DNA of 64,000 nucleotides from Gemmatimonadota bacterium (lineage in GTDB: Bacteria; Gemmatimonadota; Gemmatimonadetes; Palauibacterales; Palauibacteraceae): contig OZ220691.1 of NCBI GenBank assembly GCA_965116475.1, positions 1,280,001-1,344,000 on the forward strand. The letters are read 5' to 3'. The position numbers were made by a program, and so were the translations under genes. The notes under the pieces were generated by a model. The model was not told the DNA's origin and made no database searches. It worked only from the letters and a program-made list of their open reading frames with translations. This document shows positions 1 to 64,000 of this stretch, in pieces. Numbering within the stretch: position 1 is the stretch's first letter; each line of letters starts with the position of its first letter.

Positions 1-657
1 GTGAACAAGGGGCTCGGCTCCCACCGTTTCCGCGTGACGTTCCGGGGCCCCGGCGGGCACTCCTGGGGCGCCTTCGGGATGGCCAGCCCCGCCCATGCGC
101 TGGGCCGCGGGATCCGTCATTTCCAGGACGTGGCCGACACGCTCACGCGATCGGGGCCGCGCACGAGCTACAACGTGGGGCGGCTCGGCGGCGGCACCTC
201 GGTCAACTCGATTCCGTTCGAGGCGTGGATGGAAGTGGACATGCGCTCCGAGAGCGAGGAGAGCCTCGGGCGCATCGACGCCGCCTTCCGGGACGCGATG
301 CGCCGGGCGCTGGCGGAGGAGAACACCCTGCGTCGGACAGGACCGGAGATCGAACTCGAACTGGACCAGATCGGAGACCGTCCCTCGGGAGAGGTCGCGG
401 ACGACCATCCCCTTGTCGAGCGCGCCATCGCGGTCATGCCCCTGTTCGGGGCGGTGCCCGCGCTGACCCGTTCGTCGACGGACTCGAACATCCCGATCTC
501 GCTGGGCATCCCGGCGGTGACGATCGGGAGCGGCGGCATCGGGAGCGGGGCCCACTCGCCCGGCGAGTGGTGGATCAACCGTGACGGCCACCTCGGGATC
601 CAGGCGAACCTCCTCCTGCTGGTGAGCGAGGCGGGCCTGGCCGAGCCCATCCCCTGA
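1..657 (+). CDS. M20/M25/M40 family metallopeptidase, C-terminal part (runs off left edge)
   Basis: GGHSWGAFG, GGTSVNSIP, D-M-R-S, SSTDSN and terminal AHSPGE motifs of M20 dimerisation and catalytic domains. Confidence 0.85.
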   Translation: MNKGLGSHRFRVTFRGPGGHSWGAFGMASPAHALGRGIRHFQDVADTLTRSGPRTSYNVGRLGGGTSVNSIPFEAWMEVDMRSESEESLGRIDAAFRDAMRRALAEENTLRRTGPEIELELDQIGDRPSGEVADDHPLVERAIAVMPLFGAVPALTRSSTDSNIPISLGIPAVTIGSGGIGSGAHSPGEWWINRDGHLGIQANLLLLVSEAGLAEPIP

Positions 658-715
658 AGACTCTACTCCGCTGAAGACTCCAAGGGCCGGGTTCGGGCTC
701 CACACGGCGGCGGCG

Positions 716-2068
716 GTGGTCGTCGCCAACATGATCGGGACCGGCGTCTTCACCAGCCTCGGGTTTCAACTCGAGTCTCTGAGATCCGGGTTCTCGCTGC
801 TCATGCTGTGGGTCGTGGGCGGCGTCGCGGCCGTGTGCGGCGCCCTCACGTACGCCGAACTGGGATCGACGATCCGGCGCTCGGGCGGCGAATACACCTT
901 CCTCTCCCACATCTACCACCCCGCCGCCGGCTTCGTGTCGGGCTGGATCTCGGCCACGATCGGGTTCGCGGCCCCCACGGCGCTGGCAGCGATCACGTTC
1001 GGGACGTACCTGTCGTCCGTCTTTCCAGTGCTTCCGGCCCGGTGGCTCGCGGTGGGGCTCGTCGTGCTGCTTTCGGTCGTCCATGGCCGCACCCACCGCA
1101 CCTCGGGCGGCTTTCAGCGCTGGTCGACGACGGCCAAGGTGGTCCTGATCGTCGCCTTCGTCGCGGCCGGGCTGGCCCTCGTCGGGGAACCCCGGGACGT
1201 CGGCGTGCTCCCCTCGGCGGACGGCGTCTCGAACGTGTTCTCCGCCGGGTTCGCCGTGTCGCTCATCTTCGTGTCGTACTCGTATTCGGGCTGGAACGCC
1301 GCGACGTACGTGACGGGCGAACTCCGCGACCCGCGGCGGACGCTCCCCCGCGCGCTGGCGGCCGGGACGCTGCTCGTGATGCTGCTCTACGTCGGCCTCA
1401 ACTACGTCTTCCTGCGCGCCGCCCCCGCCGAGGAAATGGCGGGACGGCTCGAGGTCGGATACATCGCGGCGGGGTACATCTTCGGGCCGGTGGGGGCCGA
1501 CCTGATGGGGATCACGCTCGCGCTCCTCCTCGTCTCCACCGTGAGCGCCATGGTGCTCGCGGGTCCGCGCGTCCTTCACGCGATCGGCGAGGACTACCCG
1601 ACGTTCCGGTTCCTGAGTTCGATCAACGCGCGCGGTACGCCCGGCGTGGCCATCTTCACGCAGGCCGCGATCAGCCTCCTCTTCATCCTCACGGAATCGT
1701 TCGAGACGATCCTCGTCTTCTCGGGCTTCACGATGGGCCTCAACACGTTCCTGGCGGCGGGCGGGGTGTTCCTCCTGCGACGGCGGCAGGCGTCGGGCCG
1801 GACCGTGGGCGGGACCCCGGACCACGACGCCGACGGCCGGGGGGACGGGGTCGGGGGTCCCGAGGCGGGCGAACCGTACCGGGCGTGGGGATACCCGGTG
1901 ACACCCCTGATCTTCCTGGCGGTCACGGGCTGGACGCTGGCCTACATCCTGCGCGACCGGCCGCTCGAAGCGGGGCTGGGACTGGGGCTCATCGCGGTCG
2001 GTCTCGCCATCTACGCCGTCACGCGGGCGCGCGACCGACGGACAGACGGCCGACGGACCCGCACTTGA
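716..2068 (+). CDS. APC family amino acid permease
   Basis: VVANMIGTGVF, YAELGS..RSGGEY, YSGWNAATYVTGE motifs; about 12 hydrophobic segments; true start may be slightly upstream. Confidence 0.9.
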   Translation: MVVANMIGTGVFTSLGFQLESLRSGFSLLMLWVVGGVAAVCGALTYAELGSTIRRSGGEYTFLSHIYHPAAGFVSGWISATIGFAAPTALAAITFGTYLSSVFPVLPARWLAVGLVVLLSVVHGRTHRTSGGFQRWSTTAKVVLIVAFVAAGLALVGEPRDVGVLPSADGVSNVFSAGFAVSLIFVSYSYSGWNAATYVTGELRDPRRTLPRALAAGTLLVMLLYVGLNYVFLRAAPAEEMAGRLEVGYIAAGYIFGPVGADLMGITLALLLVSTVSAMVLAGPRVLHAIGEDYPTFRFLSSINARGTPGVAIFTQAAISLLFILTESFETILVFSGFTMGLNTFLAAGGVFLLRRRQASGRTVGGTPDHDADGRGDGVGGPEAGEPYRAWGYPVTPLIFLAVTGWTLAYILRDRPLEAGLGLGLIAVGLAIYAVTRARDRRTDGRRTRT

Positions 2069-3045
2069 CCACCCGCACCACAGCCGCCGGATCCACAGCC
2101 GCCACCAGGGATCTGCTGCTGGCGTTTGCCGCCGTGTACCTCGTGTGGGGATCGACCTACCTCGCGATCCGCTTCGGCGTCGAGACGATTCCGCCCTTCC
2201 TCCTCGGGGGAACGCGCTTCCTGGCGGCGGGCGTGATTCTCGCCGTCGTGTCCCGCCGTCGGGGCGCGCCGGTCCCGAAGCCGTCCGAGTGGAGGGCCGC
2301 CACCGTCTCGGGCGTGTTCATGGTCGCGGGCGGCAACGGACTCGTGTGCTGGGCGGCGCAGTACGTGCCTTCCGGGCTCACGGCCCTGCTTGTGGCCACG
2401 GTGCCGCTGTGGCTGGTCGCGATCGCGCGCCTCGGACCGGACCGCGAGACGACGAGCCCGCTGGAGGTCGCGGGCCTCGTGCTGGGGCTGGGCGGCGTCG
2501 TGCTCCTCGTGAGCAGTTCCGGGGCGGACATCGGGATCGGCGGGGCGAGCGCGAACCAGGTGGTGGCGGGGGCCCTCGTCGTCGTGGGGGCGTCGATCAG
2601 CTGGGCGATCGGCTCCATGTACAACCGGCGGGCCGCGTTGCCGCAACCGCCGCTTTATGGCACCGCGCTCACGATGGCCGCCGGGGGCCTGATCCTCGTG
2701 CTGATCGGAGCGGCGACGGGAGAGTTCGGCCGCCTGTCGCTCGGCGACGTGTCCCTGCGGTCGTGGCTGTCGCTGATCTACCTGGCCGCCATGGGGTCGA
2801 TCGTGGCCTTCTCGGCCTACATGTGGCTCCTGCGCAACGTCCGGCCCGCGGCGGCCGGGACGTACGCGTACGTCAATCCGGTCGTGGCGCTGTTCCTGGG
2901 CTGGTGGCTGGCGGACGAGGCGTTCACGCTGCCGATGCTGGCGGGCACCGTGATCATCGTGGCGGGCGTCGTGCTGGTACAGCGGGGGCGGGCGCCGAAG
3001 GGCGGCCCGAGGCCGGCGACCGTGCGGGCACCGGCCTCGAGGTAG
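2065..3045 (+). CDS. EamA/DMT family transporter (YedA-like)
   Basis: VYLVWGSTYLAIR and YAYVNPVVALFLG motifs; TTG start overlaps the permease stop. Confidence 0.9.
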   Translation: MTTRTTAAGSTAATRDLLLAFAAVYLVWGSTYLAIRFGVETIPPFLLGGTRFLAAGVILAVVSRRRGAPVPKPSEWRAATVSGVFMVAGGNGLVCWAAQYVPSGLTALLVATVPLWLVAIARLGPDRETTSPLEVAGLVLGLGGVVLLVSSSGADIGIGGASANQVVAGALVVVGASISWAIGSMYNRRAALPQPPLYGTALTMAAGGLILVLIGAATGEFGRLSLGDVSLRSWLSLIYLAAMGSIVAFSAYMWLLRNVRPAAAGTYAYVNPVVALFLGWWLADEAFTLPMLAGTVIIVAGVVLVQRGRAPKGGPRPATVRAPASR

Positions 3046-3058
3046 CCGCCCCGCGCGG

Positions 3059-3445
3059 TCAGAGGGAGAGCGGAGGCCGGCGCCGCTGCCGCAACTCGGC
3101 CACATACTCCCGGTACTTCTCCATCTGCTCGTCGCTCAGCACTTCGGCGAGCCTGGTCTCCGTCTCCTGCTGGAGTTCCTGCATGAGCTGCATCATGGCG
3201 TTCCGGTCCCCCGACCCGCGCGCGCCCTGAAGACGCTCGCGCCGGCTCTCCGCCTGGGTCTCGAGGATCCCGCGGACCTGCACGACCTGCTCCTCGTCGA
3301 GCGTGAGCCGTTCCGTGAGGGCCGTCACCTGGTCGTCGAGGCTCATGCCGACACCGCGGCCACCCCGCTGAGCCTGAGCCTCCACCGGCGCCGCGGCGGC
3401 GAGTGCGACCATTACGAGAGCGAATGCCCCGATCATCTTTCTCAT
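3059..3445 (-). CDS. Secreted helical protein, Spy/CpxP-like
   Basis: Signal peptide MRKMIGAFALVMVALAAAAPVEAQA; LTLDEEQ and LSDEQ resemble LTxxQ motifs; GGAGG upstream. Confidence 0.6.
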   Translation of the reverse strand: MRKMIGAFALVMVALAAAAPVEAQAQRGGRGVGMSLDDQVTALTERLTLDEEQVVQVRGILETQAESRRERLQGARGSGDRNAMMQLMQELQQETETRLAEVLSDEQMEKYREYVAELRQRRRPPLSL

Positions 3446-3473
3446 CGATATCCTCCGTTTCCTGCGTTCTATT

Positions 3474-3545
3474 CTGCCCGTTCCCCTGCCTGTTCCCCTG
3501 CCTGCTGCTCTGCCTGCTGCTCTGCCTGCTCCCCTGCCCACTTCC
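3474..3545. repeat. 12-bp tandem repeat x6 (CTGCCYRYTSCY-like)
   Basis: ctgcccgttccc ctgcctgttccc ctgcctgctgct ctgcctgctgct ctgcctgctccc ctgcccacttcc. Confidence 0.9.
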
Positions 3546-3734
3546 CCCGACTTCAGGCGCGGGTTCCTCAGTGGAAACGACACGGGGCCCGCCGGAAACG
3601 TTATGGACCCTTGCGCCGGACGCTTCGGATGCGCTCAGCTAGTGTCGTGTCCCGGAAGTACGCGAGCTACCGAGAGTGCCGAGGCGCACGTTCGGCCGCC
3701 GCAACAAGGCCTGGGGATTCGCACGGGGGTTCGC

Positions 3735-5219
3735 ATGAAGATGCTGCTGGGGATTTGTCATCGGTTCCGGATCCGTGCGGCGACGGGAGGCGTCCTGGTG
3801 GTCGCTGCGTGCGTCACCGGGTGCAGGGAACCGCAAACCGTGGCCGAGGACGACGGGGCGGCCCACGAGCGCTCGCACATCGCGGGCATGGCGGCACACC
3901 ACATCTGCTCGGGCGTGTTCGTCGTGGGGCGCGACTACGAGCGTTCCGTCGAGGAGGTCGTGGCGCAGGACATCCGGCGCTTCGAACTGTTCAACTGGCA
4001 GGACGACTTCGAGTACGCGGTGAACTTCGAGACGGGCACCGCCTCCGTTTCGGGAGAGGACTTCGGCACGCGCTCCGCCGAGTACAACGGGGACCAGGGC
4101 TGCACGATCCTGCCGGCCGATCTCGACGACGTGACGTACGAGCCGCGGGTCGTCGAGCGGCTCAGCCCCGACCCGGCCGTCACGCCGTGGCCGACGGGCG
4201 ATGTCGGCGCGTACCACGACCCACCGCCGCCGGAGGTCGACATGGCGGCGCTCGAGGCGGCCCTCGATTGGACGATGGCGCAGACCGAGCACAACACGCG
4301 CGCGCTCGTCGTCATCTACGCCGGCAAGATCCTCGGCGAGCGCTATGCGCCCGGCTTCACGCGCAACACGCCCCAGATCTCGTGGTCCCAGGGGAAGAGC
4401 ATCGCGAGCGCGCTCGTCGGCGCGGCGATCCAGGCCGGTCACCTCGACGCCGGACTCGACGATCCCGTGCCCGTGCCAGAATGGCAGGGAGAGGGCGACC
4501 CGCGTCGGGAGATCCGCATCCGGGACATCCTGAACATGAGTTCGGGGCTCGACTTCCTGAACCTGGGCCTGACGGACTCGCTGTCGTGGACGCACACGAA
4601 CGAACACTTCCGGATCTACTTCGAGGGGATCGATGTGTTCGAGCATGCGATCGACCAGCCGATGGACACGCTGCCCGGCGCCATCTTCCGCTACCGGAAC
4701 TCCGACCCGCTGACGGCGAACCACATCGTGCGGGAGGCGGTCGAGGCGCGCGGCGAAGACTGGCTCACATACCCCCAGCGCATCCTGTTCGACCGCATCG
4801 GGGCGCGGAACTACGTCCTCGAGACGGACGCCTGGGGCAACTTCATCATCACCGGCTACGACTACGGGAGCGCGTGGGACTGGGCGAGGTTCGGCCTCCT
4901 CCACCTGTGGGACGGCGTGTGGCCGACGCCCGATGGCGGCAGCGACCGCATCCTGCCGGAGGGCTGGGCGGAGTTCGTCAGCACCCCCGCGCCGGGCGCC
5001 GAAGCCCTCGAGTACGGTGGGCTGTTCTGGCTCAACCGCGGCGGCTCCCTGCCCCGCGCGCCGGAGGACGCCTACTGGGCGGCGGGATTCATGGGACAGT
5101 ACACGGCCATCATCCCGTCCCGCGATCTGGTGATCGTCCGCCTCGGGCCGAGCCCCGGGAACACCGGCGCCTATCTCTCGGACATCATCGGCGAGGTGAC
5201 GGCGGCAATCGACCGGTAG
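3735..5219 (+). CDS. Serine hydrolase, beta-lactamase-related family, probable lipoprotein
   Basis: SWSQGKS (SxxK), FRYRNSD (YxN), WAAGFMGQ..IIPSRDLVIVRLG; VTGC lipobox-like. Confidence 0.85.
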   Translation: MKMLLGICHRFRIRAATGGVLVVAACVTGCREPQTVAEDDGAAHERSHIAGMAAHHICSGVFVVGRDYERSVEEVVAQDIRRFELFNWQDDFEYAVNFETGTASVSGEDFGTRSAEYNGDQGCTILPADLDDVTYEPRVVERLSPDPAVTPWPTGDVGAYHDPPPPEVDMAALEAALDWTMAQTEHNTRALVVIYAGKILGERYAPGFTRNTPQISWSQGKSIASALVGAAIQAGHLDAGLDDPVPVPEWQGEGDPRREIRIRDILNMSSGLDFLNLGLTDSLSWTHTNEHFRIYFEGIDVFEHAIDQPMDTLPGAIFRYRNSDPLTANHIVREAVEARGEDWLTYPQRILFDRIGARNYVLETDAWGNFIITGYDYGSAWDWARFGLLHLWDGVWPTPDGGSDRILPEGWAEFVSTPAPGAEALEYGGLFWLNRGGSLPRAPEDAYWAAGFMGQYTAIIPSRDLVIVRLGPSPGNTGAYLSDIIGEVTAAIDR

Positions 5220-5301
5220 TGTCGTGTCGTTGTAATGTGTTGTCCCTTTCCCTCGGCGCCCCCGGGGGAAGTCGTCCGGTTCCTGTCGGCAGGAGGCGTC
5301 T

Positions 5302-7899
5302 GTGTACCCCGTGACCCGTTTCCGACTGCGGCTTATCGCGTTTCTCCTCGTCCTCAGCCCCGCGGCGGCGACCGCGCAGGGCTCCGGGGGCGAACTCCCC
5401 TCCATCGAGGAGAAGACGGCCTCGATGCGGGCCATCGACGGCTTCATCCCCATGTACTGGGAAGCTTCGAGCGGCAAGCTGTGGCTCGAGATCTCACGCT
5501 GGGATTCGGACATCCTTCACATGACGGGGCTCGCCTCGGGGCTGGGGTCGAACGACATCGGGCTCGACCGCGGAGCGCTCTCGGGCTCCCGCCTCGTGCG
5601 CTTCCACCGGGTGGGGCCGAAGGTGCTGATGATCCAGCCCAACCTCGACTTCCGGGCGAGCAGCACGAACCCGCGCGAGGTGCGGGCGGTGACGGACGCG
5701 TTCGCCCCCTCCACGCTGTGGGGCTTCACGGCGGCGGCGGAGACGGACGGGCGGGTGCTCGTCGACGCGACGGACTTCGTGGTCCGGGACATGATCAACT
5801 GGGCGCAGCGGCTGCGGCCGGGGACGTACCGGTTCGACGCGAGCCGGAGCGCGGTGCACCTGCCGATGACGATGGGGTTTCCCGAGAACACGGAGATCGA
5901 GGCGTCGCTCACCTTCGTCCGTCAGCCGGGCGGCGGGGGCGGCGGCTTCGGCGGGTTCGGAGGCGGCAGCGGGACGTTCGAAGGCGTCGGGAACGTGGCC
6001 TCGACCGGCGAGGCGGCCACGATCCGTCTCCATCACTCCTTCGTGCAACTGCCGGAATTGGGGGAGTACACGCCGCGGGCCTTCGATCCCAGGGCCGGCT
6101 ACGGAGCCATGAGCTTCGCCGACTACTCGGCACCGCTGGGCGAGGACATGCGGCAGCGGTTCATCCGGCGGCACCGGCTCGAGAAGCGGGACCCGTCGGC
6201 GGCCATGAGCGAGCCGGTCGAACCCATCGTCTACTACCTGGATCCGGGGGCGCCGGAGCCGATCCGGACGGCGCTGCTCGAGGGGGCGCGCTGGTGGAAC
6301 CAGGCGTTCGAGGCGGCGGGGTTCCGGGACGGGTTCCGCGTGGAGATGCTGCCGGACGGCGTGAGTTCGCACGACGTGCGCTACAACGTGATCAACTGGG
6401 TGCACCGCTCGACGCGCGGCTGGAGCACGGGCGGCTCCGTCACCGACCCGCGCACGGGCGAGATCCTCAAGGGGGTGGTCACGCTCGGCTCGCTCCGGTG
6501 GCGGCAGGACTACCTGATCGCCGAGGGCCTCCTCTCGCCCTACGCCAACGGCGACGAGGTGCCGGCGGATCTGGCGGAATGGGCGCTGGCCCGGATCCGG
6601 CAGCTGTCCGCGCACGAGGTCGGGCACACGCTGGGCCTGGGCCACAACTACTACGACAGCAGCCGCGGCCGGATCTCGGTCCTGGACTATCCCCACCCGC
6701 TCGTGACGCTGGGTGACGACGGACGGCTCGACTACTCCGAGGTCTACGACGTGGACATCGGGGAGTGGGACAAGGTCGCGATCGTGTACGGGTATTCGGA
6801 CTTCCCGGAGGGGACGGACGAAACCGCCGAGCTGCAGCGGATCCTCGACGAGGCCTGGGACGAGGACCTCATCTACTTTACGAATCAGGACATCAACATC
6901 CACGCGCGCGCCGACCAGTGGTCGAACGGGGTGGACGCGGCGGCGGAACTCGAGCGGATGATGGACGTGCGGCGGCACGCGCTGGACCGCTTCGGGGCGG
7001 GCGCGATCCGGGCCGGGCGGCCGATCGTGACGGTGGAGGAGGCGCTGGTGCCGCTGTACATGCACCACCGCTACCAGGTGGACGCGGCCGCCTCGCTGCT
7101 CGGGGGCCAGGAGTACGTCTACGCCTTCCGCGGCGACGGGCGGACGCCCATGAAGCGCGTCGCCGGCGAGTGGCAGCGCGCGGCGCTGGGCGCGCTGGCG
7201 CGGACGATGCGGCCGGCGGAGCTGGAGGTCCCGGCTGGTGTGCTTGAACTGCTGCCGCCTCGGCCCCCGGGCTTCGGGCGCTCGCGCGAGATGTTCCCGC
7301 GCTACACCGGGCCGGCCTTCGATGCGGTCACGCCGGCGGTCGTGGCGGCGGACCACACGGTGTCGCGCGTCCTCGAACCGTCGCGGGCCGCGCGGCTCGT
7401 GCAGCAGCACGCGCTCGATCCGAGCCTGCCGGGCCTCGCCGAGGTACTGACCGCGCTGGTCGATGCGGTCCGCCCTGAACCCGACGAAACGCTCTATCGC
7501 ACCGAACTGCGGCTCGCGACCTACCGCGTGCTCGTGGACCGGATCATGGCACTCGCCGATCAGGCCTCCATGCCGCACGTGCGGGCCCTGGCCACCCGGA
7601 AGCTGGTGGACCTGAGAGCCGAGATGGCGGCGAATCCCCCGCCGGAGCGCGACGCAGCCTTCGTGCAGCTGGTCGACCGGGACATCGAGCGCTTCCTCGA
7701 GAAGCCCTCGGCCCCCTACGAGATGCCGGGGACGCCGAACGCGCCGCCGGGCGCGCCGATCGGGGAGCCCGCGCTGGACTGGCTGGCGCGCGACACAGGG
7801 ACCGCCGGCAGCGCCTGGATCGCCGCCGGCCCGGCTGGCTGGGCGACGGGCTGGCTCGGGACTTCGCCGGCCTGTTCGGCCGACCGCCGGAACTTCTGA
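5302..7899 (+). CDS. Secreted zinc metalloprotease (DUF5117/DUF4953 type)
   Basis: Signal peptide; DPRTGEILKG; HEVGHTLGLGHN zinc-binding motif. Confidence 0.88.
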   Translation: MYPVTRFRLRLIAFLLVLSPAAATAQGSGGELPSIEEKTASMRAIDGFIPMYWEASSGKLWLEISRWDSDILHMTGLASGLGSNDIGLDRGALSGSRLVRFHRVGPKVLMIQPNLDFRASSTNPREVRAVTDAFAPSTLWGFTAAAETDGRVLVDATDFVVRDMINWAQRLRPGTYRFDASRSAVHLPMTMGFPENTEIEASLTFVRQPGGGGGGFGGFGGGSGTFEGVGNVASTGEAATIRLHHSFVQLPELGEYTPRAFDPRAGYGAMSFADYSAPLGEDMRQRFIRRHRLEKRDPSAAMSEPVEPIVYYLDPGAPEPIRTALLEGARWWNQAFEAAGFRDGFRVEMLPDGVSSHDVRYNVINWVHRSTRGWSTGGSVTDPRTGEILKGVVTLGSLRWRQDYLIAEGLLSPYANGDEVPADLAEWALARIRQLSAHEVGHTLGLGHNYYDSSRGRISVLDYPHPLVTLGDDGRLDYSEVYDVDIGEWDKVAIVYGYSDFPEGTDETAELQRILDEAWDEDLIYFTNQDINIHARADQWSNGVDAAAELERMMDVRRHALDRFGAGAIRAGRPIVTVEEALVPLYMHHRYQVDAAASLLGGQEYVYAFRGDGRTPMKRVAGEWQRAALGALARTMRPAELEVPAGVLELLPPRPPGFGRSREMFPRYTGPAFDAVTPAVVAADHTVSRVLEPSRAARLVQQHALDPSLPGLAEVLTALVDAVRPEPDETLYRTELRLATYRVLVDRIMALADQASMPHVRALATRKLVDLRAEMAANPPPERDAAFVQLVDRDIERFLEKPSAPYEMPGTPNAPPGAPIGEPALDWLARDTGTAGSAWIAAGPAGWATGWLGTSPACSADRRNF

Positions 7900-7904
7900 C
7901 TCGG

Positions 7905-7922
7905 ACGTTCCCGCGGGAACGT
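7905..7922. repeat. 18-bp perfect palindrome, copy 1 of 3
   Basis: ACGTTCCCGCGGGAACGT in the 31-bp gap between convergent genes; identical at 42596 and 43591. Confidence 0.95.
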
Positions 7923-7930
7923 GGTGAGGG

Positions 7931-9307
7931 TCAGCTGTAGCCGACGGCGAGGGCGATGACGAGGGCGATGGCGCCGAGCGCCATCAGCATGAGGTAGCGC
8001 GGGATGACGAAGCGCAGCCACGACTCGTAGCGGACGCCGCTCGCCGCGAGGATCGCCATCAGCGCGCCGTTGGTGGGCGTGATCAGTTCGCACAGCCCGG
8101 CGCCGTACTGGTAGGCGAGGATCGTGATCTGCCGCGAGAGTCCGAGCAGGTCCGAGAGCGGGACGAGAACCGGCAGCGTCAGCACCGCCTGACCGCTCAC
8201 GCTGGGCACGGCGAAGTGCAGGACGCCCTGCGCGGCGGACATGCCGATGGCCGAGAGCGCGAGCGGCAGGTCGGCGAGCGGGATGAAGAGCCCGCGCACG
8301 ATCGTGTCAATGATCCGCGCGTCATCCATGACCACGTAGATCGCGTTGGCGAAGCCGATGAGCAGCGCGGCGTACCCCATCGACCGGAAGCCCTCCGCGT
8401 AGGCCTGGGCCGTCCCGGTCACGCCGAGCCGGCCGATGATCCCCACCACGACGCCCATGATGAAGAAGAGGGCCGACATGTGGTCGAACTCCCATTCCCA
8501 ACGGAGCAGCCCCAACACGAGGATGGCGAAGGTCGATGCGACGATCGCGAAGATGGTCACGTCCCGAAATCCGAGTGCCCCATCCGGCTCCGACACGTCC
8601 GTCGTCTCCTCCGTCTCCTCCGTCTCGGGCCCCGCTCGGGTGCGGGCGGCATACCGCATCGTCCACCAGATCCAGAGACCGACGGCGATGGCCAGGAACA
8701 CCAGTCGGAACGCCCAGCCCGAGAGCAGCGCCACGTCGGACACCTTCTGGGCGATCTGGACCTGGAACGGATTGATGGGACTGAACGCCGACCCCACGAA
8801 GGCGGAGCCCGCGCTGACGGCCACCCCCACCATCGGCGAGTAGCCGAGCCGCTTCGTGAGCAGCATGAGCGCGGGAACGAGGGGGATGATCTCCTCCTGC
8901 ATGTTCTCGGTCACGCCTCCCGCCGCGAAGGCGAGACAGACGACCGGGATCGCCAGGATCTCGCGCCCCTCGAGCCCCCGCACGAGCCAAGCCACCCCGC
9001 GCCGGAGCGCCCCCGTCGCATCGAACACGGCGAATGCCCCGCCGATGAGAAAGATGAGGAACACGACATCCGCGCGATCCGCCATCCCCCGCGGGATCGC
9101 GACGATCGCCTCGAACGCGCCGATGCGGTTGGGTTCCACCTCGTGGAAGGTCCCCGGCACCACCACGCTGCGCCCCGTTACGGGATCGTCCCGCCGCTCG
9201 TACTCCCCCGCCGGCAGCACGTACGACAGCGCCGCGGCCGCCAGGATCGCGACCGTGAGTAGCGTCAACGGATGCGGAAACCGCAACGATCGGAGCCGGG
9301 GCCTCAC
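7931..9307 (-). CDS. YfcC / DcuC-like (AbgT-related) membrane transporter
   Basis: FPHPLTLL, LPAGEYER, SPINPF, PSVSGQAVLTLP, QYGAG..ITPTNG motifs; GTG start inferred. Confidence 0.85.
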   Translation of the reverse strand: MRPRLRSLRFPHPLTLLTVAILAAAALSYVLPAGEYERRDDPVTGRSVVVPGTFHEVEPNRIGAFEAIVAIPRGMADRADVVFLIFLIGGAFAVFDATGALRRGVAWLVRGLEGREILAIPVVCLAFAAGGVTENMQEEIIPLVPALMLLTKRLGYSPMVGVAVSAGSAFVGSAFSPINPFQVQIAQKVSDVALLSGWAFRLVFLAIAVGLWIWWTMRYAARTRAGPETEETEETTDVSEPDGALGFRDVTIFAIVASTFAILVLGLLRWEWEFDHMSALFFIMGVVVGIIGRLGVTGTAQAYAEGFRSMGYAALLIGFANAIYVVMDDARIIDTIVRGLFIPLADLPLALSAIGMSAAQGVLHFAVPSVSGQAVLTLPVLVPLSDLLGLSRQITILAYQYGAGLCELITPTNGALMAILAASGVRYESWLRFVIPRYLMLMALGAIALVIALAVGYS

Positions 9308-9344
9308 GCGCTTCCCGGTCCTTGTCGCGTGAACCTGCCGTCGC

Positions 9345-10640
9345 TTACGAGCGGCATGCCTCAGCGGTGACGGCGGTGCCGCTCGCACTCTCAAGATGCA
9401 GGCGGAGCACGTAGCTGATGTCGAGGGCGTCGCGGGCGATTCCGTGAACGATGCCCCGCAGACCGACGTCCATGGGGACGAGGGGGCCGCGCGGGTACGA
9501 GTAGGCCTGGAGGCGCGCCGGTGTCGACACCTCGCCACGGAAGCGACCACAGTTGTCGAACAGGTTCCAGACCGGATCGTCGTCAACATCTTCGGGATGC
9601 CGCCGCACCCACAGCCAGCCCTCCGGCGACACTTCCAGGCCCGCGATTAGGGGCTTGAACTCCGATTCGTCGGAATCGTCGGGCGGGGGTGGCGGAGGAC
9701 TACCGAGCTCGACCGTGCGGACGGTGTCCCCGGCGAAGGTGACCTCGTGGAAGCGCTGGACCGCCCTGTTCGCCACCCAGACGGTTTCGCCGCCCGCGAA
9801 CGCCCAGACTCGCCTCGGAACGGGGACCCTGAAGGTACCGCTGACGGTGACGTTCCCGCCGCTGCCCGATCGAGTCTGTACCGTACTCGTGGAGATCTGG
9901 CTGTCGAGCACGACAGAGTCGCGCGGCAGAACCGGGTTGGGATGCTCCGGGTATACGGGCAGGCGCACGCCATGAGTGCGGCTGTGAGAAACAGTCTGAT
10001 CTCCCGAAGTCGTGCGGTCGCTGACCCTCACCTGCTGATAGGCGAATCCGTCGGCGTCGGCGGCGACGATTCTGCTCCGCGGGCCGCGGAACCCCCTACT
10101 TACCCGACTCAGTTCGTTCCCCAGCGAATCGAAGCTCAGCTGCTGGGAGCCGTCGCCGATCCAAAGCCGGTTCGGCGGCTGGAACACGATTCTCTGCTCC
10201 GAAGAGAAATCTCGGTAGCGCACCTCGCCGGGACCCTCGCCCCCGCGCGCGATGTTTCGGAGATGCCGGCCTTCGCGGTCGAAGACGCGGACCTCCTTCG
10301 AGCCAACATCCAGGACGTAGATGTTGCCGCGCTCGTCCACGGCGACGTCGTGCACGTTCCCGAACACTTCCGGCCCGGGGCCGTCCACCTCGCCGAGCCG
10401 GAGTTCCTCGACGAGGCGCCACTCGTCGGGTCCGCCGCCACGTCCCGGGGCGGGGTTCCTTACGAGGATGCGCCCGCCCTCGAGGGTGTCGACGGTCGCC
10501 TCCTGCCGGGGGTGCGGAGGCCCTGCACCCTGCGCGGACTCTGGCGTCAGGCGGAGCGCGAGACCGATGGCGATGGCGGCTCCGGTCGGACGGACGGCAC
10601 AACGAAACGCCTCGGGCAACGTCCGTCGGCCCCTACCCAC
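9345..10640 (-). CDS. 6-bladed beta-propeller protein (NHL/TolB-like), probably secreted
   Basis: DVAVDERGNIYVLD...VRVFDREG...GEGPGE blade signature; start uncertain. Confidence 0.7.
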   Translation of the reverse strand: MGRGRRTLPEAFRCAVRPTGAAIAIGLALRLTPESAQGAGPPHPRQEATVDTLEGGRILVRNPAPGRGGGPDEWRLVEELRLGEVDGPGPEVFGNVHDVAVDERGNIYVLDVGSKEVRVFDREGRHLRNIARGGEGPGEVRYRDFSSEQRIVFQPPNRLWIGDGSQQLSFDSLGNELSRVSRGFRGPRSRIVAADADGFAYQQVRVSDRTTSGDQTVSHSRTHGVRLPVYPEHPNPVLPRDSVVLDSQISTSTVQTRSGSGGNVTVSGTFRVPVPRRVWAFAGGETVWVANRAVQRFHEVTFAGDTVRTVELGSPPPPPPDDSDESEFKPLIAGLEVSPEGWLWVRRHPEDVDDDPVWNLFDNCGRFRGEVSTPARLQAYSYPRGPLVPMDVGLRGIVHGIARDALDISYVLRLHLESASGTAVTAEACRS

Positions 10641-13600
10641 CGCTGCCGCCGCGCCGGCTGGAGACGCCGCCTTCTTCGGAGACTGGCTTGCCGATGAGTT
10701 CGAGGCCGAGGTCGCGGCCCTTCACGACGGCCGGGACGCCCTCCTCCATCCAGCGCGGCGCCGGGGCGTCGATGAGGTAGTGGTCGAAGAACTGCTGCAT
10801 GCGGATCGCCCAGTCCTCCTGGTTCGCCTGGCGCCCGAGCCCGTGTCCCTCGCCGTTGTAGTTCAGCATGAACACCGGCAGCTCCAGCCGCCGCATGGCG
10901 ACGAACATCTCGATCCCCTGGTACCACGGCACCGCGCCGTCCTCGTCGTTGTGGAGCATGAGGAGCGGCGTCCGGATCTTGTCGGCGAAGAAGACGGGCG
11001 AGTTGTGGATGTAGCGGTCGCGCTCGTCCCACAGCGTCCCGCCGATTCGGCTCTGCGTGCGCTCGTACTGGAACATGCGGCTCATCCCGCTCTGCCAGCG
11101 GATGCCGCCGTACGCGCTCGTCATGTTCGACACGGGGGCACCGGCCTCGGCGGCGGCGAACACGTTCGTCTTCGTGATCATGTAGGCGATCTGATATCCG
11201 CCCCACGAGTGGCCCTGCACGCCGACCCGGTCCGGGTCGATGAACCCCTGCGCGATGAGCGCCTGCACGCCGGGCACGACGGCGTCGAGCGCGCTTTCGC
11301 CCGGATAGCCGATCTCGTACGGGATGTCGGGGACGAACACGACGTAGCCGCGGCTCGCGTAGAAGGAGAAGCGCACCGACGCCCGGTTCGGCAGGGGCGG
11401 CTGGTAGCTGTGCAACCCGTCGGACATGCGCTCGTAGAAGTAGACCATGAGCGGATACTGCTGCGAGGGGTCGAAGCCGTCCGGCTTGATCAGGATGCCG
11501 TCGAGCGGCGTGCGGTCGTTGGACATCCAGTGGACCAGTTCGGCGCTCCCCCAGCGGTACTCCGCCTGCTGCGGGTTCGCGTCGCTCACCTTGCGCGCGT
11601 TCCCGAAGTCGGCGTCGCCGACCCACAGGTCCGGGAACTCGACGAACGTCTGGCGCGTCCACACGTAGCGCTCGGCGTCCTCGGCCTTCGTCGGCGCCGC
11701 ATAGCGCACGTCGCCCATGATCAGTTCTTCGACCCGGCCCGCCTCGTCCGTCCGGCCGCGCGCGAACCCGGACGCCTTCGTGCCCATGTCGAACACCGAG
11801 AACAGGACCTCGCCCTCCTCGATGCCCTCGCCCGCGCCGCCGCCGAAGCCGAACCCGAAGAAGTTCCCGCCCCCGCCCTCGGCCACGCGCTGCACACGGT
11901 AGCGGAGGTCGGCCTCCCTTCCCTCCGTCAGACGCACGGCGGGGTCATCGCCGCCCGGGTCGACGCGCCACACGTCGTTGCGGTCGTACACGAGCATCGC
12001 GGCGTCCCCCTCGACCCAGGTCGCGCCGCCGTAGGGGGGCGGTCCCTGCGGGTGGTCGTCGAGTTCGTTGTAGAAGGCGACGGGAAGACTCCCGGTCAGG
12101 CTGCGCGCCGGTCCGGAGCCGTCCATCGGCGCCGCCTTCCAGTCCCGGTCCGTCTCGTCCCACCAGTAGGCGTAGGTCCCGTCCGGCGAGAGGCTGGCGC
12201 CCCCGAAGCCGCGCACGGCCTCCACGATCGTGCGGCGTTCGCCGGTCAGAACGTCCACGGCGTAGGCGTCCTCGTAGCGGCCGTCCCACGAGATCTTCTG
12301 GCGGTGCGGCACGTCGCTCGTGGCGAGGACGTAGTCGCTCATGCCGGTCTCGGGGCGCGACACGTCCGGGATGCTCGCGCTGCCCAGCTGCACGACGGCG
12401 TCCCGGCCCTCGTGCGCCACGGCCAGGTACGACCGGTTGCGTTCGCGGTTCGCCTGCACGAGCTGCATGGGCTGCAGGTACGGGTCGCGCCAGTTCCAGA
12501 TGTCGAGCGTCACGCGATCCGCGTCGAGGATCTCCTCGTCCGGCTCGGGTTCGGGACGCGGCGCGGTGCCGAAGAAGAGGCGGTCCCCGTCCTCGCTGAA
12601 GGAGACGGAACCGTGCTCGCTGATCCACCAGCCCGCGGGCACGCCGACCGTCTCGTGGTCCGCCACCTTCTCCGCCGCCCCGCCGTTGGACCGGTAGAGC
12701 GCGAAGGACGGCTGGTCCATCTCCCACTCGTCCACGTTGCTCAGGAAGGCGAGGCGTTCGCCCGATTCGTCGAAGGCGACCCGCTCGTAGTGGCCCTCCC
12801 CGGCGAGAACCTCCACGCTCTCGCCGCTCGCCGGATCCACCAAGTGGATCCCGTCCCCACCGTCGTCCTCGGTCGAGGCCACGTACGCGAGCCCGTTCCC
12901 CGCATCGGCGACGGTGTAGGAGACGACGTCGGCGAAGCTGTGCTCCTCCCCCGTGTCGAGATTCAGGAGCACGAGCGGTGTCCCATCTTCCTTCTCGTGC
13001 CGCTTCTCGTATTCCGCGGAGCGCTCTTCTTCCTCCTCTGCGGCTTCCTCGCCCTCTTCCTCGCCCTCTTCCTCGGTCTCGGTCTCTTCTTCCTCCTCTT
13101 CCCCTTCTTCCTCCGCCTCTTCTTCCTCCTCGGGATTCTCGGACAGGAGGTAGGCGACAAAAGCGCCGCCGTCCTCCGGGACCCGGAAGGAGTCGATGGG
13201 GCCGGCGCGCCGGACCCCGCCGTTATCTCCAGCGCCGTCGGCGAATGCGTCGGCCAGGTTCACGACGGCGAGCGAGTCGCCGGGCAGATCGTCCCCGCGC
13301 TTCCCCTCGAGGCGCAGCGAGTCGACCACGGCCTTCACCGGCGGCACGCGGAAGGCGAGGTGCCGCGAGTCCCGCGTGAAGGAGGGCGAGCGGCCCCGGA
13401 AGCGGCGTTCCGCCGAGCCGTCGCTGCGGGTGATCACGAGCGTGGGGTCGCCGTCCCAGGGCGTCAGGACGTAGGCGAGCCAGGCCCCGTCCGCCGAGAT
13501 CGCGCGGCCGCCGATGGAGTTCCAGCGGTACGTGTCCTCGTGATCCAGCGCCGGCTTGACTTCCTGCGCGGCCAGGTGCGCGGCCGGAGCGGCGGGTACG

Positions 13601-13674
13601 AGGAGGAGGGCGGCCGCGGCGGCAAGCCAGCGCCGACGGAAGGAAGGACGGGACGGATCAGGGACCGGAAGCAT
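10633..13674 (-). CDS. S9 family (prolyl oligopeptidase-like) serine peptidase
   Basis: GHSWGGY nucleophile, DGAVP, GEGHGL triad motifs; signal peptide; propeller N-domain. Confidence 0.92.
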   Translation of the reverse strand: MLPVPDPSRPSFRRRWLAAAAALLLVPAAPAAHLAAQEVKPALDHEDTYRWNSIGGRAISADGAWLAYVLTPWDGDPTLVITRSDGSAERRFRGRSPSFTRDSRHLAFRVPPVKAVVDSLRLEGKRGDDLPGDSLAVVNLADAFADGAGDNGGVRRAGPIDSFRVPEDGGAFVAYLLSENPEEEEEAEEEGEEEEEETETEEEGEEEGEEAAEEEEERSAEYEKRHEKEDGTPLVLLNLDTGEEHSFADVVSYTVADAGNGLAYVASTEDDGGDGIHLVDPASGESVEVLAGEGHYERVAFDESGERLAFLSNVDEWEMDQPSFALYRSNGGAAEKVADHETVGVPAGWWISEHGSVSFSEDGDRLFFGTAPRPEPEPDEEILDADRVTLDIWNWRDPYLQPMQLVQANRERNRSYLAVAHEGRDAVVQLGSASIPDVSRPETGMSDYVLATSDVPHRQKISWDGRYEDAYAVDVLTGERRTIVEAVRGFGGASLSPDGTYAYWWDETDRDWKAAPMDGSGPARSLTGSLPVAFYNELDDHPQGPPPYGGATWVEGDAAMLVYDRNDVWRVDPGGDDPAVRLTEGREADLRYRVQRVAEGGGGNFFGFGFGGGAGEGIEEGEVLFSVFDMGTKASGFARGRTDEAGRVEELIMGDVRYAAPTKAEDAERYVWTRQTFVEFPDLWVGDADFGNARKVSDANPQQAEYRWGSAELVHWMSNDRTPLDGILIKPDGFDPSQQYPLMVYFYERMSDGLHSYQPPLPNRASVRFSFYASRGYVVFVPDIPYEIGYPGESALDAVVPGVQALIAQGFIDPDRVGVQGHSWGGYQIAYMITKTNVFAAAEAGAPVSNMTSAYGGIRWQSGMSRMFQYERTQSRIGGTLWDERDRYIHNSPVFFADKIRTPLLMLHNDEDGAVPWYQGIEMFVAMRRLELPVFMLNYNGEGHGLGRQANQEDWAIRMQQFFDHYLIDAPAPRWMEEGVPAVVKGRDLGLELIGKPVSEEGGVSSRRGGSGG

Positions 13675-13724
13675 CCGACGCTCCTGTTTCGTGAGTTTCG
13701 TGAGTTGTTGCCGGTTTCATGAGA

Positions 13725-15260
13725 TCAACGCTTGAAATAGACGGGTTCGGTCGGCAGCGCGTCGACATCGACGATCCTGCCGGCGGCCATGACGACCGAC
13801 TGTTTCCTGATGTTCGCGATGTCGGCGAGCGGATCGGCGTCGAGCACGAGGAGGTCGGCGAGCTTGCCGGCTTCGATCGTGCCGAACTCGTCGAGCGCGC
13901 CCGCCGCGATGGCGCCGTTGCGCGTGGCGGCGACGATCGCCTCGCCCGGCGTCATCCCCAGTTCGACGAGACCCTCGATGGCGAGGATCGTCCCGATGCC
14001 GGGCTCCTGCCAGATGGGCTTCGGCGTGCGTCCGTATTCCGGCGCCACGCCCGCATAGTTGTCCGTGCCGAGCGTGGTGATGCATCCGCCGTCGATCAGC
14101 TTCCGGGCGTTCAGGCGGCGCATCTCCGTCCCGTATCCCAGCGCCCGCTGCTCACGGCGAATCTGGTAGCTCGTCTTCTCACGCTCCACGGGACGCCGCA
14201 GCCGCCCCCACTCGCGGGCGCGGGCCCCCTCCGCCTCGCGGGCCAGGCGTTCCTCGGCCGCCGCCTTGTTCGCCAGGTGGTTCTCCCAGGCGGGACCGGT
14301 GATCGTGTTCACGAGCATCGAGCACACGATGCCGCGGTCCACGATCTGCTGGACGAGAGCGTCCGACATCTCGCGGTTCGCAAGCACCTCCGGGTGCTGG
14401 ATGAGATCGATCCCCGCCTCGACGGAGAGCCTGAGCCCCTCCGGGTTCGTGGAGTGGGTCTCCGCCACCAGGCCCCGCGCGTGCGTCTCCTCGACGATCA
14501 CGCGCTGCGCCGCCGGCGAGAATCCGATCAGTGTGGGGAACGCCCAGTGACTCGTCCCGCCGTACTTGAGGAAGTCCACCCCCTTGTCGAGGTACTCGCG
14601 GATCCGCACCCGCAGTTCCTCGGGATACAGGTCCATCAGGTCCTCGCCCGCCCCCTGGGCGATGTGATCGGAGAACTGTTCCTCGTAGAGCGAGAGGTCG
14701 TCCTCCGGGATGAGGGCGAAGGTGATCGAATAGGGCCCGCCCCAGCCGACGATGTTTCCGGCGATCTGGAGCCGCGGCCCGATCGCCTTGCCCGAGGCGA
14801 TCGCGTCCCGCACCTGCTGGAGTTCCGGGAGCGCGCCGTAGCTGTCCCGGAGGTGGGTAACGCCGAACTTGAGGTGCATCTGCGCGGCCTCGAGCGTGAG
14901 TTCGGGCCCCATCGAGCGGTAGAAGACGGAACTCTCCTTCCGGTCCTTGTTCCCGCCGCCGTACAGGGAGATGTGGACGTTCGTGTCGACGAAGCCGGGC
15001 GTGACGAACTTGCCGGCGCCGTCGATGACGCGCGCGCCATCCGGCACCTCGACATCCGCGCGCGGGCCGGCGGCCGTGATGCGGTCCCCTTCCACGACGA
15101 CGGTGGCATCGGCGAGGGGACGTCCGCCGTTCCCGTCGATGAGGGTCGCGCCGACGATCGCGGTCGCCTGGCCCAGCAGCGGACCGCCGCCCGGGACGAG
15201 GAAGACGAGGAAGGCCAGCGTGGCGGGGACGGGGAGAGCGCGGCGGGTGGCGCGAAACAT
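13725..15260 (-). CDS. Secreted amidohydrolase family protein (paralogue A)
   Basis: PGFVDTNVH, LGTD, GTIEAGKLADLLVLDADPL. Confidence 0.88.
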   Translation of the reverse strand: MFRATRRALPVPATLAFLVFLVPGGGPLLGQATAIVGATLIDGNGGRPLADATVVVEGDRITAAGPRADVEVPDGARVIDGAGKFVTPGFVDTNVHISLYGGGNKDRKESSVFYRSMGPELTLEAAQMHLKFGVTHLRDSYGALPELQQVRDAIASGKAIGPRLQIAGNIVGWGGPYSITFALIPEDDLSLYEEQFSDHIAQGAGEDLMDLYPEELRVRIREYLDKGVDFLKYGGTSHWAFPTLIGFSPAAQRVIVEETHARGLVAETHSTNPEGLRLSVEAGIDLIQHPEVLANREMSDALVQQIVDRGIVCSMLVNTITGPAWENHLANKAAAEERLAREAEGARAREWGRLRRPVEREKTSYQIRREQRALGYGTEMRRLNARKLIDGGCITTLGTDNYAGVAPEYGRTPKPIWQEPGIGTILAIEGLVELGMTPGEAIVAATRNGAIAAGALDEFGTIEAGKLADLLVLDADPLADIANIRKQSVVMAAGRIVDVDALPTEPVYFKR

Positions 15261-15513
15261 GCGGGAACCTCCTCGTTTCAGCGGAGCTTGCGTAAATTGA
15301 GACTAACAGCTTGCTCGGCTCGCGAGTAGCCGCCCGCTCCAGCGGGGACGGCGGCGGTTGGCAGGGCGTGACAGTCCGCGTTAGGCTGTCGCATCCTGCT
15401 CATCCCGAACTCCGCACAGGGCGTGACGCGGGCATGACGCCAAGGCATGACGCGGCATCGCCGGGCAGGCCGACGACGACCGATTACCGACAAGCGACTA
15501 CAGGCGAGAGATA

Positions 15514-16584
15514 ATGGCGACGATCACCACGAGATTCCCCCTCAGACACGTCGAGCGTTCGCGGCTCGAATCCGTCGACTTCGACAACCTTCCGTTCGGC
15601 TCGATCTGGTCGGACCACATGTTCGTGGCCGACAACATCGACGGCGAGTGGACGGACGCGGAGATCCGGCCCTACGGCCCGATGCCGATCTACCCGAGTT
15701 CGAAAGGGCTCCAGTACGCCGTCTCGATGTTCGAGGGGTTCAAGGCGCACATGACGCCCGAGGGCGACCTCGCGGTCTTCCGGCCGGACATGAACCAGAA
15801 GCGGTTCAACCGCACGGCGGCCCGGTTCGTGATGCCGGAGCTCCCGAAGGAGCTGTTCCTCGACGCATTGCGGGAGCTGCTCGACGTGGACCGCGGCTGG
15901 CTTCCCACCGCCGAGCAGGGTGCGCTCTACATCCGCCCGAGCTACTTCAGCACGGATCCGACGCTCAGCGTCGTGTCGGGCCGCTCGTTCCGGTTCGTCC
16001 TGATGACGGCGCCCGTCGGACTCTACTTCACCGGATCGGAGACGGTGAGCCTCGTGGCGACGCGCAAGTTCGTGCGGGCCTTCCCCGGCGGTACCGGCGG
16101 CCACAAGCCCGCGGCCAACTACGGGCCGACGATGCTCGCCTCGCAGCAGGCGCAGGCGCAGGGGTACGACAACGTGATCTGGCTCGACGGCCACGAGGGC
16201 CGGTACGTCGAGGAGTGCGGGGTCATGAACATGTGGTTCGTCATCGACGGGACCGCGATCACGCCTCCACTCGAGGGGACGATCCTTCCGGGCGTCACGC
16301 GCGACTCGCTGATCCGGCTGTGCGCGGACTTCGGGGTGCCGTGCGAGGAGCGCCGCATTTCGGTGGACGAACTCCTCGAGGCGCACGCCGCCGGCACGCT
16401 GAACGAAGCGTTCGGCTCGGGCACGGCCGCCACGGTCCAGCCCATCGACCGCCTCGGCCTCGACGGGACGGACGTTCTGCTTCCGCAGCGGCCCGACTCG
16501 CTGGCGGCGCGGCTCAAGGCGGAACTCCACGGGATCCAGACCGGGCGGATCGCGGATCGCCACGGCTGGCTCTGGCGACCCTAG
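15514..16584 (+). CDS. ilvE: Branched-chain amino acid aminotransferase
   Basis: FEGFKA, LYIRP, GTGGHKPAANY, EECGVMN, ILPGVTR, FGSGTAA class IV PLP motifs. Confidence 0.9.
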   Translation: MATITTRFPLRHVERSRLESVDFDNLPFGSIWSDHMFVADNIDGEWTDAEIRPYGPMPIYPSSKGLQYAVSMFEGFKAHMTPEGDLAVFRPDMNQKRFNRTAARFVMPELPKELFLDALRELLDVDRGWLPTAEQGALYIRPSYFSTDPTLSVVSGRSFRFVLMTAPVGLYFTGSETVSLVATRKFVRAFPGGTGGHKPAANYGPTMLASQQAQAQGYDNVIWLDGHEGRYVEECGVMNMWFVIDGTAITPPLEGTILPGVTRDSLIRLCADFGVPCEERRISVDELLEAHAAGTLNEAFGSGTAATVQPIDRLGLDGTDVLLPQRPDSLAARLKAELHGIQTGRIADRHGWLWRP

Positions 16585-16609
16585 CACTCCTGGAGGAGGT
16601 GTCGTAAGC

Positions 16610-17779
16610 GTGTCTTCGGATCCGCCGTTCAAGGCCACGCTCGGGATCAGGCCCGCGTCGCGCACGGACTTCATCGACGTGCGGGCGCGGCTGGCCGAGG
16701 AGTTCGGGTCCGAGTTCGCCCGGTATCCGAAAGCGCTCTACGTCTCCCACCATACGACGGCGGGATACCTCGACCAGCGCCTGGCGCAGCGGCTCGGCTA
16801 CGACCGGAAGCGGCTGCGGGAATACATCAGGGTCTTCCACGAGATCTTTCCGCCCAACGCGGGATACGAGCACGACGAACTCGAGCTGCGGACCGAACTG
16901 TCGGAGGAACAGAAGGCCACGGAGCCGGAGAACGCGGACTCGCACCTGACCTTCATCGGCGCCGGGCTCCAGAGCGCCACCTCGTACGACAACGAAGAGG
17001 GTCGACCCGTCTGGTTCGTCGATCTCGACGGCGTTCACCGGGGCGGGACGCGCGACCGGCGGACGACGGTCGTCGGATACGGTTCGGAGGAAGTCGTGGC
17101 CCGAACGCAGTTGAGCGTCAAAGCCTCGCCGCGGGCCATCGCCGCCATCGACCTTCGGGAACCCGAGGCCGGCTTCGTGGACCGGCTGCAGGACCTGGTG
17201 GAGGAACACGGGATCTCCTTCGGGCGGCTCGATGTCTCGCTCGTGCCGGAGGAAGCCAACGCCAGCCTGACGGTCAACGAGTACGAGCCCCTGCTGATGA
17301 CGCGCGACCTCCGCGGCGCGCTCCTCAGCCCGCTGCGCTTCATGGCCGACCAGGGCCGCGAGATCCTGCGGACGCCGCTGTCGCTCCCGGGGAAGGCGCT
17401 ACGGCTGCCGGGGAAAGCGCTGCGCCTGTCCGGGAGAGCGCTCAACGTCGCGAAGATGGGCACGACCGTGCTGCGCACCTCGCCCGGACCCGTCATCGAC
17501 ACCGCCACGGTGGAGGCCGTCCACATCATGAACCGCGTCCTGGAACGGATCGGCGTGGACGAATCCGTGATCGCCCGGGTGCTGAACCGGGCGCTGGCGC
17601 TCCCGGTGCGCCGCTTCCACGGCCTGAGGCGGGAGATCAGCCTGCCCGTGATCGACCGTGACGGGGACGGAAACGGCGAGATCCCGTGGGGAACCTACCA
17701 GAGCCCCATCCTCATCCAGTGGAGAGCCCCGACCGAACCGACCCGCGAGCTGGACGTGAAGCTGGTCCGCTTCGCCTAG
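16610..17779 (+). CDS. Hypothetical protein with two YjbQ (UPF0047)-like halves
   Basis: N-half HHTTAG, YEHD, NADSHL, FVDLDG; C-half SLTVNEYEP...DL and SLPV...WGTYQ. Confidence 0.6.
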   Translation: MSSDPPFKATLGIRPASRTDFIDVRARLAEEFGSEFARYPKALYVSHHTTAGYLDQRLAQRLGYDRKRLREYIRVFHEIFPPNAGYEHDELELRTELSEEQKATEPENADSHLTFIGAGLQSATSYDNEEGRPVWFVDLDGVHRGGTRDRRTTVVGYGSEEVVARTQLSVKASPRAIAAIDLREPEAGFVDRLQDLVEEHGISFGRLDVSLVPEEANASLTVNEYEPLLMTRDLRGALLSPLRFMADQGREILRTPLSLPGKALRLPGKALRLSGRALNVAKMGTTVLRTSPGPVIDTATVEAVHIMNRVLERIGVDESVIARVLNRALALPVRRFHGLRREISLPVIDRDGDGNGEIPWGTYQSPILIQWRAPTEPTRELDVKLVRFA

Positions 17780-17827
17780 CAGCCAGGAGCGGCGCGCGGC
17801 GAAGTCCGCCGCAACCCCGCGGGCGTG

Positions 17828-18319
17828 TCAGGCCGGGCCGACGGCGGGATCCTGAAGGGGGACTCCGAACACCCTGTCCTCGAGGCGGGCCACGCGATCG
17901 GTCTGCCGGCCCTCGACCGCGCGGAACTCAGTTCGCACTTCCACGATTTCGCCCCGCAGTTCGTCGCGCACACCGCGTATCTCGCCCCGAAGCTCATCGC
18001 GCACGCCGTGAATCTCGCCCCGAAGTTCATCGCGCACGCTGCTTATCTCGGCTCGCAGCTCATCGCGCACGCCGCGGATCTCACCTCGGAGCCGTGCCTC
18101 GAGGCCCTTCATCTCGCCCCGGAGCCCTGTCTCGAGGCCCTTCATCTCGCCTCGCAGCCCTGTCTCGAGGCTCTTCATCTCGCCTCGGAGCCCTGTCTCG
18201 AGGCTGTTCATCTCGCCGCTGAGCTTGCGGATGGCGGCGTAGGTGAGACCGCCGACCGCTGCGCCCACGCTGATGATGGTCAGCATCAGAGTGATGATTC
18301 CGGCCACGTCCAATCCCAT
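17828..18319 (-). CDS. Membrane-anchored coiled-coil protein with 11-residue repeats
   Basis: N-terminal TM, then LRGEMKxLETG and LRGEIxGVRDE repeats (33-bp DNA units). Confidence 0.75.
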   Translation of the reverse strand: MGLDVAGIITLMLTIISVGAAVGGLTYAAIRKLSGEMNSLETGLRGEMKSLETGLRGEMKGLETGLRGEMKGLEARLRGEIRGVRDELRAEISSVRDELRGEIHGVRDELRGEIRGVRDELRGEIVEVRTEFRAVEGRQTDRVARLEDRVFGVPLQDPAVGPA

Positions 18320-18469
18320 GGTTCGGGCTCCCCGTCGAGGTTTCCGTACAGCGGCGACGCGACGGCCGCGTGCCGTTTCCGTACCAACCTCCGGGTATGG
18401 ATCAATGTGGGATCAAACGGGCGTCGCCTCAACCGGAAACCGAGCGACGCCGGGGTTCAGCGGCTGTGG

Positions 18470-19249
18470 TCAGACGAGGGAGCGTCCCTGGGAGCCGTCC
18501 ACGGCGATGCAGGCACCGGTGATCAGGCTGGCGCGCTCGGAGGCCAGGAACGTCACGACGTCCGCCACCTCATCGGCCCGCCCGAAACGTCCCAGCGGCA
18601 GATTCGCGTCGACGAACTTCCGCATCCCCTCCGGGTCCGACTTCACGCGCTTGTCCCAGCTCCCGCCGGGGAACTGGATCGAGCCGGGCGCGACGCAGTT
18701 CACGCGGATGCCGTCCTCGGCGAGTTCGAGCGCCATGATCCCGGCAGCCGAAATCAGCGCCGTCTTCGTCGTGTTGTAGATCGACAGCCCCGGCCCGCCC
18801 TTCTCCCGCCCGAAAACCGACGACACGAAGACGATCGACCCGCCGCCCCCCGCCCGCATGTGGGGGATCGCCAGCCGGCTGGCCCGGAAGCCCGACAGGA
18901 CGTTGAGTTGGAGGATGTCCAGCCAGTCCCGGTCGCTCGTCTCCTCGAACTTCCCCCGACGGTTGCCCCCGACGTTGTTCACGAGGACGTCCAGCGCCCC
19001 GTAGCGGTCGACCGCCGCGTCGACGAGCTGCGCGGCACCGCCTTCCTCGGCGACGTCACAGGCCACGGTGAGGACGTCCGCGACGCCGTCGGCCCGCAGC
19101 GACTCGGCCGCTTCTTCGAGCGGCTCCCGGTTGCGCGCACACAGCGCCAGCCGCGCGCCTTCCGCCCCCAGCGCCCGCGCGATGTAGAGGCCGATCCCCC
19201 GGCTCCCGCCGGTGACGACCGCAACCTTCCCCTTCAGCATGAGATCCAT
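18470..19249 (-). CDS. SDR family oxidoreductase
   Basis: TGGSRGIG, NNVG, YNTTK (YxxxK), VNCVAPG. Confidence 0.93.
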   Translation of the reverse strand: MDLMLKGKVAVVTGGSRGIGLYIARALGAEGARLALCARNREPLEEAAESLRADGVADVLTVACDVAEEGGAAQLVDAAVDRYGALDVLVNNVGGNRRGKFEETSDRDWLDILQLNVLSGFRASRLAIPHMRAGGGGSIVFVSSVFGREKGGPGLSIYNTTKTALISAAGIMALELAEDGIRVNCVAPGSIQFPGGSWDKRVKSDPEGMRKFVDANLPLGRFGRADEVADVVTFLASERASLITGACIAVDGSQGRSLV

Positions 19250-19414
19250 GCGCGAGACTCTACCGGACGTCCCGCCCCTCCGCCAGCCCGCCTGAGTTCA
19301 TGAAGATGTGGTCGGTGGGGAGCGCCGTGGGTATCCGCTATCTTCCATCCCGATCCCGGATCGGACGCTGCCGAAGTCGCTTTATTCTCGGAACTATGCA
19401 CGGAAAGGCGCAAA

Positions 19415-20626
19415 ATGTACGGAAACCTCGTTCAGTTGAACGAAGACCTCACGGCGAAAGCCACTTGGCAGCACGTCCCCCTTGGATCTACCGGGGGCGA
19501 AGGTCCGATCGACGAGGGCCGCCTGCAGGAAATCCTGTTCCGGCACGCCGACATCCTGCCGCTCGGTGAGATCGACCCGGCATATGACGACCCGATTCCG
19601 GTCTGCATGGAACTCGGCACGCGGGCCGGGTGGGCCGACGCTTTGTACCTGACGCCGTCCGGAAGAATCATTCTTGCGGAGTTCAAGCTCTGGAAGAACC
19701 CGGGTGCGCGCAGGGAAGTAATAGGCCAGATCCTCGACTACGCCCGCGCCCTCGCGTCGTGGGGTTACGACGACTTGGAACGGGAGGTCAGGAACCGAAC
19801 CAAACGGTCGCCATTCGAGATCGTTGCCGCAGCGCGCGGCGACGTCCACGAGCACGTCTTCGTCGATAACGTCGCTCGCCGGCTGAAACGCGGCGAATTC
19901 CTGCTCCTGATCATCGGCGACGGCATCCGCGAGGGAGTCGAGGACATCGTGTCCTACGTGCAGGAACACAGCGGCCTCCGGTTCAATCTCGCACTCGTCG
20001 AAGCCGCCGTCTTTCGCCGTGCGGATCAAGGAGAACTGATCATCCAGCCGCGCGTCCTGGCGCGGACCGAACTCCTGCCTCGCACGGTTCTCGTTCGCGG
20101 GACGATTCGCGAAGATGCCGACGACGACCCGATTGAAGAGCACGAGTCATCGCCGAGAGAGGATGAGAACGAACGATTCTGGACGGCGGTGTTGAGGGAC
20201 TTCGCCTTTGACGATCCCGCACCCGAGGTGCCGCGACCTTCCAGAGACCCGGGAGTCTGGGTCACGGTTGAAGGATCCGGGTTCGGGGGCTGGGGCATCT
20301 CGTTTGGCGCCCACCTGAAACGCAATCAAACCAGCATCGCATGTTACCTGACATGGCGAGCAGGCTTCCCGGAATGCGAGCGGGTCTACGATGAGATCGT
20401 CAGCGCCGTGAGCGAAGACGACGAACTTCGACGCGGGCTCGTTGGGTTGACGCGGTGGTCAACCTCCACCGGACGGCCGCGGCTTGGGTTTCAACGCGAC
20501 ACGGAGTTCGTGGAGGAAACGATTCGCGACTTCGACGAAGCCGTCGAGTGGATGCGCGAGCACTTCAATCGCTTGGTGTCCGCGCTGCATCCTGAGTGTC
20601 GGCGCCGGCTACGCCGGGGTCGCTAA
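19415..20626 (+). CDS. PD-(D/E)XK nuclease, NucS-like, with DUF4268-like C-terminal domain
   Basis: EGRLQ, ADALYL...LAEFKL...REVIGQILDYA; acidic linker then RFWTAVL domain. Confidence 0.65.
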   Translation: MYGNLVQLNEDLTAKATWQHVPLGSTGGEGPIDEGRLQEILFRHADILPLGEIDPAYDDPIPVCMELGTRAGWADALYLTPSGRIILAEFKLWKNPGARREVIGQILDYARALASWGYDDLEREVRNRTKRSPFEIVAAARGDVHEHVFVDNVARRLKRGEFLLLIIGDGIREGVEDIVSYVQEHSGLRFNLALVEAAVFRRADQGELIIQPRVLARTELLPRTVLVRGTIREDADDDPIEEHESSPREDENERFWTAVLRDFAFDDPAPEVPRPSRDPGVWVTVEGSGFGGWGISFGAHLKRNQTSIACYLTWRAGFPECERVYDEIVSAVSEDDELRRGLVGLTRWSTSTGRPRLGFQRDTEFVEETIRDFDEAVEWMREHFNRLVSALHPECRRRLRRGR

Positions 20627-20838
20627 TCACTTGGTCGACGCTGCTCCATCATTTTAGCTACGCGGTTGAGCACTTCGGACGACTCCGGGATCCGTTCGCG
20701 GCTCAACCCGAAGTAGTGTTCCATGAATCGGTCGTCGAGCTCTTCGTAGACAAACCGCACGAGATCTCTGGGTAGCGGCTGTTCCGCGGAGGGGTCGCCG
20801 CGGCTGCAATCGGGCAGGCGGTACTTTTTCTTCTTCAT
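20623..20838 (-). CDS. Small hypothetical protein (71 aa)
   Basis: ATG preceded by GAGG; fills the gap between the nuclease and the corrected amidohydrolase end. Confidence 0.4.
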   Translation of the reverse strand: MKKKKYRLPDCSRGDPSAEQPLPRDLVRFVYEELDDRFMEHYFGLSRERIPESSEVLNRVAKMMEQRRPSD

Positions 20839-20874
20839 CCTCGAATACTACGCGGTCGAGCCTGCCCCCGCGCG

Positions 20875-22390
20875 CTAGCGGACGAACATGACGGGGCTTG
20901 TGGGGAGGGCGTCGACGTCGATCACCTCTCCTTCCTTCATCACCATCGTTTGCAGGCGGATGTTGCGGATGTCGTCCAGGGTTGGCGTCGAGGAGGACGA
21001 GGTCCGCGAACTTGCCGGCCTCGATCGTGCCGAAGTCATCGAGGCCGCGGGCGGCGAAGGCGCCGTTGCGGGTGCCGGCCACGATCGCCTCGGACGGGGT
21101 CATGCCGAGTTCGACGAGGCCTTCGATCGCCATCAGGGTGCCGATCCCCGGCTCCTGCCAGATCGGCTTCGGCTCGCGCAGGAACTGGATGTCGGCGGCG
21201 GGGAAGTTATCCGTGCCCAGCGTGACGATGCAGCCCGCGTCGATGAGGCTCTTCGCGTTCTGGCGGCGCATGGCGTTGCCGTGGCCCAGGGCGTTGCGCT
21301 CACGGCGCAGCTCGAACGACGTCTTCTCCCGCTCGACGGGCCGGCGCAGGCGCCCCCATTCGGCGGACTTCCCCTCGCTCGCGAGACGTTGTTCGGCGGC
21401 CGCGACATCCGCCAGGTGCTGCTCCCATGCGGCGCCCGTGATCGTATTCACGAGCATCGAGCAGATCACGCCGCGTTCACGGATCTGCGTCAGCAGTTCT
21501 TCCGAATAGGGACGGCCGGCCAGGACTTCGGGGTGCTGGATGAGGTCGATGCCCGCTTCGACGGCGAGTCGCAGGCTTTCCGGGTTGGTGGCGTGCGTTT
21601 CGGCAACGAGCCCGCGCCGGTGGGTCTCCTCCACGATCACCCTCTGTGCCTCGGGAGAGAAGCCGATCATGGTCGGATAGGACCAGTGGCTGCTCCCCCC
21701 GTATTTCACGAAGTCCACGCCCTTGTCGAGATAGTCGTTGATCGCGACGCGGAGTTCCTCGGGGTACATGTCCATGAGGTCCTCGCCGGCGCCCTGCGCG
21801 AGGTGGTCGGAGAATTGCTCCTCCCACAGGGACAGGTCCGAGTCGGCAATCAGCGAGAACGTGACGGAGAAGGCCCCGCCCCAGCCGACGATGTTGCCGG
21901 CGACCTGCATCCGCGGGCCGATCTCGCGTCCCTCCGCGATGGCGTCGCGCACCTCGATGAGTTGCGGGAGCTGGCCGTAGCTGTCGCGGAGGTGGGTCAC
22001 GCCGTGCTTCAGGTGCATCTGCGCGGCTTCGAGAGCGATCTCCGCCCCGCGCTCCCAGTAGAAGACCGCGTTCTCCTTCCGGTGCTTCCCGAAGCCGGCG
22101 CCGTACAGGCTCGTGTGCACGTTCGTGTCGACGAAGCCGGGCGTGAGGAACTTCCCCGCCCCGTCGATGACCCGCGCTCCGTCGGGCACCGCGACCGAAG
22201 CGCTTGGCCCCACAGCGACGATGCGGGCGCCTTCCACCAAGACGGTGGCGTCGGGCATGGGTTCGCCCCCGTTCCCGTCGATGACCGTAGCCCCAACGAT
22301 GGCCACGGTCTCCTGCGCGACACCCGGCAACGGCGGCACGCAAACTGCTAACGCGACAGCAAGTAGAGGGACGGATCGGCGAGTCAGCAT
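20875..22390 (-). pseudogene. Secreted amidohydrolase (paralogue B) with 1-bp frameshift near 20980 (real or sequencing error)
   Basis: Colinear with 13725-15260; one extra C in AACCCTGG restores DANPLDDIRNIRLQTMVMKEGEVIDVDALPTSPVMFVR* matching the paralogue end. Confidence 0.85.
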
Positions 22391-22409
22391 GGTGCGCCTC
22401 CCACTTCGA

Positions 22410-22796
22410 TCAGGCGTCGAACAACTCCTCGCAGAGGTCCCGGATCCTGTGGATGGTGAACGGGGACCGAAGCAGGCCGTCGCGAACCTCGTCGAGGAGT
22501 GTCTCGCTCATGTCCTGTCGGAGATGGCACTCACCCCTTTGCATGGCATCGAGGAGCTTGTCGACTTGAAACAAATCCGCAGTCGAGTAATGAACTGCGG
22601 TTGCGTGACGAATGAAGGGATGGTCTCCCGGCTGCAGGACGACCGTATCATCGGTGAATTCCGTTGCGGTTCGCAGCATGACCGCTACTACCTCCCGTCC
22701 GCTACGGATTGGATCGGTCAGTACGAAGTAGAGATGGAATCCGTCGACCGCCGGGGCCCGGTACAGGATGGCTCGACCCGCGCCGAGAACATTCAC
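22410..22796 (-). CDS. Putative toxin downstream of Panacea antitoxin (possibly PemK/MazF-like fold)
   Basis: GTGA coupling to antitoxin; 128 aa; HLYFVLTDP...VVAVMLRT...GDHPFIRH. Confidence 0.55.
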   Translation of the reverse strand: MNVLGAGRAILYRAPAVDGFHLYFVLTDPIRSGREVVAVMLRTATEFTDDTVVLQPGDHPFIRHATAVHYSTADLFQVDKLLDAMQRGECHLRQDMSETLLDEVRDGLLRSPFTIHRIRDLCEELFDA

Positions 22797-23350
22797 GCAC
22801 CGTAGCGATCGGCGAAGGCCGATTCGGCCTCCATCGTCCGCTCGATTTCCAGAGCCGCATCCCTTGAAAATCCTTCGCTCATCAGGATGTCCTGCAGGTG
22901 GATGGGCCGCCGCGATCCCTCGGGATCCTGCCATTCCGGAAGACCGTGCGAGTAGTCGCGCAGGTCCCAGCCGCTCATCGCCCCGAACTCAGCCCAGATC
23001 CGATCGATCAACTCCTCGTCCGCCGGCGACAGGTCCGTGTTCGGGGGGGTGTCGGACCCCAGGAGCCGGACATGGTTGCCACTTCGTTCGGAGATGACGG
23101 TATGCCAATAGGACGGGCCCTCGGGCGCAACCGGTTCGTTGATCCTGTCGAGCGTCGCGCTGAGAATCGGCCCCTGAGGCAGGGAGAAGTACGTATCGAA
23201 GGTGAGCGGGCGACCCCATTTCAGCAGGGCCGTTCGATCCGTGAGGTAGAGCAGCTTGACGAGCTTGAGGACGCTCATGCGGCCGCCGCCACGGTGGAGC
23301 AGCCGGGCAGCCGCCTGCGTCGTTCTTGTCTCGTCGAACCGGAAAGTCAT
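22793..23350 (-). CDS. Panacea domain (DUF4065/SocA-like) antitoxin
   Basis: KLVKLLYLTDR...GRPLTFDTY...GPI and LRDYSHGLPEW motifs. Confidence 0.85.
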   Translation of the reverse strand: MTFRFDETRTTQAAARLLHRGGGRMSVLKLVKLLYLTDRTALLKWGRPLTFDTYFSLPQGPILSATLDRINEPVAPEGPSYWHTVISERSGNHVRLLGSDTPPNTDLSPADEELIDRIWAEFGAMSGWDLRDYSHGLPEWQDPEGSRRPIHLQDILMSEGFSRDAALEIERTMEAESAFADRYGA

Positions 23351-23507
23351 GCGACAAACGATGGTCGCGTGCCCTGCAAGGGGCAAGCCAACCAGACGGT
23401 GAACTGGCGGCCCACGCTCCGGATGGGACGTGCGGCGGAGTGGGGTCGGATGGCACGTTGGTCATTGATCGAGACCATGGTAGTCCGTGGCAAAAACCGA
23501 GGTGCCG

Positions 23508-25241
23508 ATGAAATACGCCCAATTCTCGTTGTTGGCCTCAGCATTCGCACTCGGTTCGGTCGACGCCGGACCGTGGCAGGGGCCGGAGCCGTTGCTGGAG
23601 CCGTCTTCGGAGCGGGCGGCGGAACGGGCGCTGGACACGTATCCGAAGAACCCGGCCATCGATGCGCTGAACTATGCGTTCGCGCTCGCGCTGAGCGATG
23701 AGACGGACATGATCGCGGGCGAGGCGACGATCGATCTTCGTTTCCTCGAGGCGGGGATCGACGAGGTGCGGCTGGACCTGATCGAGCCGAAACCCGACGG
23801 GACCGGCATGCGGGTCGTGGCCGTCACCGGGGCCGATGGCGCGCTGCGGTTCGAGCATCGGGACGACGCGCTCTTCATCGCGCTCGCCAGTCCAACGGAG
23901 GCGGGCGAGCGGCGGCGGGTCACGGTCGCGTACGAGGGCGTTCCGGCCACCGGTCTCATCATTGGGCCCAACAAGCACGGCGACCGGACCTTCTTCAGCG
24001 ACAACTGGCCCAACAAGGCCCGGAACTGGCTGCCGACGATCGACCACCCGTACGACAAGGCGACGAGCGAACTCATCGTCACGGCGCCGGCCCACTACCA
24101 GGTCATCTCCAACGGCCTGCTCATCGAAGAGAGCGATCTCCTGGACGGCACGCGCCGCTCACACTGGAAGCAGTCGGTCCCGATCGCGACCTGGCTCTAC
24201 GCGCTCGGCGCGGCCCGCTTCGCCGTGCAGACCGTGGACTACTACAACGGCGTGCCGATCCAGACCTGGGTGTACGCGCAGGACCGGGACGCCGGCTTCC
24301 ACGACTTCGCGGTGCCGACGAAGCAGGCGATGGAGTTCTACGCCGACATGGTCGGCCCCTATTCGTACGAGAAGCTGGCGAACGTGCAGTCGAACAGCGT
24401 GGGAGGCGGCATGGAGGCGGCCACCGCCATCTTCTACGGCGACGCCTCGGTCACGGGCGAGCGGGACGTGCGGTGGCGGAACGTGATCATCCACGAGGTC
24501 GCGCATCAGTGGTTCGGGAACGCCGTCACCGAATACGACTGGGACGACGTCTGGCTGAGCGAAGGCTTCGCGACGTACTTCACGCTGCTCTTCATCGAAC
24601 ATCAATACGGGCGCGACGAGTTCATCGAGCGGTTGAAGGTGAGCCGCGACCGCATCCGGGACTTCATGCTGGTGAACCCTGACTATCGGATCGTGCACGA
24701 CAATCTCTCGGACATGGGCCTCGTCACGAGCGGGCCGGGGACGTACCAGAAGGGGTCGTGGGTGCTCCACATGCTGCGCGGAGTGGTCGGGGAGGACGCG
24801 TTCTGGGCCGGGATCCAGGCGTACTACCGGGAGTTCCGGAACCTGAACGCGACGACGGCCGACTTTCGGCGGGCGATGGAGGAGGCGTCGGGCCTCGATC
24901 TGCGGACGTTCTTCGACCAGTGGCTCTACCGCGGCGGGTGGCTGGAGTTCGAGGGCGGCTGGAGCTACGACGCGGCGGCGGGGGCGATTCACATCGACCT
25001 CCGGCAAACGCAGGACGAACGCTACACATTCCGCATGCCGGCGGAGATCGCGATCCACCTCCCTCCGGATGGCCCGATCGAGGGCGGCGTGCACGGGGGC
25101 GTGCGCGCGCCTCGATTCGAGGTGATCGAGGTCGACGGGCGGCAGGGTCGCTTCACGATCCCCGTTCCGGCGGAGCCGCTCGATGTCGTCTTCGACCCGA
25201 ACACGTGGCTTCTCATGGATGCGGCGTTCGAGCGTCGGTAA
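23508..25241 (+). CDS. M1 family aminopeptidase
   Basis: GGMEA, HEVAHQWFGN...WLSEGFATY, YQKG. Confidence 0.93.
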   Translation: MKYAQFSLLASAFALGSVDAGPWQGPEPLLEPSSERAAERALDTYPKNPAIDALNYAFALALSDETDMIAGEATIDLRFLEAGIDEVRLDLIEPKPDGTGMRVVAVTGADGALRFEHRDDALFIALASPTEAGERRRVTVAYEGVPATGLIIGPNKHGDRTFFSDNWPNKARNWLPTIDHPYDKATSELIVTAPAHYQVISNGLLIEESDLLDGTRRSHWKQSVPIATWLYALGAARFAVQTVDYYNGVPIQTWVYAQDRDAGFHDFAVPTKQAMEFYADMVGPYSYEKLANVQSNSVGGGMEAATAIFYGDASVTGERDVRWRNVIIHEVAHQWFGNAVTEYDWDDVWLSEGFATYFTLLFIEHQYGRDEFIERLKVSRDRIRDFMLVNPDYRIVHDNLSDMGLVTSGPGTYQKGSWVLHMLRGVVGEDAFWAGIQAYYREFRNLNATTADFRRAMEEASGLDLRTFFDQWLYRGGWLEFEGGWSYDAAAGAIHIDLRQTQDERYTFRMPAEIAIHLPPDGPIEGGVHGGVRAPRFEVIEVDGRQGRFTIPVPAEPLDVVFDPNTWLLMDAAFERR

Positions 25242-25399
25242 ATGCCGGGCCTGTTCACGGACGGCGAAACGCGGGGCGTGGTCCGGCCGTCCTGTTACGG
25301 GCGCCCCGCCGGACGCTTGCACGGAGTCCGGCGCATGGGTCAGCTTTGACGCCGCTTTGGCGCCGGATTGACTCGCTTCGGGAGGGGACGCGCCACCTG

Positions 25400-26761
25400 G
25401 TGATCGATCGACGGGAGTTCCTGAAGAGCGCGACGGCCGGCGCGGCTGCGGCCGGACTGTCGCTCGGCGGCGCATCTCCCCTCATCGGCGCGCCTCCGCC
25501 CCCGCGCTCGGCTCCCGTGCGACGACCCGCCGGCCAGCCCCCCGACATCGTCGTGATCGGCGCCGGAAACTTCGGGATCTGGACGGCGCTCAACCTCGTC
25601 CGGCTCGGGGCCACCGTGACCGTGCTCGACGCCTACGGCCCCGGCAACTCGCGCTCCACCTCGGGCGGGGAAACGCGCGGCGTCCGGTCCTCCTACGGGG
25701 GGCGCCCGGAGGGCTTCGTGTGGAATCGCTGGGCCAACGAGGCCATCCGGCGCTGGATCCAGTGGGACGAGGAGGGACAGGAACTCCTCCTGCCGCGCGT
25801 CTTCTATCAGACGGGCGATCTCATCCTGCGCGAGGAGATGGTCCCCTATCTCGAAGACACGATGGGCCAGTGGGACCGGCTCGGCGTCGACTACGAGCTG
25901 CTTGACGTGGACGAGATCAACTACCGCTGGCCCTGGATCCGGACGGAGGAGGGGGTCTCCCTCGGGCTCCACGAACCCAACGCGGGCGTCGTGCGGGCGC
26001 GGCGGGCCATCGAATCCGTGGCGAAGCGGTTCGAGATGGAGGGGGGCGAGATCCGGATCGCGCGCGCCGCCCTCGGGGGATCGGACGGCCGGCGGCTGAA
26101 CGACGTGACCCTCGGCGGCGACGAACGTATGGCGGCCTCGACGTTCGTGTTCGCGGTGGGGCCCTGGATGGGGAAGACGTTCCCGGAACTGTTCGGGGAC
26201 AGGATCCGCATCCCCGTGGGCAACGTGTTCTACTTCGCGGTACCTGATCAGCGCTTCATGTTCCCCAACATGCCGAGCTACGGCGTGCCGGGCTGTACGG
26301 GCTGGCCGGCCTTGGGCCCGGACCACCGCGGCTTCCGGGTGCGGGTCGGCGGGCAGGCCGGCGACGATCCGGACACGAGCGACCGCTGGGTGCCGCCGGA
26401 GGCCCACGAGCGGCCGCGCGAGATCCTCGAGCGCTACTTCCCCGACATGATGGGCGCGGCCGTCAACGAGACGCGCGCCTGCCACTACTGCTTCGGCCCC
26501 AGCCGCAACTTCCTCATCGACCGGCATCCCGACTTCGACAACGTGTGGCTCGCGGGCCTGGGGACGGCCGAGTCGTTCAAGCAGGGGCCGGTGCTCGGCG
26601 AGTACATCGCCAAGCGCGTGCTGGAGATCGAGGACGATCCCGAACTGGCCGAACAGTTCAGGTTCTCGCTCGAGGCGCCGGAAGGCCGGGAGCCGGGACC
26701 GCAGCCAGGGCCGGAGCCATGGCCGGACTCAGGGCCGGACCCGGACGATCTGGGCGGTTGA
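25400..26761 (+). CDS. Tat-exported FAD-dependent oxidoreductase (sarcosine oxidase/DAO-like)
   Basis: DRREFLK twin-arginine signal; VIGAGNFG; STSGGETR; FKQGPVLG. Confidence 0.85.
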   Translation: MIDRREFLKSATAGAAAAGLSLGGASPLIGAPPPPRSAPVRRPAGQPPDIVVIGAGNFGIWTALNLVRLGATVTVLDAYGPGNSRSTSGGETRGVRSSYGGRPEGFVWNRWANEAIRRWIQWDEEGQELLLPRVFYQTGDLILREEMVPYLEDTMGQWDRLGVDYELLDVDEINYRWPWIRTEEGVSLGLHEPNAGVVRARRAIESVAKRFEMEGGEIRIARAALGGSDGRRLNDVTLGGDERMAASTFVFAVGPWMGKTFPELFGDRIRIPVGNVFYFAVPDQRFMFPNMPSYGVPGCTGWPALGPDHRGFRVRVGGQAGDDPDTSDRWVPPEAHERPREILERYFPDMMGAAVNETRACHYCFGPSRNFLIDRHPDFDNVWLAGLGTAESFKQGPVLGEYIAKRVLEIEDDPELAEQFRFSLEAPEGREPGPQPGPEPWPDSGPDPDDLGG

Positions 26762-26763
26762 CC

Positions 26764-28686
26764 GTGCGACGTTTCTTCCCCACGGCAGCCCTCGCCTCCG
26801 TAGCCGCCGCTGTCGCGGTCGCCGGCTGCTACGGGCCGCTGCAACTCACGCCGTCGGACCACGCCACGGTCCTCGCCGAGCAGTCGCTGGACGCCGACCA
26901 CCCCGCCCTCCCCGGGCCCTACCGCGTCTCGCGCCTCTACTACGGGAGCGGCACGGACCGGCGCCGGCCCGAGTACCGGGACTCCGTGTCGATCGTGACG
27001 GAGACCGTCGACGCCTCCAAGCTCGTCTCCCTCGGCGCGACCGCGAGCGAACGGAACGGCTACTGGGGCTTCACGCCGAAGGAATTCCCGATCAACGGAC
27101 GCGCGTGGTATCCCGAGGGCGATGGTCCCTTCCCGCTGGTTCTCATCGTTCACGGGAACCACGACATGAGGGACTTCTCCGACCCCGGGTACGGCTATCT
27201 CGGCGAGTTGCTCGCCAGCCGGGGCTACGTGTTCGCCTCCGTCGACATGAACTTCATCAACGGCGGCATCCGCAACGAGAACGACGGGCGGGGGTGGTTT
27301 CTCCTCAAACACATCGACGCCTTCAAGGAATTCGCGGCGGACGAAGCGACCCCGTTCCACGGGAAGATCGACTTCGACCGCATCGCTCTCATCGGTCATT
27401 CCCGCGGGGGCGAAGCCGTGGGGCATGCCGCCGCCTTCAACCGGCTGTCCCGGTATCCGGACGACGCTTCGCTGGAGTTCGACTTCAACCACGGCATCCG
27501 CGGCATCATCGCCATCGCCCCGGTGGACGGCCAGTATCTGCCCACCGGACGGCTCGTCCCGGTCGAGAACGTCAACTACATGGTGTTCCACGGCTCGCAC
27601 GACGGCGACGTGACGAGCTTTCACGGCCTGCGCCTCTATAATCGCCTTTCCTTCACGGATGGGGGTGACTACTTCAAGACGGCCATCTACATGTACCGGG
27701 CCAATCACGGACAGTGGAACACCGTCTGGGGGAACAAGGACAATGGACCCCGCAGCGCGCGGCGCCTCGACCTGCGCGGTCTCATAGACGGCGAGGGACA
27801 GCGGGAGTTCGGGAAGATCTATATCTCCGCCTTTCTGGAGACCGTGCTGCGCGACCGTCCCGACTACCTGCCGATGTTCCGGGACCATCGCACGATCGGG
27901 GGCTGGCTGCCGGAGACGATGTACATCACGCAGTTCGAGTCGAGCGGCTTCCGGCCGCTCGCGTCGTTCGAGGAGGACATCGACCTCAACACGGGCACGG
28001 CGCCCGGCGTGACGCTGGAGGGAGATTCGCTCGGGACGTGGCGGGAGAACCTCCTCGACCTCCGCTCGCGGAACCGGCCCACGACGTCGAGTTCGCAGGA
28101 CAACAACGCGCTCTGGCTGGGCTGGAACAACCGCGTGGCCGGCGACGGGGGCGCGGACGGGGCCGCGGTCGGGACGCCCGCCAGCTACGCCATCTCCCTG
28201 CCGGACGGGCTGGCCGCGGATTGGGGGTTGAGCGCGGCGTCGCGGCTGGACCTGCAACTCGGGGCCCTGGAGGGCCGGCCCCCGCCGAGAAGGCCGGAAG
28301 GCGACGACGAGGCGCAGGGCGGAGGAGGCGACGGGCGGGACGGAGATGCCAGGCGGGACGGAGACACCGATCAGGACGGAGACGACGAGCCCGTGGACCT
28401 GTCCGTTGTCGTGATGGACGCCCACGGCGAGTCGGCAGCCGTGCGCCTGTCGGACTACGGGCCCATCCGGCGCCCCCTCGAGACCGTCGTGCGGCGCCGC
28501 AACGACGCGGAATCGTTCGACAACCAGTGGGAACTCGTGCTCCAGTCCTTCTCCATCCCGCTCGCCGACTTCGTCGCGGCCAATCCCTCATTCGATCCGA
28601 CCGGCCCGCGAGAGATCCGCCTCCTCTTCGACCGCACGGCGGCCGGCACCGTCGTGGTGGACGACATCGGCTTTTCCGGAAGCTGA
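26764..28686 (+). CDS. Alpha/beta hydrolase lipoprotein
   Basis: VAGC lipobox; PLVLIVHGNH; GHSRGG nucleophile elbow; DGDV; ANHGQWN. Confidence 0.8.
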   Translation: MRRFFPTAALASVAAAVAVAGCYGPLQLTPSDHATVLAEQSLDADHPALPGPYRVSRLYYGSGTDRRRPEYRDSVSIVTETVDASKLVSLGATASERNGYWGFTPKEFPINGRAWYPEGDGPFPLVLIVHGNHDMRDFSDPGYGYLGELLASRGYVFASVDMNFINGGIRNENDGRGWFLLKHIDAFKEFAADEATPFHGKIDFDRIALIGHSRGGEAVGHAAAFNRLSRYPDDASLEFDFNHGIRGIIAIAPVDGQYLPTGRLVPVENVNYMVFHGSHDGDVTSFHGLRLYNRLSFTDGGDYFKTAIYMYRANHGQWNTVWGNKDNGPRSARRLDLRGLIDGEGQREFGKIYISAFLETVLRDRPDYLPMFRDHRTIGGWLPETMYITQFESSGFRPLASFEEDIDLNTGTAPGVTLEGDSLGTWRENLLDLRSRNRPTTSSSQDNNALWLGWNNRVAGDGGADGAAVGTPASYAISLPDGLAADWGLSAASRLDLQLGALEGRPPPRRPEGDDEAQGGGGDGRDGDARRDGDTDQDGDDEPVDLSVVVMDAHGESAAVRLSDYGPIRRPLETVVRRRNDAESFDNQWELVLQSFSIPLADFVAANPSFDPTGPREIRLLFDRTAAGTVVVDDIGFSGS

Positions 28687-28704
28687 CGGATGCCGAGCCG
28701 GCCG

Positions 28705-30342
28705 TCAGCCGGCGAACTCCAGGCGTTGCAGACGGGGAGCGATTTGGCGGGCCACGAGCCTGGGCGCCACCGCGTTGGCGAGGACCAGCGCCACGATAGT
28801 CGAGATGGTCGCGGTGGTGCTGGCGTAGGCGGCGCCGAGGGGCAGGGGCAGCAGCGCGATCAGGATTCCGGATACCACCATCGCCGAGAACACGCCGACG
28901 CTGAAGCCGCCCTTGGCCGGAGGCTCGGAGAAGGGGAGGCGCGGCGCCAGCAGCAATCTCACCTGAACGGCCAGGTTGGAGATCAGCCCCAGAACGACGG
29001 CGTGCGCGACGGCATGCAGGATGTCCCCGAAAGCCCACACGAAGACCCCGGCCAGGATCGTCAGGTACGGAACCAGTACGAAGAGCGCGATGCAGTGACC
29101 CGCGCCGGTGACGAGCCTGGCGCGGTCCACCGGGAAGGCGAAGAAGATCCAGCCGGCGCGAAAGGACTCGCTGCGGAAGAGGCTCTCCAGCAACATCTGC
29201 GGCCCCCCGATCGCCACGAAGTGGATCGCCCAGAGGCGACCGGCTCCGATCCCCGGTTCGACGAACGGGTCGGGCAGCGAACCCCCGCGCAAGGACATAT
29301 AGACATAGAGCAGCGTCATCGGGGCGATGCTCAGCACCGACATCCGGAAGTTCCTGTCGTGCCTGAAGTTGCCCTTCAGCAACGTGGCCACGGCCCGCAC
29401 TTCCACGGGGAATCGGCGCCGCGCGGACCGCATTGGCGAGACCTTGCTGCGGTCGGCGGCAGAGGCGGTGAGCAGGGCACCCATCCGTTCGGCGTAGGAG
29501 AGCGACAGACGTCGGCTCACGATGTAGAAGAGACAGACGGTACTCCCCGCCGCAGTGAGGACGGCAAGCACCCCGGTAAGGCTCCACTCCCCGTTGACCA
29601 GCGGCAGGGCGCTCGCAAACCAGGCGGCGGGAAGGGCATACACGGCCGGAGATGTGCCGATTTCCACGGCTTCCAACCGATCCTCCAATTCGCCCAGGAG
29701 CAGCGGCGCGGCCACGACGCCCGTCACAAGCAACACCTGGATGTACGAGAGGATGCGGTCGAATCGGGCCGGCCGAACGACACGAATGAGCCACGCGTAC
29801 ACAGAGACGATGGCGAGGGCCGTCCAGGCGATGGCGGCGGCCGCTATGACGGGGAAGACGACCGCGGTGATGAGGCCGTGCCTGACGCCGAGGAATATCC
29901 ACGTGGGTCCCGTGACGAGGGCCCCGATCATCCCCGCGTAGAGGAGAACGTTCGTGAGCTTGACGAGAAAGTACGTCCGCGACGAAACGGGTTGGTGGGC
30001 GAGAATCTCGTAGTCGGTCGGCGAGATGACGACGGATCCGTAGTCGATGAGAATGACCATCGCCACGACGAGTCCCGTCATGCTCAACGACCAGACGGCA
30101 GAAAGAAAGAGATCCGGAAGCACGAAGACCACCGCCAGGCTGTACAGGCCGAACGCGCCGTACAGGATCAGCGTCATCCACTGTGTGCCGGCACCTTCGC
30201 GGGCGGGAGAGTTCCCCATCTGCAGTGCCGAGGCGGAACGGAAGTCCGTCTTCAGCATCACGCGCGTGAGCACCCGCCACTGGGTGTAGTCCGCGCCGAG
30301 CTTCTCGACACACCACTCCACGAGCCGTGCCGCGGCGTTCAT
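28705..30342 (-). CDS. ABC-2 type exporter permease
   Basis: Multi-TM; DYEILAHQPVSSRTYF; coupled to ABC ATPase. Confidence 0.75.
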   Translation of the reverse strand: MNAAARLVEWCVEKLGADYTQWRVLTRVMLKTDFRSASALQMGNSPAREGAGTQWMTLILYGAFGLYSLAVVFVLPDLFLSAVWSLSMTGLVVAMVILIDYGSVVISPTDYEILAHQPVSSRTYFLVKLTNVLLYAGMIGALVTGPTWIFLGVRHGLITAVVFPVIAAAAIAWTALAIVSVYAWLIRVVRPARFDRILSYIQVLLVTGVVAAPLLLGELEDRLEAVEIGTSPAVYALPAAWFASALPLVNGEWSLTGVLAVLTAAGSTVCLFYIVSRRLSLSYAERMGALLTASAADRSKVSPMRSARRRFPVEVRAVATLLKGNFRHDRNFRMSVLSIAPMTLLYVYMSLRGGSLPDPFVEPGIGAGRLWAIHFVAIGGPQMLLESLFRSESFRAGWIFFAFPVDRARLVTGAGHCIALFVLVPYLTILAGVFVWAFGDILHAVAHAVVLGLISNLAVQVRLLLAPRLPFSEPPAKGGFSVGVFSAMVVSGILIALLPLPLGAAYASTTATISTIVALVLANAVAPRLVARQIAPRLQRLEFAG

Positions 30343-31148
30343 GCCGAACGCTCGGCGGACCCCGGGGCGTCGGCGGCCGGAACGGAATCATCGAGCGCGC
30401 GAAGGAGGTCCCGGGTGACGTCTCCGGCGTCTCTCACGCCCGTGAGCCGGGCGAACGCCTCCTCGAGGCTCGCGGCGCCGGCCTCGGCGGCGATGCGATC
30501 CGGCACGCCCTCGATGATCTTTCGGCCCCCGTCCACGATCACGATGCGCGTGCAGATCCGCTCCACGACTTCGAGGATATGCGAGCAGAAGAGAATCGTC
30601 CGTCCCTTCGCGGCGAGTTCGCGCAGGAGTTGCTTGACGACGAGGGCGGCGTTCGCATCGATCCCGCTCAGCGGCTCGTCGAGGAACAGCACGTCCGGGT
30701 TGCCCAGCAGCGCGGCGCTGATCAGGACCTTCTGCCGCATCCCCTTCGAGTGGCCGACAAGGCGCCGGTCCCGCGCATCGAGAATGTCGAAGAGATCCAG
30801 AAACTCGTTGATCTTCCGGTCCGCGCGCTCTCCGTCGATGCCCCGCAGGTTCGCGACCATGTTCAGGTATTCGCCGGCGGTCAGGGTTTCGTACAACGCC
30901 CCGGCCTCCGGGACGTAGCCGATCCGGCGCTTGACCTCCAACGGATCCTCCTCGACATCGAAACCGGCGATCGATGCGGAACCGCTCGTCGGTTTGATCA
31001 TGCACGTGAGGATCTTCACGGTCGTCGTCTTGCCGGCTCCGTTCGGCCCCAGCAGGCCGAGGATCTCGCCGGGCTCGACGCGGAGATCGAGATCCTGGAC
31101 GGCCTTCGTGGCGCCGAAGTGACGGGTCAGACCGCGGGTCTCGATCAA
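30339..31148 (-). CDS. ABC transporter ATP-binding protein
   Basis: GPNGAGKTT, HSKGMRQ, LFLDEP. Confidence 0.95.
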   Translation of the reverse strand: MIETRGLTRHFGATKAVQDLDLRVEPGEILGLLGPNGAGKTTTVKILTCMIKPTSGSASIAGFDVEEDPLEVKRRIGYVPEAGALYETLTAGEYLNMVANLRGIDGERADRKINEFLDLFDILDARDRRLVGHSKGMRQKVLISAALLGNPDVLFLDEPLSGIDANAALVVKQLLRELAAKGRTILFCSHILEVVERICTRIVIVDGGRKIIEGVPDRIAAEAGAASLEEAFARLTGVRDAGDVTRDLLRALDDSVPAADAPGSAERSA

Positions 31149-31151
31149 GGT

Positions 31152-32078
31152 CTAGCGGAAGGTGAGGCCGAAGCGGTGGGCGTTTCCCTCCACGTCGAAG
31201 GCTTGGAACGCGTACTCGAGGGTCAGGGCGTCACCCGTGAACGCGAGACCGAAGGTGAACGGGCTCCTTTTGTCCTCCACCACGCGCTGGAGTCCGGCGC
31301 GGAGGCGGAACGTGTAGCCCTGCACGGGCCAGTAGGAGATCTCCAGGCCGCCGGCCGGGATGATTTCGCCGTCCCGGCGCCGCGCGATCTGGCTGGTGAG
31401 AAACATGTCCAGCTCCCCGACCTCGAAGCTCTCCGTCGAAATGCCCAGGGCCAACTGCGTGGGGATTCTAAGCTCCCGTCCACTGTGGTTCAGATCAGAC
31501 CCCAGGTTGCGGGCGGCGAGACTGACCATCGCCGGTCCGAATCGTCGCGCGACGCCTACGTCCAGCAGCGTCGCTCGCTCCGTCCGGCCGAGGTACTGGT
31601 ACTCGAGGTGCTTCGCGACGATTCCCGCACCCACCGCACCGAAGAGTTCTCGCGCATAGCCAAAGGAAACGACGAACTCGGTCAGCGGCGGGCCATCCCC
31701 CTCAAGGGCCGGAAACTGGAGGTTCGGTGCCCCGGGGAATCGTTCGGTGTTGTAGCGGAAGTACTGCAGGCCCACCGCGAAATCCCCGAGTCCTGTGGAT
31801 CCCGTGCCGGCGAGCGTCGCCAGCGTGCCCTCGGAACCGTAACGGTGGAGACCCGCCGCAAAACCATCGGTGCGGTCGATCAGGGCGGGCGCGTAGAAGA
31901 TCAACTCCGCCCCGCGGCCTAGCAGATAGGGCGCGTTCCCGTAGGACGCGGCTTCGACGCCGGCGGGAGCTTCGAACACGAGTCCGGCGTATCCGGCGAA
32001 GCGCGACTGGGCCTCCGCCGCACCCGCGCCGACGGCCAGGACGGTGAGTGGCAGGGACACCGCGGGTCTCAGTCCCAC
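31152..32078 (-). CDS. Outer-membrane beta-barrel, PorV/PorQ-like
   Basis: Signal peptide; ASYGNA...IFYAPA N-terminal motif; ARNLG; amphipathic strands ending HRFGLTFR. Confidence 0.55.
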   Translation of the reverse strand: MGLRPAVSLPLTVLAVGAGAAEAQSRFAGYAGLVFEAPAGVEAASYGNAPYLLGRGAELIFYAPALIDRTDGFAAGLHRYGSEGTLATLAGTGSTGLGDFAVGLQYFRYNTERFPGAPNLQFPALEGDGPPLTEFVVSFGYARELFGAVGAGIVAKHLEYQYLGRTERATLLDVGVARRFGPAMVSLAARNLGSDLNHSGRELRIPTQLALGISTESFEVGELDMFLTSQIARRRDGEIIPAGGLEISYWPVQGYTFRLRAGLQRVVEDKRSPFTFGLAFTGDALTLEYAFQAFDVEGNAHRFGLTFR

Positions 32079-33367
32079 AGGCGCTCCGTCTCCAGGAACT
32101 CCCGGAATCCGGCCGGGTCGTCGGCGGCGCGCGCGATGCGAGCCACGCCGCGCTCGATGTCCTCCATGCTGTTGGCGATCGAGATGCGGAGGAAGTGCTG
32201 GCCCCCGGAGCCGATGCGGCAGAAGGAGGCGCGGTCCATCGTGGCCACGCCGTACCGGTAGAGCAGGAACATCTGGAGCATCCCCGACGGCGTCGTCCGC
32301 GCCCGCGACTCCGGGGGCATGGCGTCGTGCGCCTCGAACACGCCCAGCCGCTCGCACATGCCGGAGACGTTGGGGAAGACGTAGAACGCCCCCTTCGGCA
32401 ACCGGCAACTCAGGCCGTCGATCGCGTTGAGCGCGGGCACGATGAAGTCCCGCCGCCGCTCGAACTCCCCCACCATGTGCGCCACGACGCCGGCCGTGGC
32501 CGGGTCCTCGTACGCCGCCCGCCCCCCTTCCTGCAGGAACGGCGGTACGCACGACATGATGTTGATGTTCAGATTCTTGAAGACGTCGGCTTCCTCCCGC
32601 GTCGGCAGGACGGCCCAGCCCAGCCGCCACCCCGTCATGGCGAACCCCTTCGAATGGCCGCTCGCGATGACCGTCCTCTCCGCCATGCCCGCGTGGGACG
32701 CGATGCTCTGGTGCTCCAGGCCGTCAAAGAGGATGTGCTCGTAGATCTCGTCCGAGTAGATCCGGACGTCCGGGTGACAGCGCTCGCGGATCACCGCCGC
32801 GATGCCCGCGAGATCCTGCGCCGACAGCACGCCTCCGGTCGGATTCGACGGCGAGCAGAGGATGATGAGCCGGGTGCGCTCGGTGAGGAGTTCCCCGAGG
32901 TCATCCGCCGTGAACGCGAATCCCTTCTCCTCGGAGAGGTGCAGGGGGACGGGGCGCGCCCCGACGAACGTGGCCCAGGATTCGTAGATGGGGAACCCGG
33001 GACTCGGGTAGACGACCTCGTCGCCCCGGTCGACGTACGTCTGGAACGTGTAGCCGATGGGCGGCTTGGCCCCGGGCGTGACGACCACCCGATCCGCCCC
33101 GGCGTCGATCCCCCGCGTGGCCGAGACGTGGCGCGCGATCGCCTCGCGGAAGGATGGCAGCCCGGCCGCATCGCAGTACCCCGAGTTCCCGGCCTCGAGT
33201 TCAGCGACGGCCACTCGATTCAGGTGCGGCGCGCTCCGAAAGTCCGGCGCCCCGATGTTGAACCGGATGACATCCATCCCCCGGTCGAGACACACCTGGA
33301 TGTCGTCGTTGACCTTGAAGGCGTTCTCGGTCCCCAGATCGGCCAGGCGCCGCGCCAGAATCGTCAT
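32069..33367 (-). CDS. Class I/II PLP-dependent aminotransferase (aspartate aminotransferase-like)
   Basis: SPSNPTG, SDEIY, SKGFAMTGWRLG. Confidence 0.92.
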   Translation of the reverse strand: MTILARRLADLGTENAFKVNDDIQVCLDRGMDVIRFNIGAPDFRSAPHLNRVAVAELEAGNSGYCDAAGLPSFREAIARHVSATRGIDAGADRVVVTPGAKPPIGYTFQTYVDRGDEVVYPSPGFPIYESWATFVGARPVPLHLSEEKGFAFTADDLGELLTERTRLIILCSPSNPTGGVLSAQDLAGIAAVIRERCHPDVRIYSDEIYEHILFDGLEHQSIASHAGMAERTVIASGHSKGFAMTGWRLGWAVLPTREEADVFKNLNINIMSCVPPFLQEGGRAAYEDPATAGVVAHMVGEFERRRDFIVPALNAIDGLSCRLPKGAFYVFPNVSGMCERLGVFEAHDAMPPESRARTTPSGMLQMFLLYRYGVATMDRASFCRIGSGGQHFLRISIANSMEDIERGVARIARAADDPAGFREFLETERLWD

Positions 33368-33491
33368 GCCCGATAATGTCCCTGCCCCCCATCCGGTGCC
33401 AGTGGACCGGTCGGATTCATTTGATGCCCTCTTAGCGGACACGTACGATGCGTCCATGACGCCGGAGAAGACGTCTGACCTCGGAGGATTC

Positions 33492-34856
33492 ATGAATCGA
33501 GTCGGTTTGACGGGCCGGGTCGCGCGCGCCGGACTCTGGGCGGTGGTGCTGCTTCCTCTGATTCCCGTTCCCGCGGAGACGCAGGAGGCGCGGCGGCGGT
33601 GGGAGCGGATGAACCAGATGCGGCGCGAGAAGTTCGATGTCGTGCTGCCCGAGGTCATGCGCGAGAACGGGATCGACATGTGGATCACGATGCGCCGCGA
33701 GGGACTCGACGATCCGCTCACGCCCGATTTCGGCCCCGGGTACGTGAATCCGATCGGCTACTACGTCTTCACCGACCGCGGCGGAGAGCGGATCGAGCGC
33801 GCCGCCCTCGGCATCGGCGGATACCTGCTGGCGGGGAACGGCGCCTACGACATCGTGACCGGCAACTTCGATCTTCGGGAGTTCGTCGCCGAGCGGAATC
33901 CGGAGCGAATCGGCCTCAACATGGGGTCGAACATCGGTGCGGCCGACGGACTGTCCCATACCGGCTACCAGCACCTCGCGGAGACGCTGGGCGAACCGTG
34001 GGCGTCGCGTTTCGTCTCCGCGGAGAAGCTCGTGTCCGATTTCAGGTCGCGCCGCGTCGCGTCGGAGATCGCGGGCTTCGCCGAGGCGGGCGAGATGTCG
34101 CGCGAACTCGCGGAGCGGGCCCTCTCGAACGAGGTCATCACACCCGGCGTCACGACGCTCCGGGAGGTGGCGTGGTGGCTCATGGATCGGCTGCTCGAAC
34201 GCGGCCTCGGCTCTTCCTTCGGCTTCCCGTCCATCTATATCACGGGGCCCGAGGGCATCGAGGCGACGTCCAGCGACCGGATCATCCAGGGCGGCGACGT
34301 CATGATGATCGACTGGGGCGTCTGCCACCTGAACTTCTGCACGGACATGAAGCGCGTCGCCTACGTGCTGCGGCCGGAGGAGACGGAGGCGATGCCGGGC
34401 GTGCAGAACGCGTTCGACCGGGCCATCGAAGCGCGGGAGGTGTCGCGCCGCGCGATCCGGCCCGGCATCACGGCGCGCGAGAACATGGACCGGATCGGGG
34501 CCGCGCTCACGGCGGCGGGATTCAATCCCATCCCCTTCAACCAGCCCACGGATGGCCCGCAGACGGACGTGACCTGGGAGGGACACCACTCGGTCGGCAA
34601 CCTCGGACACGGGATCGGCCCTTCGATCGCGACCTGGAACCCGCGCCGCCTCACGTTCGAGGTCGTGCCGACCAATCTCCTCGCGATCGAAATGTTCGCC
34701 TACACGGCGGTCCCCGAGTGGGGGGGCGCGAAGTTGCGCGTGCCGCTGGAGGATGACGCGGTGGTCACCGAACGGGGCGCCGAGTGGCTCTACCCCGCAA
34801 ACAGCCGTCTCCTCCTGATCAAGTCCGATCCCGCCGCCGCGCGAAGCGTTTCGTGA
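33492..34856 (+). CDS. M24 family metallopeptidase (Xaa-Pro-like), secreted
   Basis: GGAGG RBS; IDWG, TDMKR, HSVG, IE, LEDD metal ligands. Confidence 0.85.
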   Translation: MNRVGLTGRVARAGLWAVVLLPLIPVPAETQEARRRWERMNQMRREKFDVVLPEVMRENGIDMWITMRREGLDDPLTPDFGPGYVNPIGYYVFTDRGGERIERAALGIGGYLLAGNGAYDIVTGNFDLREFVAERNPERIGLNMGSNIGAADGLSHTGYQHLAETLGEPWASRFVSAEKLVSDFRSRRVASEIAGFAEAGEMSRELAERALSNEVITPGVTTLREVAWWLMDRLLERGLGSSFGFPSIYITGPEGIEATSSDRIIQGGDVMMIDWGVCHLNFCTDMKRVAYVLRPEETEAMPGVQNAFDRAIEAREVSRRAIRPGITARENMDRIGAALTAAGFNPIPFNQPTDGPQTDVTWEGHHSVGNLGHGIGPSIATWNPRRLTFEVVPTNLLAIEMFAYTAVPEWGGAKLRVPLEDDAVVTERGAEWLYPANSRLLLIKSDPAAARSVS

Positions 34857-34876
34857 ACCGCAGCCCTCCTGAAGGG

Positions 34877-35851
34877 ATGGTCACGCTTCACGAGCTTCTC
34901 GTGCATGCGAGTCGCACGTTCGCGGTGGGGATCGAGATCCTCCCGCCCCCCCTGCGGGACGAGATCACCGTGGCCTACCTGCTGCTGCGCGTTTCCGACT
35001 ACCTGGAGGACAATCAGGAAATCTCGGGGGACGAGAAGGTCTTCCTGCTCGAGGAGTGGCGGCGCGTGCTCGATGGAGGTTTCCGGCGCACGGCGCTCAT
35101 CGATCGCCTGGGAGAGGCCGCGGAGGACACGCCGGACGCGTCCGTGGCCCGGCACGCGGCCGCCGTTCTCGAAGGACTCGACCGCCTGGCGCCCGAGGCG
35201 CGCGAGATCATCGTGCGCCGCGTGCGGGAATCCAGCGCCGGAATGGCGCGGTGGACGGAGCGCGGCTCGGAGTTCGGGACCGAGGAGGATCTGGACGACT
35301 ACATGCACGAGGTCGCCGGGCGGGTGGGCCACCTGCTGACGGAACTGTTCGCCAGTCGGCTGCGGGGCGTCGGGAGGGACCGTGCGCGCATGATGGCGCT
35401 GGGAAGAGAGTTCGGCCTCGCGCTACAGACGGTCAACGTGATCAGAGGGCTGCACGAGGACCGGCATCGCGGCTGGGTGTACGTGCCCGCCTCCTTCCTC
35501 CCGGACGAAGGCATGGATCCGCGCGAGCTGTTCGAGCCCGCGAACCACGCGGCGGCGATGACGGTGCTCGAGCGGCTCGTCGAGAAGGCGGACCGTCACC
35601 TGGCGGCGGCCCGGAGCTACCTGCGGATGATCCCGAGACGGTACCACCGGGTACGCCTCTTCTGCCTGCTCCCGCTCCTCTTCGCCGTGCGGACCCTGGC
35701 CATCAGCCGCACGAATCCGGAGGTACTGGACCGGGAGACGAAGATGTCCCGCCGGGAGGTCCTCGCGATCACGCGCCGCGCGAAGCTCTTCGGCTTCTCC
35801 AATCGGTGGATCGCACGGTACTGCCGTCAGCTCGCCGCGCGAGGCGCCTGA
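34877..35851 (+). CDS. Squalene/phytoene synthase family protein (squalene synthase-like)
   Basis: SRTFA, YLLLRVSDYLED, YMHEVAGRVG, FGLALQTVNVIRGLHED, FCLLP. Confidence 0.85.
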   Translation: MVTLHELLVHASRTFAVGIEILPPPLRDEITVAYLLLRVSDYLEDNQEISGDEKVFLLEEWRRVLDGGFRRTALIDRLGEAAEDTPDASVARHAAAVLEGLDRLAPEAREIIVRRVRESSAGMARWTERGSEFGTEEDLDDYMHEVAGRVGHLLTELFASRLRGVGRDRARMMALGREFGLALQTVNVIRGLHEDRHRGWVYVPASFLPDEGMDPRELFEPANHAAAMTVLERLVEKADRHLAAARSYLRMIPRRYHRVRLFCLLPLLFAVRTLAISRTNPEVLDRETKMSRREVLAITRRAKLFGFSNRWIARYCRQLAARGA

Positions 35852-35854
35852 AGA

Positions 35855-38800
35855 TCAGGCGCGCGCCATCCGCCAGCGTTCGCGCCGCGCCGCGAGGTTG
35901 TACTGCGTCATCACCAGCGCCGGCACCACGACCATGAGGAGGATCGTGGCGATGAACACGCCGAAGCCGACGGAGGTGGCCAGCGGCACGAGGTGCTGAG
36001 CGTACGTGCTCGTCTCGAAGACGAGCGGGGCCACGCCCAGGAATGTGGTAATCGAGGTGAGCATGATCGCCCGGAATCTCTCCTTGGCCCCGCTGATGAT
36101 CGCCTCCGCGGGCCCCAGGCCGGAGTCCCGGAGGTCGTTGATGAACCGGATCATCATGAGCGAGTCGTTCACGACCACGCCGAAGACGCCGACCAGTCCG
36201 TACAGCGACCACAGTCCCCAACTGAGACCGAGCAGCATGTGGCCGGCCAGCGCGCCGATCGCGCCCAGTGGCACGGCGGCCATGATGATGAGGGGCTGCG
36301 TGTACGAGCCGAACGGGATCGCCATCAGGCTGTACATGATGAGGAGGGCGAGGATGAGCGAGCGGCCCAGCACGGAGATCGCGTGGTCCTGCTCCTTCCT
36401 CTGACCGCCGTACGAATAGGTGAGATCCGGGCTCTCGCTCGTCAGTCGCGGGAGAACCTCGTTGTCCAGGCTGGCGTTCACCTGCTGGCCGGTGGCGATG
36501 CGCGGGTCCACGTCCGCGGTGATCGTGACGGCGCGGCGACCGTCGACGCGGTGGATGGCGGCTGACGAGCGGGAGAATCCGGCGGACGCGATCTGACCCA
36601 GCGGCACCTCACCGCCCGGCGTGCGGACGAGGTAGTTCTCGACATCGGTCGCGGAGTTGCGCTCCTCCTCCGGAAGCCGCACCCACACCCGCATGTCTTC
36701 GCGGCCCCGGGGCACTCTGAGCGCTTCCGTCCCGAAGAAGGCCGAGCGCACCTGCGTCGCGAAGCGGTCGAGCGTCAGGTTCAGCGAGCGGCCCTCCGGA
36801 TTCAACTCCAGCTGGAGTTCCCGGAATCCCTCATCGAGATTGCTCCGCACGTCGAATGTCCCCTCCACGGCGGTCAGTTCGGCCGTGAATTCGCCCGCAA
36901 TGGCCTCGAGACGATCGGGGTCCGGATGGGACAGCTCGTAGTGGACGGGCAGCCCCAGGCCCAGCAGGTTCGATGAGATCGAGAGCGACTTCGCTTCGGC
37001 GGGGTTCCCGACCTCTTCCCGCCACACGCGCTCGAACGTGGACGCGGCGATGCCCCGGCTGTTCCAGTCGTGGAGCTTGAACTGCACCGTGCCGAGGTGG
37101 CCGCGCGCCGCCTCCACCGCGTCCCCGCCGAGAGGATCGTACAGCGCCGCCAACTCGCCCACGGTGACGGCGACGTCGAACTCCAGCGGATCCTCGTCGT
37201 CGTCGCCATCGTCCGAGAGACGGGCCACGGCCCGGTGTCCCGCCTCTTCGATTTCCGCCACGATCCGGGCAGTGCGTTCGGCTGGTGTACCCGTCGGCAT
37301 CTCCAGGTTCGCCGACACGACGTCGCCCTCGATCGGCGTAATGAACTGATTCGGCACGATCCCCGACGCCACCGCCCCCATCGAGATCACGAGCAGGCCC
37401 GCCGCCGCGGCGAGGATGACGGAGGGCTGCTCCGTGGCCAGACGGAGTCCGCGGTCGAGGGGGCCGTCCGCGATGCGCTTCATGGTCCGGTCCACGGCTC
37501 CCTGGGCCCGGTGCAGCATCCGGTGGGCCGCGCCGGATCTCCGCACGCCGGGGGCCGCCAGGTGGGACAGGTGGTTCGGAAGCACGAGCAGCGATTCGAG
37601 CAGCGAGATCACGAGCACCGCGATCACCACGAGCGGAATCCCGCGCCCGAGTTCTCCCTGCGGGCCGGGCGCGTTCAGCAGCGCGGCGAAGGCCGTGATC
37701 GTCGTGAGCACGGAGAATATGACGGGCGTGCTGACGCGACGCGTGCCGCGAATGGCTGCGGCGAGCCCTCTGTGTCCCCGCTCCCGCTCGGCGAAGATGC
37801 TCTCTCCCACGACGATCGCGTCGTCCACGACGATGCCCAGCGCCAGCACGAGCGCCATCAGCGAGAACATGTTGATCGAGATCCCCAGGAAACCCATCAC
37901 GAAGAACGCGCCCATGAAGGAGACCGCCAGACCCACCGCCACCCACATGGCCAGCCGGATTTCCAGGAAGAGGGCCAGCGCCATGAAGACGAGCGCGAAT
38001 CCGATCAGGGCGTTCTCCGTCATGAGGCCGAGACGCCCGCCGACTTCCTCCGAATCGTCCTTCCATAACTCCACCGAGACGCCTTCGGGCAGGGTCGGCA
38101 CGACTTCTGCGTCGAGATACCGCTTGACGGCTTCGGCGATGTCCAGCACCTGCTCGTCGGAGGTCCGGTACACGTCGACCCGGACCGCGGTCTGCCCGTT
38201 GTAGCGCACGCTCAGATCGGTGTCGGCGAACCCGTCCCGCACCGTCGCGATCTCGCCGAGCCGAACCGACGTGCCGTCCGGGCGCCCGAGCAGGACGATC
38301 TCCTCGAAATCCGCCTGTTCGTAATTCTGTCCCAGCGTGCGAACGAGGAGGTCCTCGCCGCTCGTGGACACCCTGCCGGCGGACAACTCGAGCGAACTCT
38401 GCCGCACCGCGAACGCGATGTCGTCCAGCGTCAGACCGAGGGCACGCAGCCGTCTCAGGGGCACCTCGATCGAAATCTCGTATGGTCGGGCGCCGCTGAT
38501 CTCGGCCAGCGACACCTCGGGAAGCGCGGAGAGGCCTTCCTCGATGCCGTATGCCAGTTCCTTGAGCGTGCGCTCCGGCACATCGCCGTACACGAGGAGA
38601 CGAATGACGCTCTGCCGGCTCGTGACCTCCCGTATCTCGGGCCGTTCCGCGGCGGCCGGGAAGGTCGGAATGCGGTCGACTTCGGCCTTCAGTTCGTTGA
38701 GGGCGCGGTTGACGTCCGTTCCCGAAGTGAACTCCGCGATCACCGACGCGAGCCCCTCGGAGGCGGTGGCTTCCACGCGGTTCAGGCCGTCCACCGCCCG

Positions 38801-39076
38801 GATCTGCTCCTCGATCCGTCGGACGATGGACTCCTCTACCTCCTCCGGAGCCGCGCCGGGGTAGGGGACGACGATCTGGACGCGGTCCAGGGAGAAGTCG
38901 GGCAGAACTTCCTGGACCAGGTTCCGGGCCGAGGCCAGGCCGGCGAGGACGAGAAACAGCATGACCACGTTCGCGGCGATGCCGTTCTTCGCCATGAAGC
39001 CGATGGGGCCCCGGGTACTCCTTCGGTCGACGTGACCCTCGTCACTCACGCGGTGCTCCTCCGTGATGTATCCCAC
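35855..39076 (-). CDS. RND efflux permease (AcrB/AcrD/AcrF family)
   Basis: 1073 aa; LGIVVDDAIVVGE, GVVVNDSL, RFRAIMLTSITT. Confidence 0.93.
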   Translation of the reverse strand: MGYITEEHRVSDEGHVDRRSTRGPIGFMAKNGIAANVVMLFLVLAGLASARNLVQEVLPDFSLDRVQIVVPYPGAAPEEVEESIVRRIEEQIRAVDGLNRVEATASEGLASVIAEFTSGTDVNRALNELKAEVDRIPTFPAAAERPEIREVTSRQSVIRLLVYGDVPERTLKELAYGIEEGLSALPEVSLAEISGARPYEISIEVPLRRLRALGLTLDDIAFAVRQSSLELSAGRVSTSGEDLLVRTLGQNYEQADFEEIVLLGRPDGTSVRLGEIATVRDGFADTDLSVRYNGQTAVRVDVYRTSDEQVLDIAEAVKRYLDAEVVPTLPEGVSVELWKDDSEEVGGRLGLMTENALIGFALVFMALALFLEIRLAMWVAVGLAVSFMGAFFVMGFLGISINMFSLMALVLALGIVVDDAIVVGESIFAERERGHRGLAAAIRGTRRVSTPVIFSVLTTITAFAALLNAPGPQGELGRGIPLVVIAVLVISLLESLLVLPNHLSHLAAPGVRRSGAAHRMLHRAQGAVDRTMKRIADGPLDRGLRLATEQPSVILAAAAGLLVISMGAVASGIVPNQFITPIEGDVVSANLEMPTGTPAERTARIVAEIEEAGHRAVARLSDDGDDDEDPLEFDVAVTVGELAALYDPLGGDAVEAARGHLGTVQFKLHDWNSRGIAASTFERVWREEVGNPAEAKSLSISSNLLGLGLPVHYELSHPDPDRLEAIAGEFTAELTAVEGTFDVRSNLDEGFRELQLELNPEGRSLNLTLDRFATQVRSAFFGTEALRVPRGREDMRVWVRLPEEERNSATDVENYLVRTPGGEVPLGQIASAGFSRSSAAIHRVDGRRAVTITADVDPRIATGQQVNASLDNEVLPRLTSESPDLTYSYGGQRKEQDHAISVLGRSLILALLIMYSLMAIPFGSYTQPLIIMAAVPLGAIGALAGHMLLGLSWGLWSLYGLVGVFGVVVNDSLMMIRFINDLRDSGLGPAEAIISGAKERFRAIMLTSITTFLGVAPLVFETSTYAQHLVPLATSVGFGVFIATILLMVVVPALVMTQYNLAARRERWRMARA

Positions 39077-39215
39077 CTCCCCGGATCCGGCTTTTTTTGC
39101 CGCAGGCTGCTAACGGTTTACGCGGCGCGCGCCCGATTCGCCAGAGCGCCGGGCGAACGGCTTCCGGGGAGTCACACTCCCGGAACTTTTGTCAATCCGT
39201 TTACGGAAGTATCCT

Positions 39216-39251
39216 CTACGGTTGAAATGGTATTTACTACGGTCGAAATGG
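39216..39251. promoter_or_regulatory. 15-bp direct repeat pair at 21-bp period in a divergent promoter
   Basis: CTACGGTTGAAATGG (39216) and CTACGGTCGAAATGG (39237). Confidence 0.55.
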
Positions 39252-39273
39252 AGAGGTCGAGACTGACACTCAT

Positions 39274-40449
39274 ATGAGGATTCCGTCCAGCTACGCTGAA
39301 GGGTACGAGGCGGCGCGCGCCGTCGATGCCCGCTTGGCGGACGATTTCATCCGTCATACGACCCTCGGCGACCCCCTTGCCGATCGCGTCGTCGAGGACC
39401 TCGCGGCCACCTGTGCCCCCGGGGAGGTGCATCCGCTCATCGCGTCGGCGCTGCGGGATCCGCCTCAGTTGCCCGACGGCCTGCCCGACTCCCTCAGGGA
39501 GTTGGTGAACGAGGTATCCGTCATTCCGGACTGGTACGATCCGAAGCTGGCGCAGGCCGCCACGCGCGGCTTCATCCGCAATTCGAGCATCATCCCGGCG
39601 GCCCTGGCCGGGGCCGCGATCGTGGAAGGCTTCTCGACGCTGATCAGCAAGTCTTTCCGGATTCGGGGCCGCATCACTCAGAACGGGGTCCGCCGCCTCC
39701 GCCAGAACCTGCTGCACCTGGCCGACCAGTATCTCCCCGGCGGGATGGAACCGGGCGGAGACGGATGGAGACTGACGCTTCGCATTCGACTGGTGCACGC
39801 GCAGTCGCGGATGCTGCTCAAGGACTCCGAAGAATGGGACACGGCGGCGCACGGCATGCCGGTCAGCGCCGCCCACATCATGCTCGCCTCGACCACCTTT
39901 TCGGCGCGTCTCCTCCAGCACGCCAGGCGCCTCGGCGCCAAGTTCAGCGACATGGAGTGGGAGGGCTACGTCCACGTGTGGAGATATACCGCCTGGATCA
40001 TGGGCGTCCCGGTGGAGATCCTCTTCGAGGACTACGAGGACGCACGACGCAGGTTCGAGATCGGGATGTTGTGCGAGCCCGTCCCGGACGACGATGCCAT
40101 CATCATGGCGAACAGCATCGTGAACAGCGCTCCGCTCCTGCTGGGCGTCAAGGACCCCAAGGAACGCCGGCCCTTCGCCACGTTCATATACCAGGTGTGC
40201 CGCGAACTGGTCGGAGACGAGCTGGCCGACCAGTTCCTGTTTCCCCCATCCCGAAGGGTCCGGCAGGTGCCGCTGCTGTGGTTGAAGCACCGGCTGCGGA
40301 GGGTGGCGCTCGAGCGGATTCCGGGATTCCACAAACTCGATTCGGGGTACGACTACATGGAAATGCTCGACATCTCCAACGTGGGCGATTTCGAGCAGTC
40401 CTACAGCCTGCCCACCACGCTCCACGACGAAGCGTCCCGGCCCTGGTAG
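39274..40449 (+). CDS. MpaB/rubber oxygenase (Lcp)-like DUF2236 family oxygenase
   Basis: GDPLADRVV, PDWYD, RIRLVHAQSR, HGMPVS, WRYTAWIMGVP. Confidence 0.8.
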   Translation: MRIPSSYAEGYEAARAVDARLADDFIRHTTLGDPLADRVVEDLAATCAPGEVHPLIASALRDPPQLPDGLPDSLRELVNEVSVIPDWYDPKLAQAATRGFIRNSSIIPAALAGAAIVEGFSTLISKSFRIRGRITQNGVRRLRQNLLHLADQYLPGGMEPGGDGWRLTLRIRLVHAQSRMLLKDSEEWDTAAHGMPVSAAHIMLASTTFSARLLQHARRLGAKFSDMEWEGYVHVWRYTAWIMGVPVEILFEDYEDARRRFEIGMLCEPVPDDDAIIMANSIVNSAPLLLGVKDPKERRPFATFIYQVCRELVGDELADQFLFPPSRRVRQVPLLWLKHRLRRVALERIPGFHKLDSGYDYMEMLDISNVGDFEQSYSLPTTLHDEASRPW

Positions 40450-40456
40450 GCGCTGC

Positions 40457-40487
40457 TACCGAAGCAGTTACCGAAGCAGTTACCGAA
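40457..40487. repeat. 12-bp tandem repeat x2.6 including the amidohydrolase stop codon
   Basis: taccgaagcagt taccgaagcagt taccgaa. Confidence 0.85.
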
Positions 40488-41865
40488 AACTGAGGGCGGA
40501 CTGGTCGCGGCCGCCGACCATGATGAACGCCACGTTCCCCATGTCGCGGATATTCTCGTCGGGCCGGCCGTCGATGGCGATGATGTCCGCAAAGCGGCCC
40601 GGCTCGACCGTCCCCACTTCATCCTCGATCCCCACGATCTCGGCGTTCAGCCCCGTGGCCGCCGTGATCGCTTCGAGCGGCGTGAACCCCGCGGCGACGA
40701 GGTTCTCCATCTCCAGCAGCATGTACCCGTGCATGCTGTCCGTTCCGATGCCGACCTTGACGCCCTTCTCCTTCGAGCGGCGAAGCTGTCCGAGGCGGTC
40801 GAGCCGCCGCTGCGCCCGTCCCGGATTCTCTTCGAGGGCCCGCCCGTGCACCTGGCGTCCGCGCTCGAGCCAGTCGCCGATGTCGCCGGCCTCGTTGTCG
40901 AGGAAGCCCCACTCGTTGAAGACGCTCTGGAAGCCGATGGTGTAGGTGTTCACGAAGCCGACGTCGCGACTCGCCATGAGGTCCATCAACTCTTCGTTGA
41001 GGTTCCCGCCATGCTGGATCGAGTTGACTCCCGCCTCGACCGCCAGGCGGATGGACTCTCCGTTCGCGTGCGCCGTGGCCTCGATCCCGAGCCGGTGCAG
41101 TTCGTTCACGGCCGCGTCGATCTCCTCCTTCGTGTAGTTGCTCTCGCCCGGCGCGTACGGGGTGCCGTTGTTGGGCCCCACCCGCGCGCGGTCGGTGATC
41201 GTCAGCTTCATGTGGTGCGCCCCCATCTCGTAGTTCTGCCGGACGAACGTGCGCATCTCCCACGGTCCGTTGGTGGTCCGGTATTCCGCCGGGCCGTGGC
41301 CGGCGGTGGTCGAGATGAAGTTGCCGCTGGGATAGATCCGGGGGCCCGGAACGATCCCCTCCGCCACGGCCTGCGAGGCCTGTATGTCGTTGTAGTGGAC
41401 CTCGCCGACCACGTACACGCTCGTGACGCCGGACATGAGCTGAACCCGGATGTTCCGGATGATGCGCGCCATCTGCATGGCGTCGTGCTGCTCCATTCCC
41501 TCGAGCTGGCCCCGCAGCGTGCGAACGTCGGGCCGGATCGAGAGGTGCGCGTGCGCGTCGACGATCCCGGGCATCACGGTGTGTTCGCTCAGGTCGATGA
41601 CCCGGGCGCCGGCCGGGATCGCGATGGCCGCCGCGTCGCCCACGGCCTCGATCCGCTCGCCGCGCACGATGATCACCTGGTTGTCGCGCGCCGGCTGGCC
41701 CGCGCCGTCGATGAGCCGGCCGGCCCGGATCGCCGTCACTTCCTGGGCCGCCGGGGCGCGGGCGGCAGCCATCGCGGGGGCGGCGCCGTACGCCGAAGAA
41801 GGGGCGGAGGGGACGAAGGCCGCGGCCAGCACCGCGGTCCGCAGGGTCATCGCTGTCGTTCGCAT
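40480..41865 (-). CDS. Secreted amidohydrolase family protein
   Basis: PGIVDAHAH, TAHA, SIQHG, IGTD, GTVEPGRFADIIAIDGRP. Confidence 0.9.
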   Translation of the reverse strand: MRTTAMTLRTAVLAAAFVPSAPSSAYGAAPAMAAARAPAAQEVTAIRAGRLIDGAGQPARDNQVIIVRGERIEAVGDAAAIAIPAGARVIDLSEHTVMPGIVDAHAHLSIRPDVRTLRGQLEGMEQHDAMQMARIIRNIRVQLMSGVTSVYVVGEVHYNDIQASQAVAEGIVPGPRIYPSGNFISTTAGHGPAEYRTTNGPWEMRTFVRQNYEMGAHHMKLTITDRARVGPNNGTPYAPGESNYTKEEIDAAVNELHRLGIEATAHANGESIRLAVEAGVNSIQHGGNLNEELMDLMASRDVGFVNTYTIGFQSVFNEWGFLDNEAGDIGDWLERGRQVHGRALEENPGRAQRRLDRLGQLRRSKEKGVKVGIGTDSMHGYMLLEMENLVAAGFTPLEAITAATGLNAEIVGIEDEVGTVEPGRFADIIAIDGRPDENIRDMGNVAFIMVGGRDQSALSFR

Positions 41866-42010
41866 CGGACGCTCCTCGAGTCGGCGGATGGTGGGCGGAC
41901 GGTTATCCTCTGAAGATTGACGCTATCGTCCGCGTGGGGCCAGCATGACGGCGCTATACTGCCGGTTCCGCAATCCTCGCCAGCTGTAGCTCCCAAGGCC
42001 GTTGACGACC

Positions 42011-42085
42011 CTCACACTGCCATCGGTCACGCTGCCACCGGTCACGCTGCCACCGGTCACGCTGCCATCGGTCACGCTGCCATCG
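42011..42085. repeat. 15-bp tandem repeat x5 at the 3' end of the HNH gene
   Basis: GTCACGCTGCCAYCG units at 42026, 42041, 42056, 42071, and a variant at 42011. Confidence 0.95.
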
Positions 42086-43463
42086 GCCTGGTCTCGTACT
42101 GTCCCCAGAGGACCCAGAGCGCCCAGTCGAGGTCCAGCGGGTCGCCCATCCAGAGGCTCGTTGCCGTCCAGGGGTCGATCCCCTCCTGCCGGTGCCAGTT
42201 CCCGAGTCCCGCATCGGCGGTTCGGGGCGCCCTGACGTCTTCGCGTGCCGGGGGCACCGCCGGTACCACGCGCCCGTTCGGATCGCGGAAGCGCGCCGCG
42301 CCCGCCTCCTCCATCTCGACGCGCCAACCGCCCTCGTGCACGGCCCTGTGATGGAACCGGCACAGGAGGATCAGGTTGTCGAGCTTCGTCTCGCCCCCCT
42401 CGGACCAGGGGATGGCGTGATGGGCCTGCGTGTAGCGCGAGCCGCAGCCCGGGAAGCGGCAGCCCCCGTCCCGGACGTCGAGCGCCTTGCGCAGCCGCCA
42501 CCCCACCGTCCGCTGGCGGCGGCCCACGTCCAGCACCGAGCCGTCCCGCCCGCGCTTCACCTCCACGGTCTCCGCGTCGCAGGCCAGCCGCCGGGACGTT
42601 CCCGCGGGAACGTGTGAGCCGTCCTCCGTGGCCAGGATTTCGGGGCCGCCGGCCACGGTGTGGACCACCAGTTGCGCCCTCGCCTCGGCACGCTCCTCGA
42701 GCCACGCCCCGAGCGCGTCGTGGCGCCGCTCCGTCGGACTCGGCCGGAGCCCGGGCGTCGGCGTCGGCTGGGGCCCGGGCTGGGGCCCGGGCGTCGGCGG
42801 GGCCGGCTCCCCCGTGGCGGCATCGGCCTCGCGCTCCATGGCGGCGTCGGCCTCGCGCTCCATGGCGCGCTCCTGCCGGTGGAGTTCGTCCACGGTGACA
42901 TCCAGCGTCTCCACGAGCAGGGCGCCCACTTCGGGCATGAGCAGGCCCCGGAGTTCGTACATGCCGTCATCCGTCACCCGGACCGTCAGGTGACGGCGGG
43001 CCGCCATCTCCGACGTGTCGTCCAGCGCCGCCATGGCGGCCTCCGCGCTCTTCGCCGCCCGCACGAAGCGCTCCACCTGGCTCGCCGTGTGGTGGAGGGC
43101 GAACTCGACCAGCCGCGCCTCGTCCTCGGCGGTGACCATGCGCGTCAGCGCCCGGACCTTGGACCAGGAGAGCCGGCCCTTCTCCATCTCGGCGGAGGTC
43201 AGGGGCAGGTCGGCGAGGCGGCGGGCCGCCCGCAGCCGCTCGCGGGCCCCGCCGAGGGAGATGCCGGCGCGCCAGTTCAGCCAGTGGGCGCAGGAGCGCC
43301 ACCCGCTCCAGCGTTCCTCTTCATCGTAGCGGCGCAGCAGCGTCAGGAGCCGATACTGGGCGGCGTCGATATGGGCGCACAGCTCGGCGATCTCGTCACC
43401 CACGGGGTCGCCGGCCAAGGCAGCGGGGTGCGAGGCGGCGGAAGGGTCAGGCGTCTCATGCAT
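42072..43463 (-). CDS. DUF222-domain HNH endonuclease (13E12-repeat-like family)
   Basis: SCAHWLNWRAG, GRLSWSKVRALTR, RRLACDA, RDGGCRFPGC...AHH...WSEGGET.LDNL.LLCRFHH..VHE. Confidence 0.9.
   Translation of the reverse strand: MHETPDPSAASHPAALAGDPVGDEIAELCAHIDAAQYRLLTLLRRYDEEERWSGWRSCAHWLNWRAGISLGGARERLRAARRLADLPLTSAEMEKGRLSWSKVRALTRMVTAEDEARLVEFALHHTASQVERFVRAAKSAEAAMAALDDTSEMAARRHLTVRVTDDGMYELRGLLMPEVGALLVETLDVTVDELHRQERAMEREADAAMEREADAATGEPAPPTPGPQPGPQPTPTPGLRPSPTERRHDALGAWLEERAEARAQLVVHTVAGGPEILATEDGSHVPAGTSRRLACDAETVEVKRGRDGSVLDVGRRQRTVGWRLRKALDVRDGGCRFPGCGSRYTQAHHAIPWSEGGETKLDNLILLCRFHHRAVHEGGWRVEMEEAGAARFRDPNGRVVPAVPPAREDVRAPRTADAGLGNWHRQEGIDPWTATSLWMGDPLDLDWALWVLWGQYETRPMAA
42596..42613. 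repeat. 18-bp palindrome, copy 2 (inside HNH CDS, encodes HVPAGTS)
   Basis: ACGTTCCCGCGGGAACGT. Confidence 0.95.
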
Positions 43464-43588
43464 GGCGTTCTCATCCGAATCTCAGGGTTCAAAGGGGGTA
43501 CGCACTCATACCCCGATCTTCGGTAAATGTTCGGGTTTCATCTCAACACGGTCTCAACGGCGGTCTTCAACGGGGGTCTCAGCGTCCG

Positions 43589-43610
43589 GGACGTTCCCGC
43601 GGGAACGTCC
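43589..43610. repeat. Palindrome copy 3, extended to 22 bp, upstream of HNH gene
   Basis: GGACGTTCCCGCGGGAACGTCC. Confidence 0.95.
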
Positions 43611-43659
43611 GCGGCCAGTCAGCCGGTACAGCTAGCCGCTTCGCCGCCCTGTCCGCTGC

Positions 43660-43800
43660 TTCGGCGGGGGAGTAACTTCGGCGCCCCCGTGGGGCACCCG
43701 TGAGGCAATGGAGCCCCACCAGCAGTCTCATCAACGTCACGGCATCGGTTGTGCTGCCGTTTCCGGACCGAACTCGAACGAAGCGGCGATGAGACCATGA
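43660..43800 (+). ncRNA. Candidate structured leader, yybP-ykoY-like ends
   Basis: GGGGAGTAACTTC at 43667 and TGAGACC at 43790, with several internal hairpins. Confidence 0.3.
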
Positions 43801-43864
43801 GAGACACAACGACAGAAACCCATGTGTCGTCTGACCGGCAGTCCAGCGCCGGTGACCGCTGTCG

Positions 43865-46162
43865 GTGCAAAACCTGATCTCGGTTAGTGCCGGACGGCGG
43901 ACCGCGCTGCTGGCCCTCTTCTTTCTGTCGGGGGTCAGCGGGCTGATCTATCAGATCGCCTGGGTGCGGCAGTCCGTCTTCACGTTCGGGGTCAGCGTCT
44001 ACGCCTACAGCACGGTCATCGGAGCCTACATGATCGGGCTCGCGCTGGGCAGCTACGTGATGGGCAGGCGAATCGACGGGCACGCGCGGCCCCTGGGCAC
44101 GTACGCGGCACTCGAAGTGGGGATCGCGGCGCTCGCGGCGCTGTCGCCGTTCCTGCTCGGGGCCCTGCACGCGATCTACCCGGGACTCAGCAACGCCCTC
44201 CCGGCCGGCGGTTTCTGGCTCACCCTGGGGCGGCTCCTGCTCTCGCTGGCCGTGCTCACGCCGACGACCTTCCTCATCGGGGCCACGCTGCCCGTCATGA
44301 GCCGAATCTACGCGACGCACGGCGGGCGCGTGGGAAGCGACGTGGGGCGACTCTACCTCGTGAACACGGCGGGCGCCGCCCTCGGCTGTGTGCTCACGGG
44401 ACTCGTCTTCCTCCGGTACCTGGGCGCGCGGGAAACCATCTTCCTCGGCGCGGCGATCAATCTCTTCGTTGCAGCGGGGGCGCTCGCGCTCATGCGGCTG
44501 GCGGCCCGGGCCCCGCAGGCGGACGGCGCGGCGAACGGCGACGGGACGGCGAACGGCGACGGCGCGACGGATGCGGCTGTGGCCGCACCGGCTGCCGGAA
44601 CCGCGGCGGCCGCGCTCCCGATCTCTCCCGCGGCGCTGCGCTACGTCGCGATCGCCTACGCCATCTCCGGCTTCATCGCGCTGGGCTACGAGGTGGTGTG
44701 GGCGCGGATCCTATACATCCACTCCTCGCACGCGGCGTACTCGTTCTCGCTCATGCTGACGGTCTTCCTGGCCGGGCTCGCGCTCGGGGGCGCCGGCGGG
44801 AGCTGGGTCCTGCGGCGGAGACGGGCCACGCTGAGGCACTTCGGGGCGATCCAGCTCGCGATCGGACTGCTGGCCGTCCTCATCCTCCACGCCTTCGCGC
44901 GACTCCCCGCGCTCCATCTGGACGACTGGTTCGGCGGTTACACCGTTGCCTACGAGTTCCTCATCGCCTTCGTCACGCTCTTTCCCCCCACCGTCCTTCT
45001 CGGGGCGCTGTTCCCCGTCGTCGGGAGCCTGTACACACGCGAGCGGGCGCGGGCCGTGGGGCTTCGCATCGGCCGCGTGAATGCGTTCAACACGCTGGGA
45101 GCCATCGCGGGCTCGCTCGGCGCGGGGTTCGTGCTCGTGCCGCTCCTCGGACTCCGCAATACGACGGTGGCGCTGGCGGTGCTGAACCTCGCGCTCGGCG
45201 CCGCGGCGCTGCGCTTCGACCGCGGGGGCCGGCGGGCGCTGCGCTTCGCGCCGGCGGGCGCGGTGGTGGCCACGATCGTGGCGGTCGCGATCCTCCCCAC
45301 CGGCTTCTACCTCGGCTCGTACTACACCGAGACCGACCGGCTCATCTTCTACAAGGAGGGCGTGGAGACCACCGTCGCCGTGCTCGAGGTTCCGGAGGAC
45401 AACTACAAGATCTCCTTCGTCAACGGCCGCGACGAAGTGCCGACGGACCGCGCGAGCATGTCGGCGTTCCGGCTGCTCGGACACCTTCCGCCGCTGCTCC
45501 GGCCCGGCGCGCGCAACGCCCTGGTCCTGAGCTTCGGCAACGGGATCGCCACCGGGACGATGAACACGCACGGCATCCCCGTCATCGACGCGGTGGACCT
45601 CTCTCCCGAGATGATCGAGGCGGCCGAGGTCTACGCCGAGGAGAACTACGACGTCCTCGACAGCGACCGGCTGCGGCTGCACGTCGAGGACGGGCGGAAC
45701 TTCCTGCTGCGGGCGGAGGCGTCGTACGACATCATCTCGGTGGACGCGACGCACCCCGCGAACGCGAGTTCATGGGCGCTGTTCACGAGCGAGTTCTATC
45801 AGTTGATCGAGAGCCGCCTCGCGGAGGACGGCGTCTTCATGCAGTGGATCCCGATCCACGGCGTCCGCGAAGATGACTATCGCGACATCCTGCGGACCGT
45901 CTGGGACGTCTTCCCCAACATGGTGCTGTGGTCGACCGGATCGACGCACAGCTACGTCGTCGCCACGCGCGAACCGCTGTCGTCCGTCGTGATGCAGTCG
46001 GTGCTCACGCGCGCCGCCGCCAACCCGATCGTCGTCCGGGACCTCGGATCGCCGGAGACGATCGCCGGCTACGTGGCGATGGCCGAAGGGGACCTGACGA
46101 GCTACATCGGGCGCGGCCCCGTCATCACGGACAACGACGCCTTCTTCATGCCCGCCCGCTAG
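43865..46162 (+). CDS. Fused multi-TM membrane / spermidine synthase-like methyltransferase
   Basis: LFFLSGVSGLIYQIAW and GFIALGYEVVW repeats; C-terminal VEDGRNFL, YDIISVD, LFTSEFY, GVFMQW. Confidence 0.88.
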   Translation: MQNLISVSAGRRTALLALFFLSGVSGLIYQIAWVRQSVFTFGVSVYAYSTVIGAYMIGLALGSYVMGRRIDGHARPLGTYAALEVGIAALAALSPFLLGALHAIYPGLSNALPAGGFWLTLGRLLLSLAVLTPTTFLIGATLPVMSRIYATHGGRVGSDVGRLYLVNTAGAALGCVLTGLVFLRYLGARETIFLGAAINLFVAAGALALMRLAARAPQADGAANGDGTANGDGATDAAVAAPAAGTAAAALPISPAALRYVAIAYAISGFIALGYEVVWARILYIHSSHAAYSFSLMLTVFLAGLALGGAGGSWVLRRRRATLRHFGAIQLAIGLLAVLILHAFARLPALHLDDWFGGYTVAYEFLIAFVTLFPPTVLLGALFPVVGSLYTRERARAVGLRIGRVNAFNTLGAIAGSLGAGFVLVPLLGLRNTTVALAVLNLALGAAALRFDRGGRRALRFAPAGAVVATIVAVAILPTGFYLGSYYTETDRLIFYKEGVETTVAVLEVPEDNYKISFVNGRDEVPTDRASMSAFRLLGHLPPLLRPGARNALVLSFGNGIATGTMNTHGIPVIDAVDLSPEMIEAAEVYAEENYDVLDSDRLRLHVEDGRNFLLRAEASYDIISVDATHPANASSWALFTSEFYQLIESRLAEDGVFMQWIPIHGVREDDYRDILRTVWDVFPNMVLWSTGSTHSYVVATREPLSSVVMQSVLTRAAANPIVVRDLGSPETIAGYVAMAEGDLTSYIGRGPVITDNDAFFMPAR

Positions 46163-46307
46163 CGTCGGTCCGAGCGGCATGAGTCCTGGACATCGACGGG
46201 CACCGCGCCGATCCCGAGCCGACTTCAGGCGCGGTCAGTGACGGCGGAAGCGGCTCCCGCGGCCGGTGAACTGACCGCGGGATTCGGAGACGCCACTCCC
46301 GCGCGGG

Positions 46308-47588
46308 CTACGCCCGCAGGGTACTTCGGCAGGCCTCAGCGCGCGCTCCGATCTTCTCTTCCAACGGACCCAGGATCGCGTGGTCGAGGCCTTCCACGCG
46401 GGCGGCCGAGACGATTCCAGGCAACCGGCCGGCAACGTCGACGGCAACGGTCTCGCACAACGCAAACACCTCCGCGGCGGGGAGCCCGACTTCGCCGGCG
46501 AAACGTGCCCAGTGCCTCACCTGGATGTATCCCAGACGCGCTTCGCCGCCGATCTTCGCCGCCAGTTTGAGTCTCGGCTCGTAGTGGCCGGGATAGGGCA
46601 GCACGCTGGCCACATCGTACAGAGGGGCGAGGGACGCCTTCCCGCCGGCCCCAATCAACAGAGAGAAGTTCTTCGCGTGCGCATCGGTCCCACCGATGAT
46701 CCAGTTCAAGGCGAGCGCGCGGACGAAGGTCCGGAGGTCGCGCCCGGGACGGCTGGACCAGGTCCGGATCGCGTGGGCCATGCGGTCGCAGCCCGGACCG
46801 CCGTCGCCCTCGTACTTCGCGGTCGGCGCCAGTCCGAGGGCCTGGCAGAGATCTTCCTGGTGGACTCGCACAATACCGTCCGCGGTGCCGACCCGATCGT
46901 ACCGCTCCACCACGAGCGCCGGCTCTTCGCCGAACCGGCGCACGCTCGAGCGAGCCGCGGGGATTCCGACCGCGCGGGCCAGCGTCAGGCAGAGATGTTC
47001 GTTCTCGCAGTGTCCGGGAAAACCCGGAATCGGAGGTTTCAGAATGTGCGTCGTGGGTGTGCAACCGCGGGGCACTCCCCAACGCCCTTCGCTGAAGTAC
47101 AACGCCGTCTTGGCCTGTGCGCCCGCCAGGCTGAACCGGCCGGAGTCACCGGGGAGACGCCACGCGCTCCCATCCTCGTTCAGCACGCGCAGGCGTGCGC
47201 CGACCTGCTCCTCCGTCAGCCAGTCGACCTCCCGCGTTCGCGGGCCAAGCAGGCGGTCGACGCGGTCGGGTGCCGCGAACTGGACTCCGCCCGAGCAGTC
47301 CTCGCCCGTTGCCCCCAGCAGCGAGAATGCGCTTAGCGCGGAGACTTGAAAGCGTCTTGCCCATCTGGCGAGAACATTCTCGTTGTCGGGGAGGAGTCCC
47401 CACAGCCACGGTTCGATGACGTCGTGGCCGTATTCGGCGCCGACGAGAGACATCGACAGGGAAAGCGGGTACGCCCCCGGCGCCTGCCGCCACGCTTCAT
47501 CGTATGAGAAGGCCAGCCGCCCGCGCGCGTGGCGCGTGACGTGGCCCATCACCTCCCCGTTCGCCACCGCGATGAGGCGTTCGGTCAC
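46308..47588 (-). CDS. hipA: HipA family kinase toxin
   Basis: LLPDN, SLAGAQAK, THILKP, HQEDLCQALG, TDAHAKNFS, LAPLYD. Confidence 0.93.
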   Translation of the reverse strand: MTERLIAVANGEVMGHVTRHARGRLAFSYDEAWRQAPGAYPLSLSMSLVGAEYGHDVIEPWLWGLLPDNENVLARWARRFQVSALSAFSLLGATGEDCSGGVQFAAPDRVDRLLGPRTREVDWLTEEQVGARLRVLNEDGSAWRLPGDSGRFSLAGAQAKTALYFSEGRWGVPRGCTPTTHILKPPIPGFPGHCENEHLCLTLARAVGIPAARSSVRRFGEEPALVVERYDRVGTADGIVRVHQEDLCQALGLAPTAKYEGDGGPGCDRMAHAIRTWSSRPGRDLRTFVRALALNWIIGGTDAHAKNFSLLIGAGGKASLAPLYDVASVLPYPGHYEPRLKLAAKIGGEARLGYIQVRHWARFAGEVGLPAAEVFALCETVAVDVAGRLPGIVSAARVEGLDHAILGPLEEKIGARAEACRSTLRA

Positions 47589-47881
47589 GGCGCCGGGTCT
47601 TCGTGGGCCCTGACGACCGCCTCAACGTCGGGCACGGCAATCCGGACGCGGGAACCCGACGGCTCCGGGATACCCTCGCCGTGGACCGACAGCGACAGGT
47701 CGACTGCGGCAAGCACCTGAAACGCCTTGCCCAGTTCGGCTCGCGGCTTGCCGGCTTCGATGGCCACGATCCACTGTCGACCCACGCCGGCCGCTCGTGC
47801 CAGATCCGCCTGCGTCATGCCTCGGGCCTGCCTGGCCCGGCGGATCAGGAGGCCAAGTTCGAGGGGAGTGCGAAACTGCAA
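47585..47881 (-). CDS. hipB: HipB-like XRE antitoxin
   Basis: MTQADLARAAGVGRQWIVAIEAGK HTH; GTGA overlap with hipA. Confidence 0.88.
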   Translation of the reverse strand: MQFRTPLELGLLIRRARQARGMTQADLARAAGVGRQWIVAIEAGKPRAELGKAFQVLAAVDLSLSVHGEGIPEPSGSRVRIAVPDVEAVVRAHEDPAP

Positions 47882-47928
47882 TGTTCACCGTCCAGCCACG
47901 AGTCATGATCAACGAAGTCGACCACGAA

Positions 47929-48000
47929 TGTAGTCGTTCGGCGACATTGACGCGATGTCGTCGAACGGGCACAATTGCCGCATGTCCGCGAACGGCGACA
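47929..48000. promoter_or_regulatory. Three 18-bp TGT-N12-ACA operator-like boxes at 27-bp period
   Basis: tgtagtcgttcggcgaca (47929), tgtcgtcgaacgggcaca (47956), tgtccgcgaacggcgaca (47983). Confidence 0.7.
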
Positions 48001-48004
48001 GAGT

Positions 48005-48688
48005 TCAGTACGACACGCCGGTGGCCTGGCACAGCCAGCGCTGGAACGGGGCGGCGGTGCGGCACAGGTCGGTGAAGCGGTCGAGGAAACCGTCCGACGT
48101 CAGGTCGTCTTCGCCCAGTTGCACGACCGCGATGAAGTCCTTGCGCCGCAGGTCCTCGATCAGCGGGTGATCCACGCTGAATCCCTGCGGGGCCCGGACG
48201 AGCGAGTCGCCCGAGAGCTCGAACGTCCCACGAAAACCGGCGCTGCGCGACGCCCGCCTCCAGGCCTGCGGATCCTCGTCGATGGACTCGCGGATCTGCC
48301 GGAGCGCCGGCCCGCCGGGGCGCCAGGTGCCGCAGCCCGCGAAGCAGTGCCCGGGCTGGATGTGCAGGTAGAAGCCGGGGGCGTGGGCGTCCCTGCCCGC
48401 CTCGTGCCGGAACTGGATGCCGGTGTGGGTCTTGTACGGACTCTTGTCCCGGGAGAAACGCGTGTCGCGGTAGATCCGGAAGAGCGAGCCGCCGTTCGCC
48501 CTCGGGTCGGCGCGAAAGTGGGGGCTGATCTCCTCGAGAGGGCCGGAGAAATCCGAGATGAAGCGGAGCGCCGGCTCTTTGACGTCCGCCTCGTAGCGCG
48601 GCTTGTTGTCGAGAAACCACTCGCGGCGGTTGTTGGCGGCCAACTCGCTCAGGAAGCTGAAGGTGCGGGGCGTGAAGTAGGCGGTCAT
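48005..48688 (-). CDS. DUF2461 (TIGR02453) family protein
   Basis: FLSELAANNRREWF, FRIYRDTRFSRDKSPYK, PGFYLHI. Confidence 0.92.
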   Translation of the reverse strand: MTAYFTPRTFSFLSELAANNRREWFLDNKPRYEADVKEPALRFISDFSGPLEEISPHFRADPRANGGSLFRIYRDTRFSRDKSPYKTHTGIQFRHEAGRDAHAPGFYLHIQPGHCFAGCGTWRPGGPALRQIRESIDEDPQAWRRASRSAGFRGTFELSGDSLVRAPQGFSVDHPLIEDLRRKDFIAVVQLGEDDLTSDGFLDRFTDLCRTAAPFQRWLCQATGVSY

Positions 48689-48816
48689 GGCAAGGTGGCT
48701 CGTCGGCTGGAGAGACAGGTATGATGAGCGGGGCCGATACCGGGGCCGATACCTATGACGTGGGCCCGGAGCCGGCAAGCGGAAGCAGGCAAACAGGAAG
48801 CAAGCAGAGGAACGCC

Positions 48817-49281
48817 ATGACGCGCACCGAACTCGGCCGCACCATCGACGCTCCGGTCGGAGCGGTTTTTTCCACCGTCGCCGACGTTTCCAACTTCTCC
48901 AAGGCCGTGCCGCACATCGAGCACGTCGAGTTCCTGTCGGAGGCAAGGACGGGCGTCGGCGCCCGCTTCCGGGAGACGCGGCTCATGGGGAGCCGGAGGG
49001 CGACCACGGAGCTGGAGGTGACCGAATACGTTCAGGACGAGCGAGTCCGCTTCGTGTCGGACGCGGGCGGCACGGTCTGGGACACGACCTTCACCGTCGA
49101 GCCGGACCCGGATGGCGGCGGGACGCGGCTGCTCATGGTGATGGAGGCGCGGCCCCACAAGCTTCTTGCCAGACTCACCACGCCGCTCATGAGCCGGGTG
49201 ATCGCGAAGGCGATCGCGGCGGACCTCGATGCCGTGAAGGCCTACACCGAGGCGTCCGGAGGGCTCGACTACCCCATCTGA
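48817..49281 (+). CDS. SRPBCC (polyketide cyclase/dehydrase-like) protein
   Basis: IDAPVGAVF...GVGARFRETR...C-terminal helix DLDAVKAYTE. Confidence 0.85.
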   Translation: MTRTELGRTIDAPVGAVFSTVADVSNFSKAVPHIEHVEFLSEARTGVGARFRETRLMGSRRATTELEVTEYVQDERVRFVSDAGGTVWDTTFTVEPDPDGGGTRLLMVMEARPHKLLARLTTPLMSRVIAKAIAADLDAVKAYTEASGGLDYPI

Positions 49282-49678
49282 GCAATTGCGCGGGTTCAGC
49301 GACTGGCTGAGCCTGTCCGCATGCAACCGTTGAGCCAGAAGACCGCCATTGCGAACGGATCGGCGCCGACCTTCGCCGCTTCCGGCAGGATGTCGCCGGA
49401 AGGGTCAGGCTAGGCAACGTGCCCGGGAAATGGGGAAACACCTGCGCGAGGCCCGGATGCACGGCGATCACCGTAAAGCCACCTCAGACGCCGGACTCCA
49501 CAAGCTCCGGTCGCACCCAGCCCCTGAAGGCCTGTCCCCGTTGCGTCGTGGAAGCCGCCCGCCGAATCGACGTTGAGCCTCCGTCCTGGGCTGTAGATGC
49601 GTTGGCCGCGCAGCCCGGATACCGGACTTCACGCCGCGACTCGCAAAGGGAGCGCGGCGAGTCCGCGGATCACCGTTG

Positions 49679-49696
49679 ACTACCCCATTTGGGGTA
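49679..49696 (+). promoter_or_regulatory. Palindromic operator-like box TACCCCATTTGGGGTA
   Basis: Core ACTACCCCATTTG also present (as its complement) at 55334 and 59240. Confidence 0.65.
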
Positions 49697-49808
49697 AGAT
49701 GCTGGCGCCTGCGTGCGTGGTCGTGCCACATGATTTGTGGCCGTATCACATGATTCAAGGCCACGATCTCCTGGACACACACCAAACAAAGCGGGCAGTC
49801 GAAACCAC

Positions 49809-50969
49809 ATGACCGCGCAGGACCGGTTCGAACGGACGTTGGCGTTGCTGCACCGGGCGGCGCTGGGCGATGCCACGTGGGTCTCGGCGGCCGCCTCCGT
49901 CAACGCCCTGATCCGGGCGAGCGGCCACAGCCTCGCCTACGGCGATCCGCGTTCGGGGGGCGAGCCCGAGATCTTCCTGGCACGATCCTTCTCCGGCCGG
50001 CGGCGTCGCAGGGACTGGGAGGACCTGTATTTCGGCCGCTACTGGGGACAGGATGAGGCGATCCCGCGGCTCCTTTCGCTTCGTGCCGGCGAACTGGCGC
50101 ACAAGCCGGATCTCTACACGGACGAAGAGAAGGAGACCTCGCCCGTGTACAACGACTTTCGACGCACCACCCGATCGCAGAACGGTCTCTTCATGGTGCT
50201 CGATGGACTCGACGGGTGCGGGATCGTGTGGTCGTTTGCCGATTCCATTCAACCCGGAGGCTGGGGATACGACCAGATCCGGGACATCAAGCGCCTGGCG
50301 CCCCACATACGCCACTTCGCCCGCGTCCGGCGCCTGATGATGGACGCCGAGGCGCTGGGTGCGTCGCTTGCCGATCTGGTCGAGAACAGACGGGCGGGGA
50401 TCGTCCAGCTCGACGGCCGCGGACGGATCCGGGAGGCGAACGACCGGGCCCGGGCCCTCCTGCGGAAAGGCGATGGGCTCCGCGACTGGAAGGGGGCGCT
50501 CACCGCCGAGATGCCGGCGGAAGACGACCGGCTACAGCGTCTGCTGGCGGCCGCCCTGCCCCCGTACGGCACACGCGGCGCCGGAGGCTCGATGAAGATC
50601 ACGCGTCCGAAGGCCGGAACGCCGCTGGCGGTCGAGGTCCAGCCCGTGGGCGGCGGCATGCGCACCGATTATCGAGCCTGGAAGGTCGGCGTGCTGGTGC
50701 TGATCGTCGACCCCGTGAGTCGATCCCGCATAGATCCGGCGTTGGCGGCTGCGGTCCTTGGACTGACGCCCGCGGAGAGCCGCGTCGCGGTGGCGCTGGC
50801 CGCCGGCCGGTCCGTGGCCGAGATCACGCGGAGGCTGGGCGTGGCCGAGGGTACCGTGCGGGCCCATCTGAAGAACACCTATCGCAAGCTGGGGATCAAA
50901 GGGCAGACCGAACTGGTGCGGAGGCTCCTGTCGCTGGAGGCCATACGAAGCTCCCCCCGCTCACGCTGA
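49809..50969 (+). CDS. LuxR-type HTH regulator with GAF/PAS-like sensor region
   Basis: IVQLDGRGRIREAN (PAS-like); LTPAESRVA...GRSVAEI...TVRAHLKNTYRKLG. Confidence 0.88.
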   Translation: MTAQDRFERTLALLHRAALGDATWVSAAASVNALIRASGHSLAYGDPRSGGEPEIFLARSFSGRRRRRDWEDLYFGRYWGQDEAIPRLLSLRAGELAHKPDLYTDEEKETSPVYNDFRRTTRSQNGLFMVLDGLDGCGIVWSFADSIQPGGWGYDQIRDIKRLAPHIRHFARVRRLMMDAEALGASLADLVENRRAGIVQLDGRGRIREANDRARALLRKGDGLRDWKGALTAEMPAEDDRLQRLLAAALPPYGTRGAGGSMKITRPKAGTPLAVEVQPVGGGMRTDYRAWKVGVLVLIVDPVSRSRIDPALAAAVLGLTPAESRVAVALAAGRSVAEITRRLGVAEGTVRAHLKNTYRKLGIKGQTELVRRLLSLEAIRSSPRSR

Positions 50970-51086
50970 TTCCCTGGGGACGGCCTGATCGTGCGTGTCA
51001 CTACAGCGGGGCGGTGCATGGTTGACACTTGCCGCCGCGATCTCTCGGCCGGGTGATCGCCCGTGAGTAGCGGCCGCCAAGTGGAC

Positions 51087-53525
51087 TCAACGGCCGCCCT
51101 TCGCCCAGCGACCGTACGCGTCCCGGACCACGGCTTCCGCCAGCTTGCCCCGTACGGTAAAGAACAGCCTGTCGCGCCAGCGCTCCATGTACATCGCATC
51201 CGTTCCGATCCAGTTGTCCCAGAGGAAGGCGCCGTTCACCAGACCCGGATGGCGGTCTCCGACGTTGAAGAATGCCTCGAGGATGTTGGCCTGGGTCTCC
51301 TCGCCGTCATCCAGTCCGTTCCGGTTCATGTCCACAAACGTCTTGCTCTCCCCCTGGCGCGCGCTCGATCCCGGGTTCGCCGGAGCTTCGACGAGATCCA
51401 TGGTGCCGTATTCTGTGAAGACGATCGCCCGCCCCGGATTCCGGTCGGCAAGCGGACGCAGCAGGTCCATGAAAACCGACTCGTAGCTCGCCTGCAGTTC
51501 CGGAACACTCATTACGGTCGCCGGGGGACTCGCCGTGAGCCTGAACCATGCGCTGATCCCCACGATGTCGAGGTCGAGATCCTCCCAGAGATGGCCGGCG
51601 CCCGACCCCCGTCCGTGGAAGTCCGCATACATGAGCGCCGAGGCGTGCATGTCGTACGTCAGCCGGCCGGAGTAGACGGCACGTACGCGGCCTACCATGG
51701 TCCGCAATTCGTCGCCGAAATCGTTGGTCATGTAACCGGAAGCCGGGCGACCCGGGTCATGGTGGTCGGGTCGCGTGCGAAACAACCGGTCCGTCTCGGT
51801 CCCGAGAGAGAAGAGAGCGACGCCCTCATCCTCCGCCATGGCGGCGAAGTGCTCGGCATGCTCCGTGTAGGTTTCCCAGAATTCGGTGACGAACCGCTCA
51901 TGATCCGGATGGTCGGGCCGCCATGGCCAGTTCTCCGGTGCCATTGCCGGCCCCTCGCCTGGCGGTACGCCGCCCGTGTGGGGAGGCGCGGGATCCCCTA
52001 GCTGCCAGCGCTGGACCGGTCGGGACGACCTTTCCGCCTCATGAGCCTCGAACGCCAGGGTCATGTACACGTTGAACCCGTGCTCCCGGGACTCGCGAAG
52101 GACTTGCCGGAGCGTCTCGTCCCGCCAAGTGGGAACCTGACGGTTTCGACCGGTCTCCAGAGAGACCGTGCTGTCCATGCTGTCGTCGTAGTGAAGGGCC
52201 ACGGAGATCATGACCCAATTGACGTGCATACCGCGGAGCCAGTCGATGAACTCGAGGGGAATGAGAGGACCCTGTCGGCCCCCGTCTTCCCAGGGTTGGG
52301 CGACTCGACGGTTCCCTCCCCAGAAGCCCCCTACCGAGACGGCGCGCATGGGGAAATCGAAGATGTTGACGCCAGGGCCCGGTTTCGGAGGCGGATTGGC
52401 CACGGTGACGTCCGCGGTACCGCGTACGCCCCCGGTCACGGCGGCGATGGTCGCCGCACCTTCGGCGATGCCGAGCACGAGCCCCGTTCCGTCCACTCTG
52501 GCCACGGACGGATCGCTCGTCGACCAGCTGAACTCTGCGCCCTCGATCGGGTGAGCGTTCGCGTCGAACGCCTCCGCCACCAACCGCAGAGTGTCTCCGA
52601 CCGCTATCGTCACTGTCGGCGGTGTCACCACTACCGACTCCACGGACTGCGCCACGGTCACCAGCGCCTGACTAGTAACCTCGTCCGCGGCCGCCGTGAC
52701 ACTCGCCGTGCCATTGCCGACAGCGGTCGCCAACCCCGCCGAGTCGACCGCCGCGACGAGCGTGTCCGTGCTCGCCCAGGCTACCGGGACGCCGACCATC
52801 ACGCGCCCGATCTGATCGCGCACTTCGGCCGCCAGCCGGACGGTGTCCCCCAGGGCCAAGAACAGAATGCTGTCGGGTTCGACCGTTACGATCGCCGATA
52901 CGCGCGCCAGGACCGTGAGGGCGGCCTGGGCTACGACCCCGGACGACGTGGCGGTGAGCGCCACTTCACCGGCCCCAACCCCCGTCACCAGACCCGTCGC
53001 GTCTACGGTTGCCAACAGGGTGTCGCTCGACGCCCACACGAACTCGGCCCCCGTCACCAAATGGCCGTTCGCGTCGGTCGCCTCGGCCGTCAAACGCAGC
53101 GTATCGCCCACTACGAGCGTGTCGGCCGCGGGCGTGACCGCGATCGCGCTCACTTCCTGCGCCACCGTCACGGCCGCCGTGCCCGACGCCGAGCCCGCCG
53201 TCGCGATAATCGTGGCGGTTCCGTCGCCCACGGCCGTCACCAGCCCGGCCGCGTCCACCGTCGCCACGGCAGCGGCTCCGCTCGCCCAAGTCACCGTGGA
53301 CCCCGCCATCGGCTGGCCGTTCTGGTTGCGCACCTCGGCGGCGAGCTGCACGGTGGCGTCCAGGGCCGCAAGCCGCGCGGTAGGAGGCGTGACGGTAACC
53401 GTGGTCGGCCGTGGCGCGGCGGGGGTTGGAGCGGCTGGTTCAGTCGCCCTTTCCCCGCAGCCGGAGGCCCAGACCATGGCGGCCAGCGTGGCCGCCGCGC
53501 CGACGCAAACCCGCGGGCCCCTCAT
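51087..53525 (-). CDS. Lipoprotein with 4 bacterial Ig-like (Big_2) domains and a GH113-like TIM barrel
   Basis: ASGC lipobox; four WAS/WST..VAxVDxxGLV repeats; SLGTE, YSGRLTY, DIVGISAW, IVFTEYG. Confidence 0.75.
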   Translation of the reverse strand: MRGPRVCVGAAATLAAMVWASGCGERATEPAAPTPAAPRPTTVTVTPPTARLAALDATVQLAAEVRNQNGQPMAGSTVTWASGAAAVATVDAAGLVTAVGDGTATIIATAGSASGTAAVTVAQEVSAIAVTPAADTLVVGDTLRLTAEATDANGHLVTGAEFVWASSDTLLATVDATGLVTGVGAGEVALTATSSGVVAQAALTVLARVSAIVTVEPDSILFLALGDTVRLAAEVRDQIGRVMVGVPVAWASTDTLVAAVDSAGLATAVGNGTASVTAAADEVTSQALVTVAQSVESVVVTPPTVTIAVGDTLRLVAEAFDANAHPIEGAEFSWSTSDPSVARVDGTGLVLGIAEGAATIAAVTGGVRGTADVTVANPPPKPGPGVNIFDFPMRAVSVGGFWGGNRRVAQPWEDGGRQGPLIPLEFIDWLRGMHVNWVMISVALHYDDSMDSTVSLETGRNRQVPTWRDETLRQVLRESREHGFNVYMTLAFEAHEAERSSRPVQRWQLGDPAPPHTGGVPPGEGPAMAPENWPWRPDHPDHERFVTEFWETYTEHAEHFAAMAEDEGVALFSLGTETDRLFRTRPDHHDPGRPASGYMTNDFGDELRTMVGRVRAVYSGRLTYDMHASALMYADFHGRGSGAGHLWEDLDLDIVGISAWFRLTASPPATVMSVPELQASYESVFMDLLRPLADRNPGRAIVFTEYGTMDLVEAPANPGSSARQGESKTFVDMNRNGLDDGEETQANILEAFFNVGDRHPGLVNGAFLWDNWIGTDAMYMERWRDRLFFTVRGKLAEAVVRDAYGRWAKGGR

Positions 53526-53985
53526 GTCCAGGCCAACGGTAGAGCCAGAGCGGCTCGCGTCGCCATCCGGCGCCGATCCTGCCGTTGGAGGATGATCCCC
53601 CCTCCCGGAGTCGAATGTGCGTTCTTCAACAGCGCCGCCGTACTGATCCCGCTCTGCTCAATCGGATCATGGCACCTCCAAGACACTCTCTGCCGGTCAC
53701 CTTGAGGGCGAACCTCAACGTATCGACTACGCCCTCACGCTCAGCGAATTGCAGAAGGTCTGCCTTAACTTAGATGGGATAATTCGATCTGCGCATGCGG
53801 TGGTGGCGGCAGCCGCCGGCCGGGCCAAGGCCAATGGCGGAGGCGGATCGCATCAAAGCGCCGGCATACCCGTCCGCATATCTTCATTGGTTTTTCCAAG
53901 CGAGAGGCGAGAGCTTCGGAGGCGCTACACATCCAAGATCAACTCTGGCCCTGTCGGCCATTCGATCGCTCGGCGCAGTCTAACA

Positions 53986-54813
53986 TTAGCGATACTCTAT
54001 GCTTACGATTTGGCGAACCTCCTCCGGACACCGAATGATAAAGCGCACGTCGTCCGTCATTCCATCGTCGCCCGGTAGGGGCTTCGCCAAGACATCAATC
54101 TTGGCGAGATGTGCGTTTATGTCCACTACGTGAGTTGCAATCGTAGCTGCGATCTCTCCTCTAGCACGTTCTTTCGCCCTCTGCGCTCTTCTCTCCTCTC
54201 GTTCCGTTGCTCTTGCTTCTCTCCTCCTCTCCCGGCCTTCTTGGCGCTCCTCCTGTCTGCGCGTGCGTTCGGCGTCCCGTGTTTCCCTTGCCAATTGAAA
54301 CTCGTGATCGCGCTCCTGCTGCTCTCGGCTGGTGGAGCGGGACAAGAAGAACGCTGATACAGACCAAATGATCGACAGTGCGCCCAAGGCCAGTGCGATC
54401 CCATCGGCCGGCTGGATCTCGATGTCTGGCTGGACCACAACGACCCACAGCGCAGCACTCAGAATGACAGCAGCGCTCAACCCACCCGCCACTAAGACAG
54501 CCGGCTTCTGTCGGGCAGTGATCTGAATACCGTGCGTCGTGTCACGTCCGGCGCTCGGCGGGCCGGGCGCGGTAGACAAGTGACCGCCACTGTCCTGGTC
54601 ACCACTTGATTCCGGCGTTGCCCTGCGGGTGACACCCGAATCGCCGCCACTGCCTTGATCAGCGGTCGGACCTTCCCTTGGATCGGGCGTGCTGCTGCTG
54701 CGATCGTTACGGTGGCGTTGGTCAGCTGCCGACGGGTCAGTGAGTTCGGAAGTGTTCTCGGCGGCGTGCTCGTGCGACTGAGAAGCTTGGTTGGTACGGT
54801 CCTGGTCGTCCAT
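53986..54813 (-). CDS. Hypothetical membrane protein (2 TM plus charged coiled coil), atypical codon usage
   Basis: GAGG before ATG; disordered N-terminus, two hydrophobic helices, R/E-rich helix. Confidence 0.5.
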   Translation of the reverse strand: MDDQDRTNQASQSHEHAAENTSELTDPSAADQRHRNDRSSSTPDPREGPTADQGSGGDSGVTRRATPESSGDQDSGGHLSTAPGPPSAGRDTTHGIQITARQKPAVLVAGGLSAAVILSAALWVVVVQPDIEIQPADGIALALGALSIIWSVSAFFLSRSTSREQQERDHEFQLARETRDAERTRRQEERQEGRERRREARATEREERRAQRAKERARGEIAATIATHVVDINAHLAKIDVLAKPLPGDDGMTDDVRFIIRCPEEVRQIVSIEYR

Positions 54814-54855
54814 GTCCTCGGCTCCGGTCAAAGTCAAGTCTTGCATCGGTAGACG

Positions 54856-55218
54856 CTAGCAACGTGCGCTGCGAAAGAGTGGGGCAAGGAGAAGACCAGT
54901 GTAGTTGTCTCCGGGGTCCGACCATGTGCACGACACTTCCGCCGGGTCGCCCAGTTCGCCGAGCAAGGACTGCTCCATCCCCTCCCGGTCGTCGTCCCCG
55001 ACGCCGACCCGGTAGACCACGGCCACGTCCTCCGTGATCACGCGCCGCACCGGGTTCGAACTCTCGAGCGTCTTCCGTTCGCTCCCCACGCAGACCACGG
55101 CGGACGGCCCGGACTGCGCCGCGGCGGGGAACGAGCCGATGAGCAAAATGATGGCCGCGAGCAAGCCGCATGCCGGCCCACGGCTGAGATTCGGTCTCGG
55201 CGATGGCTGGGCGGACAT
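54856..55218 (-). pseudogene. Secreted protein, probably truncated near 54900
   Basis: GAGG RBS, signal peptide ending AAAQ homologous to the FGE gene leader; codon style changes after PGDNY. Confidence 0.5.
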
Positions 55219-55323
55219 CCTCACCTCTCGATTCGGCGTTCGGTGCGTCTTTGAAGCGGCCACGGCGGAGCACCGAAGCGCACCGGGCATCGGTCTTTCA
55301 GCCTCAGCACATCGCGGGAGCCA

Positions 55324-55346
55324 CGCAATTACTCAAATGGGGTAGT
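55324..55346 (-). promoter_or_regulatory. 23-bp conserved upstream box (identical to 59230-59252)
   Basis: CGCAATTACTCAAATGGGGTAGT. Confidence 0.75.
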
Positions 55347-55447
55347 TTCGAGCCCAACTCCCCCAAAAGCCGGCTCTTCGCCGAACCGGCGCACGCTCGA
55401 GCGAGCTGCGGGGATTCCGGCTGCGCGGGCCAGAACATGAAGAGGGC

Positions 55448-55500
55448 TTGAATGGTGGAGCAGGTTCGTGTATGCTTCCTTGTATTCTTACTTACAGGAA
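55448..55500 (+). promoter_or_regulatory. Sigma70-type promoter and inverted-repeat operator of AbrB-PIN TA
   Basis: TTGAAT-17 bp-TATGCT, followed by TTCCTTGTA...TACAGGAA. Confidence 0.65.
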
Positions 55501-55513
55501 AGAAGGCTGCGCC

Positions 55514-55738
55514 ATGCTCGCCAAGTTGACGTCCAAGAACCAGTTGACGCTTCCCAAAGCCGTGATCTCGGAGTTTCCGAACACGGAGTACTTCGACGTC
55601 ACCGAGGAGCATGGACGCATCGTGCTGACGCCCGTGCGGCTCACGCGGGCCGACGCGGTGCGGGCAAAGCTGGCTGAACTGAGGTTATCCGATGCGGACG
55701 TGGCGGACGCCGTCTCGTGGGCCCGTCGGGCTGAATGA
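55514..55738 (+). CDS. AbrB/MazE/SpoVT family antitoxin
   Basis: MLAKLTSKNQLTLPK...GRIVLTPV. Confidence 0.88.
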   Translation: MLAKLTSKNQLTLPKAVISEFPNTEYFDVTEEHGRIVLTPVRLTRADAVRAKLAELRLSDADVADAVSWARRAE

Positions 55739-56163
55739 CGCCGGTTCGCACGGTTCTCGATACCAACGTCCTCGTATCCGCGCTTCTCTTCCCGAAGGGA
55801 ACCGTATCCTGGCTGCGTGACGCGTGGCGGTCGGGTGCGATTCTGCCGCTCGCGAGCCGGGACACCATCTCGGAACTGGTCCGGGTCCTGTGCTACCCGA
55901 AGTTCCGCCTCGCTGCGGGAGAGCGCGAGGAACTGTTGGCGGACTATCTGCCCTACTGCGAATCGGTCGACGTGGGCGAATCGCCACCCGTCCCGGAGTG
56001 CCGCGACCCCTTCGACCGCATCTTCCTTGAGGCGGCGCTGGCCGGGCACGCCGACGCGCTGGTCACGGGCGACGAAGACCTGCTCGCTCTCGCCGCGGAC
56101 TTTCCGGTGGCGATTCTCACGCCACGGGCGTTCGCCGGACGGCTCCCGCCGTCGGTGCCCTGA
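55735..56163 (+). CDS. PIN-domain toxin (VapC-like)
   Basis: VLDTNVLVSALL, CRDPFD, LVTGDEDLL; ATGA coupling. Confidence 0.9.
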   Translation: MTPVRTVLDTNVLVSALLFPKGTVSWLRDAWRSGAILPLASRDTISELVRVLCYPKFRLAAGEREELLADYLPYCESVDVGESPPVPECRDPFDRIFLEAALAGHADALVTGDEDLLALAADFPVAILTPRAFAGRLPPSVP

Positions 56164-56169
56164 CCGCGC

Positions 56170-56470
56170 GATTCGGAGGCGCTTCGACGACGGAGGACCT
56201 CCTCCGCTTCGCCCACGCGCACCTCGAGCCGGGACTGTTCAGCCGGGAGACGCTGGACCTCGTATGGACTTCCCAGCGCACGGCGTCCGGCGAGGAGATC
56301 GGAGTGGGGATCGGCTGGCGCCTCATGCCGCCCTCGCGGGCGGGCGGTCGCCGAGCGGTCGGGCACGCGGGCGGCGCGATCGGCGGCAACGCGCTGCTCA
56401 TCATCTACCCGGACGACGGCGTGGCCGTGGCCGTCGCCGCGAACATCGCGGGCATCGGCTATCCGCAGGG
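56170..56470 (+). pseudogene. C-terminal remnant of a beta-lactamase-family serine hydrolase
   Basis: GGASTTEDLLRFA...GIGWR...GHAGGAIGG..LLIIYPDDGVAVAVAAN; no SxxK or signal peptide. Confidence 0.7.
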
Positions 56471-56620
56471 CCGCGAACGGCCCGGGCGCTTTTCAACCGT
56501 CTCAGCCACGACCCGGCATCACCGCGCCCGCCCCGGCGTGGGCAGGGCTTCGAGCCACCGTGTGCGAGCTCCGTTCCTCCGCACGTTCAACCAGGAGGTA
56601 AAGGGGTAAAGAAGTAGGAA

Positions 56621-57508
56621 TCAATTGAGCGTCCGGGCAACTCGGAAACCGAAGCGGTTGCTCCGGCCGCCGGTGGGGTTCCTGCTCCGGCTCGCGGAGC
56701 GGAGGAACCACGGGTTGCCGAGCCAGGAACCGCCGCGGAGGACCCGACGGCCACAGTTACCGGACTGCCAGGCGCTCCCGTCCGTCGGCGCGCCGGCGTA
56801 GCTCCCGTTCCAGCAGTCCTGCGTCCACTCGTACACGTTCCCCAGCACGTCGTACAGGCCGAACACGTTCGGCGCGAACGACCCCACCGGCGCCGTGTAC
56901 TCATGTCCGTCCGTGCAGGACACGTAGTCGTCACCACCGTTCGCGTAGCGGCACTGACCGGACCGGCTCTCGCCCCAGTAGCGCGCCGTCACCGAGCCCG
57001 CCCGCGCCACGTACTCCCACTCCGCCTCGCTCAGGAGTCGGTAGCGCGCGCCCGTCTGCTGCGAGAGCCACGACACGTACGCCTGCGCGTCGTCCCAACT
57101 CACGTTCATCACCGGTCGGCTCCCCCGGCCCCAGCCCTCGTCGGCCGGCGCGTAGCCGCCGCAGCTGCCCGCGCTCACGCACGCATCCCACTCCGCGAAC
57201 GTCACCTCGTACACCCCCACCGCGAACGGAGCCGAAATCGTCACCGAGTGCCGCGGACCCTCGTCGTCGAAGCCCTCCTCCGACGCCGGCGAGCCCATCG
57301 TGAACGTCCCGGCGGGCACGACTACCATGCGCGGGCAGACATCGCAGTCGCTGAACTCCTCGCCCGGGGAGAGTCCGGGCACACCGGGGGGCGCGCCCTC
57401 CGACCCGCAGCTGATGAGCAGAATGATGGCCACCAGCAAGCCGCACGTCGGCGTATGCCGGAAAGCCGGTCCCGAGGATCGATGCTCGGACATCTTGAGC
57501 GACTTCAC
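56621..57508 (-). CDS. FGE-sulfatase / C-type-lectin fold lipoprotein, candidate DGR target
   Basis: LISC lipobox; FTMGS, YEVTFAEW, RLLSEAEWEY, PNVFGLYDVLGNVYEW, RVLRGGSW...GFRVAR. Confidence 0.9.
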   Translation of the reverse strand: MKSLKMSEHRSSGPAFRHTPTCGLLVAIILLISCGSEGAPPGVPGLSPGEEFSDCDVCPRMVVVPAGTFTMGSPASEEGFDDEGPRHSVTISAPFAVGVYEVTFAEWDACVSAGSCGGYAPADEGWGRGSRPVMNVSWDDAQAYVSWLSQQTGARYRLLSEAEWEYVARAGSVTARYWGESRSGQCRYANGGDDYVSCTDGHEYTAPVGSFAPNVFGLYDVLGNVYEWTQDCWNGSYAGAPTDGSAWQSGNCGRRVLRGGSWLGNPWFLRSASRSRNPTGGRSNRFGFRVARTLN

Positions 57509-59133
57509 GGGATCGGACTCGGGCTCGGTTTAGTGAGGGAAAGCACGCGTGCGCAAGTAGCCGCAGCCGCGTTCGCCAGTTGCCGATCTTCGATGCTATC
57601 GTAGATGCTATCGTAGGCGTAGTACTCGTCAACCGTCTCGCCCCTCTCATGCAGAAACAGTCCCTCGACGTTAGCGGGGTAGCCGAACGCACAGAAGACA
57701 TGTAGACCATGTAACTCTCCGTCGACGTAGGTAACCTGAACGACGCGTTGCTGCCCGTCGGGCGTCAGCCGCCCGAGCCACGACACCTGATCGCCGTGCC
57801 GTTTGCCGTCCACGTAGGGCCTTCGCTGCACGTCTCCATCGGCCTCCCAGACGGTCCAGATGCCGTGCCGTTTGCCGTCCACGAAGGGCCCTTGCTCCTC
57901 CTGGCCATCGGCGGCTCGGATGGTCCAATTGCCGTGCACGTTGCCGTCCACGTAAGGACCTTTGGAAACGGTGCCACTGGCATACCGGATGGTCCAGTCG
58001 CCGTGCCGTTTGCCGTCCACGTAGGGCCCTTGGTCCTCCCTGCCATCGGCGTGCCGGATGGTCCAATTGCCGTGCATCTTGCCGTCCACATAGGGACCTC
58101 GCAACGCGACTCCATCGGCACGCTGGATGGTCCAATTGCCGTGCGGCTTGCCGTCCACGTAGTGCCCTTCGGTAAAGCCGACTCCGTCAGAAGAGACTAG
58201 CCTCCAATCGCCGTGCTGTTTGCCGTCCACGTAGGGCCCTTGTGCACGGTCTCCGCTGGCATACTGGATGGTCCAGTTGCCGTGCATTTTGCCATCCACA
58301 AACGTTCCCTCCCAAATGTCCTCCCAAATGTGCTCATCATAGCTATAGCGCCGCCGAAGCGTGCCGCCGCCCTGTGCGTAGCCGCCCGAACATTCGCCGC
58401 TCCAAGTTGCGATCTCACTAACAGAGTTGACCCACAGGTAGCACCCCGGTTGGTCAGACATTTCCATGAAGCACGCGGTGCCCTCCGGCTTCCCCGCACA
58501 TGTCTCAGAAGGGTTCACGGGGGCTGGGGCGGCCGTCGGGGCGGATGCATTGGCAGGTCGTGGCGTGGACGGCGAGGGCCTCGTTTCCGTTCTCACCGCC
58601 GGAGGTCCGGTCGGCGTGGCCGCGAAGTCGTAATCGACGCTCCAGGTGTTGAAGCGTGGTTCGTGCCCGCGGAACATCAGCAGGTACACGGTCCTCGTCA
58701 GCGTTTCGCCCGGCAGGGTAGGGTTGCCGCCGCCGCTGCGCTGTATGGTGCCGTACCAGTCCCCCCACTCGACGTGGCCGGGGATTTGCCCGGCTTCCGG
58801 CCCGGTCCAGTTCGTGCACGGCGGGTGCTGGGCCGCGATGTCGTATTTCGCGATCAGATGATCCAGCGGCCTGCCGGACCCGTTGTGGACGGAGAGATCC
58901 AGTTGCCACACGTCGACGGGCTGGCCGTGGTTCGCCTTCTTGCGCTCGTACTCGGTCGGGGTCTCCACGTGCTCCAGGACGTTGCACGTCCCGGCCCCCC
59001 CGTACTGCAGGACGCGCGCGTTGCCGCGCAACTCGATCCCCTCCATCTCGAGGAGAGGCTGTGCATGAGCCGGCCCGGCCGCGAGCACGCACAGCGCCAC
59101 CGCCGCCAGCCCCGCGCGGTTCAATCGAATCAT
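57505..59133 (-). CDS. Secreted protein with MORN-like 23-aa repeats
   Basis: GGAGG RBS; signal peptide ending AHAQ; eight GPYVDGKxHGxWT repeats. Confidence 0.8.
   Translation of the reverse strand: MIRLNRAGLAAVALCVLAAGPAHAQPLLEMEGIELRGNARVLQYGGAGTCNVLEHVETPTEYERKKANHGQPVDVWQLDLSVHNGSGRPLDHLIAKYDIAAQHPPCTNWTGPEAGQIPGHVEWGDWYGTIQRSGGGNPTLPGETLTRTVYLLMFRGHEPRFNTWSVDYDFAATPTGPPAVRTETRPSPSTPRPANASAPTAAPAPVNPSETCAGKPEGTACFMEMSDQPGCYLWVNSVSEIATWSGECSGGYAQGGGTLRRRYSYDEHIWEDIWEGTFVDGKMHGNWTIQYASGDRAQGPYVDGKQHGDWRLVSSDGVGFTEGHYVDGKPHGNWTIQRADGVALRGPYVDGKMHGNWTIRHADGREDQGPYVDGKRHGDWTIRYASGTVSKGPYVDGNVHGNWTIRAADGQEEQGPFVDGKRHGIWTVWEADGDVQRRPYVDGKRHGDQVSWLGRLTPDGQQRVVQVTYVDGELHGLHVFCAFGYPANVEGLFLHERGETVDEYYAYDSIYDSIEDRQLANAAAATCARVLSLTKPSPSPIP
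57780..58320. repeat. 69-bp tandem coding repeats x8
   Basis: TGCCRTCCAC anchor at 57804, 57873, 57942, 58011, 58080, 58149, 58221, 58290. Confidence 0.9.
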
Positions 59134-59229
59134 GGTACCTCCTCCGCAACCTTCGTCTGGTTCCGCGGAGCCCAGGTCCTCCGTGGCGACCACCGTCGAA
59201 CAGAAACATCGACGAACGGTCGGAGGGCG

Positions 59230-59252
59230 CGCAATTACTCAAATGGGGTAGT
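59230..59252 (-). promoter_or_regulatory. 23-bp conserved upstream box (identical to 55324-55346)
   Basis: CGCAATTACTCAAATGGGGTAGT. Confidence 0.75.
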
Positions 59253-59318
59253 CGAAGGCGGGGGAGGAGGTGATATAGTCAATGGCGGCCGAAGGAGTGA
59301 CACATTCGGCGGGGGGGA

Positions 59319-59391
59319 TGGAGCCGATCGGATTCGAACCGACGACCTCCTGCTTGCAAAGCAGGCGCTCTCCCAACTGAGCTACGGCCCC
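59319..59391 (-). tRNA. tRNA-Ala (UGC), CCA not encoded
   Basis: GGGGCCGTAGCTCAGTTGGGAGAGCGCCTGCTTTGCAAGCAGGAGGTCGTCGGTTCGAATCCGATCGGCTCCA; G3:U70 pair. Confidence 0.97.
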
Positions 59392-59572
59392 TCGAGGCGC
59401 GCGCGACACGGCGGCGTCCCGCGCGTGTGAAGGATGGGGCGAGCGCCCTCCGCTCGCCAGTTTCGGCGCCACCCCGTTTCGGTCGAGGCTGGCGGGAGTT
59501 GCGACGCCTCAAGCTCGGCGCCTACGCTCCCTTGAGGACTTGAGCAGCTCAACTCCCGGAAGGCCGGTGGCC

Positions 59573-60160
59573 ATGGCGGAATCTCGCAGGACGTTCCTGA
59601 AGCAGTCTGCCGCGACGGTGGCCGCCGTTTCCCTCACCGGTTGCGCTCGCGATGCCGCCGGCGGGCGCGCGACGGAGACCGACGGGGCCGAGACGCTGCG
59701 GGCCGTTGCCGACGTCGTTCTCCCGGACGAACTCGGCGAGGACGGCCGGGGACGCGCGGTGCGCGCCTTCGAGCGCTGGTCCGAGGCGCTGGAACCTGTG
59801 GCCGAACTGAGTCATCCGTATCTCGTCCCCGAGATCCGGTACTCGGGCCCGGATCCGAGGCCGGGATGGGCGGCGCAACTGGAGGGCCTCGAGAAGGAGT
59901 GCGAGAGCCGCCACGGCGTGTCTCTCTCCGATCTCGACGTGTCCGCCCGCCGAGAACTCCTCGCGCGGCCGCTCGCGGACGCCGGGCCAGGCCTTGGGGC
60001 GCCGCAGAATGCGGACCACGTGGCGCTGGCCCTGATGGCCCACTTCTTCGGCTCCGCGATCGCGACGGATCTCTGCTACGGGCGGGCGATTCGGAGGGAG
60101 CTCTGCCGCTCGATCGAGGGGGCCGAGGACGAACCCGCGCCGCTGGGAGCCGCACCGTGA
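59573..60160 (+). CDS. Tat-signal small subunit (gluconate 2-dehydrogenase subunit 3-like)
   Basis: SRRTFLK twin-arginine; coupled to GMC gene. Confidence 0.65.
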   Translation: MAESRRTFLKQSAATVAAVSLTGCARDAAGGRATETDGAETLRAVADVVLPDELGEDGRGRAVRAFERWSEALEPVAELSHPYLVPEIRYSGPDPRPGWAAQLEGLEKECESRHGVSLSDLDVSARRELLARPLADAGPGLGAPQNADHVALALMAHFFGSAIATDLCYGRAIRRELCRSIEGAEDEPAPLGAAP

Positions 60161-61788
60161 GCCGCCCACGCAGCCCCGCGGTCGGGCGGGCGGCGCGACG
60201 CGTGGTCGAGAGCGACGTCTGCATCATCGGCGGCGGGATCACGGCCGCCATGGTGGCCGAGCGGCTCGCCGAGCGGACCGGCGCCTCGATCACCGTCGTC
60301 GAGGCCGGCGGACGGACGGCATCTCTCGAGGAACGGTCGGACACCCGGGCGCGGATGCTGGCCTACGGCGAGAACCCCTGGCCCAACGATGATATCCGCG
60401 GCCAGACGGGCACGGGCGCCATGTACAATTCGATGGTCGTGGGCGGCGCGGCGATGCACTGGGGCGGCGCGGTCCCGCGCTTTTCCCCGGAGGACTTCCG
60501 CCTGCGGTCGCTGTACGGGGTCGCGTCCGACTGGCCCATCTCCTTCGACGACATCGAGCCGTACTACCAGGAGGCGGAGGAGCGCATCGGCGTGGCGGGC
60601 GAACAGGGTCCCCCGGAGTACGACCCCCGTTCGAAGCCCTACCCCATGCCGCCGCTCCCGCTCTCGTACAGCCTCGCGCGCATGCGCGAATGGACGGAGA
60701 AGACGGACATCCCCTTCTGGACGCAGCCCTGGGCGCGCAACACGGAGCCGTACCAGGGGCGGAACGTCTGCCGCCGCTGCGACACCTGCTCGGTCTGTCC
60801 CACGGGAGCCAAGTACACGCCCGACTTCGCCTTCGACCGGCTGTTGGCGGACGGGCGCATCGACCTCGTCACCCGCACGCTCGTCCGGCGCCTGAGCCTG
60901 GAGCCCGGTTCGGACCGGATCGCCGTCGCGGAAGCCGTCGACCGGGACGCGCCCGACGAGCCCGTCGAGTTCCGCGCGGGTACGTTCGTGATCGCCTCCG
61001 GCCACGCGTGGAGTTCCCACCTCCTCCTGCTCTCGGCGAACAGCCGCTTCCCGGACGGCCTCGCCAACCGCACCGGAAACGTGGGGCGGTACATGACGGG
61101 GCACTGGTACCTCAGCGGCTTCATCAACCTGCCGCTGCGGCTCTATCCCGGCATGTTCGTCTACAACAGCCTGCTGTCCCGCCGCTTCGCCAGCCCGGGA
61201 CCGCTGGACCGCTACGTGCGCCACGACCTGCGCCTGTGGGAGTCGAACGTCGGCCGCGCCCCGAGGCTCAAGGGCGAAGACGGCCAGCTTCTGTGGGGCG
61301 ACGAGATCATGGCCGACTGGAGGGCCCGCACGGAGTCCGAGTCCACCGCGCGGGTCCGCGCCTACTACGACCTGCTCCCGGACCGCGACAGCCGCCTCAC
61401 CCTCGACCCCGGAAAGACGAACGAACTGGGCGACCCGATGCCCCGGATCGACTACCGTCCCGCGCAGGAGAGCATCGACCTCCAGGACCACACGGTCGAG
61501 ACGATCTCGGGCCGTTTTGAGGAACTCGCGCGCGCGGCCGGAGGTTCCATGAGGAGCATCGGGCGGCCGTCCGAGCTGTGGGAGCACCCGGGCGGCGGCT
61601 GCCGGATGGGCGACGATCCGGCCTCGAGCGTCGTGGACCGCTGGGGCCGCACCCACGACCACGAGAACCTCTTCGTGGTGGGCGCGCCGGCCCTCGTCTC
61701 CGGCGGCTGCGCGAACGGGACGCTCACCTTCTGCGCCCTCTCCCTCATGTCCGCCGAAGAGATGCAGAGAGAACTCCCCTCGGCCTGA
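60157..61788 (+). CDS. GMC family oxidoreductase
   Basis: IIGGGITA, VGGAAMHWGG, DWPISFDDIEPYY, CRRCDTCSVCP, HPGGGCRMG, NGTLT. Confidence 0.92.
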   Translation: MSRPRSPAVGRAARRVVESDVCIIGGGITAAMVAERLAERTGASITVVEAGGRTASLEERSDTRARMLAYGENPWPNDDIRGQTGTGAMYNSMVVGGAAMHWGGAVPRFSPEDFRLRSLYGVASDWPISFDDIEPYYQEAEERIGVAGEQGPPEYDPRSKPYPMPPLPLSYSLARMREWTEKTDIPFWTQPWARNTEPYQGRNVCRRCDTCSVCPTGAKYTPDFAFDRLLADGRIDLVTRTLVRRLSLEPGSDRIAVAEAVDRDAPDEPVEFRAGTFVIASGHAWSSHLLLLSANSRFPDGLANRTGNVGRYMTGHWYLSGFINLPLRLYPGMFVYNSLLSRRFASPGPLDRYVRHDLRLWESNVGRAPRLKGEDGQLLWGDEIMADWRARTESESTARVRAYYDLLPDRDSRLTLDPGKTNELGDPMPRIDYRPAQESIDLQDHTVETISGRFEELARAAGGSMRSIGRPSELWEHPGGGCRMGDDPASSVVDRWGRTHDHENLFVVGAPALVSGGCANGTLTFCALSLMSAEEMQRELPSA

Positions 61789-61806
61789 CCCGGACGGCTG
61801 CACCCG

Positions 61807-63099
61807 TCACCGCAGGTCGAGGCGATGTGCTCTCCCGATCCGCCGGGCATCCCGTTCCTCGACACCCGCTTCGGACGCGAAACGCGGCCAGTTGGCGACC
61901 GCAGCGAGTACCCGGTCGGCGATGCGGCTCGCGGCGGGAGTCCTGAGCCCGGAAGTCTCCGCGAATCTCAGCAGGTCGGCGCGTTCGAAGCCATCGCGCT
62001 TGCCGGCCACGCTCATCTGGTGTCGGCCTGTCCATAGGCCCTGCGGGTTGTAGGCGTACGCCACGTCGTATGCCGGCGACAGTCGCCACGTCCCGCTGCG
62101 GTCCATCAGGAACGCGATGTTCTTCACGTGATCGTCCTGATTCCGCGCAACGACGTTGAAAACCGCCCGGCGATACTGTTCCTCGACCACCGCCATGCCG
62201 AGCCCGAGCTTCCGGATCGTCTCCACCGCCTGCTCGTACGCATACGCGTCCGGCAGGTTGTAGTCGAAGTGCCGCAGCGCCGCGAGCGACTGCATGTGGA
62301 TCTTCCGCCCCTCCGCGTCGCGGTCGAACCGGCGCGTCATGAAGTGGCTCCGCCCGCCTTCGTGATGCAGGCGGCATTCCGACATCTCGATCCCGGCTTC
62401 GCGGGCCATCAGGTGATAGGCGTACTCGATCCGCCCGTAGCCGAGCGGATCCGCGAGTTCCCGGTCGCGGTTGTCGGCGACGCCGTCGAATTTCAGGATC
62501 CAGTGCTCGAAGCCGGCCTCCGCGTCCAGCTGGCCGGACCGGAACTCGCGCGTCTCCGGATTCCAGGCGAGTACCGCCTTGGCCCGTGCGCCGCCCGCGG
62601 AGGTGCCCACGCGGAGGATGTCCTCGAGCGCTCCGCCGTCTCCGTTGCGTTCGAGCCTGCCCGCCAGTCGGCCCCGTTCGTCGAGAACCCGGTTGGCGAG
62701 ATCGACCAGTGGCGCGATCTCAACCGCGCCTCCGTTGCCGCGTCGTAGCGCCGGTTCGAACTCCAGCGCCCCGACGCCGCGCCTGCCGATGTAGCAGAGC
62801 CGGTCCACCGGATTGAAGTCCTCGAGACGGCGTCCGGTCTCCGCCAGCCAAACATCGATCAGCCGGTCACCGAAACTGTCCGGCAACGCGTCCGCAAGCA
62901 GGCCGGGCAAGCCCTTGAACGCCTCCCCGAGGCCGGGGAACGCATACGGAGTTTCGCGCACGGGCATCGCCATAGGGGAAACCTCGATGCCGGCTGACAA
63001 GAACGCGGGATCGTACTGGAACACGCCGATTCCCCGCCCGGCCTCCCACGACACCGCGCCGATCTGGCGGCCCCACAGGTTCACGCTGGCGTCAGTCAT
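61807..63099 (-). CDS. HipA family kinase toxin (second, different subfamily)
   Basis: LADALPDSFG, TSAGGARAK, ILKFD, RNQDDHVKN, LSPAYD. Confidence 0.92.
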   Translation of the reverse strand: MTDASVNLWGRQIGAVSWEAGRGIGVFQYDPAFLSAGIEVSPMAMPVRETPYAFPGLGEAFKGLPGLLADALPDSFGDRLIDVWLAETGRRLEDFNPVDRLCYIGRRGVGALEFEPALRRGNGGAVEIAPLVDLANRVLDERGRLAGRLERNGDGGALEDILRVGTSAGGARAKAVLAWNPETREFRSGQLDAEAGFEHWILKFDGVADNRDRELADPLGYGRIEYAYHLMAREAGIEMSECRLHHEGGRSHFMTRRFDRDAEGRKIHMQSLAALRHFDYNLPDAYAYEQAVETIRKLGLGMAVVEEQYRRAVFNVVARNQDDHVKNIAFLMDRSGTWRLSPAYDVAYAYNPQGLWTGRHQMSVAGKRDGFERADLLRFAETSGLRTPAASRIADRVLAAVANWPRFASEAGVEERDARRIGRAHRLDLR

Positions 63100-63455
63100 T
63101 CAGATTCGTCGGCCCACGACCAGGGACCTTCGGGCGGCGCGCCCTTCCTAGGGCGCGCGCGCTGCCGCTCCCTGCCGCCGGAGTCCACGCGCTCAATAGG
63201 TCGGACCTCTCGCGGTGGCACCGCGCTCAACAGACCCTCCCCCAAGCCAAGAGCAATTGCGACGCGCAGCAGGCTGTCCAGACCAGACGGTTGGCCGGCC
63301 TCGATGCGGCGCAGCGTGCGCAGTCCTACTCCCGCGTCTTCGGCCAGCGTCCGCTGCGTCACGTTCCTCGCAAGGCGCAGCTTCGCGAGGCGACGTCCCA
63401 TTTCGGTCCGCAGCGCACGGGAAGTCAGATTTTCATGCGTCACGCCAGCAGCCAA
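63096..63455 (-). CDS. XRE-family HTH antitoxin
   Basis: VTQRTLAEDAGVGLRTLRRIEAG; ATGA overlap with toxin. Confidence 0.85.
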   Translation of the reverse strand: MAAGVTHENLTSRALRTEMGRRLAKLRLARNVTQRTLAEDAGVGLRTLRRIEAGQPSGLDSLLRVAIALGLGEGLLSAVPPREVRPIERVDSGGRERQRARPRKGAPPEGPWSWADESE

Positions 63456-63525
63456 GATCAGCCCCTATACTCCGCAAACTTCCGTTAGTCCGAGTCTCAA
63501 GTTGCGGCTAGATCGATGGGATGTC

Positions 63526-63589
63526 AAGAGGCCATATATTGCCTTCTAACAACTTCTAATAAACTTATAAGGCCACATATCGCCTCTTA
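63526..63589. promoter_or_regulatory. Two AGGC-N8-GCCT operator-like palindromes
   Basis: AGGCCATATATTGCCT (63529) and AGGCCACATATCGCCT (63570) in an AT-rich stretch. Confidence 0.65.
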
Positions 63590-63656
63590 TTTTTGAAACA
63601 AACCCAACGGTGTCGTGATGGAGAAACCCTATCTTGGAAAGTAGCAGGAGCGTCGG

Positions 63657-64000
63657 CTACGGCCGCTTTTCTCCGGCGGTCAGGGGGAAGCGGAGGTAGT
63701 TCTCGCGGGGCGGGAGGCTGCAGACGGAGTGCGGGGTGAAGGCGCAGGGCGCGTTGTAGGCCCGGTTGAAGTCGATCGTCGTCCAGCCGTCGTCATCCGG
63801 GAAGGGGGCGCGCATGTAGCGGCCCGCCTGGTAGGTGTCGGTCACGGCGGTCGAATCCCACAGGCTGATGAAGTAGGAGCGGCTCGACGCGCCGGCGAAG
63901 GCCATGAGGCGGTGCTCCGCCCCGTCGACGCGGAAGACGAGATCTCCGGGCGCGGTGTTCTCGAGCGTCCCGCCCCTCACGTCGGCCAGCGAGACCGTGC
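63657..64000 (-). CDS. DUF1684 family protein, C-terminal part (runs off right edge)
   Basis: TYQAGRY, IDFNRAYNAPCAF, CSLPPRENYL..AGEK. Confidence 0.88.
   Translation of the reverse strand, partial: TVSLADVRGGTLENTAPGDLVFRVDGAEHRLMAFAGASSRSYFISLWDSTAVTDTYQAGRYMRAPFPDDDGWTTIDFNRAYNAPCAFTPHSVCSLPPRENYLRFPLTAGEKRP

Follow-up and report, generated by a model that had tools for sequence, protein, structure and literature searches.

A multi-copy DUF222-HNH cassette of Gemmatimonadota that carries, and may disperse, a candidate palindromic binding site

REP and REPIN sequences, the partners of RAYT proteins, are dispersed extragenic palindromes that are biased towards the 3' ends of genes, are sometimes paired, and flank a nuclease gene. 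Free-standing HNH homing endonucleases join an HNH domain to a separate DNA-binding domain, and homing destroys the target in the allele that carries the gene. A further relevant group is the DUF222-HNH family, which is large (27,144 clusters at 50% identity match at E ≤0.001, HNH-only matches included) and for which no biochemical function was found in the literature searched. Its 13E12 repeats are induced by damage and lie at inversion breakpoints in M. tuberculosis; recombination between copies (PMC13157036), a prophage attachment site within a repeat (PMC3381160) and LexA binding at six 13E12-family loci (PMC3381160) are reported for that species.

We analysed a member of this family in a 64-kb stretch of DNA, here called the window, from a Gemmatimonadota genome (G000) that consists of a single 3.62-Mb contig and is 96% complete. 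The features discussed below are as follows.

42072..43463, minus strand: DUF222-HNH gene, 463 aa, one of seven full copies in the genome, which also holds one fragment
42336..42461, minus strand: HNH nuclease domain, residues 335-376, from Pfam and alignment
43011..43418, minus strand: helical domain, residues 16-151, predicted ParB/Noc/KorB DNA-binding fold
42596..42613, no strand: internal 18-bp palindrome, in frame as (H)VPAGT(S), in rare codons
43589..43610, no strand: upstream palindrome with its extension to 22 bp, close to where homology between copies stops on the 5' side
7905..7922, no strand: free-standing palindrome in the gap of a convergent gene pair, whose ends lie 6 and 9 bp away
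43519..43534, minus strand: predicted LexA box CCGAA-N6-CCGAA (GAAC-N7-GAAC type), shared with the upstream regions of lexA and, with one mismatch, of recA
43541..43584, minus strand: GTTGAGA-type units at 10-13 bp spacing, their number varying between copies
42013..42086, minus strand: 15-bp tandem duplications across the stop codon, five units, fewer in other close copies
41984..41998, no strand: cassette 3' end motif, CTGTAG[A/C]TGCCA type after a YAR triplet, from comparison between copies
43627..43635, no strand: short sequence (TACAGCTAG) that matches the end motif in inverted orientation, likely cassette 5' end

The window protein has DUF222 followed by HNH, with Pfam matches to PF02720 at residues 29-332 (E 3.3e-23) and to HNH at residues 335-376 (E 3.1e-8), and its close named homologues belong to Ca. 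Palauibacter (Gemmatimonadota). The catalytic and zinc residues of the HNH domain are intact: C335, C340, H348, H349, N363 and C368 are invariant among 128 aligned proteins, and H371, H372 and H376 nearly so. IscB and McrA contain the nearest solved HNH domains. Structure prediction gave a homodimer, with helix 20-46 as part of the interface, and a fold that includes a ParB-type helix-turn-helix DNA-binding domain. The ParB_N CTPase domain had no Pfam match in the protein, in which only about 19 residues precede the helical domain, and the host parB is the sole match to PF02195 in the genome. In Pfam searches the window protein likewise had no match to a transposase domain.

The 18-mer ACGTTCCCGCGGGAACGT occurs exactly at 7905, 42596 and 43591, and a search of the window that allowed up to three mismatches returned only these sites. 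Shuffled windows contained 0.07 copies on average, with three or more in none of 100 shuffles, which bears out the claim of an earlier note, made from the sequence alone, that three exact copies are not a matter of chance. That note also read the internal copy as HVPAGTS directly before RRLACDA and extended the upstream copy to 22 bp; the codons (CAC GTT CCC GCG GGA ACG TCC) agree with the first reading and positions 43589-43610 with the second, and 127 bases separate the upstream 18-mer from the ATG. What it missed was the scale, since the genome contains 85 sites within two mismatches (45 exact, 35 with one mismatch and 5 with two). GTTCCCGCGGGAAC is the commonest 14-bp palindrome in the genome, with 76 copies against 8 for the runner-up. 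All seven full genes contain the internal site in frame, the fragment has the site as well, and six of the seven full copies have a second site 124-157 bp before the ATG. By our own simple gene caller, 65 of the 85 sites are intergenic, and 24 of these lie between convergent genes, an arrangement that accounts for 260 of 1892 gaps genome-wide. Free sites between co-directional genes are nearer to the stop codon than to the next start in 23 of 25 cases, the other two being promoter-proximal. Conservation stops sharply at 16-18 bp; across 140 half-sites, no base is fixed outside the central 18-20 bp.

Some other sites are in frame inside other genes, mostly as DVPAGT. In-frame (D/G)VPAGT sites in unrelated predicted host genes were noted at G000:C1 627913, 707890, 953587, 1667505, 2760487, 2760550 and 3271210, several being conserved in the relatives G022 or G016. 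Two-palindrome mini-elements with a 35-55 bp CCAGT..ACTGG spacer stand at G000:C1 1407584/1407636, 1597511/1597584, 2760487/2760550 and 2892913/2892965, and also at L131; they resemble two cassette 5' ends placed head to head, and where one genome has the pair, another can have a single palindrome at the orthologous locus. The G022 ortholog of the 7905 site is present and doubled.

The explanation that we favour, and to which we give a little over even chances, is that the gene's own protein binds the palindrome and that a damage-inducible selfish cassette spreads itself and its site by nicking and repair. Binding by the gene's own protein is the likelier part of this proposal, and the most economical way to explain a two-fold, loopless, parS-like 16-mer within and before the gene of a predicted ParB-type dimer; spreading by nick and repair, given such binding, seems to us evenly balanced. 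Two observations weigh against the proposal: the recognition helix shows no co-variation with the site, and three genomes contain sites without a detectable gene. The cassette is regarded as the source of the free sites because it is multi-copy, ragged-ended and SOS-boxed, has left relics, and correlates in number with the sites. After DNA damage, LexA would leave the cassette promoter, and the dimer would dock on the upstream and internal sites, damping its own expression and marking the cassette. HNH nicks near bound palindromes could then start recombination or template-switch synthesis, and host repair would copy the DNA, so that the cassette, or a part of it with a site, is placed immediately behind stop codons; ragged ends and short tandem duplications would result. 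LexA repression, perhaps with self-repression, may be part of what keeps the nuclease from cutting at 85 sites. It is a more tentative suggestion that DUF222-HNH constitutes a new mobile class, in which a CTPase-less ParB-derived dimer joined to an HNH nickase is released by the SOS response and seeds its parS-like site without transposase, integrase or reverse transcriptase, here yielding about 70 conserved docking points on the scale of Noc.

The anatomy of the cassette bears on its induction. The direct repeat CCGAA-N6-CCGAA, which was absent from the earlier account of this locus, sits between the upstream palindrome and the ATG in six of the seven gene copies; it stands twice upstream of lexA, and a match with one mismatch upstream of recA was read by eye. 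Read on the other strand, it resembles the Caulobacter direct repeat GTTC-N7-GTTC (PMC9578287). Given that the box is shared with lexA and recA and that LexA binds 13E12-family loci, we predict from the sequence that the cassette is induced by damage through LexA release, and that the palindrome is not the LexA operator. Away from the cassettes the box has 12 other exact intergenic matches, of which two are those at lexA and seven precede genes without a clear damage role; a weak GIY-YIG match, a DinB-family gene and a radical-SAM gene with a weak photoproduct-lyase match follow one each. The box is a candidate LexA box for the lineage, of the alphaproteobacterial direct-repeat type (G000:C1 651839-651876, upstream of recA near 859670, 1034160 and 3202468), and our literature search listed no paper on it. 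The GGTCT(T)CAACG-like units reported earlier at 43541-43584 are visible as CTCAAC-type units; read as GTTGAGA-type units on the gene's strand, they are probably promoter elements, and a similar pair lies upstream of recA. The tandem amplification of the 3' end, also noted before, comprises four 15-bp units at 42013-42072 and a fifth that covers the stop codon.

Comparison of loci suggests that the cassette moves. Four relatives lack it at the window locus, where they have a different 214-bp gap, and gene positions differ among close relatives. Conversely, copies in relatives map to gene-less loci of G000, with a free site at the match in one case (L022) and not in three others (L018, L191 and L021). 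Four of five empty orthologous loci lack the palindrome, and the loci are unrelated to one another. Five of the seven copies end against a convergent gene. The 3' end motif is common to four of the seven full copies and is found in the fragment and in one relic too. The 3' ends and some 5' ends are marked by an imperfect inverted motif that follows a YAR triplet, and three relics retain a site plus one end. Certain free sites that are single in one genome occur in another as a pair with a short spacer between them. The empty sites showed no consistent target duplication, and no excised form of the cassette was seen. By sequence comparison, then, the cassette exists in several copies, is missing where relatives have the orthologous loci, and has left visible relics among the free sites.

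The neighbours are an Lcp/MpaB-type oxygenase gene (39274-40449), an amidohydrolase gene (40480-41865) and a membrane-fused spermidine-synthase-like gene (43865-46162). In four cassette-less relatives the amidohydrolase and spermidine-synthase-like genes stand side by side. A HipA-like kinase (Pfam HipA_C, Couple_hipA) is encoded at 46308-47881 on the minus strand, with a 98-aa HipB-type-looking reading frame before it; this locus is likely a hipBA toxin-antitoxin pair, 2.7 kb from the cassette.

The predicted LexA box at six of seven copies could instead point to a domesticated damage-response factor; at the dispersed sites, maintained because they benefit the host, it would act as a repressor or as an anchored nickase for repair. 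The strong conservation of the free sites, the binding of LexA at six 13E12-family loci in M. tuberculosis (PMC3381160), a protein tree that broadly tracks host phyla and the shared fold of KorB, a repressor, are all consistent with this. Yet promoter-proximal positions are avoided (2 of 25), six of the G000 copies form one recent clade on the tree, gene positions vary between close relatives, and 7 of 24 congeners have no match to the protein. We consider domestication unlikely.

Conservation of the free sites was followed from two relatives, G022 and G016, whose sites were picked as perfect, their G000 counterparts not being so selected. Among 67 sites fetched, 18 had no syntenic pair, 42 were kept in G000 (41 of them perfect) and 7 were not, so that 42 of 49 syntenic sites were retained. 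Across 26 intergenic ortholog pairs the 16-bp core showed 1 mismatch in 416 positions, and bases 2-6 outside it were 75% identical. G000 had none of 24 possible symmetric double variants, against 12 sites with one mismatch. The near-identity of the core beside 75% flanks, together with the lack of symmetric double variants, implies that something sequence-specific holds the free sites in these gene-rich lineages.

Such retention is what might be expected if a host chromosome-organising factor (Noc-like or SlmA-like, or a loosely binding host ParB) owned the site and the gene were a mimic or a passenger, and the persistence of sites in three genomes without a detectable gene would fit as well. 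The terminus fifth of the replichore is also poor in sites in all four single-contig genomes (8 of 85, 2 of 40, 4 of 47 and 2 of 35), as for NBS (PMC4331003). However, a rotation test that preserves clustering finds no significant depletion (p 0.09-0.29), the origin fifth is poor in sites as well, and none of the four genomes has a cluster of sites at the origin. The host parS, present twice in G000 (1769087 and 1769156, beside parB and dnaA), differs from the palindrome at 6 of 14 positions. Both GC skew and gene-strand bias are pronounced towards the ends of the G000 contig, where the terminus lies, and almost flat in the region of dnaA (1.77 Mb), and 1.26 Mb separate rpoB from the origin; the skew pattern and the position of rpoB suggest many inversions.

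The distribution of site variants argues further against a host-owned site. The exact C variant is found in 16 of 24 congeners (7-67 copies) and is missing from the other 8 and from all 16 next-family genomes, and the DUF222-HNH protein is found in 17 of 24 congeners and none of the 16. In a search of 30 genomes, the S variant replaced C in four congeners, at 2-16 copies, and the genes of these four are divergent. Variants were also tracked in 50 more genomes (50 loci chosen from 71): all 16 genomes that have an A-type or A-like gene contained the A variant, which none of the 19 T-type genomes did, and the T variant was present in 18 of these 19 and in 3 of the 16. Site counts in these genomes are small (1-23, the gene itself included); among 136 sites listed from 17 genomes, 71 are free-standing, and dispersal to 18-74 copies was observed only in the window's genus. 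There, the number of perfect sites correlates with that of gene loci (rho 0.91, n=16, the genomes being kin and not independent). The earlier note had proposed to check whether extragenic copies co-occur with DUF222-HNH genes; variant tracking and the copy-number correlation say that they mostly do, although 3 of the 16 site-bearing relatives (G008, G011 and G023) have no detectable gene. Individual genomes depart from the pattern: all exact sites in G194 are distant from its 19 profile matches, T sites outnumber A sites in G169, and decayed sites are as numerous in G020, whose gene is intact, as in genomes that lack the gene. Overall, variant tracking and copy number support a gene-repeat partnership at the level of genome sequence, and with the site variant following the resident gene we regard ownership by a host factor as distinctly improbable. 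The 17 and 19 profile matches in G163 and G194 include shorter DUF222-HNH paralogues that end near profile position 420; most of these lack an exact site of the three variants searched, indicating a second subfamily.

The internal site could be placed in 111 of 118 loci (8 from G000, 30 from congeners and 80 further ones), 108 rows being long enough for a tree and spanning several phyla; actinobacterial members are hardly sampled, with one Acidimicrobiia genome. The 16-bp palindrome is perfect in 62 of the 108 homologues, another 38 retain 6-7 of its 8 pairs, and in 8 it is gone. Five perfect variants occur: CGTTCCCGCGGGAACG (21), CGTTTCCGCGGAAACG (20), CGTTTCAGCTGAAACG (15), CGTCTCCGCGGAGACG (4) and TGTTTCCGCGGAAACA (2). 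Pairs 1/16, 4/13, 5/12 and 7/10 co-vary above shuffles (p < 0.001; 89 distinct N-terminal rows, kinship ignored). On a tree made by a quick method with the motif columns removed, and with many forks open, the silent double change to TCA GCT arose in at least six places and VPAGT in three; at L020 the gene returned to the T variant inside the VPAGT clade, and the upstream site changed along with it. The palindrome codons are rare in G000, where GTT makes up 3% of Val codons, TCA and GCT 2% each of theirs, and GGA 12% of Gly codons. Among 149 distant representatives VSAET is read in 35, VPAET in 9 and VPAGT in 2, with other residues in most, and the VSAET DNA is GTTTCCGCGGAAAC in many genes, as the earlier note had suggested. 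Its argument that compensatory change implies selection on the DNA stands, in that compensatory doubles recur on the tree and support a DNA-level constraint on the palindrome. Synonymous changes that freely break the palindrome, named there as an observation against the idea, are not the rule given 62 perfect sites in 108 and the compensatory changes, although 8 are lost; the constraint is not universal, VSAET being kept in ordinary codons at L102 and L106. Seven gammaproteobacterial loci (L070, L082, L086, L087, L099, L110 and L124) have two to four palindromes per gene, at about -200 to -240, 0, +370 to +390 and +426, in more than one frame.

Symmetry of this kind might also arise if the palindrome acted as a structure, that is, a cruciform or hairpin in DNA or mRNA of the REP-like kind, with template-switch correction and gene conversion, in place of protein recognition, preserving its symmetry. 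Symmetric site changes that leave the recognition helix unchanged fit a structure, as do the 24 of 65 intergenic sites in convergent gaps, the 23 of 25 co-directional ones nearer a stop, and the paired sites around a CCAGT..ACTGG spacer. But the palindrome has no loop, and pair 7/10, beside the two-base centre, co-varies, which fits a two-fold duplex better than a hairpin. Moreover, with 0 of 24 symmetric double variants in G000 against 12 one-mismatch sites, self-correction is not diversifying the free sites; conservation stops sharply at 16-18 bp; and a Y1 (HUH) transposase (PF01797) had no match in G000, the control having matched in 6 of 14 genomes. A structural role is therefore a poor candidate. 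Finally, the palindrome as this lineage's LexA operator, suggested by its place upstream of a gene family that LexA controls elsewhere and raised in part by the earlier idea of an autoregulatory or SOS-type operator, is effectively refuted, since it is not upstream of lexA or recA, both of which have CCGAA-N6-CCGAA, and the SOS part of that idea fails with it.

With binding by its own protein as the preferred reading, a predicted ParB-type dimer and a 16-bp candidate site would give a testable function to a large family for which none was found. If the reading is true, the ParB/Noc family extends to a nuclease, a binding site is held across phyla under the double constraint of protein code and DNA symmetry, and dispersed palindromes have a source besides REP-RAYT. 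No paper pairing DUF222-HNH with this palindrome was found in the literature searched, supplements and subscription journals excepted.

The cassette shares with 13E12/REP13E12 (DUF222 PF02720, HNH PF01844) its Pfam domains, its multiple copies and predicted LexA control. A cognate palindrome, a ParB-type domain and a mobility mechanism do not appear in the descriptions consulted, and the in-frame palindrome marks only part of the DUF222-HNH family. With ParB-parS, Noc-NBS and KorB-operator it shares the predicted fold and dimer and a 16-bp two-fold site close to parS and NBS, and the number of sites is similar (about 70 NBS, 74-85 here). Unlike ParB and Noc, the protein lacks the ParB CTPase domain and a ParA neighbour and has a C-terminal HNH domain, its sites lie within its own gene and do not cluster at the origin, and the site centre is GC rather than the CG of parS and NBS. 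The resemblance to parS, once proposed as mimicry, is better read as kinship of the protein's own domain with ParB; mimicry directed at the host ParB is the less likely reading.

Like REP-RAYT, the system has extragenic, 3'-biased and sometimes paired copies; unlike it, the enzyme combines HNH with a helical binding domain in place of a Y1 (HUH) transposase, and the site is translated within the enzyme. REP is an imperfect looped hairpin with a fixed 5' tetranucleotide, whereas the palindrome here is perfect and loopless and has no fixed tag. From the earlier idea of a REP/RAYT-like system the gene-repeat partnership survives and RAYT membership does not, no Y1 transposase having been found in G000 and the enzyme being different. 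HNH homing endonucleases share the intact catalytic and zinc residues, and a nick or break followed by host repair would be the common route of spread; the cassette differs in keeping an intact site within and beside the gene and in having copies at many unrelated loci. Compared with a DDE insertion sequence, its end motif is imperfect and recurs at the 3' ends but only at some of the 5' ends, and the empty sites show no consistent target duplication. The cassette is a member of DUF222-HNH (13E12), probably like ParB, Noc and KorB in its working though not a ParB, and like REP-RAYT in its layout though not a REP-RAYT system.
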